A DNA stretch of 46,996 bases from Nitrospinales bacterium. GTDB taxonomy: Bacteria > Nitrospinota > Nitrospinia > Nitrospinales > JAJDAT01. Positions 1 through 46,996 of this stretch are shown in pieces. Below the pieces are notes generated by a model. That model was given only the letters and a program-made list of their open reading frames with translations, did not search any database and had not been told where the DNA came from. The stretch covers positions 1 to 46,996 of the forward strand of contig JBHHYO010000013.1 of assembly GCA_046757665.1 (NCBI GenBank), read 5' to 3'. Within the stretch, counting starts at the first letter, position 1. Every line of letters begins with the position of its first letter. Made by a program: the position numbers and the translations under genes.

Positions 1-1527
1 ATGAAACACATTATTTTAGACGGCGAGAGTCTTACCCTGGAACAGGCCGTTTCCGTCTTGCGTCCTTCCACGAAGGTGAAATTGTCTCCTGGGACCAAGG
101 ACAAGGTGGAGCAAGCGCGCCGGGTCATCGACACAGCCGTGCGCGGCAAGAAAGTTGTTTATGGCGTCACGACGGGGTTTGGCGCGTTGAGTGATGTGGT
201 CATCTCCCGGGCGGACGGCAAAAAGTTGCAACTGAATATTCTGATGAGCCACGCCGCCGGCGTTGGGGACCCCCTGCCGGGTGATATTGTGAAACTCGTT
301 CTTTTGCTGATGGCCAACAGCAAGGCCAAGGGATATTCCGGTTTGCGGTGGTCAACTCTTCGCACCTTGTTGGACATGCTGAACCGGGGAGTTTGTCCCT
401 TGATTCCGGAAAAGGGCTCGGTGGGCGCCAGCGGCGACCTGGCTCCCCTGGCGCATTTGTCCCTGGTTTTGGTGGGCCGGGGCCGGGCGCGTTACCAGGG
501 GAAATGGATGGCCGGAAAAGAAGCCATGCGCCGGGCGAAAATCAAACCGGCAACCCTTGCGGAAGGCGAAGGCCTGGCCTTGATTAACGGCACGCAGGTC
601 ATGACCGCCATCGGCGCTTGGACGATCTTTCATGCCTTGCGCCTGGCCAAGACGGCGGATATCGCCGCGGCCATGAGCCTGGAGGTGCTACTGGGCACTA
701 ACACCCAGTTTCACAAACAAATCCATCGCATCCGCCCGCATTGCGGACAGGTGGATTCGGCGGCGAACATGCGGCGCATTACGGACGGTAGCGAAATCAT
801 CTCATCGCATAAGGATTGCGACCGGGTGCAGGACGCCTATTCCCTGCGTTGCGTTCCGCAGGTGCATGGCGCCAGCCGCGACGCCATGCGGTTTGTCCGC
901 GGGGCGCTCGAAACGGAAATGAATTCGGCGACCGAGAACCCGCTGGTTTTCCCCGACGGCAAGATACTTTCCGGCGGCAATTTTCACGGCCAGCCCGTGG
1001 CGTTGGCTCTGGATTTCCTTGCGCTTGCCCTGGCCGAGCTGGCGGACATATCCGAGAGGCGGATCGAGCGCATGGTCAATCCCAACCTCAGCGGTCTGCC
1101 CTCGTTTTTGATTGCCGGGGGAGGATTGAATTCCGGTTTCATGATCGCCCAATACACCGCCGCGGCCCTGGTTTCCGAAAACAAGGTGTTGGCCCATCCC
1201 GCCTCCGTGGATTCGATTCCCACCTCGGCCAACAAGGAGGACCATGTGAGCATGGGAACCATTGCGGCGCGCAAGGCCAAACAAGTGCTCGAAAACGTGA
1301 GATACGTAACGGCCATCGAGCTTCTTTGCGGCGCCCAGGCGCTGGACCTCTTCACGAATTTGAAACCGGGCCGGGGAACCCTCGCCGCGTATAACGTGTT
1401 GCGCAAGCATATCAAACATCTTGACCGCGACCGCGAACTGCACGGCGATATCGAAACCGTTTCGGAGTTGATCGGCGACGGAACCCTGGTTGACGCCGTG
1501 GAAGCGGCGGTCGGGCCGCTGATGTAA
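1..1527 (+). CDS. hutH: Histidine ammonia-lyase
   Basis: MIO-forming GASGDLAPLAH, VYGVTTGFG, LMSH (His-specific SH), QDAYSLRC, GGNFHG, SANKEDHVSM. Confidence 0.95.
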   Translation: MKHIILDGESLTLEQAVSVLRPSTKVKLSPGTKDKVEQARRVIDTAVRGKKVVYGVTTGFGALSDVVISRADGKKLQLNILMSHAAGVGDPLPGDIVKLVLLLMANSKAKGYSGLRWSTLRTLLDMLNRGVCPLIPEKGSVGASGDLAPLAHLSLVLVGRGRARYQGKWMAGKEAMRRAKIKPATLAEGEGLALINGTQVMTAIGAWTIFHALRLAKTADIAAAMSLEVLLGTNTQFHKQIHRIRPHCGQVDSAANMRRITDGSEIISSHKDCDRVQDAYSLRCVPQVHGASRDAMRFVRGALETEMNSATENPLVFPDGKILSGGNFHGQPVALALDFLALALAELADISERRIERMVNPNLSGLPSFLIAGGGLNSGFMIAQYTAAALVSENKVLAHPASVDSIPTSANKEDHVSMGTIAARKAKQVLENVRYVTAIELLCGAQALDLFTNLKPGRGTLAAYNVLRKHIKHLDRDRELHGDIETVSELIGDGTLVDAVEAAVGPLM

Positions 1528-1544
1528 GTCGGAAAAACCTCCTT

Positions 1545-2663
1545 GTGTCGGAAATATCCATGAAAGATTCGGATCAGCCCGTTTTTGTCAATACTCCAGA
1601 CAGACTCCCTCTTGTTGCTGACCCGGGCTATCTGGGTTTGCGAAACTCGTCCTCGCCGGAAATGACGGAGCGCGTCAGGTCGTTGTTCGACCATTTGAAC
1701 GGCAGGCTGGGTTTCGCAAATGACGCCCGGGGAAGGGAGCATCAGAAATATTTCAATGCCCTACTGCGTTACGTGTATCCCGAAGTCATGATCGATCTGG
1801 CCGATATCGTCTACGTGCAACATGAGCGGCCCATGGTTTTTTTGAACCGCGAACATATCGACATGAATTTTCACGCGGACTCACTGGCGGCGGGCTCCTC
1901 CGTGCGGGCCTCACACGAGGAAATGGAATTTTTGTTTCACCGGTTGGCTCAAACGTTGAGACAGGATGAGGCCTTGTTCAGCGATCCGGTTGTCGTCCGG
2001 CTTTTGGCCGAGAGTTACAGTTATTATATTTTCCAAACCGGCAATTTCCCCTGGGAAGAAACCATTCCAGATTCGCAAACCGCCGACAGGCCCGTGCTGG
2101 ACGTGGCCACGGGGTTGGCCGGGTTCGGTTTGATCCATGCCTGGCCGGAGCATTTCCCTCATCTGGTTCTAACGGACAAAATGCCCTTCATCCTGGAAAG
2201 CCTGGAGCATTACAAGCGCCTGCTGGGCAAACAGAATGTCGAGATACTTCGGGCCGATTTTCCGTCGGACGAGTCGCCGGGCCTGTTCGGCAGTATCTGG
2301 GCGAACAAGTTTTTACATCATTTGCGGCAGGGAGAAAGACAGACGTTTTTGCGATGGGCGTGGCAACATCTCGAACCGGGAGGAGTGCTCAACATCGTGG
2401 ATGCCGACCTCGAACTCCGGATTCTCCAGCAGGCGAAAGACCCCGGTTTTCGCGGCAAATTGATTCCCGGATACCTGGAGACCCTGGTGGAAATCGAGGA
2501 GAATTTTTGTAAAACCCTGGTCGATGATGTCCGGCAGGCGGGATTCAAGGTTTTGTATTTTGACTCGCACGAGTATTTAGACGAGACCGACGCCTACAGC
2601 CTTTGCCTGGGAGACGAGATCAAACTGAAGTTTTCGGGATTTGAGATTTTTGGGGAGAAATAA
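1545..2663 (+). CDS. Class I SAM-dependent methyltransferase-domain protein with uncharacterised N-terminal half
   Basis: Motif I-like VLDVATGLAG, FLHHL and LEPGGVLNIVD motifs; starts 17 bp after hutH (GTG 1545 or ATG 1560). Confidence 0.7.
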   Translation: MSEISMKDSDQPVFVNTPDRLPLVADPGYLGLRNSSSPEMTERVRSLFDHLNGRLGFANDARGREHQKYFNALLRYVYPEVMIDLADIVYVQHERPMVFLNREHIDMNFHADSLAAGSSVRASHEEMEFLFHRLAQTLRQDEALFSDPVVVRLLAESYSYYIFQTGNFPWEETIPDSQTADRPVLDVATGLAGFGLIHAWPEHFPHLVLTDKMPFILESLEHYKRLLGKQNVEILRADFPSDESPGLFGSIWANKFLHHLRQGERQTFLRWAWQHLEPGGVLNIVDADLELRILQQAKDPGFRGKLIPGYLETLVEIEENFCKTLVDDVRQAGFKVLYFDSHEYLDETDAYSLCLGDEIKLKFSGFEIFGEK

Positions 2664-2734
2664 AACGTTTCGCTTCCGGCGGGTTTGCGGCGATGTCTCG
2701 GCTTGCGTGTAATCTGTCGGGCACGGCCGTTTTT

Positions 2735-3136
2735 TTACTTGTGTCCGGTCGGTTTAATCTCTTTTCGTATTGCCCGCCATTCTTTCTCTGATGCGTTTTT
2801 GGCGTTGGTTTCCATGGTGCGGTAAAGGGAAACCACACGTTCGCCCTGCCTGGTCAAGCGGGTGCCGCCACCGCCCTTTCCGCCAACCGCCCGGCTCACC
2901 AGCGGTTTTTTAAAACAGCGGTTCATGACATCCACCATTTCCCAGGCCCGGCGGTAGCTGAGCCCCATTTCCCGGGCGGCCGAGGAGATGGAACCGGTTT
3001 TTCGGATGGCTTCCAGCAAATCGATTTTCCCCGGTCCGAGCGCAATTTCTTTCCCCCGCATGACGCGAAATCGGGGTTTGCAATAGAGGCTGTCTTTTTT
3101 TTTCCCGGAGGCTTTTTGGCGTGGTGATGACCGCAT
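2735..3136 (-). CDS. ModE-type winged-helix regulator (N-terminal domain only, no TOBE/molybdate-binding domains)
   Basis: LGPGKIDLLEAIRKTGSISSAAREMGLSYRRAW...GGKGGGGTRLT signature; 133 aa. Confidence 0.88.
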   Translation of the reverse strand: MRSSPRQKASGKKKDSLYCKPRFRVMRGKEIALGPGKIDLLEAIRKTGSISSAAREMGLSYRRAWEMVDVMNRCFKKPLVSRAVGGKGGGGTRLTRQGERVVSLYRTMETNAKNASEKEWRAIRKEIKPTGHK

Positions 3137-3185
3137 TGATTTTCGGCTGAAGGAAAAAAGAGTTAAGCGCTAAAAAACGAATCCA

Positions 3186-3812
3186 TTATCTCATACAACG
3201 GTGAAGCCGGACCGTGATTAACGAAACCGAATCATCCTTTTCGATCACTTTAATATGAGTTCGGGTGACTTTTTTATTGCTGGTCAAAAAGGGGCGCAAG
3301 CTTTTGGCGGTTACATGGATATATTTCCCCTCCGTCTTGACCTGGATTAAATCGGGATTGTCCGCCTCGACCCGGAATTGGCCGTTCTCCTTTTTGGAGT
3401 CGATGATATATTCGTCGGTGATGCACATGTTGATTGTTAAATAAGATTCGGCCAGCAGGGACCGGAGATAAACAATAAGCTCTTCTATTTGATGATCGGT
3501 AAAGTTATGGCTGGGCATGGCCGTTCCGGGGATGCCGTTTTTTATTGCCTCTGCCATTTGAAGGTCGGGGAGATTTTGCATCTCTTCGTAACTGGTGAAA
3601 TTCCTCGGTTTCGGGTCGAGGCCGCTGGCCAAAAACCCGTCGCCGTCTCCCTGGATGCCGTGGCACAGGACGCAACCGGATTCTTGAAAAATCAATTCCC
3701 CTTCACTGGTCGGCAGGGGTTCCGGCAGTTCGCTGTAGCCCTTGTAACCCATGTAGGCGGAGGATGCGCGTGCGATGAGAAGGATAAAAAGAAGGGTTAA
3801 AATTTTTTTCAT
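3186..3812 (-). CDS. Secreted monoheme c-type cytochrome with an extra ~90-aa C-terminal domain
   Basis: Signal peptide, CVLCH, GDGDG...PKPRNFT, GIPGTAMP (axial Met). Confidence 0.88.
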   Translation of the reverse strand: MKKILTLLFILLIARASSAYMGYKGYSELPEPLPTSEGELIFQESGCVLCHGIQGDGDGFLASGLDPKPRNFTSYEEMQNLPDLQMAEAIKNGIPGTAMPSHNFTDHQIEELIVYLRSLLAESYLTINMCITDEYIIDSKKENGQFRVEADNPDLIQVKTEGKYIHVTAKSLRPFLTSNKKVTRTHIKVIEKDDSVSLITVRLHRCMR

Positions 3813-3857
3813 TGAGCGAATCTCCGTTGCAGGGTGAGTGGCATTCAGAACAATACC

Positions 3858-3873
3858 TTCAATTTTTATACCA
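3858..3873 (-). promoter_or_regulatory. Putative sigma54 (-24/-12) promoter for the cytochrome c / ModE-like genes
   Basis: Minus strand TGGTATAAAAATTGAA: correct GG-N10-G spacing but GA instead of GC at -12; IHF box upstream. Confidence 0.45.
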
Positions 3874-3907
3874 AAACCGAAAAAGCTTGTCGCTGTTTAT
3901 TTTTTGA

Positions 3908-3920
3908 AATCAATGGGTTG
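3908..3920 (+). promoter_or_regulatory. Putative IHF binding site
   Basis: AATCAATGGGTTG matches WATCAANNNNTTR, preceded by a T-tract. Confidence 0.55.
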
Positions 3921-4071
3921 CGAGGGTAATTTGAGGCGGGCTCGCGCCGCCGTGCGGATGGGGGCCGGGCGGCGAAATTTTTTTTGAAAAATCAAAAATT
4001 TTCGCGGTTGATGCGCCGTGCACTCTGCCGTCCGACCCTGATCTTTCCGGGGAAAATGCCGAATTTCCCGG

Positions 4072-4806
4072 TCAGGTCAATCGCAGAGTTTTAAGTTTGG
4101 TTAAAGACCGGGATTCCAGGAGGGCCTTGATGCCGGGCTCGCCGATGAATGTGTCGAACATCATGAGGGTCTCGATGTTGATTAAGGTTTTGGTGTTGGC
4201 CAAGGCCTGGGCGGCGTCGAGGCGGATAATATTCCGCGCCAGGTTCAGGTGTTTTAATCTTTTGAGAAATGGAGATTTGGCCAGGGCTTTTACGCCCTTG
4301 TCGGACAGTTTGGTTTTATAGGCATTTAATTTCCGCAGATGGGAAAATCCCGGGGAGCGCGCAAGGGCTATCAGGGTGTCGTCTCCCGTGTCGTTTTCCT
4401 GCAATATCAGAACTTGAAGTTTGACGAACTGCTCCGACTGCCCAATGGCTTCCCCGCCGACGGCGGTTATTCCGTTGAAGCGCAAGTCCAGATGCGCCAA
4501 CTGCGCGATAAAAGGCGCCTGGGTCAGGGCGAGAGCGCCTTTATCGCCGAGAGAATTCTCGCCGATATAAAGACGTTTTAACTGTTTCAGCTTCGAGCTT
4601 TGAAACAGGTGGTTTGCTCCGCGCCAGGTGATCTTGTTGCGGGTTAAATCCAGATTTTCGATTTGCTCCAGCCGGTCGGACAGCATGAGGGCTTGCAGTC
4701 CTTCATCGCCGATGAATTTTCCCTTCAGCTCCAGGGCGTCGCCATCCTCGGAAAGGCAATCCTCTATCTGGCGGTTGATATAGTCAATTTCGGTTTGGTT
4801 TACCAT
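4072..4806 (-). CDS. Leucine-rich repeat protein (RNI-like, ~28-aa repeats)
   Basis: Repeated LxxLxLxxNxIxxxGxxxL units. Confidence 0.88.
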   Translation of the reverse strand: MVNQTEIDYINRQIEDCLSEDGDALELKGKFIGDEGLQALMLSDRLEQIENLDLTRNKITWRGANHLFQSSKLKQLKRLYIGENSLGDKGALALTQAPFIAQLAHLDLRFNGITAVGGEAIGQSEQFVKLQVLILQENDTGDDTLIALARSPGFSHLRKLNAYKTKLSDKGVKALAKSPFLKRLKHLNLARNIIRLDAAQALANTKTLINIETLMMFDTFIGEPGIKALLESRSLTKLKTLRLT

Positions 4807-5572
4807 TGGATTTCAAATTGATGGCGCAACGGAATCCCACGTCGTTCAAACTTCTGGAAAACGGGTAGCTCCAATCCCGGTAACCGGCGTTCATGGCTAT
4901 AATACTGTCCGACCACGAGCCGCCCCGGCGGGTTTTCACTTCCCCCTTCAAAGGTCCGCGGGGATTGTTTTTAATTTCCGTCTTGGAGTGGGAGTTGGGA
5001 GAAAACCAGTTGGCCATCCATTCCCACACGTTTCCCGCCAAGTCGTAGATGCCGTATTTGTTGGGTGGATAACTGCCGACGGGCGAAGCCTTGTCTTTCA
5101 GTTTCAATCCGGCGTGGGCCTGGGGATGCGCCGGGTCGAACCGGGGTCCCCAGGGGAACTCGCATCCGTTTGCGGCGCCCGTGGCTTTTTCCCACTGTGC
5201 TTCCGTGGGAAGAGTTTTTCCGATCAGGTAGCAATAGTCTGTGGCGTCGTACCAGGTGACCTTGGTCACCGGGCAGTTGTCGCAATCGGAAAACCGGCTA
5301 CGACGTAACCTGTGATCGGGAATAATTTCCTCGAATTGTTTGTTGGTAACCTCATACTTGTCGATCATGAAATCATCCAGGTAAACGGTGTGGGCCGGGG
5401 CGCCGTGCTTTGGGCCGAACTTGTCGCAACCCATTTGGAACGTCCCGCCGGGGATCAGTCCCATGTCTTTCGTAATGTTCCGAAGAGGCGGCGAGGTTTG
5501 CGGTTTTGTTTCTCCCGCCAGAGGAGAGACCATCCCAAGCCAGATTAGAAAAACCGGCAGGAGTTTGAGCAT
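4784..5572 (-). CDS. Secreted formylglycine-generating enzyme (FGE-sulfatase) domain protein
   Basis: Signal peptide; IPGGTFQMG, KYEVTN, LPTEAQWEKA, LAGNVWEW, RGGSW, GFRC. Confidence 0.9.
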   Translation of the reverse strand: MLKLLPVFLIWLGMVSPLAGETKPQTSPPLRNITKDMGLIPGGTFQMGCDKFGPKHGAPAHTVYLDDFMIDKYEVTNKQFEEIIPDHRLRRSRFSDCDNCPVTKVTWYDATDYCYLIGKTLPTEAQWEKATGAANGCEFPWGPRFDPAHPQAHAGLKLKDKASPVGSYPPNKYGIYDLAGNVWEWMANWFSPNSHSKTEIKNNPRGPLKGEVKTRRGGSWSDSIIAMNAGYRDWSYPFSRSLNDVGFRCAINLKSNGKPNRN

Positions 5573-5599
5573 CGCTTCAAAGAAATTCCAGGGTCGGAG

Positions 5600-6499
5600 T
5601 TAAGGGCTTATTGCCAAGTGAGCCAATTTTTCCTGGTGCTTGATGTTGTCCAGAATACGGAGGGTGGAGTTGGAGCGGTTGAGGGTGTAGAAATGAATTC
5701 CCGGGGCGCCCTTTAACAGCAACTCTTCGCATTGTTCGGTGGCGTGTTCGACACCGATGGATTGCACCGCCTTCCCGTCGTCCTCGGCCGCTTCCAGACG
5801 AGCAACCAGCGAGGACGGGATCGCCGCTCCGCACATTTTGGTAAACCGTTTAATCTGGTTGACGTTGAGGATCGGCATGATCCCCGGAATAATGGGAACG
5901 CGAATACCGATCGACCGGGCCCGGTTGACAAAATCGAAGTAACAGCGGTTGTCGAAAAACAACTGCGTAATAATGAAGTCCGCGCCGGCGTCAACTTTCT
6001 GTTTGAGGTTTTCCAGGTCCCGCGTTTTATCGGAGCATTCCTGATGCCCCTCGGGATAGCCCGCAACCCCCAGGCTGAACGGGTAACCACATTTTTTTAT
6101 AAACGCCACCAGTTCATTCGCGTAGCCGAAACCTCCCGCGGATTTTACAAATTGATCTTTCCCTTGCGGTGGATCGCCGCGAAGGGCCAGAACATTTTCG
6201 ATGCCCTTGTGTTGCAGGATGTCCAGGACGGACTTGATTTCATCGGCGGAGCTTCCCACGCAAGTCAAGTGGGCCATGCTTTCCAGGCCGATATCCTGTT
6301 TGATCCGCCCGACCAAGTCGATGGTCTTCTCCCGGGTGCTTCCCCCGGCGCCATAGGTGACGGATACGTAAGCGGGGTTCCATTGTTTCAGATTTTCGAT
6401 GGTTCGGAAAAGCCGGTCGAATCCTTCGGAATCCTTCGGGGGAAAAAACTCGAAGGAAAAAGACGTCGTTCCTTTTCGCAAGAGATCGATTATTTTCAT
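5600..6499 (-). CDS. metF: 5,10-methylenetetrahydrofolate reductase
   Basis: SFEFFPPK, VSVTYGAGG, AHLTC, LALRGDPP, AGYPEGH, ITQLFFD, HFYTLN. Confidence 0.96.
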   Translation of the reverse strand: MKIIDLLRKGTTSFSFEFFPPKDSEGFDRLFRTIENLKQWNPAYVSVTYGAGGSTREKTIDLVGRIKQDIGLESMAHLTCVGSSADEIKSVLDILQHKGIENVLALRGDPPQGKDQFVKSAGGFGYANELVAFIKKCGYPFSLGVAGYPEGHQECSDKTRDLENLKQKVDAGADFIITQLFFDNRCYFDFVNRARSIGIRVPIIPGIMPILNVNQIKRFTKMCGAAIPSSLVARLEAAEDDGKAVQSIGVEHATEQCEELLLKGAPGIHFYTLNRSNSTLRILDNIKHQEKLAHLAISP

Positions 6500-6615
6500 G
6501 AAAAAATATTAACACAGGGAACGGCCGTTTGAAATATGTTTTGAGCCGGGACCTGATTTGCCTGTAAAGGGAATAAAGCCGAAAGAGTGGGAGGGTCTTC
6601 AGAAAAAAAGGAAGG

Positions 6616-7113
6616 TCAGTCGTAAATGTCGTGCTTTTTCAAATAGGAAATAAAAGAAACGATATTGACCAACTCAACAGGTTCTTCCTCGGCGGCCTTG
6701 ATCGCTTCCTCGGAAAAATAACCGGTGGTGATGAAAATTCCCCGGGCGGCTCCCTCGCCTTTTATGGTCTCCAGAAACCCGGTGACTTTGTGGAGTTGCA
6801 ACATGTTGCCGATGGGGTTGAAGGCGCAAATGGCCAAGTACGTTCCTCCCACCACCGGGCTTTCGTCTTCCAGTGCGACCTCCAGTTCATCGTCATCCGC
6901 CCAGATTGAGTGCCGGTATTCCAGGTCCAGTTTTTCAAGGAACTGCAGGCATTTGTCCTTGAATGCATCCCGGTCCAGCATGAAAAGGGGCTTGTCATCC
7001 GGATTGTCAAAGTGAATTTGCTCTTGGGGGAGAGGAGGGGAAGTCTTTTTCAGCAACAGGATCAGGATCAATCCGATGAACATTGCCGCGAATGTGACGC
7101 CAAAAATAGCCAC
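6616..7113 (-). CDS. Membrane-anchored Mrr-like restriction-endonuclease-fold protein (catalytic motif degenerate)
   Basis: N-terminal TM helix; GIFITTGYFSEEAIKAA..PVELVN resembles the Mrr_cat C-terminus; GTG start immediately follows the upstream stop. Confidence 0.7.
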   Translation of the reverse strand: MAIFGVTFAAMFIGLILILLLKKTSPPLPQEQIHFDNPDDKPLFMLDRDAFKDKCLQFLEKLDLEYRHSIWADDDELEVALEDESPVVGGTYLAICAFNPIGNMLQLHKVTGFLETIKGEGAARGIFITTGYFSEEAIKAAEEEPVELVNIVSFISYLKKHDIYD

Positions 7114-7296
7114 TTATTTTATCATTTCATCGTAAACTTTTTCTTTTTTGCCTTCCTTGATCAGTTTGTCATGCCGGACCATTTGCCGGATGGCAATCCA
7201 GAAGACAAATGCGACAAATCCCAGCATTGCTCCAATCGGGATATTATCGGGTTTGGTTGCGATCAACAAAAAATTTTCGAGACCGGAATTTTCCAT
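7114..7296 (-). CDS. Small single-TM protein (60 aa), probable accessory subunit of the Rieske/cytochrome b complex
   Basis: KPDNIPI followed by a hydrophobic helix and a charged tail; in operon after the multiheme cytochrome. Confidence 0.75.
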   Translation of the reverse strand: MENSGLENFLLIATKPDNIPIGAMLGFVAFVFWIAIRQMVRHDKLIKEGKKEKVYDEMIK

Positions 7297-7351
7297 GGTA
7301 ATCCGCTTGGTTGGTGATTAACAGGTTGTTGATTTTGGAATTCACCTACTA

Positions 7352-10087
7352 TTATTCCAAAAGCTCATCTTCTTCGTCAAGACTTTCCTCTTCATCGCCG
7401 ACATCTTCGTCACCGATGTCTTCATCGCCGATGTCTTCTTCTCCTCCGCCGTCATCCTCCAGGGACAGATCGGGATTAAAATCGACGGTGTTGTAGGAGA
7501 CGATGAAATCGCGGATATCCGAAACCTGTTTATCGACATTGCCGTCCTCGACCGCTTCCATAAGGTCGAACTTGGGGCGAACGACGTACTTATCGCCTTC
7601 TTTGAGCCAGTGGTTGGGCATTCGCGTTTCGGGAATAAGTTTGCGGGTGTTTTTCAGCCAATTCGGGATCCAGTCCTGTCTGAGCCGTTCGCTGGCGATG
7701 GAAAAATCGATGCCCTTGGCGCCGTCGTCATGGCATTTACCGCAATCCATATAGTTGACCATTTTGACGCCGGTTTCGATGGATTGCATATGTTTTTTGA
7801 TGTTCAGTCCCGGTTCATAGCCGCTTTCCCTTGGCACCAACGCCTCAAAATAAGCCGTAATTTGGCGGACTTCCTTGTCAGTAAAGAAAAACGTAGGCAT
7901 TCGGGCTTTCAGCCAGGTTCTCACGGGCGTTGGATTTTTCAGGAATGAAAATAGCCAGGAAGCTTTGAGTCTTTCTCCGACGTGATAAGGGCTGTTGTCC
8001 AGCGGCGGCGGGAAGAAATTTTTGTTCTTGATGTATTTCCGGATACGTCCTCCCTCGCCTTCAATGATGTGGCAACCCCTGCAATTAAACTTGAGCACGA
8101 GGCGTCTGCCGGCCTCCAGGGTTTGTTCTTTCTCGGTTAACGTTCTGCGAAACCGCTCCGGAAGGTACTGTCCGTTGAACCCTCGGAGAAGGACCAAAAG
8201 GGCGCTGATTTCATCATCGGACAGGTTGAAGTTGGGCATCTTGTCCAAAACGCGCTCGGTTCGATAAGCGCTGGGGTTTTTCAGCTTGTTGCCGGCCCAG
8301 GATTCCCAGGTGTGGGGGATATGAGAATCGCCGAACTCCAGCTCCCAGGTTTGTTTGACCCCGAAGGCCGAAAGCTCGGGAGCGATTCGTCCCTCCTTCT
8401 CCATGCCCTTGATGTCGTGGCAGGCAAAGCAACCCCGTCGGCGGATCACCGTTTTGCCATAGTCGATCAATTCCGCGGATTTTAATTTTTCGTCCAGTCC
8501 GGGGATGGGATCGGGTTTGCTGAATTGCAACAAATAAGCGGCGATATCCGATGCTTCCTGAAAGGACAGCCGGAGGTTCGGCATCCGGCTTTGGTCGTTA
8601 TATTCCTTGGGGTTGCTCAGCCAGCTGACCAGCCAGTCCGGATCGACCTTGCTGGCTACGCGGCTCAAGTCCGGGCCGAAGACCTCTCCCTGGCCCTTCA
8701 GTTCGTGGCAGGCCAGACATCCCACGCTGGAAAACAGTTTTTCTCCGTTTTCACTGTTTCCACCCTTGAATGTTTCCGGGTGCCGGTAGTTGGGGTCGGA
8801 TTTCGCCAGAAGGTAAGCGGTGACCGCCATGGCGTCCCTGTCGTTGAATCCGAAATTGGGCATTCGCGTTTTCGGCAGGTAAGCTTTGGGATTTTTTACC
8901 CAGCGAAAAAGCCAACTGGGGTTTACTTTGGCGCCGACCCGGAGCAGGCGGGGCCCGACCTTGTCCTCATTTCCAAAACCTTCCGCCAGGTGGCAACCAT
9001 GGCATCCCAGTTTTAAAAACAGGTTTTTTCCCCTGGAAAGCGCCGGCGCTCCCTCGAGGTTCAGGACCTGGTCGTGGCAGTTCCGGCACTGGGACTGCAT
9101 GAAATCCCCTTTCAGGATAGGTTCGTTGAGCCCGAGCGTCTGGTCCGTTTCGTGGTGCGAGCCGTGCGCGTCCTCGGGCGGCGCCGTTACCGGCCCCTGT
9201 CCCTTGTGGCACCAGGTACAGCCGGTTTTCCCCGGAGGATGTTTGTCGATATAAATTTTCAGATTGGGGTGGGTTTTCAGAGGCTGGTCGAAGTTCTCAT
9301 AATGAGTATTGTCATAGGAGATGTGGCAGGTCATGCATCGATCTACCTTGTAGGTGATCTCCTTGAAGTTGTTCAACCGGGCTCCGGGAATAACGGTCTG
9401 TTTGATTTCGGAGAATTTCCAGACGAAAGGAAACGGTTTGTAAAAGTTCATCGTCCTTTCCAAACCGTCCCGCTTGTTGGTCAGGGCCTTTAATTCTTTT
9501 TCCAGTTTGATCTTGCGGGCTTTGAAGCGGAGGAACTGGTTTTCCAAGGTATTGTATGTCTGCTCCAGCTTGGCGATGACCGGGTCAAAGGAGTCGATCT
9601 CCTTTTGGATTTGTTCCACCTTGGCTTTTTGAACGGTGAAATTTTCGCCGGCGTGCTGGGCTTTTTTGTAAAAATAGTAAGCCTCATCCAATCGGCTGAT
9701 GGCGAATTTCTTTTGCACTTTTGTGTCATCAAGATGAATTTTCGCCTCTCGAACTTTTGTCAGCAGTTTCTCGTATTCGGATGAGCCTTCCAGGTTTTCT
9801 TCTTCTTCTTTCAGATGTTCCCGAATTTCCTTTTCCTTGGCCGCTATTTCATCATTGTTCTTTTTCCACTCTTCCTTGGCAGTGTTGTATTCGGCCTTGT
9901 AGAAGATTTTCTGGTATTTTTTGTACCCCCGGCGGCTGAACTCATCGTCCCAGAACGACCAAAGGGTTACCAGCAACAATCCTCCCGACACCAAAAAGAA
10001 CAAGAAACTGTAGGAAACTTTCTCGTCGGGAACGTAAGCGTTTTCTTCCTGTTTGTTTTCAGGGGTATCCAAGAGAGGTTCCTGCAA
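7352..10087 (-). CDS. Membrane-anchored octaheme cytochrome c subunit of a Rieske/cytochrome b complex
   Basis: TM helix, long coiled coil, 8 CxxCH (CMTCH, CTWCH, CRNCH, CHGCH, CLACH, CFACH, CRGCH, CGKCH), acidic tail; TTG start. Confidence 0.92.
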   Translation of the reverse strand: MQEPLLDTPENKQEENAYVPDEKVSYSFLFFLVSGGLLLVTLWSFWDDEFSRRGYKKYQKIFYKAEYNTAKEEWKKNNDEIAAKEKEIREHLKEEEENLEGSSEYEKLLTKVREAKIHLDDTKVQKKFAISRLDEAYYFYKKAQHAGENFTVQKAKVEQIQKEIDSFDPVIAKLEQTYNTLENQFLRFKARKIKLEKELKALTNKRDGLERTMNFYKPFPFVWKFSEIKQTVIPGARLNNFKEITYKVDRCMTCHISYDNTHYENFDQPLKTHPNLKIYIDKHPPGKTGCTWCHKGQGPVTAPPEDAHGSHHETDQTLGLNEPILKGDFMQSQCRNCHDQVLNLEGAPALSRGKNLFLKLGCHGCHLAEGFGNEDKVGPRLLRVGAKVNPSWLFRWVKNPKAYLPKTRMPNFGFNDRDAMAVTAYLLAKSDPNYRHPETFKGGNSENGEKLFSSVGCLACHELKGQGEVFGPDLSRVASKVDPDWLVSWLSNPKEYNDQSRMPNLRLSFQEASDIAAYLLQFSKPDPIPGLDEKLKSAELIDYGKTVIRRRGCFACHDIKGMEKEGRIAPELSAFGVKQTWELEFGDSHIPHTWESWAGNKLKNPSAYRTERVLDKMPNFNLSDDEISALLVLLRGFNGQYLPERFRRTLTEKEQTLEAGRRLVLKFNCRGCHIIEGEGGRIRKYIKNKNFFPPPLDNSPYHVGERLKASWLFSFLKNPTPVRTWLKARMPTFFFTDKEVRQITAYFEALVPRESGYEPGLNIKKHMQSIETGVKMVNYMDCGKCHDDGAKGIDFSIASERLRQDWIPNWLKNTRKLIPETRMPNHWLKEGDKYVVRPKFDLMEAVEDGNVDKQVSDIRDFIVSYNTVDFNPDLSLEDDGGGEEDIGDEDIGDEDVGDEEESLDEEDELLE
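7389..7438. repeat. 15-bp tandem repeat (3.3 copies) encoding the (ED[I/V]GD)n acidic tail
   Basis: tcttcatcgccgaca / tcttcgtcaccgatg / tcttcatcgccgatg / tcttc. Confidence 0.85.
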
Positions 10088-10095
10088 GTTGATAG

Positions 10096-10863
10096 CTAGA
10101 TATTAAACCAGGGGGTTACCCAGATGTATTTGATGTTAAAGCCTAACCGGAGAATGATTTTAATAACCATTCCCAGCATAATGAGCAGTAATTGAATTTT
10201 GACGAACATGCGGACGAAGCCGACGCTTTTCAAGGCCTTGCGTTCCATGAACATGTAAACGGCGGTGCCTATGGCGAAATATCCGCTAATGACGGCGCCG
10301 CCGAAGACCATGGCCCAGTTGTAGGATCGCACGCCGAAGGCATAAGGCAGGTCCACGTTGACCAGGGCGACGACTTTATGAGGATCCCAGTATTGCCAGG
10401 GCATAAAAAGGTTCCACCCCGGGCCGCGTAAAAAGACGCCCATGATGATCAAGGCGATCCATAGCACCAGAAAACCGAAACTATAGACCCAGATCGCGAC
10501 TTTCCGCTCGGAGTAGGTGTAATAACCGTTCCCCTTGGGGTTAACGTCCAGGTAGGGAATGAGCATCAACCCGACGATGATCAGGGTGGGAGCCACCACC
10601 CCGGCGAACCAGGGATCGAAATAAACCAGGATGTCCTGCAACCCCAGGAAGTACCAGGGAGCCTTGGAGGGGTTAGGCGTTTTGGTGGGGTTCGCCGCTT
10701 CTTCCAACGGGGCGTCAATGGTGATCGACCAGACCGTCAGAAAAATCATGACGATCATGGCGCATAAAAATTCCAGCCGCACCAGGTAAGGCCAGACGTG
10801 CACCTTGTCCGTCGAAGCCGAAGCCGATGCGGCGGCATCCTTTTTTTTCGTTTTGTCTTGCAT
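10096..10863 (-). CDS. Cytochrome b C-terminal part (subunit IV-like) of a split cytochrome b
   Basis: DAPLEEAANPTKTPNPSKAPWYFLGLQ (PEWY-equivalent APWY), LIPYLD; ATG at 10863 chosen over TTG at 10878. Confidence 0.88.
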   Translation of the reverse strand: MQDKTKKKDAAASASASTDKVHVWPYLVRLEFLCAMIVMIFLTVWSITIDAPLEEAANPTKTPNPSKAPWYFLGLQDILVYFDPWFAGVVAPTLIIVGLMLIPYLDVNPKGNGYYTYSERKVAIWVYSFGFLVLWIALIIMGVFLRGPGWNLFMPWQYWDPHKVVALVNVDLPYAFGVRSYNWAMVFGGAVISGYFAIGTAVYMFMERKALKSVGFVRMFVKIQLLLIMLGMVIKIILRLGFNIKYIWVTPWFNI

Positions 10864-10908
10864 CGCCGTCCCTTCCAAATGGGATCGAGTTTAAAGATAG
10901 TCCGACAT

Positions 10909-11739
10909 TTAGAGAGGACCGGATATTCCCCCGTCCTTGCGAATACGCCAGAAATGGACGATCATCAAAGCTCCCGCCACAAGAGGAATAAAAATACAGT
11001 GCAACACGTAAAACCGTAGCAAGGCCGGCGGCCCAACCAGGCTTCCCCCCAGCAGTACGGACCGGGCGTCGTATCTTGGCGAAACGCCGACAAATTCCGC
11101 GAACGGTCCTTCATGCCCTAAAAATGGCGTGGCGCGGGCCATGTTCGTGCCAACGGTTACCGCCCACATCGCCAATTGGTCCCACGGAAGCAGATAACCG
11201 GTGAAACTCAGCAACAATGTGAAGGTTACCAGAAAAACCCCGATGACCCAGTTGAATTCGCGCGGTGGTTTGTAAGACCCGGTAAGAAATACCCGGAACA
11301 TATGCAACCAGACGGTGATAACCATCGAGTGAGCGGCCCACCGGTGCATATTGCGCATCAACATGCCGAACGGAACGTCATACTGAAGATATTTCATGTC
11401 GAAGTAGGCGTATTCACCCACCGGCCGATAATAAAACATCAAAATCACGCCGGTCACCACCGTCACCAGGAACATGAGAAAGGTGATGCCGCCCATGCAC
11501 CAGGTGAATTTTATCCTCAGCGCGTGCCGGGAAATTTTGACCGGATGCAAATGCAACCAGACGTTGCTGGCAATTTGCAGAACCCGGTTGCGCGGGGTGT
11601 CGGCGTATCCGTGACGGAAAGAAGACGTCCAGATTTGCGATTCCGTTATGGCCTTAGCCATTTCGCTGAATATCTTGCCGCTTTTGATTTGGGCTACCAG
11701 GTCCGCCGGACTCGGTATGCCTTGCGGTTTATTAGCCAA
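10909..11739 (-). CDS. Cytochrome b6-like N-terminal subunit
   Basis: [47 protein letters not shown]...VHF; GGAGG RBS before TTG. Confidence 0.94.
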
Positions 11740-11819
11740 AACCTGACCTCCTTAACCGGGATGCTCGTGAAGAGACTCCCGGAACATTAAACATTGGGTT
11801 GTTTAAAAACCCTGTAAGG

Positions 11820-12434
11820 TTAAGCCTTTAAAATTGACCCTGGCGCACCCCATTGTCCTTTTTCGAACAGAAATTTTTTGCTCTTGTCCACGGCGATTTG
11901 CCCGTCCGGTCCCAAAGTGATCTTCAACCGCTCCAGGGGCCGGGGCGCGGGGCCCTCAAAATTGATGCCTTGCATGGTAAACCCGCTACCGTGACAGGGG
12001 CATTTGTATTTTTGCTCGGTCCTCAGCCATTTCGGAGTGCAACCCAAGTGTGTGCACTTCGCCAGGATGGCATAAAGGCCATCTTGTTCGCGAACAATCC
12101 ATACTCGCTGATCCTTCACCCATTTCGAGCTCACTTCTCCGACGGTATAATCCTCCGGTTTTCCGGCCTTGAAACGGGGGGAGGGTTCGAACAGCACTCG
12201 GGGAAACAGTAGCCGCAAGAAATAAACAGAGGAAAGCCCGGTGGTGGCAAGAAAACTCGCCCACCCCGCCAGGGAAAAAAAGTCCCGGCGCGACCAGATC
12301 GTCGTCTGCGCTTTCTCTTTACTGTTTTTTCCCGCTTTACCTTTTACAGCCGGTTTGGCTCCGGTCTTGGGTGCGGGTTTCGCGCCGACTTTGGGCTTCG
12401 GCATGACGGCCTGTTTGCTTTCTACTTCAGCCAT
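11820..12434 (-). CDS. Rieske 2Fe-2S subunit (Tat-exported)
   Basis: SRRDFF Tat motif plus TM helix, CTHLGC and CPCHGS boxes, GPAPRPL; Lys/Pro/Ala-rich N-terminal extension (alternative start 12449). Confidence 0.94.
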   Translation of the reverse strand: MAEVESKQAVMPKPKVGAKPAPKTGAKPAVKGKAGKNSKEKAQTTIWSRRDFFSLAGWASFLATTGLSSVYFLRLLFPRVLFEPSPRFKAGKPEDYTVGEVSSKWVKDQRVWIVREQDGLYAILAKCTHLGCTPKWLRTEQKYKCPCHGSGFTMQGINFEGPAPRPLERLKITLGPDGQIAVDKSKKFLFEKGQWGAPGSILKA

Positions 12435-12521
12435 AAGATCACCCCCCATGACGTGTGGACTTTTGCGGCGCTTCCCCGAAATGAATCTTTCGACGAAACA
12501 CCCGTCCTTAGAGAAACTTGC

Positions 12522-12550
12522 TTTTTAGCATATATAACATAGCGAGTCAA
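12522..12550 (-). promoter_or_regulatory. Putative sigma70 promoter of the Rieske/cytochrome b operon
   Basis: Minus strand TTGACT-17 bp-TAAAAA with TG just upstream of the -10. Confidence 0.45.
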
Positions 12551-12579
12551 GAAATCCTGACCGCCCACAATAACGGCTT

Positions 12580-13968
12580 TCATCGCCCGGTCTTGAGAGC
12601 CCGCAGGGCGGTGCGGGCCGCCTCCCGGATTCCCTGGGAAGCCGTCCCATGAGGCAATCCGGCCAGGTCCGCCGCCGTCAATCCCTTTTGCACCGCCAGC
12701 CAGACCGGAACGATTTTTTCCGAGGCGCGGTGCGCCAGAATATGGCCTCCAATGACCTTGCGTGTCGACCGGTCCACGACAATTTTAAAGAACTCCGCGT
12801 CACCGCCGGTTACAACCGGGCGGTCGAGCCGGTCGGCGCATCCTTCCACGGCCCGGTAACCCTTGTGATGCGCCTCGCCCGCGAGACACCCCACGCCGGC
12901 AAGCTCCGGCTCGGAATAGACGATAAAGGGCATCTTGCCCCGGTCCAGGGATTTGGGGGTTCCCAAGGCATTGCCGACGGCGACTTTTGCCTCTTCGCTC
13001 GACAAAACGGGTGATGGGGCTCGTCCCGTAATCCCGCCGATGGCGTACAGTCCCGACACGCTGGTTTCCATTTTCTCGTTGACCAGGACTTCGCCTTGCT
13101 CGCCGAGGCGGATTTTCGGACTATTGGCGCCCAGGGTCTCGGAGTGGGGTTTCCGCATCTCCCCGGCCGCGACGATTTTATGGACGGAAAACTTGATACC
13201 ACCTTCCAAGCATATCTCCATTTTATCATTATTTTTGTAAAAGGATTCCGGTTTTTTGTGGAGCAGTAATTTTATCTTCCTGTTTTTCAATGCTTTTTCC
13301 AGCATGGCGGCGACGTCCGGGTCCGCTTCGGGAAGCAGGCGGGCCCGCGGGACGCATAAAAACACCCTGCTCCCCAGCCGGTTCAGCAACGTGGCGGTTT
13401 CGCACGCCGCGCCACCCCCGCCGACGACCATAACGCTTTGCGGAATGTCCGCTGATTTTAGAATATCGTCGCTGGATATAATGTCCCGGTCGTCGAAGGG
13501 CATGGCGGGCAGGGCGTCGGTCTGCGACCCCGTGGCCAGGATAATGGATTTCGCCTCGACCGATTCGTTGCCGCCATCCGTGGTGGCCACCGTCAAATGA
13601 GTCGCATCGAGCAGTGTGCCCGTGCCCTTTAAAAGAACGACTCCCTTTGCTTGCAGGGAACGTTGCCGCTCCTCGGACAAGGCCCGCGCCGCGCCGCGAA
13701 CCTTGTCGAACAGGAGGGGAATATCCAGCGAGGGTTGTGGAGAGGGTCCGGTTTCACCGGGTGATGGCGGCCGGACACCCCGCGTCAGCCCCAGGGAATC
13801 CATGACAACGCCGAGACAGGCCAGCCCGCTTTGCAGTCCGGCGCCGCCCAGCCGGTCCTTCTCGACCAGGCAGACCCTGGCGCCGCGTTCCGCCGCCCGC
13901 AGTGCCGCCGCAACCCCGGCCCGCCCCCCTCCCACAATGGCAATATCGAATGGTTTCAATTCATGCAC
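12580..13968 (-). CDS. Pyridine nucleotide-disulfide oxidoreductase class I (dihydrolipoamide dehydrogenase-like), redox cysteines absent
   Basis: FAD-binding IVGGGRAG, EKDRLGG, ILATGS, ETSVSGLYAIG, dimerisation domain; the GGxCxxxGCIP motif reads GGAGLQSGLAC. Confidence 0.85.
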   Translation of the reverse strand: MHELKPFDIAIVGGGRAGVAAALRAAERGARVCLVEKDRLGGAGLQSGLACLGVVMDSLGLTRGVRPPSPGETGPSPQPSLDIPLLFDKVRGAARALSEERQRSLQAKGVVLLKGTGTLLDATHLTVATTDGGNESVEAKSIILATGSQTDALPAMPFDDRDIISSDDILKSADIPQSVMVVGGGGAACETATLLNRLGSRVFLCVPRARLLPEADPDVAAMLEKALKNRKIKLLLHKKPESFYKNNDKMEICLEGGIKFSVHKIVAAGEMRKPHSETLGANSPKIRLGEQGEVLVNEKMETSVSGLYAIGGITGRAPSPVLSSEEAKVAVGNALGTPKSLDRGKMPFIVYSEPELAGVGCLAGEAHHKGYRAVEGCADRLDRPVVTGGDAEFFKIVVDRSTRKVIGGHILAHRASEKIVPVWLAVQKGLTAADLAGLPHGTASQGIREAARTALRALKTGR

Positions 13969-14042
13969 AAAGACTATACCTGAATGAACGAGCTGTTTGG
14001 TTCAATGTTGACTGTGCCATTGTAAGCCCGTGGGGTTGAAAG

Positions 14043-14399
14043 TCAAAGGAGCCGGAAGGCGATGACGCCCACCAGCATGATGGCGCCCAGCGACGTGATG
14101 ATGGCGTGCAGGGTGATGTTGATTTTTCGGCTCCACGGGATGACCGCCAGAAAATAAAACAGCACGAAATATTCCCAGAACCCGTTGCCCAACCGGTAAT
14201 GATTCACCACCAGGAAAAAACCGTACCAGACCAGGACCAGCCGGAACACGTTCTTGTGAAGTTTATACCCCTTTTCCCTTTTGTCCCGGGGAAGGATATT
14301 CACCCCGATGATAATGTTGGCGATGCAGGTGAGGATGGCGAGAAAAACAAGGATCACATTGGGGCTGGAAAAAAAATCTCCCAGGGTGGCGGTCTGCAT
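14043..14399 (-). CDS. Hypothetical membrane protein (~4 TM)
   Basis: Hydrophobic helices, fills the gap between same-strand genes. Confidence 0.7.
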   Translation of the reverse strand: MQTATLGDFFSSPNVILVFLAILTCIANIIIGVNILPRDKREKGYKLHKNVFRLVLVWYGFFLVVNHYRLGNGFWEYFVLFYFLAVIPWSRKINITLHAIITSLGAIMLVGVIAFRLL

Positions 14400-14449
14400 T
14401 TGAAGATGACGGAAAAAGTTTTAAGGCAATCGCGGTCCGTTGACCGGGT

Positions 14450-16057
14450 TCACCGGAAATTAAACGCGCCGAGGTTATAGTCGTTTTTCTTTCGCGCGGC
14501 GTTGATGCTCTCGATTTTTTTCAACCAGCCGGGAATTTTTTCTGTTTCCCGGCCCGTTTTGGTGGCGATGACCGCGAGGTTGTACAGGGCTTCCGCGTTT
14601 GCCGGGTTTACCTCGGCGGCTCTTTGAATGTAAGGTTTGGCCCTGGCATAGTTTTCCTGGTCCAGCAACAGGGCTCCCATGTTGTTCAGAGCCCGGAAAT
14701 TGCCGGGGTCTTTTTGTATCGCCTTCCGGTAGTAACGCGGCACGGCGGGATCGGATTTTTTCTCCAGCCAGATGGCGCGCCCCGCCTCGTATTGGGCGGT
14801 TGACCAGTTCGGGCATATCCTCGCCACGCGCAACCAGTATGTCTTGATGTTGGAAAAGGTGGCCGTGTAATGGCAAGTGACGCCCCCGAATAAAATGACA
14901 AAAAATCCCAGCAGAATCAACCGGCGGCGCGGGTCGGCCCCGATCCATCGGTTGTCGAACATTCCCCGGAGAACAACGAAAATGACCGCCAGCGAGGGCA
15001 GATAAATGTACCGGTCCTGGCGGAGCGTGTTTACGGGCACGATGTTGGAGTAGGGTAGCGCCCAGATGACAAACCATCCTACCGCAAAAGTCAAGAGGGG
15101 CCGCTTGCGCCAGTTCAGGGCGGCCACCAGCACAACCGGAACCAGGAGATAGGATAAAATGGATTTCCCGCTCTCCAGGTCCCAGGGCAGGTAATGATAG
15201 TAGGGGGACAGTTGAAACGGGAAAAGCAGTGACAGGAGATAATCCAGATAAACCCGGGACGTAAACAGCAAGTTGATCCACAAACTGCCGCCGGCGTAAT
15301 CCGCCAGGGCTCCCGCCTTGACGCCCTCGCCGTACAAAGTGAGCAGTGCGAAAAAAATCGATCCCGCCAGAAAAGGAATTTTTTCGTACAGCCGCCATCC
15401 TCTCCCGGCCAGGCACAGGTCGTAAAGTATGAGGATGAAGGGAAGCCCCACCGCAAGGGTCTTGCTCAGCAGGGCGCAGACGAACAGCAACCAGGACGCC
15501 GCCCAATGCCGCCTGGCGCGTTCGGGTTCCTGCGTGTACCGCACATAGAAAAACAGCGAGGACAAAATAAAAAAGGCGGATAAAAGATTTTTACGTTCTG
15601 AAATCCAGGCCACCGATTCCGTATGGATGGGATGGATCGAATAAATCAGGGCAGTGCCGAACGCCAGGCCGGTTGAGATTTTCAGCCGCCGCAGGAGGAG
15701 GAAAATTAAAAATGCGTTGCCGGTTTGCAGAAGGATTTGCGTCAGATGGTATCCCATCGGGTTGAACTTCCACAGCGTGTAGTCCAGGGAGTAGCTGAGC
15801 ATCGTCAGCGGCACGTAGGTGTGGAAAACGTGGGTATGGGAAAAAATGTCCAACAGGTTGGCAAGGGACAAGTCGCGTAAATAGGGGTTTCTGAAAATGT
15901 AGGCCTGGTCGTCCGCGCCGATGAGGAATCCGAATTGCAATGACGGTCCGTAAACCAAAAGGTTCAGGGCCAGCAGAAGGATAAGGCCTCCGCCGAGCAA
16001 GACACTGCTTTTGCGGGGTGGAACGTCGGGGGCGTCGAAAATCATGAGCGTTCCCAA
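14450..16057 (-). CDS. TMTC-like GT-C membrane glycosyltransferase with C-terminal TPRs
   Basis: GADDQAYI (DD), YVPLT, HPIHTESVAWISERK, LLSKT, DRYIYLP, C-terminal TPR (ALNNMG, ALYNLA); start may be ATG 16045. Confidence 0.85.
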   Translation of the reverse strand: MGTLMIFDAPDVPPRKSSVLLGGGLILLLALNLLVYGPSLQFGFLIGADDQAYIFRNPYLRDLSLANLLDIFSHTHVFHTYVPLTMLSYSLDYTLWKFNPMGYHLTQILLQTGNAFLIFLLLRRLKISTGLAFGTALIYSIHPIHTESVAWISERKNLLSAFFILSSLFFYVRYTQEPERARRHWAASWLLFVCALLSKTLAVGLPFILILYDLCLAGRGWRLYEKIPFLAGSIFFALLTLYGEGVKAGALADYAGGSLWINLLFTSRVYLDYLLSLLFPFQLSPYYHYLPWDLESGKSILSYLLVPVVLVAALNWRKRPLLTFAVGWFVIWALPYSNIVPVNTLRQDRYIYLPSLAVIFVVLRGMFDNRWIGADPRRRLILLGFFVILFGGVTCHYTATFSNIKTYWLRVARICPNWSTAQYEAGRAIWLEKKSDPAVPRYYRKAIQKDPGNFRALNNMGALLLDQENYARAKPYIQRAAEVNPANAEALYNLAVIATKTGRETEKIPGWLKKIESINAARKKNDYNLGAFNFR

Positions 16058-16116
16058 AAGTCGATGCTTTTTTTAGTCCGCCGCGGAAAAAGTTTTTCTC
16101 GTGGAGCGTGGCGGGA

Positions 16117-17244
16117 TTAAACGACCAGTCCCTTTTCCACCAGCCGGCGGTGAGCGTCTTCGATTTTGCAGACGGCGGCCTGGTTTTCACTCCAGGCGGC
16201 CAGGTCCGCCAGGCCCTCGCGCAGGGAAACCGTTGGCGCGAATCCCAGACGCTTTAGTTTGGTGATGTCGGCGTAGCAGTGGCGGATGTCGCCGTTGCGG
16301 AATTTGTGGATGATGCGCGGCTCCAGCGGTTTCCCGTGCAAGCCGATGATCATCCGCGCCAGCTCCAGGATGGAGGTGGGAATTTCGGTTCCGACATTGT
16401 AGACGCCGTATGCAGTGCCGGGGTGGTCCAGCAACAACAACTTGCCTCCGACCAGGTCCTTGACGTGGATGAAGTCGCGCATTTGCCGGCCGTCTTCATA
16501 GATCAGCGGCGGTTTGTCGTTTTTTACGGCGGAAGAGAAAATAGCCGCCGCCCCGGTATAAGGGTTGTTCAGGCTCTGGCCGGGCCCGTAGCAGTTGAAA
16601 TACCGGCAGGCCACGGTGGGGATTTGGTGGGCCTTGCCCAGCATGAGGGAATAAACTTCCTGATCCTTTTTGCTTTGCGCGTAAACGGAGGTGGTCTCCG
16701 GTTGCTTGTCCTCATCGGTGGGAATGGCGGTCAAAGGTTTTTGGCAATGCGGGCAGTCGAGGTCCCACCGGCTTTCCTTTAACTGTTGCTCCGTTCGGGT
16801 TTTCGGCGCCACCTTGCCGTGCGCGGGGCACAGGTAACGGCCCTCGCCATACAGGCTCATGGAACTGGCTATCAGAACTTTTTCGACCCGGTGCCGCTCG
16901 TTGACCAGGATATCCCAGAGAACTCCCGTGCCCTGAACATTGGTGGAAATATATTGATCGACGGCGTACATGGACTGTCCGACGCCCACTTCCGCCGCGT
17001 CGTGGATGATGACGTCCATGTCCCGGATGGCTTGCCGGAGCGCGCTCCGGTCGCGGACGTCGCCCTTGATGAATTCCGCGTCGGGGTGGAGGGATAAAGG
17101 CCGTTCGGCGGCGGCCCCGTGCACCTGGGGCGTCAGGTTATCGTAAACCCGCACCCGGTCGCCGCGCCTGATCAGGGCGTCCACCGTATGCGAACCGATA
17201 AACCCCGCGCCTCCCGTCACTAATACGTTTTTACTGGCTCCCAT
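16117..17244 (-). CDS. NAD-dependent nucleotide-sugar epimerase/dehydratase (extended SDR)
   Basis: VTGGAGFIGSH, YAQSK (YxxxK), RYFNCYGPGQ, RDFIHV, GDIRH. Confidence 0.93.
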   Translation of the reverse strand: MGASKNVLVTGGAGFIGSHTVDALIRRGDRVRVYDNLTPQVHGAAAERPLSLHPDAEFIKGDVRDRSALRQAIRDMDVIIHDAAEVGVGQSMYAVDQYISTNVQGTGVLWDILVNERHRVEKVLIASSMSLYGEGRYLCPAHGKVAPKTRTEQQLKESRWDLDCPHCQKPLTAIPTDEDKQPETTSVYAQSKKDQEVYSLMLGKAHQIPTVACRYFNCYGPGQSLNNPYTGAAAIFSSAVKNDKPPLIYEDGRQMRDFIHVKDLVGGKLLLLDHPGTAYGVYNVGTEIPTSILELARMIIGLHGKPLEPRIIHKFRNGDIRHCYADITKLKRLGFAPTVSLREGLADLAAWSENQAAVCKIEDAHRRLVEKGLVV

Positions 17245-17365
17245 GATGGCTGTCCGATTTTTCGCGTTTCGTTTTCCTAACGAAACAAATACCCGGTTTC
17301 TTTAGCCGGAAGACCGGCGTTCGTCCGCGAAAATTCGCCGGTCGATCCGGACGGGGGGAAGGGGG

Positions 17366-17450
17366 TGGTGCCGATGGGGAGACTCGAACTCCCACGGATC
17401 GCTCCATACGCCCCTCAAGCGCACGTGTCTACCAATTCCACCACATCGGC
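17366..17450 (-). tRNA. tRNA-Leu (GAG)
   Basis: GCCGATG acceptor stem, D-loop GGAATTGGTAGAC, anticodon loop TTGAGGG, long variable arm, GTTCGAGTC T-arm, encoded CCA; follows secG as in many bacteria. Confidence 0.97.
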
Positions 17451-17458
17451 CCTTCGAC

Positions 17459-17902
17459 TTATGGGTTTGGCTTGTCCGGTTGCCCGCCTGCCAGCGGGTT
17501 TGGAGTCGTTTCGGATGGGGATACGCCACCCGCCGTTTGCTCCGACGACGGAGGAGGAACCGGATTTGAGGATGCGGTTGTATCGTCGGGAATGGTCTCC
17601 GGCAGGAGGGGGAGCGTTGTGTCCACGGCGGCCGGCGTTTGTTCCGTTTCCGGAATCACGGACTCCGATTTTTTTTCGGAGGAAATGGTCGTCAGGGATA
17701 AAGAGGTTACCATGAAGATCGCCGCCGCGGCGGTGGTCAGCTTGGTCAGAAAATTTCCCGCGCCGGTGCTGCCGAAAATGGCCTGGCTACCGCCACTGCC
17801 GAAAGCGGAACCCATGGCGGCTCCCTTGCCGGTCTGCAACAGCACAACGACAACCAGGAACAACGCGACGATGATATGAACCGTGATCAATAAAGCGTAC
17901 AC
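17459..17902 (-). CDS. secG: Preprotein translocase subunit SecG with long Pro/Thr/Ser-rich tail
   Basis: [26 protein letters not shown]; tpiA-secG-tRNA-Leu synteny. Confidence 0.95.
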
Positions 17903-17908
17903 CGTTTT

Positions 17909-18679
17909 TTACTCCGAAAAGGATGAATGGACCGAATCAATAATGGCACAAAATGAATCCGCAATCAAGCTGGCGCCGCCTACCAGGGCTCCGTCGATAT
18001 GTTTTTGCGCCAGCAAGGCGGCGCAGTTTTCCGGACTGACGCTACCGCCGTACAGAATGCGGGTTGCGGCGCCGGTTGCTTCGCCGAAAGCGCGGTTCAG
18101 CCTGCCGCGGATGAGTTCATGGATTTCCCGTGCCTGTTCGGGCGTAGCGTTTTTTCCCGTGCCGATGGCCCACACGGGTTCGTAGGCGATCACCAGGTTT
18201 TCCATTTCCGCGGCGGTCAGATTCTGCAACCCCGTTTCCAGCTGGCGGCAAACCACGTCGGCGGTTCGATTTTGTTCGCGTATTTCCAGGGTTTCGCCCA
18301 GGCAGAAAATCACTTTCAAACCGTGTTCCAGGGCGGTCTTGATTTTTTGACAAATCAGCGCGTCATCTTCGCCGAATATCTGCCGGCGTTCCGAGTGGCC
18401 CAGGATGACGAAAGTGCAACCGGCGTCTTTCAGCATGGGGGCGGAAATTTCCCCGGTAAAAGCGCCGCGGGCGTGCCGGCAGATGTTCTGTCCGGCCAGC
18501 GCTATTTCCGTTCCGGCCAAAAGGTCCCGAATGGCGCTCAAGGCGGTGAAAGGCGGAGCAAGAATAATGTCCGCCGGCAAGGGGCTCGGTAATTTCTCTT
18601 TCAGTTCGGCGACCAGCGCCACGGCTTCGGCAATGGTTTTGTTCATCTTCCAATTGCCCGCGATGATTGGTCGTCTCAT
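17909..18679 (-). CDS. tpiA: Triosephosphate isomerase
   Basis: AGNWKMN, GHSERR, AYEPVWAIGTG, LYGGSV, LVGGASL. Confidence 0.98.
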   Translation of the reverse strand: MRRPIIAGNWKMNKTIAEAVALVAELKEKLPSPLPADIILAPPFTALSAIRDLLAGTEIALAGQNICRHARGAFTGEISAPMLKDAGCTFVILGHSERRQIFGEDDALICQKIKTALEHGLKVIFCLGETLEIREQNRTADVVCRQLETGLQNLTAAEMENLVIAYEPVWAIGTGKNATPEQAREIHELIRGRLNRAFGEATGAATRILYGGSVSPENCAALLAQKHIDGALVGGASLIADSFCAIIDSVHSSFSE

Positions 18680-18692
18680 GCCGGATTTCGAA

Positions 18693-19709
18693 TCACACTC
18701 CCCGTTGAAAAATGAACTTGACCAGGTCCTTGACCCGGGATGAATAACCCCACTCGTTGTCGTACCAGGCCAGAACCTTTGCCAGCCGAGAGCCGATGAT
18801 GCTGGTGGACGGCCCGTCCACGATGGATGAGGCGTCGTTGCCGTTGAAATCGATCGATACCAGGGGCGTTGCCTCGTAGCGCAGGATGCCCTTCATCTGG
18901 TTTTGGGCGGCGTCCTGGAACGACTGGTTGATCTCCTCCGTTGTCGAGTCTTTCCCCAGTTCCGTAACCAGGTCAACCAGGGAAACGTTGGGCGTGGGCA
19001 CCCGGATAGCCATTCCGTCCAGCTTGCCCTTAAGCTCGGGAAGCACCAGGCCCACCGCCCGGGCCGCTCCCGTGGTCGTCGGAATCATGGACATGGCGGC
19101 GGCGCGCGCCCGGCGCAGGTCCTTGTGCGGCAGATCGAGAATCCGCTGGTCGTTGGTGTAGGAATGAATGGTCGTCATCAATCCTTTTTGAATGCCGAAC
19201 CGGTCATTAAGAATCTTGGCTACCGTAGCAACGCAATTGGTGGTGCAGGAGGCGTTGGAGATGATCTGGTGTTTTGCCGCATCGTAAAGGCCTTCGTTCA
19301 CGCCCAGCACCATGGTGATGTCCGGGTCGGCGGCCGGGGCGGAGATGATCACCTTCTTCGCGCCGGCGGCCAGGTGCTTGCCGGCGCCTTCCCGCTTGGT
19401 AAACAGCCCCGTGGATTCGATCACCAAATCGACGCCCAGGGTTTTCCATGGCAACTCCGCGGGATCGCGGCAGGACAAAATTTCGATGGGCTTGCCGTTG
19501 AGGATCAGTTTTTTGTCCGCATAATCCACGTCATCCTTGTAAGTGCCGTGGACCGAATCGTATTTATAAAGATGAGCGAGAGTTTTGGCGTCCGTCAGGT
19601 CGTTGATCGCCATGACTTCCACGTCCGCGCACGACTGGTCGCTCAAAATGGACCTCAAAACCATCCGGCCGATGCGGCCAAATCCATTGATCGCAATTTT
19701 GTTAGCCAT
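18693..19709 (-). CDS. gap: Type I glyceraldehyde-3-phosphate dehydrogenase
   Basis: INGFGRIGR, SNASCTTNC, WYDNEWGYS. Confidence 0.98.
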   Translation of the reverse strand: MANKIAINGFGRIGRMVLRSILSDQSCADVEVMAINDLTDAKTLAHLYKYDSVHGTYKDDVDYADKKLILNGKPIEILSCRDPAELPWKTLGVDLVIESTGLFTKREGAGKHLAAGAKKVIISAPAADPDITMVLGVNEGLYDAAKHQIISNASCTTNCVATVAKILNDRFGIQKGLMTTIHSYTNDQRILDLPHKDLRRARAAAMSMIPTTTGAARAVGLVLPELKGKLDGMAIRVPTPNVSLVDLVTELGKDSTTEEINQSFQDAAQNQMKGILRYEATPLVSIDFNGNDASSIVDGPSTSIIGSRLAKVLAWYDNEWGYSSRVKDLVKFIFQRGV

Positions 19710-19784
19710 TTAAGTCTCCTGTTATAGCGTGGGGGGCGCTTTTTAGATGCACAATTTCAAGCTGAGGCGAGGGGGTTAAGTTTA

Positions 19785-19828
19785 ACACAAACAAAAGGGA
19801 CGAAAAAGGGTGCGTCCCTTCCCGTCCC
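19785..19828 (-). terminator. Intrinsic terminator-like hairpin upstream of gap
   Basis: Minus strand GGGACGGGAAGGG-ACGCA-CCCTTTTTCGTCCC followed by TTTTGTTTGTGTT. Confidence 0.6.
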
Positions 19829-19838
19829 GTTGGATCAG

Positions 19839-19867
19839 ATTATGCGGAAACAACAAAGCCAAGTCAA
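19839..19867 (-). promoter_or_regulatory. Putative sigma70 promoter upstream of gap
   Basis: Minus strand TTGACT-17 bp-CATAAT. Confidence 0.65.
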
Positions 19868-19924
19868 CCAAAACCTGATATTCCGGGTTGGACGAACCGG
19901 ACAAGCCTGCGGGAAAGCGGCGAG

Positions 19925-20779
19925 TCAGCCGGTTTTCCCCAACACTTTCGGACGAAACTTGCTTTCGGGTTTGGAGTTGCCGGCGGCCCACGGTTTCTCC
20001 GCGGATTCGGCCGCCATCAACAGGGAAAATATCAGCTCGTCGGCCTTATGGCTGATTTCAATATCCGAGCTTGCCGCTTTGATGACCGTACGGTATTCCT
20101 GAAGCAGAATGTCTTCCTGCTGGATGCTCAGGTTAAGTTCTTCCTCGAGTTTCTTCTGTTTTTTTGCAAGGGATTTGCTGTTGCTTTCCAGGGTGGTTTT
20201 GGTATTGAGCGCCTTTTCTTTTTCTCGATCGATTTCTTTTTGGGCGTTGAACAGATTTTTTCTCACCTCATCAATGTGAAACAAATCCTCCTCGAATTTC
20301 CTGAACGCGCTGTCCAGGCTTTCGAGATAGTTCTTTCGGCGCAAAATCAGGGCGTCATATTCAGAGGCCTCCCCGCTGGTGGGGGAGGGCTTTTTCTTGA
20401 TATCCAGGACCACCCCGCCGGATAATTTTTCCGGTTTAAGCAATTCTATTGCTTTGGGCATAAGGGCGCCCGCCAGCATCTTTTCATAGTTTTCCTTGAT
20501 CAGTTTTTCCCGCTCGACCAATTGTTCCCTTGCATGGCTGGTCTTGCTGGTGTTCTCGTCGTAAATGGCGATATTGTCGGTCAGGGTCTTGATCTGGCTC
20601 AAGTGTTCCTGGCGGGTTTTTTTCAATTCGTCGATTCTTGCGAGAAGGGAGAGCCGCCGGTTCTCCTGGAATTGCAGGACCCGGTCAAAGGTGTTCACCA
20701 CGTTTTCGGTTTCGCGGGCCAGGGACCGGCCTTCTTCGCGGATTTTGGAGTTTTCCCGGGCAATACTTGGTGTTTTCAT
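19925..20779 (-). CDS. Hypothetical coiled-coil protein
   Basis: 284-aa E/K/L-rich heptad pattern, no recognisable family. Confidence 0.75.
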   Translation of the reverse strand: MKTPSIARENSKIREEGRSLARETENVVNTFDRVLQFQENRRLSLLARIDELKKTRQEHLSQIKTLTDNIAIYDENTSKTSHAREQLVEREKLIKENYEKMLAGALMPKAIELLKPEKLSGGVVLDIKKKPSPTSGEASEYDALILRRKNYLESLDSAFRKFEEDLFHIDEVRKNLFNAQKEIDREKEKALNTKTTLESNSKSLAKKQKKLEEELNLSIQQEDILLQEYRTVIKAASSDIEISHKADELIFSLLMAAESAEKPWAAGNSKPESKFRPKVLGKTG

Positions 20780-20830
20780 GATCCGTTGTTATGTGTCAAG
20801 AAAATGGCTTTCAGGTTTTCCGCATAAAAG

Positions 20831-20846
20831 AGCAAAAACCATGCCA
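20831..20846 (-). promoter_or_regulatory. Putative sigma54 promoter
   Basis: Minus strand TGGCATGGTTTTTGCT, near-perfect TGGCACG-N4-TTGCW, ~50 bp upstream of the ATG at 20779. Confidence 0.7.
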
Positions 20847-20907
20847 GGCGGCACTTCCAGTCGATTGTAATAGTTTGGATGAAGAGCAGTTTACCACAAA
20901 ACCAGGC

Positions 20908-21651
20908 TTATTGAGGGCGCGATTTTACGCCGCGCTCTATGGAACGGAGCATTTCCCCGACGGCCTGTTTCATTCCCAGGTAAACCGAGCGGGCAACGAT
21001 GCTGTGGCCGATATTGAATTCTTCGATTTCAGGAATGGCGGCGATGGCCACGACATTGTCGTTGGTTAATCCGTGGCCGGCAAATACCCGCAATCCGAGT
21101 TGAGCCGCATGTCCGGCGGCCTGGCGGATTTTTTCCAGTTCCTCCCTGACGGCCTTGTCGTCTGTCAACTCCGAATAAAGGCCCGTATTGATTTCGATAC
21201 TGTCTGCGCCGATACGATGCGCGGCGTCGATTTGCCTGAGGCTGGGATCGACGAACAAACTGAACAAAATGTTTCGGGCGGTTATCCGGTCTTTCACGTC
21301 TCGGAGATGTTCTTCCTGGGAGCAAACATCCAGTCCCCCCTCGGTGGTGATCTCCAGACGCTTTTCCGGAACGAGGGAGACCTGCTCCGGCCGGGTTTGC
21401 AATGCGATGCCGACCATTTCCTCCGTGGCGGCCATTTCCAGATTAAGCCGGGTTTTGATGGATTCCCGGATGCGGGCCACGTCCCTGTCCTGGATGTGGC
21501 GGCGGTCCTCGCGCAAGTGAATGGTGATGCCGTGGGCGCCGGCTTGTTCCGCCAGCAATGCGGCGGCCAGCGGGTCGGGTTCCACCGTTTTCCGGGCTTC
21601 GCGGATGGTCGCGACGTGGTCAACGTTGATGTAAAGTCTTGCCGCTGTCAT
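20908..21651 (-). CDS. pdxJ: Pyridoxine 5'-phosphate synthase
   Basis: NVDHVATIREAR, ITIHLREDRRHI, LVPEKR.EITTEGGLD, AGHGL, NIGHSI. Confidence 0.97.
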   Translation of the reverse strand: MTAARLYINVDHVATIREARKTVEPDPLAAALLAEQAGAHGITIHLREDRRHIQDRDVARIRESIKTRLNLEMAATEEMVGIALQTRPEQVSLVPEKRLEITTEGGLDVCSQEEHLRDVKDRITARNILFSLFVDPSLRQIDAAHRIGADSIEINTGLYSELTDDKAVREELEKIRQAAGHAAQLGLRVFAGHGLTNDNVVAIAAIPEIEEFNIGHSIVARSVYLGMKQAVGEMLRSIERGVKSRPQ

Positions 21652-22489
21652 GTGGGGCTCGTGGATTTAAAATCGCCCGCGCCATTTTTACGGCCCGGAC
21701 GGTCTCTTTGACATCGTGTACCCGGAGGATGGAGGCTCCGTTTTCCATGCCGATCAGCGCCGACGCCAGGGAGCCTTCCAGCCGTTCTTCCGTGGGCAAG
21801 CCCAGCACCTCGCCGATGAACGATTTGCGCGACGCCCCAAGGAGAATGGGTTTGTTTAAAACTTTGAAACGGTCGAGTTGCCGGAGAATCTCCAGATTGT
21901 GCTCGGCGGTTTTTCCGAATCCGATGCCGGGGTCGATGGCGATGCGGTCGGAACGAATCCCGGCATCTTCCGCCAGGGCGACGCTTTTCCGTAGATAGAG
22001 CAGGATTTCGCCGATGAGGTCGTCATAATGGAGACGATTCTGCATGGTCGCCGGGGTGCCGCGCATGTGCATCAGCACAACACCCGCTCCATGCCGCGCA
22101 ATGGTCTTCGCCATTTCCGGACGTCCTTGCAATCCGGTGATATCGTTGATTATGTCAACGCCCAGCGAGAGCATTTTCTCGGCGACGCGGGGCTTGCGGG
22201 TGTCCACCGAGAGGGGAATTTTAATCCGCCGGCGCAATTCGGGAACGACGGCCATCAGCCGGTCCAACTCGACCTCATCGGCAATGGGTTGCGAGCCTGG
22301 CCGGGAGGTTTCGGCGCCAATGTCCAGAATGTCGGCGCCTTCTTCTACCAGCCGTTCCGCCAGCGCAAGAGATTCGGCTTTTGCGGAGCGGTGGCTTTCC
22401 TTATAAAACGAATCCGGGGAGAGGTTGAGAATCCCCATGATTAAAACGGGCATGGACTCGCCGTTGACGTTGAGGGAGAAGTCCGGCAT
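21620..22489 (-). CDS. folP: Dihydropteroate synthase
   Basis: MGILNLSPDSF, DIGAETSRPG, DPGIGFGK, SRKSFIG, LRVHDV; start set at ATG 22489 (GGAG RBS) rather than the ORF-track start inside ftsH. Confidence 0.95.
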   Translation of the reverse strand: MPDFSLNVNGESMPVLIMGILNLSPDSFYKESHRSAKAESLALAERLVEEGADILDIGAETSRPGSQPIADEVELDRLMAVVPELRRRIKIPLSVDTRKPRVAEKMLSLGVDIINDITGLQGRPEMAKTIARHGAGVVLMHMRGTPATMQNRLHYDDLIGEILLYLRKSVALAEDAGIRSDRIAIDPGIGFGKTAEHNLEILRQLDRFKVLNKPILLGASRKSFIGEVLGLPTEERLEGSLASALIGMENGASILRVHDVKETVRAVKMARAILNPRAPHDSGKTLHQR

Positions 22490-22569
22490 TTCGCCAATCT
22501 CCAGAATCAGGTGGAATTTGCAGGATCGGAAGATGCTTGGAACGGTTGTATCATGCCACGAATCGAGGC

Positions 22570-22622
22570 AAAAAAAAACCCGCCCTTCGACAGGCTCAGG
22601 CTCTGTCGAAGCGTGGCCGGGT
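22570..22622 (-). terminator. Intrinsic terminator after ftsH built on a REP-like palindrome
   Basis: Minus strand ACCCG..CTTCGACAG-AGCCTGAGC-CTGTCGAAG..CGGG followed by a long T-run. Confidence 0.75.
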
Positions 22623-22646
22623 ATACCAACTTTTGCAACGGAAGCG

Positions 22647-24581
<1,935 letters not shown>

Positions 24582-24705
24582 AACGCTCTCCTTTGCGTAG
24601 AGTAACGACTTTTATTCTTTATTAAGTGCCACTTCATCTTAACACAATAAATGAAAAACATGATCTAAATGTTTCTTTTTCGCGGGCGTTTTGCCCGCGC
24701 GTTTT

Positions 24706-26148
24706 TTATGTTGCATCCTCCTCGGCGGAGTCTTTCAACGGTCCGCCTTCGATCCGGAGAACATTTTTGGTTTCCGGCGTTACGCGGTACGTATTGGAAA
24801 TTCTCTTTCCAAATATCCAAATAATATCGCCATCCCTCGTTGTCAAAATAGGAATGCGATTTCTTTGTTCCCGTGGAATTTTTTCGTCGATGAAAAACGA
24901 TTTCAATTTCTTTGTCCCGGACATTCCCAGAGGAACGAAACGGTCTCCCGGCAGGAAGAACCGGAAATAAACACAGCTTCCCGTTTTGTCAAAATCCAGA
25001 AAAGCCAGATTGCGGGAGCCGCGATAATCGTCGCCCTCTTTGGGATGAGTCAAGCGGGTGGTGAACCTGAATTGGCCGGCCTCGGTGACGCCGGAAATTT
25101 TCAGGAGGGTGGGAGGCTGTCTGCCGGTCGGGAGGCCGCTCCGGGATTGGGGTTGCCTGTCGAAAACCAGTTTTTCTCCGTCGCAAGTCACCCGCAGTCT
25201 GCCGGGAAGGTGCAGTTCCTTGCCGCGCCGGGGTTGGGCCGCCAATGCAATAACATGTTGAACATGGTCGGCGGTCAGCCGCCGCAAGTGGTTGTTGACG
25301 AAAAAGACGGCTTTTCGCACCAACCGTTTTTGCAGGGCGGGGGGCTCCGCTCTCATGTGTTTCAGGCTGAGCGAAACACTGCGTCCTTCTCGCCCGGAGG
25401 TGAAACAGGCCGCAAAACTCTTTCGCAGGCAAGCATCCAAAAACGCTTCTTCATCCCTGAGAATCTCGGCGGTTTGGACAATATGAGCCAGAACATTTTT
25501 ATTGTATTCCGTTTCAAGTTTGGGGATCAGGTCGGCGCGGATGCGGTTGCGCAGATATCGCGGGTCGGTGTTGGAAAGGTCCGTGCGAAACGGCAAACCG
25601 CGGTTCTGCAAAAAAGTTTCCGCTTCCCAGTGAAAGCATTCGATCAAGGGGCGGATAATATGGCCCCTGACGGGGGGGATTCCCGTCAGTCCCTTCATGC
25701 CGCTACCGCGCAAAAAATTGATTAGAACGGTTTCCGCCTGGTCTCCGGCTGTGTGGCCCAGGGCGATTTTGTTCGCCGCCGTTTTTTCCCGCACCTCGTC
25801 CAGAAAGCGATACCGCAGAAGCCGGGCGGTTTCCTGGAAGGAGGTTTTGAAAGCGGCCTGCTCCTTTTTGACATCGATGGCTTCGATGTGGGTCTCCAGT
25901 CCCAGGTTTTCGCCCAGCCGGGAAACGAACAGGGCGTCCTCATCCGATGCCTTGCCGCGGGCCAGATGATTGAGGTGGGCGATGCACAGGCGAATTCCCA
26001 GTTCATCCCTCAAATCGTAAAAAAGATGCAGTAAAGCCACCGAGTCGGCGCCTCCCGATACGGAGACCAGAACTTTTTCCCCGGAAGCAACCATGCGGTG
26101 ACGAACGAGGGCCACCTTGAATTTTTCAACGAGAGGTTTCATAAACAC
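24706..26148 (-). CDS. tilS: tRNA(Ile)-lysidine synthetase
   Basis: SGGADS PP-loop, ARLLRYRF, GHTAGDQAET, RNRIR, PGDRF; start may be ATG 26142. Confidence 0.96.
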   Translation of the reverse strand: MFMKPLVEKFKVALVRHRMVASGEKVLVSVSGGADSVALLHLFYDLRDELGIRLCIAHLNHLARGKASDEDALFVSRLGENLGLETHIEAIDVKKEQAAFKTSFQETARLLRYRFLDEVREKTAANKIALGHTAGDQAETVLINFLRGSGMKGLTGIPPVRGHIIRPLIECFHWEAETFLQNRGLPFRTDLSNTDPRYLRNRIRADLIPKLETEYNKNVLAHIVQTAEILRDEEAFLDACLRKSFAACFTSGREGRSVSLSLKHMRAEPPALQKRLVRKAVFFVNNHLRRLTADHVQHVIALAAQPRRGKELHLPGRLRVTCDGEKLVFDRQPQSRSGLPTGRQPPTLLKISGVTEAGQFRFTTRLTHPKEGDDYRGSRNLAFLDFDKTGSCVYFRFFLPGDRFVPLGMSGTKKLKSFFIDEKIPREQRNRIPILTTRDGDIIWIFGKRISNTYRVTPETKNVLRIEGGPLKDSAEEDAT

Positions 26149-26303
26149 TCACCCGTCCGAATCCGGGCCACGGGCCGGCCGGTTGGGACGTTTGCCGGCG
26201 ACTGCCGGTTATCGGAGGTTTGAAGATTGTGTGTGGTGCGGAAGCAAATCAATGAAAGTGTATCACATTTACGGGGCGGGGCGGGCGGGTTTGCCGATGG
26301 GGA

Positions 26304-27608
26304 TTAAAGTTGGCTTAAAAGCTGTTTTTTTCGCTTCTGGTACTCGGACTCGGATATCTTCTTTTGATTTTTCAGCGCTTTGATTTGCTTCAATTTCCTT
26401 TCCATGGTTGACAGGCTCAGGGGTTTTTGTTCGGCGTCTTTTTTGGTTTTTGCTTGCTTGGTTCGTTGCCTGACCGGCTTTTTGGATGAGGCCCGGGCGG
26501 GGGCGCGCTTTCTTTTGACGGCGGGTCTTCTGGCGAGGCGTTTTGTCCTGGCGTTGAGTTTTCTTTTGGAAAGACTGGCGGTTTGCCGAATGCCGTTTCT
26601 GGCGCGCTTCTTTTTCTTGTTGGGATTTTTGAATAGCGTGGTTTGGACATAAGCCGTTTTTTTCAACTCGTCGATCCAGCGCCGGTACCTTTTCTCCAGG
26701 CTCTTGCCCAGGATGATTTGTCTGATCACGTTTTCAGCTTCTTTAAAGGAAAGAGTTTTTCCCGGGATTTTTTCGTCTACTTTTATAATGTGCAGTCCGT
26801 AGGGAGTTTCAACGATAGGGCTTACCTCGCCGGCGGTCAGTTGAAAGGCGGCGTCCTGGAATACCTTGAGCATCTTCCCCTCTTCCAGAACGCCCAGGTC
26901 CCCGCCTTTGGAGGCGGAAACGTCCTCGGAGTAAATTTGCGCCATCTTGTTGAAGTCGGCGCCCAAACGGATTTCCCGAAGAACCTCCTTGGCTTTTTCT
27001 TTTTTCAGTTCCTTTGCGCTTTGGGGCAAATTTTTGTCGAGAATGAACATGATGTGGCGGGCGTGGATTTTGGTGGGAGTTTTAAAATCTTTCAGGTGGG
27101 TTCGGTAGTATTTCTTTAACTGTTTTTTCCCGATTCGCACACGGTTTTTGAACTGTGTTTTCCTGACCTGGGAGAGCATGATCTGGTCGCGGATCCGATT
27201 CTTGTAGGCCTCGAAGGTGACGCCTTCGTGCGCGAGCATTTGCTCCAGGGCTTCGTCGCTTAAATGGTTCTGCGCCTGGATTCCCTTGACGGCTTTATCG
27301 ACTTGCGCTTCATCGACTTGCAGTTTCTTCTTTTTGCCCTCCTGAATCAGCAGTTTTTCCTCGATGAACAAATCCAGGGCTTGTTGCATGAATTCGTTTC
27401 TGGAAGGGACTGCGGAGGGATCGCCTTTCCATCGGTTGTGCAATGCGGCGGCCCGCTCCTCCACCTCGCTGTATGTGATGATGCTGTCGTTGACTTTGCC
27501 GACAATCCGGTCAACGGTCTCCGTCCCGGCGGAAAGAGTTGCCGCCCACCCCAGAAGGATGAAAACGCCGGCGGCGAGGATATTAGTTGATTTGCGCGAA
27601 ATTCTCAT
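26304..27608 (-). CDS. SurA-like periplasmic chaperone/parvulin PPIase with a basic C-terminal extension
   Basis: Signal peptide, VDRIVGKVNDSIIT, HARHI, YSED..ASKGGDLG, TPYGLHIIKV. Confidence 0.88.
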   Translation of the reverse strand: MRISRKSTNILAAGVFILLGWAATLSAGTETVDRIVGKVNDSIITYSEVEERAAALHNRWKGDPSAVPSRNEFMQQALDLFIEEKLLIQEGKKKKLQVDEAQVDKAVKGIQAQNHLSDEALEQMLAHEGVTFEAYKNRIRDQIMLSQVRKTQFKNRVRIGKKQLKKYYRTHLKDFKTPTKIHARHIMFILDKNLPQSAKELKKEKAKEVLREIRLGADFNKMAQIYSEDVSASKGGDLGVLEEGKMLKVFQDAAFQLTAGEVSPIVETPYGLHIIKVDEKIPGKTLSFKEAENVIRQIILGKSLEKRYRRWIDELKKTAYVQTTLFKNPNKKKKRARNGIRQTASLSKRKLNARTKRLARRPAVKRKRAPARASSKKPVRQRTKQAKTKKDAEQKPLSLSTMERKLKQIKALKNQKKISESEYQKRKKQLLSQL

Positions 27609-28569
27609 GGTTGATTTCGATACGGGCGTGGTCGCGGATTTGCTTTGCCCATTTGCGGAAGACGTCTTCCTGACGTTGTTGCAACAGCTTGGCGCGGATC
27701 AGTTTTTTGGATTCCTCGAAACTCATGATACGTTCGGGTTTTTTGTCGACCATCTTGAAGATGTGAAACCCGTAAGGTGTGCGGATGATATCGCTCACCT
27801 TTCCCGGTTTTAACTTGAAAACGCCGTCAAACTCTTCCGGCATTTGCCCGGCTTCGAAGTATCCCAAGTCTCCTCCCTGGGTCCCTTCCGGTCCCTGGGA
27901 GTACTCAATAGCGAGGTCGGAAAAGCGCGTGCCGCGGGTTTCCAGGCGCTTGAGAATGTTGCGGGCTTCTTCCTCGGTGGTTACCATGATATGGAGAGCC
28001 CGGACCTGCTCCGGTTTGTGGAATTCCTTGGGATGACTCTCAAAGTACTCTGCCACTTCATTTTCGGCCACAATCACTTTACTATTGACCACCGTGGTAA
28101 TCAAATTTTTTATCAACAGGTTGTTTTTCAGCTTGTTTTTCCAGTCGCCCGGGTCGATGTTCTCCAGCTCAAAAATTTGTTTGAAAGAATTTTTGCGGTA
28201 ACCGCTTTTTGCCTCACTCAGGGCCTGCTGAAGTTGCTCTTCACTGACATGGATGTTGTGCTTCCTGGCTTCCTGCTCGAACAAAAAGGTTTGCACCAAT
28301 TGATTCAGCGTCTTGGTTTTGAGGAGCAGTAGCTCCTCCGGCCTGGAAGAACCCTGGTTTTGGACGCGGTATTTTTGCTTCATGAGTTTCAGTTCTTTTT
28401 TGAATGTCCCGACGAGAATTTTTTCGCCATTGACGACGGCCACCACGGTGTCGTCGCGGATGCCGTCCCGGGAAGATGCGGAGTCGGAGCAACCCCCGAG
28501 AGAAAACGCGAACAAAAAAACAACAATCACGCATCGCCGGACAGCCGGCATCCTGGTTTTAATTCGCAT
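27583..28569 (-). CDS. Parvulin-type PPIase/foldase lipoprotein (PrsA/SurA-like)
   Basis: Lipobox LGGC, VVAVVNGEKI, VRALHI, GGDLGYF, TPYGFHIF. Confidence 0.88.
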   Translation of the reverse strand: MRIKTRMPAVRRCVIVVFLFAFSLGGCSDSASSRDGIRDDTVVAVVNGEKILVGTFKKELKLMKQKYRVQNQGSSRPEELLLLKTKTLNQLVQTFLFEQEARKHNIHVSEEQLQQALSEAKSGYRKNSFKQIFELENIDPGDWKNKLKNNLLIKNLITTVVNSKVIVAENEVAEYFESHPKEFHKPEQVRALHIMVTTEEEARNILKRLETRGTRFSDLAIEYSQGPEGTQGGDLGYFEAGQMPEEFDGVFKLKPGKVSDIIRTPYGFHIFKMVDKKPERIMSFEESKKLIRAKLLQQRQEDVFRKWAKQIRDHARIEINHENFAQIN

Positions 28570-31500
28570 CGCAAGCGCTCAGTAGTTGCTGTAAATAGTA
28601 TTTGACGACTTCCGTGTCGTTCCGCCAGTTTTGCCTTTTTGTCGTCAGGGCGATTTGGTTTTCCGAGACCAGGCGCAGTTGGTCGTCAAGAAGCCCGGTG
28701 AGCTTTCTGGAGGAGATGGGCGTGGTGGTTTCGATGGTCAGGTAAACGCCGTCCCTTCTCAGGTCCGCCCGGGATATATGCAGTTTTTGGCACAGGATTT
28801 TTATTTCCAAAAGACGCAGTAATTTTTCCACCGGTTCCGGGAGACTGCCGTACCGGTCAAGCAATTCGTTTTTGATGGAGTCGATATATTCCGGGTCGCT
28901 GACCAGATAAAGCCGTCGATAAATTTCCAGCCGTTGATTGAGGTCGGGGATATAATCTTTCGGAATAAATCCCTTCATCATGAAATTGATCTCGGGTTCA
29001 ATGTTGTGCTCGACCTTTTCGCCCTTCAGTTCTTTTACGGTATCTTCAATCAACTTGCAATAAAGCTCGAACCCGACGGCGTTGATGTGCCCGGATTGCC
29101 GGTGTCCCAGCATGTTGCCCGTTCCCCGGATTTCCAAGTCCCTTGCGGCAAGCTGGAATCCGGAGCCCAGTTCCACCATTTCCTCGATGGCGGTCAGGCG
29201 CTTGTGCGCCTGGGTTGAAATGGCCCCGGCGCCGGGAATCAGGAAATAGGCGTACGCCTGGTGCTTGTACCGTCCGACCCTGCCGCGCAGTTGGTAGAGT
29301 TGGGCCAATCCGAACTGGTCGGCCCGGTTGACGATGATCGTGTTCGCGGTGGGGATGTCGAGACCGGATTCGATAATCGACGTGGACAAAAGAATGTCGA
29401 TTTCCTTGTTGATGAACTTTTTCATAACGTCTTCCAGCTCTTTTTCCGGCATTTGTCCATGGCCGATTCCCAGTCTGGCCTGGGGGACGATCTTGCCGAT
29501 CATTTCCGCCACGGAATGGATGCCGCGAACCTTGTTGTGGACGAAAAAAATCTGCCCGCCGCGCTCGATCTCCCGCAATATCGCCTCGCGAATGATGTCC
29601 TCATCAAATCGTTTCACGTAGGTTTTGATGGACAGACGGTCCTCCGGCGGCGTTTCGATAACGCTCAGATCGCGTACGCCCATTAAGGAGAAGTGCAGGG
29701 TTCTGGGAATCGGGGTTGCGGTCAGGGTCAAAATGTCCAGGGTGGCGCGCAGTTGTTTCAGTTTCTCTTTGTGCTTGACGCCGAAACGCTGTTCCTCATC
29801 AATGATGATCAGTCCCAAATCGGCAAATCGCACGTCGTTGGAGAGCAGGCGATGAGTTCCGATGACGATGTCCACTTGTCCGTTTTTCAGTTTTTCGAGG
29901 GTTTGCCTTTGCTGTCGGGGAGTGCGAAACCGGCAAACCATGTCGATGGTTATGGGGTATTCGCGAAACCGTTCTTGAAAAGTCAGAAAGTGTTGCTGTG
30001 CCAGAATGGTTGTGGGCACCAGGACGGCCACTTGTTTTTTGTCCAGAACAACCTGAAACGCGGCGCGCATGGCCACCTCGGTTTTTCCGAATCCGACGTC
30101 CCCGCAAACCAGCCGGTCCATGGGTTTCGGTTTTTCCAGGTCCTCCAGCACGTCTTCAATCGCCTTTATCTGGTCGTCGGTTTCGACAAATTCGAAGGAA
30201 TCGGCGAATTCCTGTAGCCAGACGGGATTGGAGGAAAAACCGTGGCCCTCGACAATTTCCCGTTTGGCATAGAGTTTGAGAAGTTCACCGGCCATTTCGC
30301 GGATGGATTTTTTGACCTTGTCCCTTTGCCGTTTCCAGGCGACGCTACCCAGCTTGTCCAGTGGCGGCGGTTGGTCGTCGTTGCCGATAAATTTTTGGAT
30401 GAAGGCGAGACCGTCCATGGGCAGGTACAGTTTTTCGTCGTCGGCGTAGTGGATTTCCAGAAACTCCCCGCCGCCTTCCCCGGTTGACAGTTCGCGGTTG
30501 CCGGCGTATTTGCCGATGCCGTAATCGATGTGCACCAGAAAATCGCCAGGTTTCAGGTCCTTGAAGCCGCGCTGGAAACTCATGGACTTGGGCTTTCGGC
30601 GGTAACGGTGCTTGTGACTGCGTCCGAATATTTCATGCTCGGCGACGAAGACCTGCTTGCCGGCCGGGAATTTAAATCCGGAGTGGATGCTTCCCTGCTC
30701 CACGTTGAGGGCCAGCTCGCTCCGCTCGAGAAGTTCGTGCACGCGCGAAACGTGTCCCCTGGTTGGGGCTACAACCGTTATTTCGAAATCCTGGCGCAAC
30801 CAATCGCGCGCGCGGTCGGCGAAGGCGTCGAATTTTCCCAGCATGGGGGGAATGGAACTCACGTCGTAATGGAACACATTGTTGCCGTTCTCGAACAGTT
30901 TGAGGGAATTCAGGCGCAGTGTTTTTTTGCGTGCCAGGCGGCCGGCAAACTGTTCGGTGTTCAAGTAAAGGTCGTCGGGTTCGGCGGCCACGTCGCCGCG
31001 TTCCCGGGCGCGCTCATACTCCGCGAGAATGAGCTCCTGGTGCTTCTCGATTTTCGTGTTGATGATTTCCTCTTCGTCCAGGACGATCAGCGTTCCCTCC
31101 GGCAGATAGTCGAACAGGGTCTCTTTTTCCGAATAGAAGAAAGGCATCAGCTTTTCGATACCGGCGAAGTTTCCGAGGTTGCGGATGCGCTCCACGCACT
31201 CCTCCAGCCGGCGGGGGTTGACGCCGCCCGTTTTGCCGGGCGCGAGGATGTTTGCGATGCCGCGTTCCCGGCGCTCCCGGTCCAGGCAGAGTTCCCGAAC
31301 CGGCAAGACGACGAGGCTCTTGAATTCCCGGATAGACCCCTGGGAGCCGATGTCGAACCATCGCAGGGACTCGACCTCGTCGCCGAAAAACTCGATTCGC
31401 GCCGGGTTCTCGTGGGCGGGCACAAAGATGTCCAGAATGTCGCCGCGGATGCTGAACTGGCCGCGTTCCTCCACCATGCCGGCGCGCGTATAACCGGCGT

Positions 31501-32002
31501 CGATCAGGCAGGTTTCCACAATTTCCCGGTCCAGGTCGTCGCCCTTTTGAATGGTGAACAGGAATGTCTCAAGCGCCTGTCGCGGCATGACGTATTGCAG
31601 GACCGCTTCCACCGGAGCGATAAGGAAAGAGCACTCGCCCTTGGACAATTGATTGAGAATGCTCAACCGCTCGCCGGAAATTTCCCGCAGTGGAGACAGG
31701 TCTTCGTAGGGCAGTAGTTCGCAGGAAGGGAAAAAGTGCGGCGAGAATTTGAATTTCTCATGCTTGATGAAGTATTGAATGTCGCCCAGCAATGATTCGC
31801 CGGTGTTTTGCCCGGCGGTAAGGACCAGAATGGGACGGGACGCCGCATTGCGGAGGTTGGCTAAAAATAACGCCCGCGAAGAACCGGTCAGGCCTTCTAC
31901 GGAAACCGGAGAAGCGGAACCCTCCCGGTTGCCGAGGATCGATTGCAGTGCCTCGGAAAATGGGGCCGGGCGGGAACGCGGCGGATGCGCGGTATGTTTC
32001 AT
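28559..32002 (-). CDS. mfd: Transcription-repair coupling factor
   Basis: UvrB-like N-terminus, VHIDYGIGKY, GDVGFGKTEVA, DEEQRFG, TATPIPRT, QLRGRVGR, TRCF C-terminus; start ATG 32002 assumed (ORF open to 32050). Confidence 0.97.
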   Translation of the reverse strand: MKHTAHPPRSRPAPFSEALQSILGNREGSASPVSVEGLTGSSRALFLANLRNAASRPILVLTAGQNTGESLLGDIQYFIKHEKFKFSPHFFPSCELLPYEDLSPLREISGERLSILNQLSKGECSFLIAPVEAVLQYVMPRQALETFLFTIQKGDDLDREIVETCLIDAGYTRAGMVEERGQFSIRGDILDIFVPAHENPARIEFFGDEVESLRWFDIGSQGSIREFKSLVVLPVRELCLDRERRERGIANILAPGKTGGVNPRRLEECVERIRNLGNFAGIEKLMPFFYSEKETLFDYLPEGTLIVLDEEEIINTKIEKHQELILAEYERARERGDVAAEPDDLYLNTEQFAGRLARKKTLRLNSLKLFENGNNVFHYDVSSIPPMLGKFDAFADRARDWLRQDFEITVVAPTRGHVSRVHELLERSELALNVEQGSIHSGFKFPAGKQVFVAEHEIFGRSHKHRYRRKPKSMSFQRGFKDLKPGDFLVHIDYGIGKYAGNRELSTGEGGGEFLEIHYADDEKLYLPMDGLAFIQKFIGNDDQPPPLDKLGSVAWKRQRDKVKKSIREMAGELLKLYAKREIVEGHGFSSNPVWLQEFADSFEFVETDDQIKAIEDVLEDLEKPKPMDRLVCGDVGFGKTEVAMRAAFQVVLDKKQVAVLVPTTILAQQHFLTFQERFREYPITIDMVCRFRTPRQQRQTLEKLKNGQVDIVIGTHRLLSNDVRFADLGLIIIDEEQRFGVKHKEKLKQLRATLDILTLTATPIPRTLHFSLMGVRDLSVIETPPEDRLSIKTYVKRFDEDIIREAILREIERGGQIFFVHNKVRGIHSVAEMIGKIVPQARLGIGHGQMPEKELEDVMKKFINKEIDILLSTSIIESGLDIPTANTIIVNRADQFGLAQLYQLRGRVGRYKHQAYAYFLIPGAGAISTQAHKRLTAIEEMVELGSGFQLAARDLEIRGTGNMLGHRQSGHINAVGFELYCKLIEDTVKELKGEKVEHNIEPEINFMMKGFIPKDYIPDLNQRLEIYRRLYLVSDPEYIDSIKNELLDRYGSLPEPVEKLLRLLEIKILCQKLHISRADLRRDGVYLTIETTTPISSRKLTGLLDDQLRLVSENQIALTTKRQNWRNDTEVVKYYLQQLLSACDAN

Positions 32003-32019
32003 GGGAGCGGGGGAGGGCG

Positions 32020-32388
32020 TCAAGTTTTGTCGGCAATCAAATGTTTCCATTTCGGCTCTCCCTCGGGCTTGTAATTCACCGTCACCACAAAAGAAGGCCC
32101 TTCATAAAAATTCAATTTAAAGTTTCCCCCCCCGAATCGTTGCAGAATGTAACCTTCCACATTGTCGCGGAATCGGTCGAATTCATCCAGCGAAATTTTG
32201 GCGATCTCGTGGAAGACCACGCTCACTCCCTTGTTGACTCCCACGAGAAGGGTGAAATTCAACCGGCCGTATATTTCCCGGAACCGTTGGTCGAGTTCTT
32301 CCCGGCTGGGCTCGTGTTTCAACTCGCGGCGGAGTTTCGGTTTGTAATAATCCCGTAGCGCTTTTTTTACCCACTCGATGTTTTCCAT
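32020..32388 (-). CDS. Hypothetical protein
   Basis: 122-aa ORF heading the mfd operon, protein-like composition. Confidence 0.7.
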   Translation of the reverse strand: MENIEWVKKALRDYYKPKLRRELKHEPSREELDQRFREIYGRLNFTLLVGVNKGVSVVFHEIAKISLDEFDRFRDNVEGYILQRFGGGNFKLNFYEGPSFVVTVNYKPEGEPKWKHLIADKT

Positions 32389-32484
32389 GAAACCTGGTCG
32401 GATTGAACGTTGATGATTGGGAAAAGATTGTCTAAACTCTATGAATCATGTCAATCGTCGAAAGCCTTTTCCTCGTAACCGCGC

Positions 32485-33357
32485 ATGTCCGGTAATCGTA
32501 ATATTACTATTGGCCTGGCGCAGATGACGCACCGGGGCGAAGAGAACCTGGACCATGCCGTCCGCCTCATCCGCGAGGCTTGCGGACGCGGCGCCCGGAT
32601 TGTCTGTCTCCAGGAGCTGTTTCGCGGGGCCTATTTCTGCCAGCGGGAAGACGCGCAATACTTTTCCCTGGCCGAGGAAATTCCCGGTCCCACGACGGCC
32701 AAACTGTGTCCGCTGGCCGCCGAACTGGAAATCGTCATCATTGCTCCGCTGTTTGAAAAACGCGCCGAGGGAATTTATCACAATACGGCGGTTGTTATCG
32801 ACGCCGACGGTACGATTGCCGGCAGGTACCGCAAGATGCACATTCCCGACGACCCCTGTTTTTACGAAAAGTTTTATTTTACACCCGGCGACACGGGATT
32901 TGAAAGTTTCCCGACCCGGTATGGCAGGGTCGGCGTGCTTATTTGCTGGGACCAGTGGTTCCCGGAGGCCGCCCGGCTGTGCGCTCTCTCCGGCGCGCAG
33001 TTTCTATTTTATCCCACGGCCATCGGTTTTCAAAATGCCGACGCCGGGGAGGCGCAAAAGCAACACGCCGCCTGGGAAACCATGCAGAGAAGCCATGCCA
33101 TCGCCAATGGAGTTTTCGTCGCCGCGGTCAACCGCGCCGGCCGGGAGGACGCCTTGACGTTTTGGGGACAGTCTTTTGTCTGCGATCCGTTCGGCGAAGT
33201 GATCGCCCGCGCCGCGGAGGACCGGGAAGAACTTCTCATCGCCGAATGCGACCTTTCGCAAATCGAGGAAACCCGCCGCAGTTGGCCTTTCTTCCGCGAC
33301 CGGCGGACGGACGCCTACCAGGGGCTGACGCGGATATACCTGGATCGAAATGAGTGA
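32485..33357 (+). CDS. aguB: N-carbamoylputrescine amidase (carbon-nitrogen hydrolase)
   Basis: Glu-Lys-Cys triad LQELF / YRKMHIPDDP / ICWDQWFPE; overlaps the agmatine deiminase gene. Confidence 0.88.
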   Translation: MSGNRNITIGLAQMTHRGEENLDHAVRLIREACGRGARIVCLQELFRGAYFCQREDAQYFSLAEEIPGPTTAKLCPLAAELEIVIIAPLFEKRAEGIYHNTAVVIDADGTIAGRYRKMHIPDDPCFYEKFYFTPGDTGFESFPTRYGRVGVLICWDQWFPEAARLCALSGAQFLFYPTAIGFQNADAGEAQKQHAAWETMQRSHAIANGVFVAAVNRAGREDALTFWGQSFVCDPFGEVIARAAEDREELLIAECDLSQIEETRRSWPFFRDRRTDAYQGLTRIYLDRNE

Positions 33358-34384
33358 GACTCCCGCCGCCCTGGGGTACCGAATGCCCGCCGAGTGGGAA
33401 CCGCATTCCGCCACCTGGCTGACCTGGCCGCATGACCGGGATTACTGGCCGGATATGCGGGCCATGGAATCGCTGTATGTTGCCATGATCGACGCGCTGG
33501 CGGAAGGGGAATCGATTCACCTTCTGGTGAACGATAACACCCTGGCACAATCGGTGGTCGAAAAGCTGTCCCGGGAAAACCGCGACCGGGTGGAACTTCA
33601 CCTGGTCCCCACCAATGACATTTGGATCAGGGATTACGGGCCGAACTTTCTTTCAGCCGATGCCGGCGGCGGGCGAAAAAAACTCGCCTGCAACCGGTGG
33701 CTCTTCAATGCCTGGGGCGGAAAATACGACATGCGGGATGATGCCCGTGCCGCCCGGATTCTTGCCGGCCGGGCCGGGTGGCCCACCTTTCAACCGGACA
33801 TGGTTCTGGAGGGCGGGGCTATCGAAGTCAACGGCAAGGGAACCTGTCTGACCACGGAGCAGTGCCTCCTCAACCCAAACCGCAATACCGGCTTGACCCG
33901 CGAGCAAGTGGAGCGCCGCTTGAGCGATTTCCTCGGCGTCCGGAAAATCATCTGGTGCAAAGGTGGAATCCGGGGCGACGATACGGACGGACATATCGAC
34001 AACCTGGCGCGGTTTGTCAATTCCAATACGGTTCTCTGCGCCTGGGAGGAGGATGAAGCCGACGCCAATTATGCGAACCTGAAAGAAAATTGCGAGATTT
34101 TGTGCCGGGCCGAAGACCAGGACGGCAACCCGCTCAACGTGGTCCGGCTACCGATGCCGGGATATGTGGGTGACGGTCAAACCCGCTGGCCCGCCAGTTA
34201 CGCGAATTTTTATATCGGCAACCGGGCGGTCCTGGTGCCCATTTATAATCATGCCAATGACCGGGCGGCGATGGATTTAATCGGCGGGTTTTTCCCGGAC
34301 CGCCGGGTCGTCGGCATCCCGGCCCGCACTTTGATTACCGGTCAGGGCGGGATTCACTGCATCACCCAGCAACAGCCGGGGTGA
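33350..34384 (+). CDS. aguA: Agmatine deiminase
   Basis: MPAEWEPH, DIWIRDYGP, LEGGAI, DTDGHIDN, SYANFY, GGIHCITQQQP. Confidence 0.94.
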   Translation: MSETPAALGYRMPAEWEPHSATWLTWPHDRDYWPDMRAMESLYVAMIDALAEGESIHLLVNDNTLAQSVVEKLSRENRDRVELHLVPTNDIWIRDYGPNFLSADAGGGRKKLACNRWLFNAWGGKYDMRDDARAARILAGRAGWPTFQPDMVLEGGAIEVNGKGTCLTTEQCLLNPNRNTGLTREQVERRLSDFLGVRKIIWCKGGIRGDDTDGHIDNLARFVNSNTVLCAWEEDEADANYANLKENCEILCRAEDQDGNPLNVVRLPMPGYVGDGQTRWPASYANFYIGNRAVLVPIYNHANDRAAMDLIGGFFPDRRVVGIPARTLITGQGGIHCITQQQPG

Positions 34385-34406
34385 TGACAGAATTTTCGGC
34401 TGTTTT

Positions 34407-34808
34407 TTAATATTGTTTTTCGTACCGTTGATCGTCGCCGTCGGCGGGGGATTGATGTTTTTGCCAATAGGTATCGGCGGCGGGATCGAATTTGCGCTCC
34501 ATCGGGTCCTTGCGGATAACCCAGAAAACGAACCGCACCAGGGAGAAGAACGTCAGGTAAACAAATCCGAGGATGAGCTTTGCGTTGAACCTGCCAATGG
34601 CATCGGCGAATTTCATCCACCGTTTGTGAACGCCGCGCAGTTTTTCGGGAGCTGTCAGGGCGGCGGTGATAAAAGCAAGAGCCAGGGCGCCGGTGAAAAA
34701 CGGCGCGGTTTCCAGTTCCTTGTAAACCAGCACCGACGTGATCACGGAAAACACGCCGCCCATCAGCAGGCCAAAGGATTTTAAAATCTTTGTTGGTGGA
34801 TTGTTCAA
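34407..34808 (-). CDS. SxtJ-family membrane protein
   Basis: LKSFGL, TM helices, WMKFA..IG.FN...ILG.VY, RKDPM.RK...TYW, ..EKQY C-terminus; TTG start with GGAG RBS. Confidence 0.75.
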   Translation of the reverse strand: MNNPPTKILKSFGLLMGGVFSVITSVLVYKELETAPFFTGALALAFITAALTAPEKLRGVHKRWMKFADAIGRFNAKLILGFVYLTFFSLVRFVFWVIRKDPMERKFDPAADTYWQKHQSPADGDDQRYEKQY

Positions 34809-34880
34809 GAAAACCGTCTCCGTAATAAATGTTTGCCGTTATGCCCGCCATGCGGCAAATGTGCGGCGAACCTCCGGGGT

Positions 34881-35618
34881 TCAGCTATTCGCGTAAGTTT
34901 CGCGGGCCACCGCCTCGTCAAATTCACCGGGCGGGCCGTCGAAGATTTTCCCGCCGTTTTTTAGAGCGATTATACGGGAAGCGTACTGTTTCCCCAAATC
35001 CGGGATATGCAGGTTGCAGACAATGGTGACGCCGTCTTGTTCATTGATCCGTTTTAAAATATCCAGGATCGTTGTGGCCATGGCCGGGTCGAGGCTGGAG
35101 ACCGGTTCGTCGGCCAGGATCAGGCTGGGTTCCTGCATCAAGGCCCGGGCGATGCCGACCCGTTGTTGCTGGCCGCCGCTCAGGGTGTCGGCGCGCCGGT
35201 GAGCGGTGTCCGCAATCCCCAGACGCTCCAGGTTTTGCGCGGCGCGATGAACGTCCCGGCGGGAAAAATGGTTGACCAGCCCCGCCCAGGAAGAGGTGTA
35301 ACCCAGGCGTCCGCATAAAACGTTGGTGAGGACGGAACAGCGTTTGACAAGATTGTAATTCTGGAAAATCATGGCGATTTTTCTTCGGCGAATACGCAGG
35401 TCGTGGGCGTTGGCGCCGGTAATCTCCCGTCCCCGGAACACGATCCGTCCGCCGCTGGGCTCCACCAGCCGGTTGATGCAACGGAGCAGGGACGATTTTC
35501 CCGCTCCGCTTTTCCCCAGAACCACCACAAACTCGCCGCCTGCGACCTCAAAAGAAATTTCGTCCAGGGCGCGGGCTCCATTCGGGTAAATTTTAGCAAG
35601 CTTTTGTACTTGTAACAT
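34881..35618 (-). CDS. phnC: Phosphonate/phosphite ABC transporter ATP-binding protein
   Basis: [52 protein letters not shown]. Confidence 0.9.
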
Positions 35619-35624
35619 AAAGGG

Positions 35625-36542
35625 TTATTTTATTTTTTCCGGGTTCAATTTCAGAAGATGCCACGCCTGGCGGACCGGGTCGAAAAAGGCGTCGAAATCC
35701 ATGAGGCCGCTGATGCCGTAAACCTTTTTCAAGACGCGGCCGCCCCGCGGCGACTTGGAAATCTCGATCAACCCCTTCTTGACCTTTTGCCTGATCGCGG
35801 AATCGAGGCCTTTGCGGGCGCAAACCGTGTCGTTGGGAATTTCCTGGGTGTAGGCGATGACCTTTACTTTTTCAAAGACTTGCGGGAAGTTTCCGGCGAT
35901 GGCCGAGCGGGCGTCGTCATAAGTTGCGCCGGCATCCACCTCGCTCTTCATAACGGAAAGTATGACGGCGTTATGCGAGCCCGCAAAAACGGATTTGGAA
36001 AAAAACGTCCGCGGGTCATAGCCGCGGGAAGCAATGAGGGTTTTCGGGAATATGTGCCCCGAGGTGGAAACCGGATCGACAAAGGCGAATGTCTTGCCCC
36101 GCAACTCCTTCAGGGAATGGATGTTGCTTTTCGCGTTGACCACGATTTGTCCCCGATAAAAGGGACTGCCGAACCGGGAGACAATCAGGAGAAGGTCCAC
36201 GTCGTATTTTTCCCTGGCGAGGACGTAACTGAAAGTGGCCAGCCAGCCGATGTCCACCTTCCCCGCCCCCATGGCCTCGACAGCCGCCGCATAGCTGGTT
36301 GCCACGGCAGTCTTGAAGTGCAGGCCCGTCCGCTCCTGCAACAGGCGGGCGATTTCGGTTCCACCTTCGAGGATAACCTGGGCGTCGCCGGAGGGCACAA
36401 AAATCATGCGCAGGGGATTGTCCGGGCTTCCACGGGGGGCAACTCCCCGGTCCGCCAGGGCCAGGGAGCTGCAAAAAACGACGGCCGCAAAAACAATGGC
36501 CGGGACATACTCCAGGACTTTAGAAGAAAACAACCGGTTCAT
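35625..36542 (-). CDS. phnD: Phosphate/phosphite/phosphonate ABC transporter substrate-binding protein
   Basis: Signal peptide, SYAAAVEAM, FVDPVSTSGH, FAGSHN, IPND. Confidence 0.88.
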   Translation of the reverse strand: MNRLFSSKVLEYVPAIVFAAVVFCSSLALADRGVAPRGSPDNPLRMIFVPSGDAQVILEGGTEIARLLQERTGLHFKTAVATSYAAAVEAMGAGKVDIGWLATFSYVLAREKYDVDLLLIVSRFGSPFYRGQIVVNAKSNIHSLKELRGKTFAFVDPVSTSGHIFPKTLIASRGYDPRTFFSKSVFAGSHNAVILSVMKSEVDAGATYDDARSAIAGNFPQVFEKVKVIAYTQEIPNDTVCARKGLDSAIRQKVKKGLIEISKSPRGGRVLKKVYGISGLMDFDAFFDPVRQAWHLLKLNPEKIK

Positions 36543-36687
36543 TTTTTTCCTTGGGCGAGCGGCCAGTTCAATGGCATAATACCAAAAATTTCAATCGGTT
36601 TGCGCGCCAGCGTGTTTTTTTCACAAAAAAGGGCAAAGCGCGGAAACGCTTTGCCCTTCATTATAAGGAAAAAATGGGTTACTGCGG

Positions 36688-37161
36688 CTACGATTTCTTC
36701 TTCTTTTTTGCCAAACCCATCAAGACGCCGCGGATGTACTTTACAACACTCCATATCTCAACGTCTTTCAATTTCTTATGGGCGACCATTCCGGTTCCCT
36801 TGGAGCCGTTTTTAACAATCCAGAACATTTGGCCGGCGGAAATTTTCTTCATGGTTGCCTTGCAAGTGAAATTTCGCGGCTTGGGGGTCAGAAGAGCGCC
36901 GAGTTTGCCATCGCCGGCCCCCTTGTTGCCGTGGCAGTTAAAACAGGCCATTGGAGCGCCTTTGGATTGGGCAAATTTTTGGTCATGAAAGATTTTCTTC
37001 CCCAGCTTCATGCTTGCGCCCTTGGGATATCTTTTTTTAGCGATGTTGGAAGGGGCGGATTTGGTCTTCCTTTTTTGCGGGCATTCCCCTGCCGCAAAGG
37101 CGGAAGCGGTGACAGAAAGAGTAAAAATGGCCAAGATGAGGGTAATAAATGTCTTTTTCAT
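36688..37161 (-). CDS. Secreted, strongly basic monoheme c-type cytochrome
   Basis: Signal peptide (AFA), CFNCH, GAGDG..PKPRNFT, GSKGTGM; AGGAG RBS. Confidence 0.92.
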   Translation of the reverse strand: MKKTFITLILAIFTLSVTASAFAAGECPQKRKTKSAPSNIAKKRYPKGASMKLGKKIFHDQKFAQSKGAPMACFNCHGNKGAGDGKLGALLTPKPRNFTCKATMKKISAGQMFWIVKNGSKGTGMVAHKKLKDVEIWSVVKYIRGVLMGLAKKKKKS

Positions 37162-37188
37162 TTAAGTTTTTCTCCTTGCAAGCAAATG

Positions 37189-37216
37189 AACCAATTTTTC
37201 TATAACCAATTTTCTA
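37189..37216. repeat. Direct repeat in the cytochrome c 5' region (possible regulator site)
   Basis: aaccaatttttcta (37189-37202) and aaccaattttcta (37204-37216). Confidence 0.6.
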
Positions 37217-37317
37217 ACAAGCGACGCCAAGGCCTCTTGGTCTTCTGCCAGAACAGGTTGCTGAAAAAGCCCCATTAGCGCCATACGCAACTCAAGCCGC
37301 TAATTACAAGAGAACAA

Positions 37318-37345
37318 ATTATAGTCAATCTCCCCAAGCTGTCAA
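37318..37345 (-). promoter_or_regulatory. Consensus sigma70 promoter for the cytochrome c gene
   Basis: Minus strand TTGACA-16 bp-TATAAT (both hexamers perfect). Confidence 0.75.
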
Positions 37346-37538
37346 TCGGAAAACTCTTACGACTTCTCATCTCTTTTCCTGAAATATCATAAAGTTCTCC
37401 TATATATGAAAGCCGGGTGGGCAGGCGTTCTTCCGAAAATTGTACCTGGCGGCCGGAAAAAACAATATTTCCCCGGCAATTTTTCCCCGGTGGGTTGATT
37501 GATTTTAAAGGCGTTGCAAATCTGAAAAGGAATTATGC

Positions 37539-37568
37539 TTGCTAAGCCGATAAATCTTGGGGTAGTAT
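37539..37568 (+). promoter_or_regulatory. Putative sigma70 promoter for the KamA-family gene leader
   Basis: TTGCTA-18 bp-TAGTAT. Confidence 0.45.
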
Positions 37569-37574
37569 TTTTAC

Positions 37575-37762
37575 CTAACGCAATTATTTATCACCGCCAA
37601 TGTTACTTGGTCGTTGTCGCTTCTCCGGTTTGATAGGCTTCCCCGTTCTTGACTTGAAGCCTGGATTTTTAATACGGCAAGTGGTGATATTCACACCGAA
37701 TCTTTAACCCACAAAAAAAATCAACCTCAGAGCCGGTATGTATTCGCTGAGGTTTGTTTTTT
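37575..37762 (+). promoter_or_regulatory. Candidate structured cis-regulatory leader (attenuator/riboswitch-like) ending in an intrinsic terminator
   Basis: Several stems (TATCAC/GTGATA, AGGCTTC/GAAGCCT); terminator AACCTCAG (37723-30)...CTGAGGTT (37747-54) plus TGTTTTTT directly before the AGGAGG RBS. Confidence 0.6.
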
Positions 37763-37773
37763 AGGAGGGCCTT

Positions 37774-38976
37774 ATGGATACTCGATTTTCTCCGCGTGGC
37801 GGTAATGGCTCAAACCACAATGGCCATAAACTTGTGGATCAAAACAATAACAGGTCGGACAAAAAACCAATAAAAACAAAGTACTTGACCAAGCTGAGCC
37901 AAGTCCCCGAATTGACCGGGAAAGAACGCGACGACCTGTCGGAGGTTGCCGAAAAGTTCGTTTTTCGTACGAATGATTATTACCAATCCTTGATCGATTG
38001 GAATGATCCCGACGATCCGATCCGCCGTTTGATCGTTCCGGATATCCGGGAAATGGACGAGTGGGGACAGTTGGACGCCTCTGAGGAGGAATCTTATACC
38101 ATGGTCAGGGGGCTTGAGCACAAGTACAGCTCGACGGCCCTTCTGCTGGTCAATGAAGTGTGCGCGGCCTATTGCCGGTTCTGTTTCCGCAAGCGCCTTT
38201 TCATGAACGACAATGATGAGGTCACCAAGGATATCTCCCAGGGGTTGCAATACATCCGCACCCATCGGGAAATAACGAATGTCCTTTTGACCGGCGGCGA
38301 TCCCTTGATCATGTCCACGGACAAACTGGGAAGAATTATCGAGCAGGTCCGGGAGGTGGAGCATGTGCGGATCATCCGGATAGGGACAAAAATCCCCGCG
38401 TTCAATCCGTTCCGCATCACCAACGACCCCTCGCTGTTGCGGATGATCGAAAAACACAGCACGTTAAAGAAAAAAATATATATCATGGCGCACTTCAACC
38501 ACCCCCGCGAGTTGACGGCCGAGGCGATTGAAGGCTTGAACCTGTTGATGAAGGCTGGAGCGATTATTGTCAACCAGACGCCGATCATCAAGGGAGTCAA
38601 TGACAGTTCGCAGGTTTTGACGGAACTTTTCGAAAACCTGTCATTTATCGGGGTGCCGCCTTATTATGTCTTTCAGTGCCGCCCCACCCTGGGGAACAAG
38701 GGATATGTGGTCCCCCTGGAAGAATCGTTCCTGCTGTTCGAGCGGGCTCGCAACACATGCTCCGGCCTGGCCAAAAGAGCCCGGTTTGTGATGTCCCATG
38801 CTTCCGGCAAAATAGAAATGCTCGGTCTCACTGAAGATCAAGCCTTTTTTAAATATCACCGGAGCGCGGATGAAAATGATAACGCGCGTTTTATGGTATG
38901 CAAAAGAAATTCCGAGGCATTCTGGTTTGACGATTACCGTGAACTGGTCTCCGAAGAGGTCTCGACTTATTCCTGA
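37774..38976 (+). CDS. KamA-family radical SAM protein (lysine 2,3-aminomutase-like)
   Basis: GLEHKY, CAAYCRFCFRKR, VLLTGGDPL, IRIGT, HFNHPREL, NQTPIIKGVND, PPYYVFQCRP, HASGKIE. Confidence 0.92.
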   Translation: MDTRFSPRGGNGSNHNGHKLVDQNNNRSDKKPIKTKYLTKLSQVPELTGKERDDLSEVAEKFVFRTNDYYQSLIDWNDPDDPIRRLIVPDIREMDEWGQLDASEEESYTMVRGLEHKYSSTALLLVNEVCAAYCRFCFRKRLFMNDNDEVTKDISQGLQYIRTHREITNVLLTGGDPLIMSTDKLGRIIEQVREVEHVRIIRIGTKIPAFNPFRITNDPSLLRMIEKHSTLKKKIYIMAHFNHPRELTAEAIEGLNLLMKAGAIIVNQTPIIKGVNDSSQVLTELFENLSFIGVPPYYVFQCRPTLGNKGYVVPLEESFLLFERARNTCSGLAKRARFVMSHASGKIEMLGLTEDQAFFKYHRSADENDNARFMVCKRNSEAFWFDDYRELVSEEVSTYS

Positions 38977-39086
38977 CAACAGGCTGATTTAACCGGAGCC
39001 AGGCTTCGGCTTTACGGCGGAAGACCAGCCATTCCGTTAAACGGCGCCTGCCAACCTTTTGATCCGATTGGATTCCTTGCCCAGGG

Positions 39087-41006
39087 ATGGATCTGGTTTA
39101 CGGCTTCTTCATATTCCCGGCGTTTTATTTTCTGGGAGACAAGCTCCGGAAGTGGTGGGGTTTCCCGCCTTCCGATAACGCCGAGGCTTTTGTATTCAGC
39201 ACGGTGTTGGGGTTGGTGGCGGTTTCCCTGGCGATAACGGTTTTGGCTGTTCTGCGCCTGATTTATCCGGTCACGGCCTGGCTTCTTGTCGCGGTGATTT
39301 TTGCCGGATGCGCCGGCAGGATTCGGCAAGTGGCGGCGGCTCTGCCGCGGAAGTTACAAACCCTGCGGCCCTCCTTCTCCTCTCCCGGGCGGAGGACATT
39401 TTTCGAAATTTTCAATAACGGGATTCTGGCTATCCTGGTTTTCATGGCCCTCACCCTGGCGCTTGCGCCGCCTGTGGCTACCGACGCGCTGGTCTATCAT
39501 CTGGCCGTTCCGAAAGCGTATCTTCAGCGCCACGGACTCGTCAACCTTCCCAACAATATCTACTCGTTTTTCCCCCTGCAATTCGAGATGGTTTATCTTT
39601 TCTGCCTGATGTTGAAAGGCGGCGTCCTGGCCCAGTTGGCCGGTTTGGGGATGACTCTGCTTGTCTTGTCGGCCATGGTTTTGTTTTACAAGCGCCATTT
39701 TTCACCTCGTTATGCCTGCCTGGTTCCCGTGGTGTTTTTCGCCACGCCAACGGTCTGGTGGGTATCCTCGGTCGCTTATGTGGACGCCGCCGCCGCGGGT
39801 TTGCTTTTCCTGTCTTTTTACGCCTGGGACCGCTGGCGACTGACGGACCGGAACGGCTGGTTTTTAACGATGATTACCCTTGCCGGCTGTGCCGTCGCAA
39901 CCAAGCTGACCGCGATTATCGCGTTGCCCCTGGTTTTTCTGGGGATCGTTCTTCAAGACCGCGACAAAGGAAACTGGCCCCGGACGTTGCGCAATCTTCT
40001 GTTGTCCGCCGTGGCCGTTGCGATGTTTTTGGCGCCCTGGCTGGTTAGGAATTTTCATTATACCGGCAACCCTGTCGCGCCTTTTCTCATGCAGTTTTTC
40101 GGCGGCACGCAGGGAATCAACTGGGATGAACACCGGTCGTCCCTGCAATTTCAGTATTACCGTTCCTTTGGCATGGGACACGGGCTGAAGGATTTTTTTC
40201 TCCTGCCGGTCAACCTCACTTTTTTCAGCGCAAAGAACAGTCTGCGGTTTGACGGCGAAGTCGGGGCGCTTTATCTTTTGCTTCTGCCGGGTTTGTTCTG
40301 GCTGAGGCAGGCCAAACGCCTTGGCGAAACTTCAAGCAATGTGCCGGCCAGCCTGGTTTTTTTGTTTGCCGTGTTTTTGATTTCCTGGTTTACGCAATCC
40401 CAGTATATCCGTCTTCTGATCCCGTCCCTGGTCTTCCTGAGTCTGCTGGCCGTTCTGGGATTTGACGGAATGATGCGTTGCAAACCTGTTCTCGGCAAGC
40501 CGGCAACGTTCTTGATTCACGGCATCCTGGCCGTGGGCATTGTATATAATCTGACCCTGGTTGCCGGCGAATGGGTTCGCTTGCAACCCGTCAGTTACCT
40601 GGCGGGTCTGGAAAGCCGCGACCGCTATCTCGCCCGGCATGTTCCATCCTATCCCCTCTTTCAGACCATCAACAAAACTTTGGACAAAAAGGCAACGGTG
40701 TTGTTTGTTTATATGCGAAACCTGGGTTATCTGTGCGATCGAAACTTCATCAGCGACACTTTTTTCGAAGCCTATACCCTCAAGGAGGCGCTACGCAAGG
40801 ATCCCTCCGTCAAGGGAATTGCCCGGCGGCTTGGCAATCTGGGCGTCACCCATTTGCTGTTCGACAATCATTATGTTTTCGGGAAAGATTCCGTTTTTAC
40901 CGCGGCCGGGCGGGAAGCGTTGAAGAATTTTCTGAACTCCGGAGCGACGTTGGTCAAGGCGGAAAATGGTTTTTATCTTTACCGCCTGGCGACGGGCGAG
41001 GTTTGA
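39087..41006 (+). CDS. Polytopic GT-C (ArnT/PMT-like) membrane glycosyltransferase
   Basis: Many TM helices, PPVATDALVYHLAVPK, AYVD, ATKLT, PWLVRN..YTGNP. Confidence 0.8.
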   Translation: MDLVYGFFIFPAFYFLGDKLRKWWGFPPSDNAEAFVFSTVLGLVAVSLAITVLAVLRLIYPVTAWLLVAVIFAGCAGRIRQVAAALPRKLQTLRPSFSSPGRRTFFEIFNNGILAILVFMALTLALAPPVATDALVYHLAVPKAYLQRHGLVNLPNNIYSFFPLQFEMVYLFCLMLKGGVLAQLAGLGMTLLVLSAMVLFYKRHFSPRYACLVPVVFFATPTVWWVSSVAYVDAAAAGLLFLSFYAWDRWRLTDRNGWFLTMITLAGCAVATKLTAIIALPLVFLGIVLQDRDKGNWPRTLRNLLLSAVAVAMFLAPWLVRNFHYTGNPVAPFLMQFFGGTQGINWDEHRSSLQFQYYRSFGMGHGLKDFFLLPVNLTFFSAKNSLRFDGEVGALYLLLLPGLFWLRQAKRLGETSSNVPASLVFLFAVFLISWFTQSQYIRLLIPSLVFLSLLAVLGFDGMMRCKPVLGKPATFLIHGILAVGIVYNLTLVAGEWVRLQPVSYLAGLESRDRYLARHVPSYPLFQTINKTLDKKATVLFVYMRNLGYLCDRNFISDTFFEAYTLKEALRKDPSVKGIARRLGNLGVTHLLFDNHYVFGKDSVFTAAGREALKNFLNSGATLVKAENGFYLYRLATGEV

Positions 41007-41078
41007 AAACATTAACGTCAAAAAATCGGCTTGTGATAAACTAACGCCGGTTCAACACATTTGAAGGGAATTGGGTTC

Positions 41079-41681
41079 ATGGGACGATTGGACAAAAAAA
41101 ATATTTTGGTGGTTATTCCAAAAGATTATTACAACGAAGAAGAGCTGGAAACCTGTCTGAAGGTTTTCGAGGAGGAAGGCGCCCGGACGCTTGTCGCCTC
41201 GGCAAAATTGAAAGAGGCGGTGGGAATGAAAACCGGACGGTTCCGGCCGGATGTGCTTATTGTGGACGCCGTCGAGGGAATCATGGGTGACAGCTACGTC
41301 ACCGAGGCCGGCCACGGCACCCGGCAGGTCAAGGGTATTTTCCATGGCGTGGTTCTCATCGGCGGGCAGGGCGCCAGAAAATATCTGTGGCCGGACAAGG
41401 TTCTGCACTTGTTGCTCGCGGACCGCCACCGGAGCGGGTTTGTGGTCAGCGCCATCGGAACGGCGGTTCCCTGCCTGGGGCATACGGGATTGCTCGAGGG
41501 AAAAACCGTGGCGGCGGAAAAGAACAAACACACCCTGCCGGAACTGGAAAAGGAAAAAATCACCATCGGAGAACAGGATGTCGTTGCCGACGACAGGATC
41601 ATCACCGCCAATGGCGCGGCGGCGGCGGAGCGCTTCGCCCAGGCCGTGGTCGAGGCGGTGCAACAAACCAAATTCAAATGA
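41079..41681 (+). CDS. DJ-1/PfpI-family protein lacking the nucleophile-elbow Cys
   Basis: NEEEL, VVLIGGQGA, SAIGTAVPCL (usual AIC), GLLEGK, VVADDRIITANG. Confidence 0.85.
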   Translation: MGRLDKKNILVVIPKDYYNEEELETCLKVFEEEGARTLVASAKLKEAVGMKTGRFRPDVLIVDAVEGIMGDSYVTEAGHGTRQVKGIFHGVVLIGGQGARKYLWPDKVLHLLLADRHRSGFVVSAIGTAVPCLGHTGLLEGKTVAAEKNKHTLPELEKEKITIGEQDVVADDRIITANGAAAAERFAQAVVEAVQQTKFK

Positions 41682-41712
41682 CCATCCGGCGGACAGGCGC
41701 TTTTGAAAAAAA

Positions 41713-42057
41713 CTATTCCTCCCGGGCCTTTTGGGAATTGAGAATTTTCATGCGAAGTTTAAACGCCGCGTTTAATTGCTTGACGGTCGGTTCCGGAGCA
41801 TCCGGGAAAAAAACCTTCTGATTGATCTCATCCAGAGCGTGGTCTTCCAAAAGTTTGGCAAACGCCTCATCCACAAAAACGCGGCTCATCTTCACAATTT
41901 TGTTGAATGAAATAATGATTTTCCGGTACTTCTCCCAATTGTCGTTGATGCTTTTGCGGATCAAGTCTCCCGCGGGATAGCCTTCCTCGGAGTATCGCCC
42001 TTCGGGGGTCGGGGTTTTGACGAGGTCGAAAACGCTGATTTTGATTTCAGGCTCCAT
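41713..42057 (-). CDS. STAS-like (DUF4325) domain protein
   Basis: IIISFNKIVKMSRVFVDEAFAKL resembles the DUF4325 DF..v....SF.dEaf motif; start ATG 42057 assumed. Confidence 0.65.
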   Translation of the reverse strand: MEPEIKISVFDLVKTPTPEGRYSEEGYPAGDLIRKSINDNWEKYRKIIISFNKIVKMSRVFVDEAFAKLLEDHALDEINQKVFFPDAPEPTVKQLNAAFKLRMKILNSQKAREE

Positions 42058-42122
42058 GGTTTTTTGATGCTTCCCTGAAAGATGTCGGCCCGACGCCACG
42101 ACCGGCGACGATAAAGCAAAAA

Positions 42123-42629
42123 TCATTTTTCCCGGATGGTGACAGACTTCATTTCTATCCGGTCTATAGGGTTATCCTGGTTGTCGGTTGGAACGGCGAC
42201 GATTTGCTCCGCGATGTCCATTCCTTGAACCACTTTTCCAAAAGCGGTGTAATTGCCGTCCAGAAAAAGAGAGTCCTTGACGACGATGAAAAACTGCGAA
42301 CCGGCGCTGTCCGGGTTTTGCGACCGGGCCATGGAGACGATTCCCTTGGTGTGGGGAGTATCGTTAAATTCGGCCTTGATGGTGTATCCGGGGCCGCCCA
42401 TGCCGTGCATGGAGCGGTCCTCCTGTTTGGAGTTGGGGTCGCCGCCCTGAATCATGAATCCGGGAATCACCCGGTGGAACGTCGTGCCGTCATAAAATCC
42501 CTTCTTGGCCAGGGATTTGAAGTTTTTCACATGCCCCGGCGCTTTGTCATCGAAAAATTCGATTTCGATGACGCCCAGGCTGGTTTCTATCACGCCGACT
42601 GCTTTGCCGTTATCCGATGATGTATTCAT
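42123..42629 (-). CDS. Cyclophilin-type PPIase (cytoplasmic)
   Basis: FYDGTTFHRVIPGFMIQGGDP, SMARS, SAGSQFFI; no signal peptide. Confidence 0.95.
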   Translation of the reverse strand: MNTSSDNGKAVGVIETSLGVIEIEFFDDKAPGHVKNFKSLAKKGFYDGTTFHRVIPGFMIQGGDPNSKQEDRSMHGMGGPGYTIKAEFNDTPHTKGIVSMARSQNPDSAGSQFFIVVKDSLFLDGNYTAFGKVVQGMDIAEQIVAVPTDNQDNPIDRIEMKSVTIREK

Positions 42630-42662
42630 AACGCCCTTTCCAGAAAATTTTTTGTTTCAGCT

Positions 42663-43217
42663 TCATTTGTTGCGAATGCTGATTGATTTCACGACGACTC
42701 GTTTATTGGGATTGTCGGCATTGTCCCGGGGGACGCTGACGATCTTGTCCACAACGTCCATGCCCTTGATCACCCGTCCGAAAGCGGTATACTTGAAATC
42801 GAGGAACAGGGAGTCCTTGACGACGATAAAAAACTGCGAACCGGCGCTGTCCGGGTCCGAAGCCCGGGCCATGGAAACGATCCCTCTTTTATGTCGGGTG
42901 TCGTTGAACTCCGCCTTGATGGTGTATCCGGGGCCGCCGGTGCCGTGCGTGGAACGGTCATCCCCCCTGGAGTTCGGATCGCCGCCCTGAATCATGAATC
43001 CGGGAATCACCCGGTGGAACGTCGTGCCGTCATAGAAACCTTTTTTTGCCAGGGACTTGAAATTCTTCACGTGTCCCGGCGCCTTCTTGTCCAGGAATTC
43101 TATTTCGATGACGCCCATGCTGGTTTCGATCACGGCAATTTCTTTACTTTGGGCCGAGGATATGCCTATCATTGTTGCAAAGAAAACGGCGGTCACTTGG
43201 AACAAAAACTTTTGCAT
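42663..43217 (-). CDS. Cyclophilin-type PPIase (signal peptide, periplasmic)
   Basis: Same cyclophilin motifs; ATG 43217 with GGAGG RBS, signal peptide ending SSAQS. Confidence 0.95.
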   Translation of the reverse strand: MQKFLFQVTAVFFATMIGISSAQSKEIAVIETSMGVIEIEFLDKKAPGHVKNFKSLAKKGFYDGTTFHRVIPGFMIQGGDPNSRGDDRSTHGTGGPGYTIKAEFNDTRHKRGIVSMARASDPDSAGSQFFIVVKDSLFLDFKYTAFGRVIKGMDVVDKIVSVPRDNADNPNKRVVVKSISIRNK

Positions 43218-43366
43218 AATTCCTCCAATAGATCGGCTTGAAATGGGTAAAAACGATCGGAACAAAGATCAATTGCTCGACACATTTTGGATGTTGTTTA
43301 AAAGTCTAAAGAATGGGCCGGGGATTGTCAAACGGATAAAAAGAATCGGTCCGCAGAGGCAAGACA

Positions 43367-44065
43367 ATGGAAGAGATTAGCCTGCCGGCCATCCTGAGTC
43401 TGGCCTTTGGCCTGGGTTTGGTGCACGCCCTGGACGCGGACCACATTGCGGCCGTGTGCGGTCTGGCCGGCACGAAACCCGGCCGCCGCGAGAGTTTTTC
43501 CTTCTGCGCGCGCTGGGCGGTCGGCCACGGAATGACGATTCTGGCGTTGGGGTCGGTGGCGGTTTTCCTGGGGCCGGCTCTGCCGGAGAGCCTTAGTAAG
43601 GCCGCGGAAAACCTGGTTGGACCGGTGTTGATCGTTATCGGCCTGTGGGTGATCGTCGACCTGAAACGCCGCCGGGCGCACCTGCATTTTCACCGGCACG
43701 ATGATCTGCCGAACCACGCCCACTGGCACGTCCACGGAAAACACGAGAAACACGACAAGGCCGGCAGTCACAGGCACGGTCACGGCGCGGTCATGGTGGG
43801 CATGTTGCACGGCGCCGCCGGGCTGGCTCCCCTGCTGGCGCTGGTTCCCCTTTCCAACCATACCGCCTCCTCCTGGGAGGTCCTCGCCTGCCTGGCGGTA
43901 TTCGGCCTGGGAGTGCTGGGAACCATGCTGGTGTTTGGCGGCCTGGTTGGACTGGTTTTCGACCGGGCCATGCGTCGGGGAGAAACCCTGGTGACTTTCT
44001 TGCGCGGCGGCGTGGGTTGCCTCTCCATGGGATTGGGGGTGTATCTTTTGACCGGCGCGATTTAG
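43367..44065 (+). CDS. Nickel/cobalt transporter, UreH/HupN-like
   Basis: HALDADH signature, His-rich loop (HLHFHRH...HAHWHVH), GMLHGAAG, ~6 TM. Confidence 0.85.
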   Translation: MEEISLPAILSLAFGLGLVHALDADHIAAVCGLAGTKPGRRESFSFCARWAVGHGMTILALGSVAVFLGPALPESLSKAAENLVGPVLIVIGLWVIVDLKRRRAHLHFHRHDDLPNHAHWHVHGKHEKHDKAGSHRHGHGAVMVGMLHGAAGLAPLLALVPLSNHTASSWEVLACLAVFGLGVLGTMLVFGGLVGLVFDRAMRRGETLVTFLRGGVGCLSMGLGVYLLTGAI

Positions 44066-44108
44066 AACAATCCTCAACACCGGTTTCCCCTGTTTGGATT
44101 TTTGTGTC

Positions 44109-46178
44109 ATGAAGATCAGAACCTGCTTCATAACATTCAATTACCTTCTCGCGGCGCTGGGTATCTCCTGCCTGATTTTGAGCGAAACGTTCCCCGGCAA
44201 CGTCAATATGGTCCTCATCGCGGGACTGGTTCTTTGTTTCGTTCTCGAGATGAGGAAGGTGATTCCCTTTCAGTCCCCACCCCGATTGCATTTGTGGAAG
44301 CTCAGTCTTCTCTTTGTCCTGATTTTTTATTTCCTGATGGATTTGCCGTTGCTGGAACTGCTGGTGGGTTTTCTGATTCTTATTCTTTTCGTGCGCCTGA
44401 TTTTAAAAACGGAATTGAACGATTATTTGTACGGCTACATGATCGCCATCGTTTGTTTGCTGATCGGGGCGATTTATGTTCGGGAACTGGTTTTCGGATT
44501 TTTGTTTTTGTCGTTTTACCTGATCCTCTGCTGGGCCCTGATTCTTTACAACCTGATGGTCGAACGGGCGGGCAGTCGATGCCCGCCGCACAAATTCAAG
44601 AATGTCGGCGAACGGGAGATGGCGGGGATTTCCCTGTTCGGCCTGTCCGCCGGGCTTGTCCTGGTCAGCCTGGTGCTGACCGGCGTGATCTTCGTCAGCT
44701 TTCCGCGGATTGGCCTGGGCTTCATTTCACTGGGATCGGACTCCTCGCCCATCAGCGGTTTTTCCGAAAAGGTAACGCTGGGCGACGTCGGCAAAATCAA
44801 GCAAAACCACGAAGTGGTGATGCGCGTGGAATTCACCCGGCGGGGGAAACCGTACCGGCCGCGCTCGGTCGTTCTGTGGCGCGGCGTGGCGCTGGACCGT
44901 TTTGACGGGCGCGCCTGGTCGTCCACCATGGCAGTTGACTGGCGATACGACAACCGGCCCGGCAGGAAAATCAACCTGTTTGCTCCCGGCCGTTCCTCGG
45001 AACTCATCCGTCAAAAAGTTTATATGGAAGCCTTCGACTCGGACATCATTTTCACCTACGGTTTGCCGGTGGCCATTGACGGGCCTTTCCGCGCCTTGAA
45101 AATGGATCAGGGGTTCGTCCTGCGAACGGTGGACTACCGGGCCGGGCCGCGAAAATATAACATGATCTCCGACATCAGCCGCGCGCAAGCCGGTTTTGCC
45201 ACCCCCGAGCCCTTCACGCACAATGAAAAATTGTTGAAACGCTTCCTGCAACTGCCGGAACTCAGCCCCGAAATTATCCGGCAGGCGAAAAGCCTGGCCC
45301 GGCCCGGCGATTCGTTCACGCAAAAAGCCGACAATATCCTGGACTATTTCCGCGACGGATTCGAGTATTCCCTTGAGATGGTCAAGCAAACCAATAAATC
45401 CAGTCTCGATGAATTCCTGTTTCAACGCAAAAGAGGGCACTGCGAATATTTTGCCTCGGCCATGGTCATTCTGCTTCGCCTGAACGGCGTTCCGGCGCGC
45501 ATGGTCAACGGGTTCATGGGGATGGAGTGGAATGAATGGGGCAATTACATGATCGTCCGGGAGCAGAACGCCCACTCCTGGGTCGAGGCGTTTATTCCGG
45601 GGCAAGGCTGGACGGTTTACGATCCGACGCCGCCGGACCCCTCGATGGCAACCCTGCTGAACGGGCCGCTGTCGCTTTTCATGGACCTGATGCGGCTGAA
45701 CTGGCAACGCTACGTCATCCGCTACTCCATCAAGGACCAAATAAAAATCGTCCGCTTTTTCAGCTCGCGCGGACGAGCCGTCGCCGACCGGTTCAAAACG
45801 CTTCGCTCCTTTGAGTGGCGGGAGTCCATTCAATACCTGAAACAACATCCCGTGTGGATTTTGCTTGCGGCGGGCATTATTATTGTCTTCAGCCTGTGGC
45901 AAAGGAACGGCTGGTGGCTCGGACTGTCGCGCAAACCGCCCCAGGCCCTGGCGGTCATTCTGTACAAGAAAATGTTGCGCCGGCTGGAGAAACGCGGCGT
46001 TCCGAAAAGCGGCCGCTGGACTCCCCGGGAGTTTCTGAACCACCTGTCGCCCCTGGCGCCGGAAAAACGCCGGCTGGTGGAGACCGTCACCGCGTTTTAC
46101 GAAAAATGCCGCTTCGGCAATGCCCCCCCTCGCCCCAAAGACCGCGAAAAAATACAAGCCCTGATCCACCAGCTTTGA
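44109..46178 (+). CDS. DUF3488 + transglutaminase-like membrane protein (TgpA-like)
   Basis: N-terminal TMs, FPRI, SGFSEKVTLG, WRGVALD, Cys-His-Asp triad GHCEYFAS / AHSWVE / YDPTP; start ATG 44109. Confidence 0.9.
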   Translation: MKIRTCFITFNYLLAALGISCLILSETFPGNVNMVLIAGLVLCFVLEMRKVIPFQSPPRLHLWKLSLLFVLIFYFLMDLPLLELLVGFLILILFVRLILKTELNDYLYGYMIAIVCLLIGAIYVRELVFGFLFLSFYLILCWALILYNLMVERAGSRCPPHKFKNVGEREMAGISLFGLSAGLVLVSLVLTGVIFVSFPRIGLGFISLGSDSSPISGFSEKVTLGDVGKIKQNHEVVMRVEFTRRGKPYRPRSVVLWRGVALDRFDGRAWSSTMAVDWRYDNRPGRKINLFAPGRSSELIRQKVYMEAFDSDIIFTYGLPVAIDGPFRALKMDQGFVLRTVDYRAGPRKYNMISDISRAQAGFATPEPFTHNEKLLKRFLQLPELSPEIIRQAKSLARPGDSFTQKADNILDYFRDGFEYSLEMVKQTNKSSLDEFLFQRKRGHCEYFASAMVILLRLNGVPARMVNGFMGMEWNEWGNYMIVREQNAHSWVEAFIPGQGWTVYDPTPPDPSMATLLNGPLSLFMDLMRLNWQRYVIRYSIKDQIKIVRFFSSRGRAVADRFKTLRSFEWRESIQYLKQHPVWILLAAGIIIVFSLWQRNGWWLGLSRKPPQALAVILYKKMLRRLEKRGVPKSGRWTPREFLNHLSPLAPEKRRLVETVTAFYEKCRFGNAPPRPKDREKIQALIHQL

Positions 46179-46222
46179 TCAGCAAGTTGCCGAAAAGCCT
46201 TCAAAAGGGATTCTTCCTTATT

Positions 46223-46249
46223 GTCATGGTGAGCTTGTCGAACCATGAC
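46223..46249. repeat. REP-like palindrome (GAGCTTGTCGAA type)
   Basis: GTCATGGT-GAGCTTGTCGA-ACCATGAC; related core at 22584-22599 (minus strand) and 46453-46468. Confidence 0.65.
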
Positions 46250-46321
46250 CTTATCCGCGACGCATGGTCCATGCACGGTGAGGCGCGGTCCATGCGTAAA
46301 CCATGCACGGCGAAATTTTAA

Positions 46322-46414
46322 AACCACGGATGGACACAGATAAACACGGATACCCGTCCTTGATTTATAAAGGGAAATAAGGATTTGTTTTGTTCTCTGT
46401 GTTCATCGGTGGTT
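46322..46414. repeat. Inverted-repeat element with 10-bp periodic arms
   Basis: aaccacggat-ggacacagat-aaacacggat ... tctgtgttcatcggtggtt (19-bp arms, 2 mismatches). Confidence 0.7.
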
Positions 46415-46481
46415 ATTTTTTTTGCTTTCCCGGTTTTGGCATGAACGTTGCTCTTGTCGAAGGATGAAACACGAGCCGGTT

Positions 46482-46555
46482 GTCATCGCGAGCCGCGACC
46501 AGCGGCGTGGCGATCCAGAAAGCCTGGATTGCTTCGGCTGTCGCCTCGCAATGAC
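46482..46555. repeat. Palindromic element, GTCATyGCGAG...CTCGCAATGAC type
   Basis: Terminal inverted repeat gtcatcgcgag / ctcgcaatgac with inner stem gcgatccag...ctggattgc. Confidence 0.75.
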
Positions 46556-46606
46556 GATCAAACAGGGATACTCATGCAAAGGTTCTTTTCAAAGGTCAAA
46601 ACCCCA

Positions 46607-46635
46607 TTGCCAAACCGGCCCCGTGGGGTTATAGT
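46607..46635 (+). promoter_or_regulatory. Putative sigma70 promoter
   Basis: TTGCCA-17 bp-TATAGT, ~60 bp upstream of the Sel1 gene. Confidence 0.6.
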
Positions 46636-46696
46636 TCCACTATCCGAAACGCCAAAAATCGTAGATACCCTTTAGGGTGCGGGAGGTTTCACTATC

Positions 46697-46996
46697 ATGA
46701 AAAAATCCGTTTTACCAGCCTTGCTTGCCCTTTGCCTTTTCCTCGCCGCTCCCGGCGTGACTGCCGCCGATACCTTTACCGCCCTATTCGAAAAATATAA
46801 ACAAGCCGTCCGCGAAAACCCCAACGACGCCGAGGCGCAAAACGCTCTCGGCTTGATGTATGAGTTAGGCCTGGGCGTGCAGAAGGATTACCAGCAGGCG
46901 GTGAAATGGTATCGGCTGGCCGCCGAACAGGGGGTTGCCTGGGCGCAATTCAATCTCGGCTTGATGTATCACGAGGGACAAGGCGTACAGCAAGAC
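46697..46996 (+). CDS. Secreted Sel1-repeat protein (5' part, runs off the window; not in the ORF track)
   Basis: GGAGG RBS; MKKSVLPALLALCLFLAAPGVTAAD signal peptide; AEAQNALGLMYELGLGVQKDYQQAVKWYRLAAEQG and AWAQFNLGLMYHEGQGVQQD repeats. Confidence 0.9.
   Translation, partial: MKKSVLPALLALCLFLAAPGVTAADTFTALFEKYKQAVRENPNDAEAQNALGLMYELGLGVQKDYQQAVKWYRLAAEQGVAWAQFNLGLMYHEGQGVQQD

What the first reader, a model, noticed from the sequence alone, without database searches (positions are those of the whole stretch)
37575..37773. Unrecognised attenuator/riboswitch-like leader controlling a KamA-family radical SAM gene
Seen in sequence: a possible promoter (37539-68) lies ~200 nt before the ATG. An intrinsic terminator (AACCTCAG/CTGAGGTT plus TGTTTTTT, with an A-tract on the 5' side) ends directly against the AGGAGG RBS. 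The upstream gene is divergent, so on this strand the terminator can only stop the KamA gene's own transcript. CCGGTTTGA (37625-33) can pair with TCAGAGCCGG (37727-36), which overlaps the terminator 5' arm and is a candidate antiterminator. Further stems are AGGCTTC/GAAGCCT and TATCAC or AATGTTAC pairing with GTGATA(TT). I do not see the signatures of the lysine, SAM-I, TPP, c-di-AMP, c-di-GMP, guanidine-I or T-box classes. Inference: a possibly new cis-regulatory RNA sensing a metabolite, ion, osmotic or temperature cue for a beta-amino-acid-forming enzyme.
Basis: partly seen in the sequence, partly recalled or inferred. Interest (0 to 1): 0.75.

Follow-up and report, generated by a model that had tools for sequence, protein, structure and literature searches.

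The report
Terminator-like leader before aminomutase gene
A 200-base untranslated stretch in front of an uncharacterised aminomutase gene of a marine nitrite-oxidising bacterium ends in a real stop-signal-like hairpin, but it shows neither a working on/off fold nor a conserved sensor, so it is more likely a lineage-specific brake on expression than a new riboswitch.

Summary
All motifs sit where stated; no Rfam family matches. The promoter and the terminator-like hairpin (37723-37762), which touches the ribosome-binding site, are kept in the one close relative found (L041). The proposed antiterminator is not: it costs 11 kcal/mol here, and its middle pairs break in L041. The leader is no more conserved than neighbouring spacers (85% versus 83-87%). 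Covariance models from three genera find only their own genus, although the gene is in 83 of 120 phylum genomes. That argues against a ligand-binding aptamer. Long leaders with terminator-like or ribosome-site-covering hairpins recur in other Nitrospinales genera with unrelated sequence, so post-initiation damping is plausible. Best reading: a leaky terminator plus partial ribosome-site cover, relieved in trans if at all. A 35-codon upstream ORF ending at the hairpin base is an unproven rival. The enzyme lacks the lysine-binding aspartates (invariant Arg303) and may make beta-glutamate; the scan noted this enzyme branch before on other DNA, not this leader.

The parts
37539..37568 (+). Probable sigma-70-type promoter (TTGCTA, 18 nt, TAGTAT); start site inferred near 37575
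   Evidence: Sequence; kept as TTGCTA-18-TAATAT in L041; like-placed conserved blocks in other genera; a strict pattern written after seeing the data hits 21 of 58 leaders, 20 of them 226-361 nt before the ATG. Not mapped experimentally.
37575..37773 (+). About 200-nt 5' leader, single copy in the genome, found only in this genus
   Evidence: 85% identical to L041, like other spacers
37589..37691 (+). 5' domain: a long imperfect hairpin region with several alternative folds; only GCTTC/GAAGC (37637-41/37656-60) is common to the window's own fold and the joint fold
   Evidence: The joint fold has one compensatory pair (C37606-G37681 to A-U) but costs 10.4 kcal/mol in the window and has probability about 0 there
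37600..37707 (+). Candidate 35-codon upstream ORF without an SD; its stop codon abuts the base of the hairpin that covers the SD
   Evidence: Same start, length and stop in L041; 7 of 15 changes synonymous; intact by chance 0.40, intact with 7 or fewer residue changes 0.039; SD duplex only -1.1 kcal/mol; no family. Unproven.
37625..37633 (+).
37708..37769 (+). Extended hairpin: CCC (37708-10) with GGG of the SD (37767-69); A-tract (37713-20) with the U-tract; terminator stem inside
   Evidence: SD about half paired (unpaired 0.53; genome median 0.32)
37723..37762 (+). Intrinsic-terminator-like element: 8-bp stem, 3-nt bulge, 3-bp inner stem, then TTTGTTTTTT
   Evidence: Core -7.7 kcal/mol; pair probability 0.96-1.0; kept in L041 with two G-U pairs, one lost pair and a longer U-run
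37763..37768 (+). Shine-Dalgarno AGGAGG
   Evidence: identical in L041
37774..38976 (+). KamA-family radical SAM/PLP aminomutase, 400 aa, non-lysine pocket (Arg303 in place of LAM Asp293)
   Evidence: Only TIGR00238 over its cut-off; alignment to 2A5H; CxxxCxxC, R303, M340, S341, K346 invariant in 145 of 145 homologs
36688..37161 (-). Divergent cytochrome c gene with its own TTGACA-16-TATAAT promoter (37345-37318)

Best explanation
The leader is an ordinary, fast-evolving 5' UTR whose last 60 nt form a constitutive brake. Shown by computation: the hairpin forms whatever the upstream sequence does and is followed by a U-rich run just before the SD. Inferred: RNA polymerase starting near 37575 stops at about 37760 part of the time (weak core, long loop, interrupted U-run, so leaky); in read-through transcripts the A-tract/U-tract and CCC/GGG pairs partly cover the SD and lower initiation. 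Any conditional control comes from outside the RNA fold (elongation or antitermination factors, a bound protein, cytoplasmic salt), not from a ligand-binding aptamer that flips an antiterminator. The gene damped is a near-core Nitrospinales aminomutase that probably acts on an acidic amino acid (glutamate to beta-glutamate, an osmolyte); that substrate is inferred, not shown.
For: Hairpin and U-run beyond chance and kept in L041, where the changes suit the plus strand better than the minus strand (z -2.14 versus -1.23). Terminator pair probability 0.9 or more at 10-50 C at every 3' length tried and with a ribosome mask anywhere on the uORF. Antiterminator +11.1 kcal/mol here, +7.7 and +11.9 in two registers in L041. 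Leader identity equals that of other spacers. No cross-genus hit with three covariance models and no k-mer shared by most of 26 leader groups (best 6-mer in 5.4 of 26), while the protein tree follows the families, so the leaders are positional orthologs that diverged. The same kind of brake recurs with other sequence: in sister genus g2 a helix covers the SD (unpaired 0.01-0.06 in 5 of 5; 93% of cells paired); genus g10 has a long hairpin plus six or more U in 9 of 9.
Against: No transcript data. Only two sequences of this genus, so covariation tests are weak: the joint fold beats random placement of the same changes only at 28 of 500 and 20 of 500. In L041 the terminator is marginal while being made (0.04-0.69 at 37 C until the U-run pairs) and competes with other folds, which fits a switch better than a fixed brake. 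Several genera have no terminator-like element (33 of 58 leaders have one, against 17 of 69 background genes in a more GC-rich genome). SD cover in the window is less than the genome median. Known riboswitches (Na+, c-di-AMP) do control related aminomutase genes elsewhere (PMC9337991, passages).
Confidence: 0.5

Rival explanations
1. Upstream-ORF coupling. A ribosome translating the 35-codon ORF (37600-37707) terminates at the base of the extended hairpin, melts the CCC anti-SD and the A-tract, and so frees the SD or helps read-through; expression then follows translation state.
For: ORF intact in L041; intact with 7 or fewer residue changes in 0.039 of permutations. In another lineage (L025, L090, L093, L100, L117, plus L082) a 23-27-codon ORF with an aligned ATG, a weak SD (-4.6 to -5.8 kcal/mol) and Lys at codon 3 ends 49-64 nt before the KamA ATG, ahead of a hairpin with a U-run. 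Such ORFs occur in 5.5 of 26 groups versus 2.4 +/- 1.2 in shuffles (2 of 100; the range was chosen after seeing the data).
Against: No SD in this genus (-1.1 and -1.3 kcal/mol); a closed ATG ORF of 30 codons or more arises in 16% of shuffled leaders; no such ORF in sister genus g2 or in g10, where the apparent frame is broken upstream; no run of a sensed amino acid; masking does not weaken the terminator in the window; no family match.
Confidence: 0.13
2. A true new riboswitch (Na+, K+, glutamate or beta-glutamate) whose ligand-bound fold overrides the terminator.
For: Terminator-like hairpin in a leader that only this transcript can read; precedent of Na+ and c-di-AMP riboswitches before ablA and eam; one compensatory pair in the 5' domain; marginal terminator in L041; a post-hoc RACC...AGGTT hairpin pattern in 6.9 of 26 groups versus 1.8, and a weak match of the g10 model in g6 leaders (E 0.07-0.23).
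Against: No aptamer-like conservation beyond the genus; leader no more conserved than other spacers; proposed antiterminator uphill and broken; the compensatory fold is 10.4 kcal/mol uphill in the window; no diadenylate cyclase domain found in this 97.6%-complete genome; no Na+-I match over the cut-off.
Confidence: 0.08
3. No real termination: the hairpin is a stability, processing or initiation-tuning stem, and the U-run mainly pairs with the A-tract or serves as an S1-binding enhancer; or the start site lies elsewhere.
For: Weak core and 16-nt loop; in g2 the like-placed hairpin has a poorer U-run but a strong anti-SD helix; KamA orthologs are T-rich before the SD in general (mean 4.4 of 10 versus 2.6; those genomes are more AT-rich).
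Against: U-run of 9 in 10 is rare in this genome and is longer in L041.
Confidence: 0.24
4. The hairpin mainly terminates an antisense transcript coming from inside the KamA gene (minus strand: stem followed by eight U).
For: Minus strand folds at -12.7 kcal/mol, z -2.65.
Against: The L041 changes make G-U pairs on the plus strand and A-C mismatches on the minus strand (z -1.23).
Confidence: 0.05

Closest known systems
Na+-I riboswitch (DUF1646, Rfam RF03071) and the tandem Na+/c-di-AMP leader of Dehalobacter lysine 2,3-aminomutase (PMC9337991, passages read)
   Same: Leader with an intrinsic terminator in front of a KamA-family gene tied to osmolyte synthesis (that paper names ablA and eam among regulated genes).
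   Different: No match to the model here; no aptamer overlapping the terminator; not conserved across genera.
c-di-AMP (ydaO, RF00379) riboswitch before glutamate 2,3-aminomutase
   Same: Terminator-containing leader before a non-lysine aminomutase (earlier scan note e1-4030578; not re-checked).
   Different: No Rfam hit; no DAC domain found in this genome.
Premature intrinsic terminators and leader-ORF attenuators in bacterial 5' UTRs (trp, pyrBI types; recalled, no call)
   Same: Promoter, leader, hairpin plus U-run before the SD; a short ORF upstream.
   Different: No competing 2:3 helix of like stability in the window, no SD or regulatory codons for the ORF, and the ORF stops 15 nt before the stem.
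RNA thermometers (fourU, ROSE; recalled, no call)
   Same: Imperfect A-U/G-U-rich hairpin reaching over the SD, strongest in sister genus g2.
   Different: The U-run lies beside the SD and does not pair with it; predicted SD access barely changes from 4 to 70 C.
Lysine 2,3-aminomutase (PDB 2A5H, TIGR03820) and glutamate 2,3-aminomutase Eam (TIGR04368)
   Same: CxxxCxxC, the Arg matching LAM R134 and a C-terminal GK lysine are kept.
   Different: Scores 225-227 bits against cut-offs of 525 and 650; Asp293 is Arg303 and no Asp stands at the Asp330 place. A paralog that keeps both Asp lies elsewhere in the genome (G000:C76).

Membership tests
Any Rfam 15 family (lysine, SAM, TPP, c-di-AMP, c-di-GMP, guanidine, T-box, Na+, Li+ and others) | Score at or above the gathering threshold | tested here: not met
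   No hit in 37575-37773 even at E up to 10; L041 gives only two snoRNA chance hits far below threshold; no riboswitch in 36 ortholog loci
Na+-I riboswitch (RF03071) | P1/P2 aptamer with conserved nucleotides, overlapping the terminator | tested here: not met
   Whole-genome search: 0 over the cut-off, one weak match on another contig
c-di-AMP riboswitch | ydaO aptamer, and a host that makes c-di-AMP | tested here: not met
   PF02457 not found in G000 (assembly 97.6% complete)
Riboswitch (general) | Aptamer conserved in sequence and structure across related genera | tested here: not met
Riboswitch (general) | Two mutually exclusive folds of comparable energy, kept in homologs | tested here: not met
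   L041 alone shows competing folds
Riboswitch (general) | Ligand-dependent structure change and output | not testable with these tools
   Needs in-line probing and transcription assays
Intrinsic terminator | GC-rich stem directly followed by a U-rich run | tested here: met
   (weak core, long loop, interrupted run)
Intrinsic terminator | RNA 3' ends in the U-run | not testable with these tools
   No transcript data were available
Leader-peptide attenuator | Translated uORF under coding selection, with an initiation signal | tested here: inconclusive
RNA thermometer | SD paired when cold and freed when warm | tested here: not met
   (prediction only)
KamA family (TIGR00238) | Score over the cut-off; CxxxCxxC; PLP lysine | tested here: met
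Lysine 2,3-aminomutase | Asp293 and Asp330 (their role in binding the lysine side chain is recalled, no call) | tested here: not met
Glutamate 2,3-aminomutase (Eam, TIGR04368) | Equivalog cut-off of 650 bits; activity on glutamate | tested here: not met
   227 bits; activity untested. A basic residue at the Asp293 place resembles Eam as recalled; searches did not give that text

The most novel reading that the evidence does not exclude
Nitrospinales hold an uncharacterised, near-core beta-glutamate-forming aminomutase under post-initiation control that each genus has rebuilt: a terminator plus uORF here and in one other lineage, an SD-covering helix in g2, a long conserved hairpin-terminator in g10, all possibly from one ancestral hairpin. 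In this reading the window's leader is a real conditional attenuator (ribosome- or ion-controlled) of a kind not yet described, tying osmolyte synthesis to translation or salt state in marine nitrite oxidisers.
Probability: 0.17. Interest if true: 0.65.

Novelty: new member of a known kind. Interest (0 to 1): 0.3.

Why it matters
If the brake is conditional, it would be a first handle on how marine nitrite oxidisers regulate a probable osmolyte pathway; searches for Nitrospina with aminomutase or with beta-glutamate found no paper in the library held, and the two papers listed for Nitrospinota with riboswitch were seen as listings only. As it stands, premature terminators in 5' leaders are common and this one is confined to one genus. 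The wider leads are the unassigned enzyme branch (invariant Arg in the pocket; Nitrospinota, Acidobacteriota, Calditrichota, Thermotogota, Aquificota, methanogens) and the better conserved g10 leader hairpin.

Tried and rejected
Rfam scans of the window, L041, 36 ortholog loci and four other G000 loci: no riboswitch. BLAST of 37400-37800 against 120 genomes: only 18-37-nt chance matches outside G000. Covariance models: R1 (this genus) hit 1 of 102 genomes, its own, and no g2 leader with filters off; R2 (g2) missed this genus; R3 (g10) hit 9 of 102, all g10. So the likeness of the g1 and g2 hairpins (same place, GAGG(G)TTTG 3' arm) is by eye only. Sequencing runs: no RNA holder listed; contigs of three DNA runs gave no variants, two of them possibly the source of this DNA. 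Leader peptide in g10: an apparent shared stop codon inside the hairpin was rejected, as the frame has no common start and is closed two codons upstream in 2 of 9. Thermometer behaviour: not predicted. Two further alternative helices (37695-702 with 37729-36; 37696-703 with the 3' arm): the first is not kept in L041, the second has probability 0.00 in the window. Gene neighbourhood gave no substrate clue: divergent cytochrome c upstream in most loci, varied genes downstream. Papers: 'KamA' hits in PMC5029188 and PMC8319295 were author names; the primary papers on glutamate 2,3-aminomutase were not held, so its pocket residues are recalled. No supplements were read. Background gene calls in G000 were crude script calls (ORFs of 150 codons or more).

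Full report
Setting. The window is contig C13 of a 2.97-Mb, 97.6%-complete assembly; its nearest relatives by this protein are named Nitrospinota. The gene at 37774-38976 passes only the broad KamA model TIGR00238 (204 bits, cut-off 199.2) and fails the lysine, glutamate, arginine and EpmB equivalogs. Close orthologs (E 1e-100 or better) are in 83 of 120 phylum genomes, all in the window's own order, and a tree of 52 of the 145 distinct proteins follows the families, with this genus sister to g2 (95/84). The upstream gene is a divergent cytochrome c, so the leader belongs to this transcript.

Observation. All strings are at the stated places. The terminator-like hairpin is real: z -3.36 for 37710-37764, core -7.7 kcal/mol followed by TTTGTTTTTT, a U-richness before the SD seen in 2 of 309 genes, and an arrangement seen in 2 of 69 divergent genes. 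The whole leader is not unusually stable (z -1.36). Rfam gives nothing in the leader at E up to 10, nothing in L041 and no riboswitch in 36 ortholog loci.

The one close relative. A metagenome contig, L041 (87.5% protein identity), keeps the synteny, the promoter and the leader. Its leader identity is 85%, the same as three other spacers (83-87%) and above four-fold degenerate sites (70-82%), so the leader is under no special sequence constraint. The terminator survives with two G-U pairs, one lost pair and a longer U-run; the changes favour the plus strand. Forcing the antiterminator costs 11.1 kcal/mol in the window and 7.7 or 11.9 in L041. A different long stem in the 5' domain shows one compensatory and two consistent changes, but it is 10.4 kcal/mol uphill in the window, and the joint fold beats random placement of the same changes only at 28 and 20 of 500. 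Against my reading: while it is being made, the L041 terminator is marginal (0.04-0.69 at 37 C) and competes with other folds, whereas the window's is 0.9 or more in all conditions tried.

Beyond the genus. Leaders fall into mostly genus-level clusters. The leader bodies are not shared: BLAST, three covariance models and k-mer counts over 26 groups find no common element. An aptamer is expected to outlast such distances (established knowledge; proteins here stay about 70% identical). What recurs is architecture. In g2, 5 of 5 leaders have two long hairpins, the second covering the SD (unpaired 0.01-0.06; 93.3% of 180 cells paired, 18 of 500 shuffles, 3 pairs with double changes). In g10, 9 of 9 have an 86-nt hairpin plus a U-run, with no double changes. 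One further lineage has a small hairpin and U-run directly before the SD. Overall 33 of 58 non-independent leaders hold a terminator-like element against 17 of 69 background genes; base composition differs, so this is not a test. Two weak hints of common descent: the g10 model's full-length hit in g6 leaders (E 0.07-0.23) and a post-hoc hairpin pattern.

An upstream ORF. 37600-37707 is a 35-codon ORF whose stop touches the CCC that pairs with the SD. It is intact in L041 (chance 0.40; with as few residue changes 0.039) but has no SD, and such ORFs arise in 16% of shuffled leaders. Another lineage has a 23-27-codon ORF with a weak SD at a like place; across groups 5.5 of 26 versus 2.4 expected, with a range chosen afterwards. 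It is absent from g2 and g10. I keep it as a rival, not a finding.

The enzyme. Against 2A5H, Asp293 aligns with Arg303; Arg303, Met340, Ser341 and Lys346 are invariant in 145 of 145 homologs, and no Asp stands at the Asp330 place. A paralog at G000:C76 keeps both Asp. From recall, these Asp bind the lysine side chain and glutamate 2,3-aminomutase has a basic residue at the first; an acidic substrate and beta-glutamate are therefore inferred. PMC1224877 (passages) describes beta-glutamate as an osmolyte but says early NMR work ruled out an aminomutase route in methanogens; a 2022 title in the reference list of 10.1101/2025.11.21.689712 (passages) reports such an enzyme in methanogens; I could not read it. 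PMC9337991 (passages) shows Na+ and c-di-AMP riboswitches before ablA and names eam among regulated genes; neither class is here, and no diadenylate cyclase domain was found. PMC5029188, PMC8319295 and PMC6411801 were seen as passages and gave nothing on this gene.

Verdict. A real, genus-specific leader ending in a weak terminator-like hairpin that also reaches over the SD. Most likely a leaky brake (0.5); stem without termination 0.24; uORF coupling 0.13; new riboswitch 0.08; antisense terminator 0.05. It works like a premature-termination leader; it is not a member of any tested riboswitch family and fails the two sequence-testable features of a riboswitch.

Noticed in passing
L006-L009, L014, L015, L194, L195, L199 (genus g10), e.g. 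L008:1292-1401: KamA leaders carry an 86-nt three-part hairpin plus U-run with near-invariant unpaired bases; one strong copy per genome in 9 of 11 g10 genomes and none in other genera. A better regulatory-RNA candidate than the window's leader.
   Followed up: partly
L025, L090, L093, L100, L117, L082 (e.g. L090:2813-2884): Aligned 23-27-codon upstream ORF (M-x-K start, weak SD) ending ahead of a hairpin and U-run before the KamA SD.
   Followed up: partly
L002-L005, L011 (genus g2): Conserved 8-bp helix covering the KamA SD, below a 12-bp stem.
   Followed up: partly
window 37252-37274: A 23-nt sequence repeated many times in G000, often 30-50 nt from contig ends, also present in L041: probably the end of an insertion sequence.
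   Followed up: no
G000:C4, upstream of the gene at 1914-2709 minus (L204): A roughly 300-nt spacer before a gene that looks NfuA-like (by eye) with a strong terminator (-18.8 kcal/mol) just before the SD; no Rfam hit.
   Followed up: partly
G000:C76 (L201:1486-2622) and G000:C80 (L203:811-3054): Two more KamA-family genes: a 378-aa one keeping both Asp, and a 747-aa long form below all equivalog cut-offs.
   Followed up: partly
window 37774-37870: The KamA N-terminus is a variable Asn/Gly/His-rich extension in many Nitrospinales orthologs.
   Followed up: no
window 34407-36542 minus: PhnD- and PhnC-like transporter genes followed by an SxtJ-family ORF.
   Followed up: no
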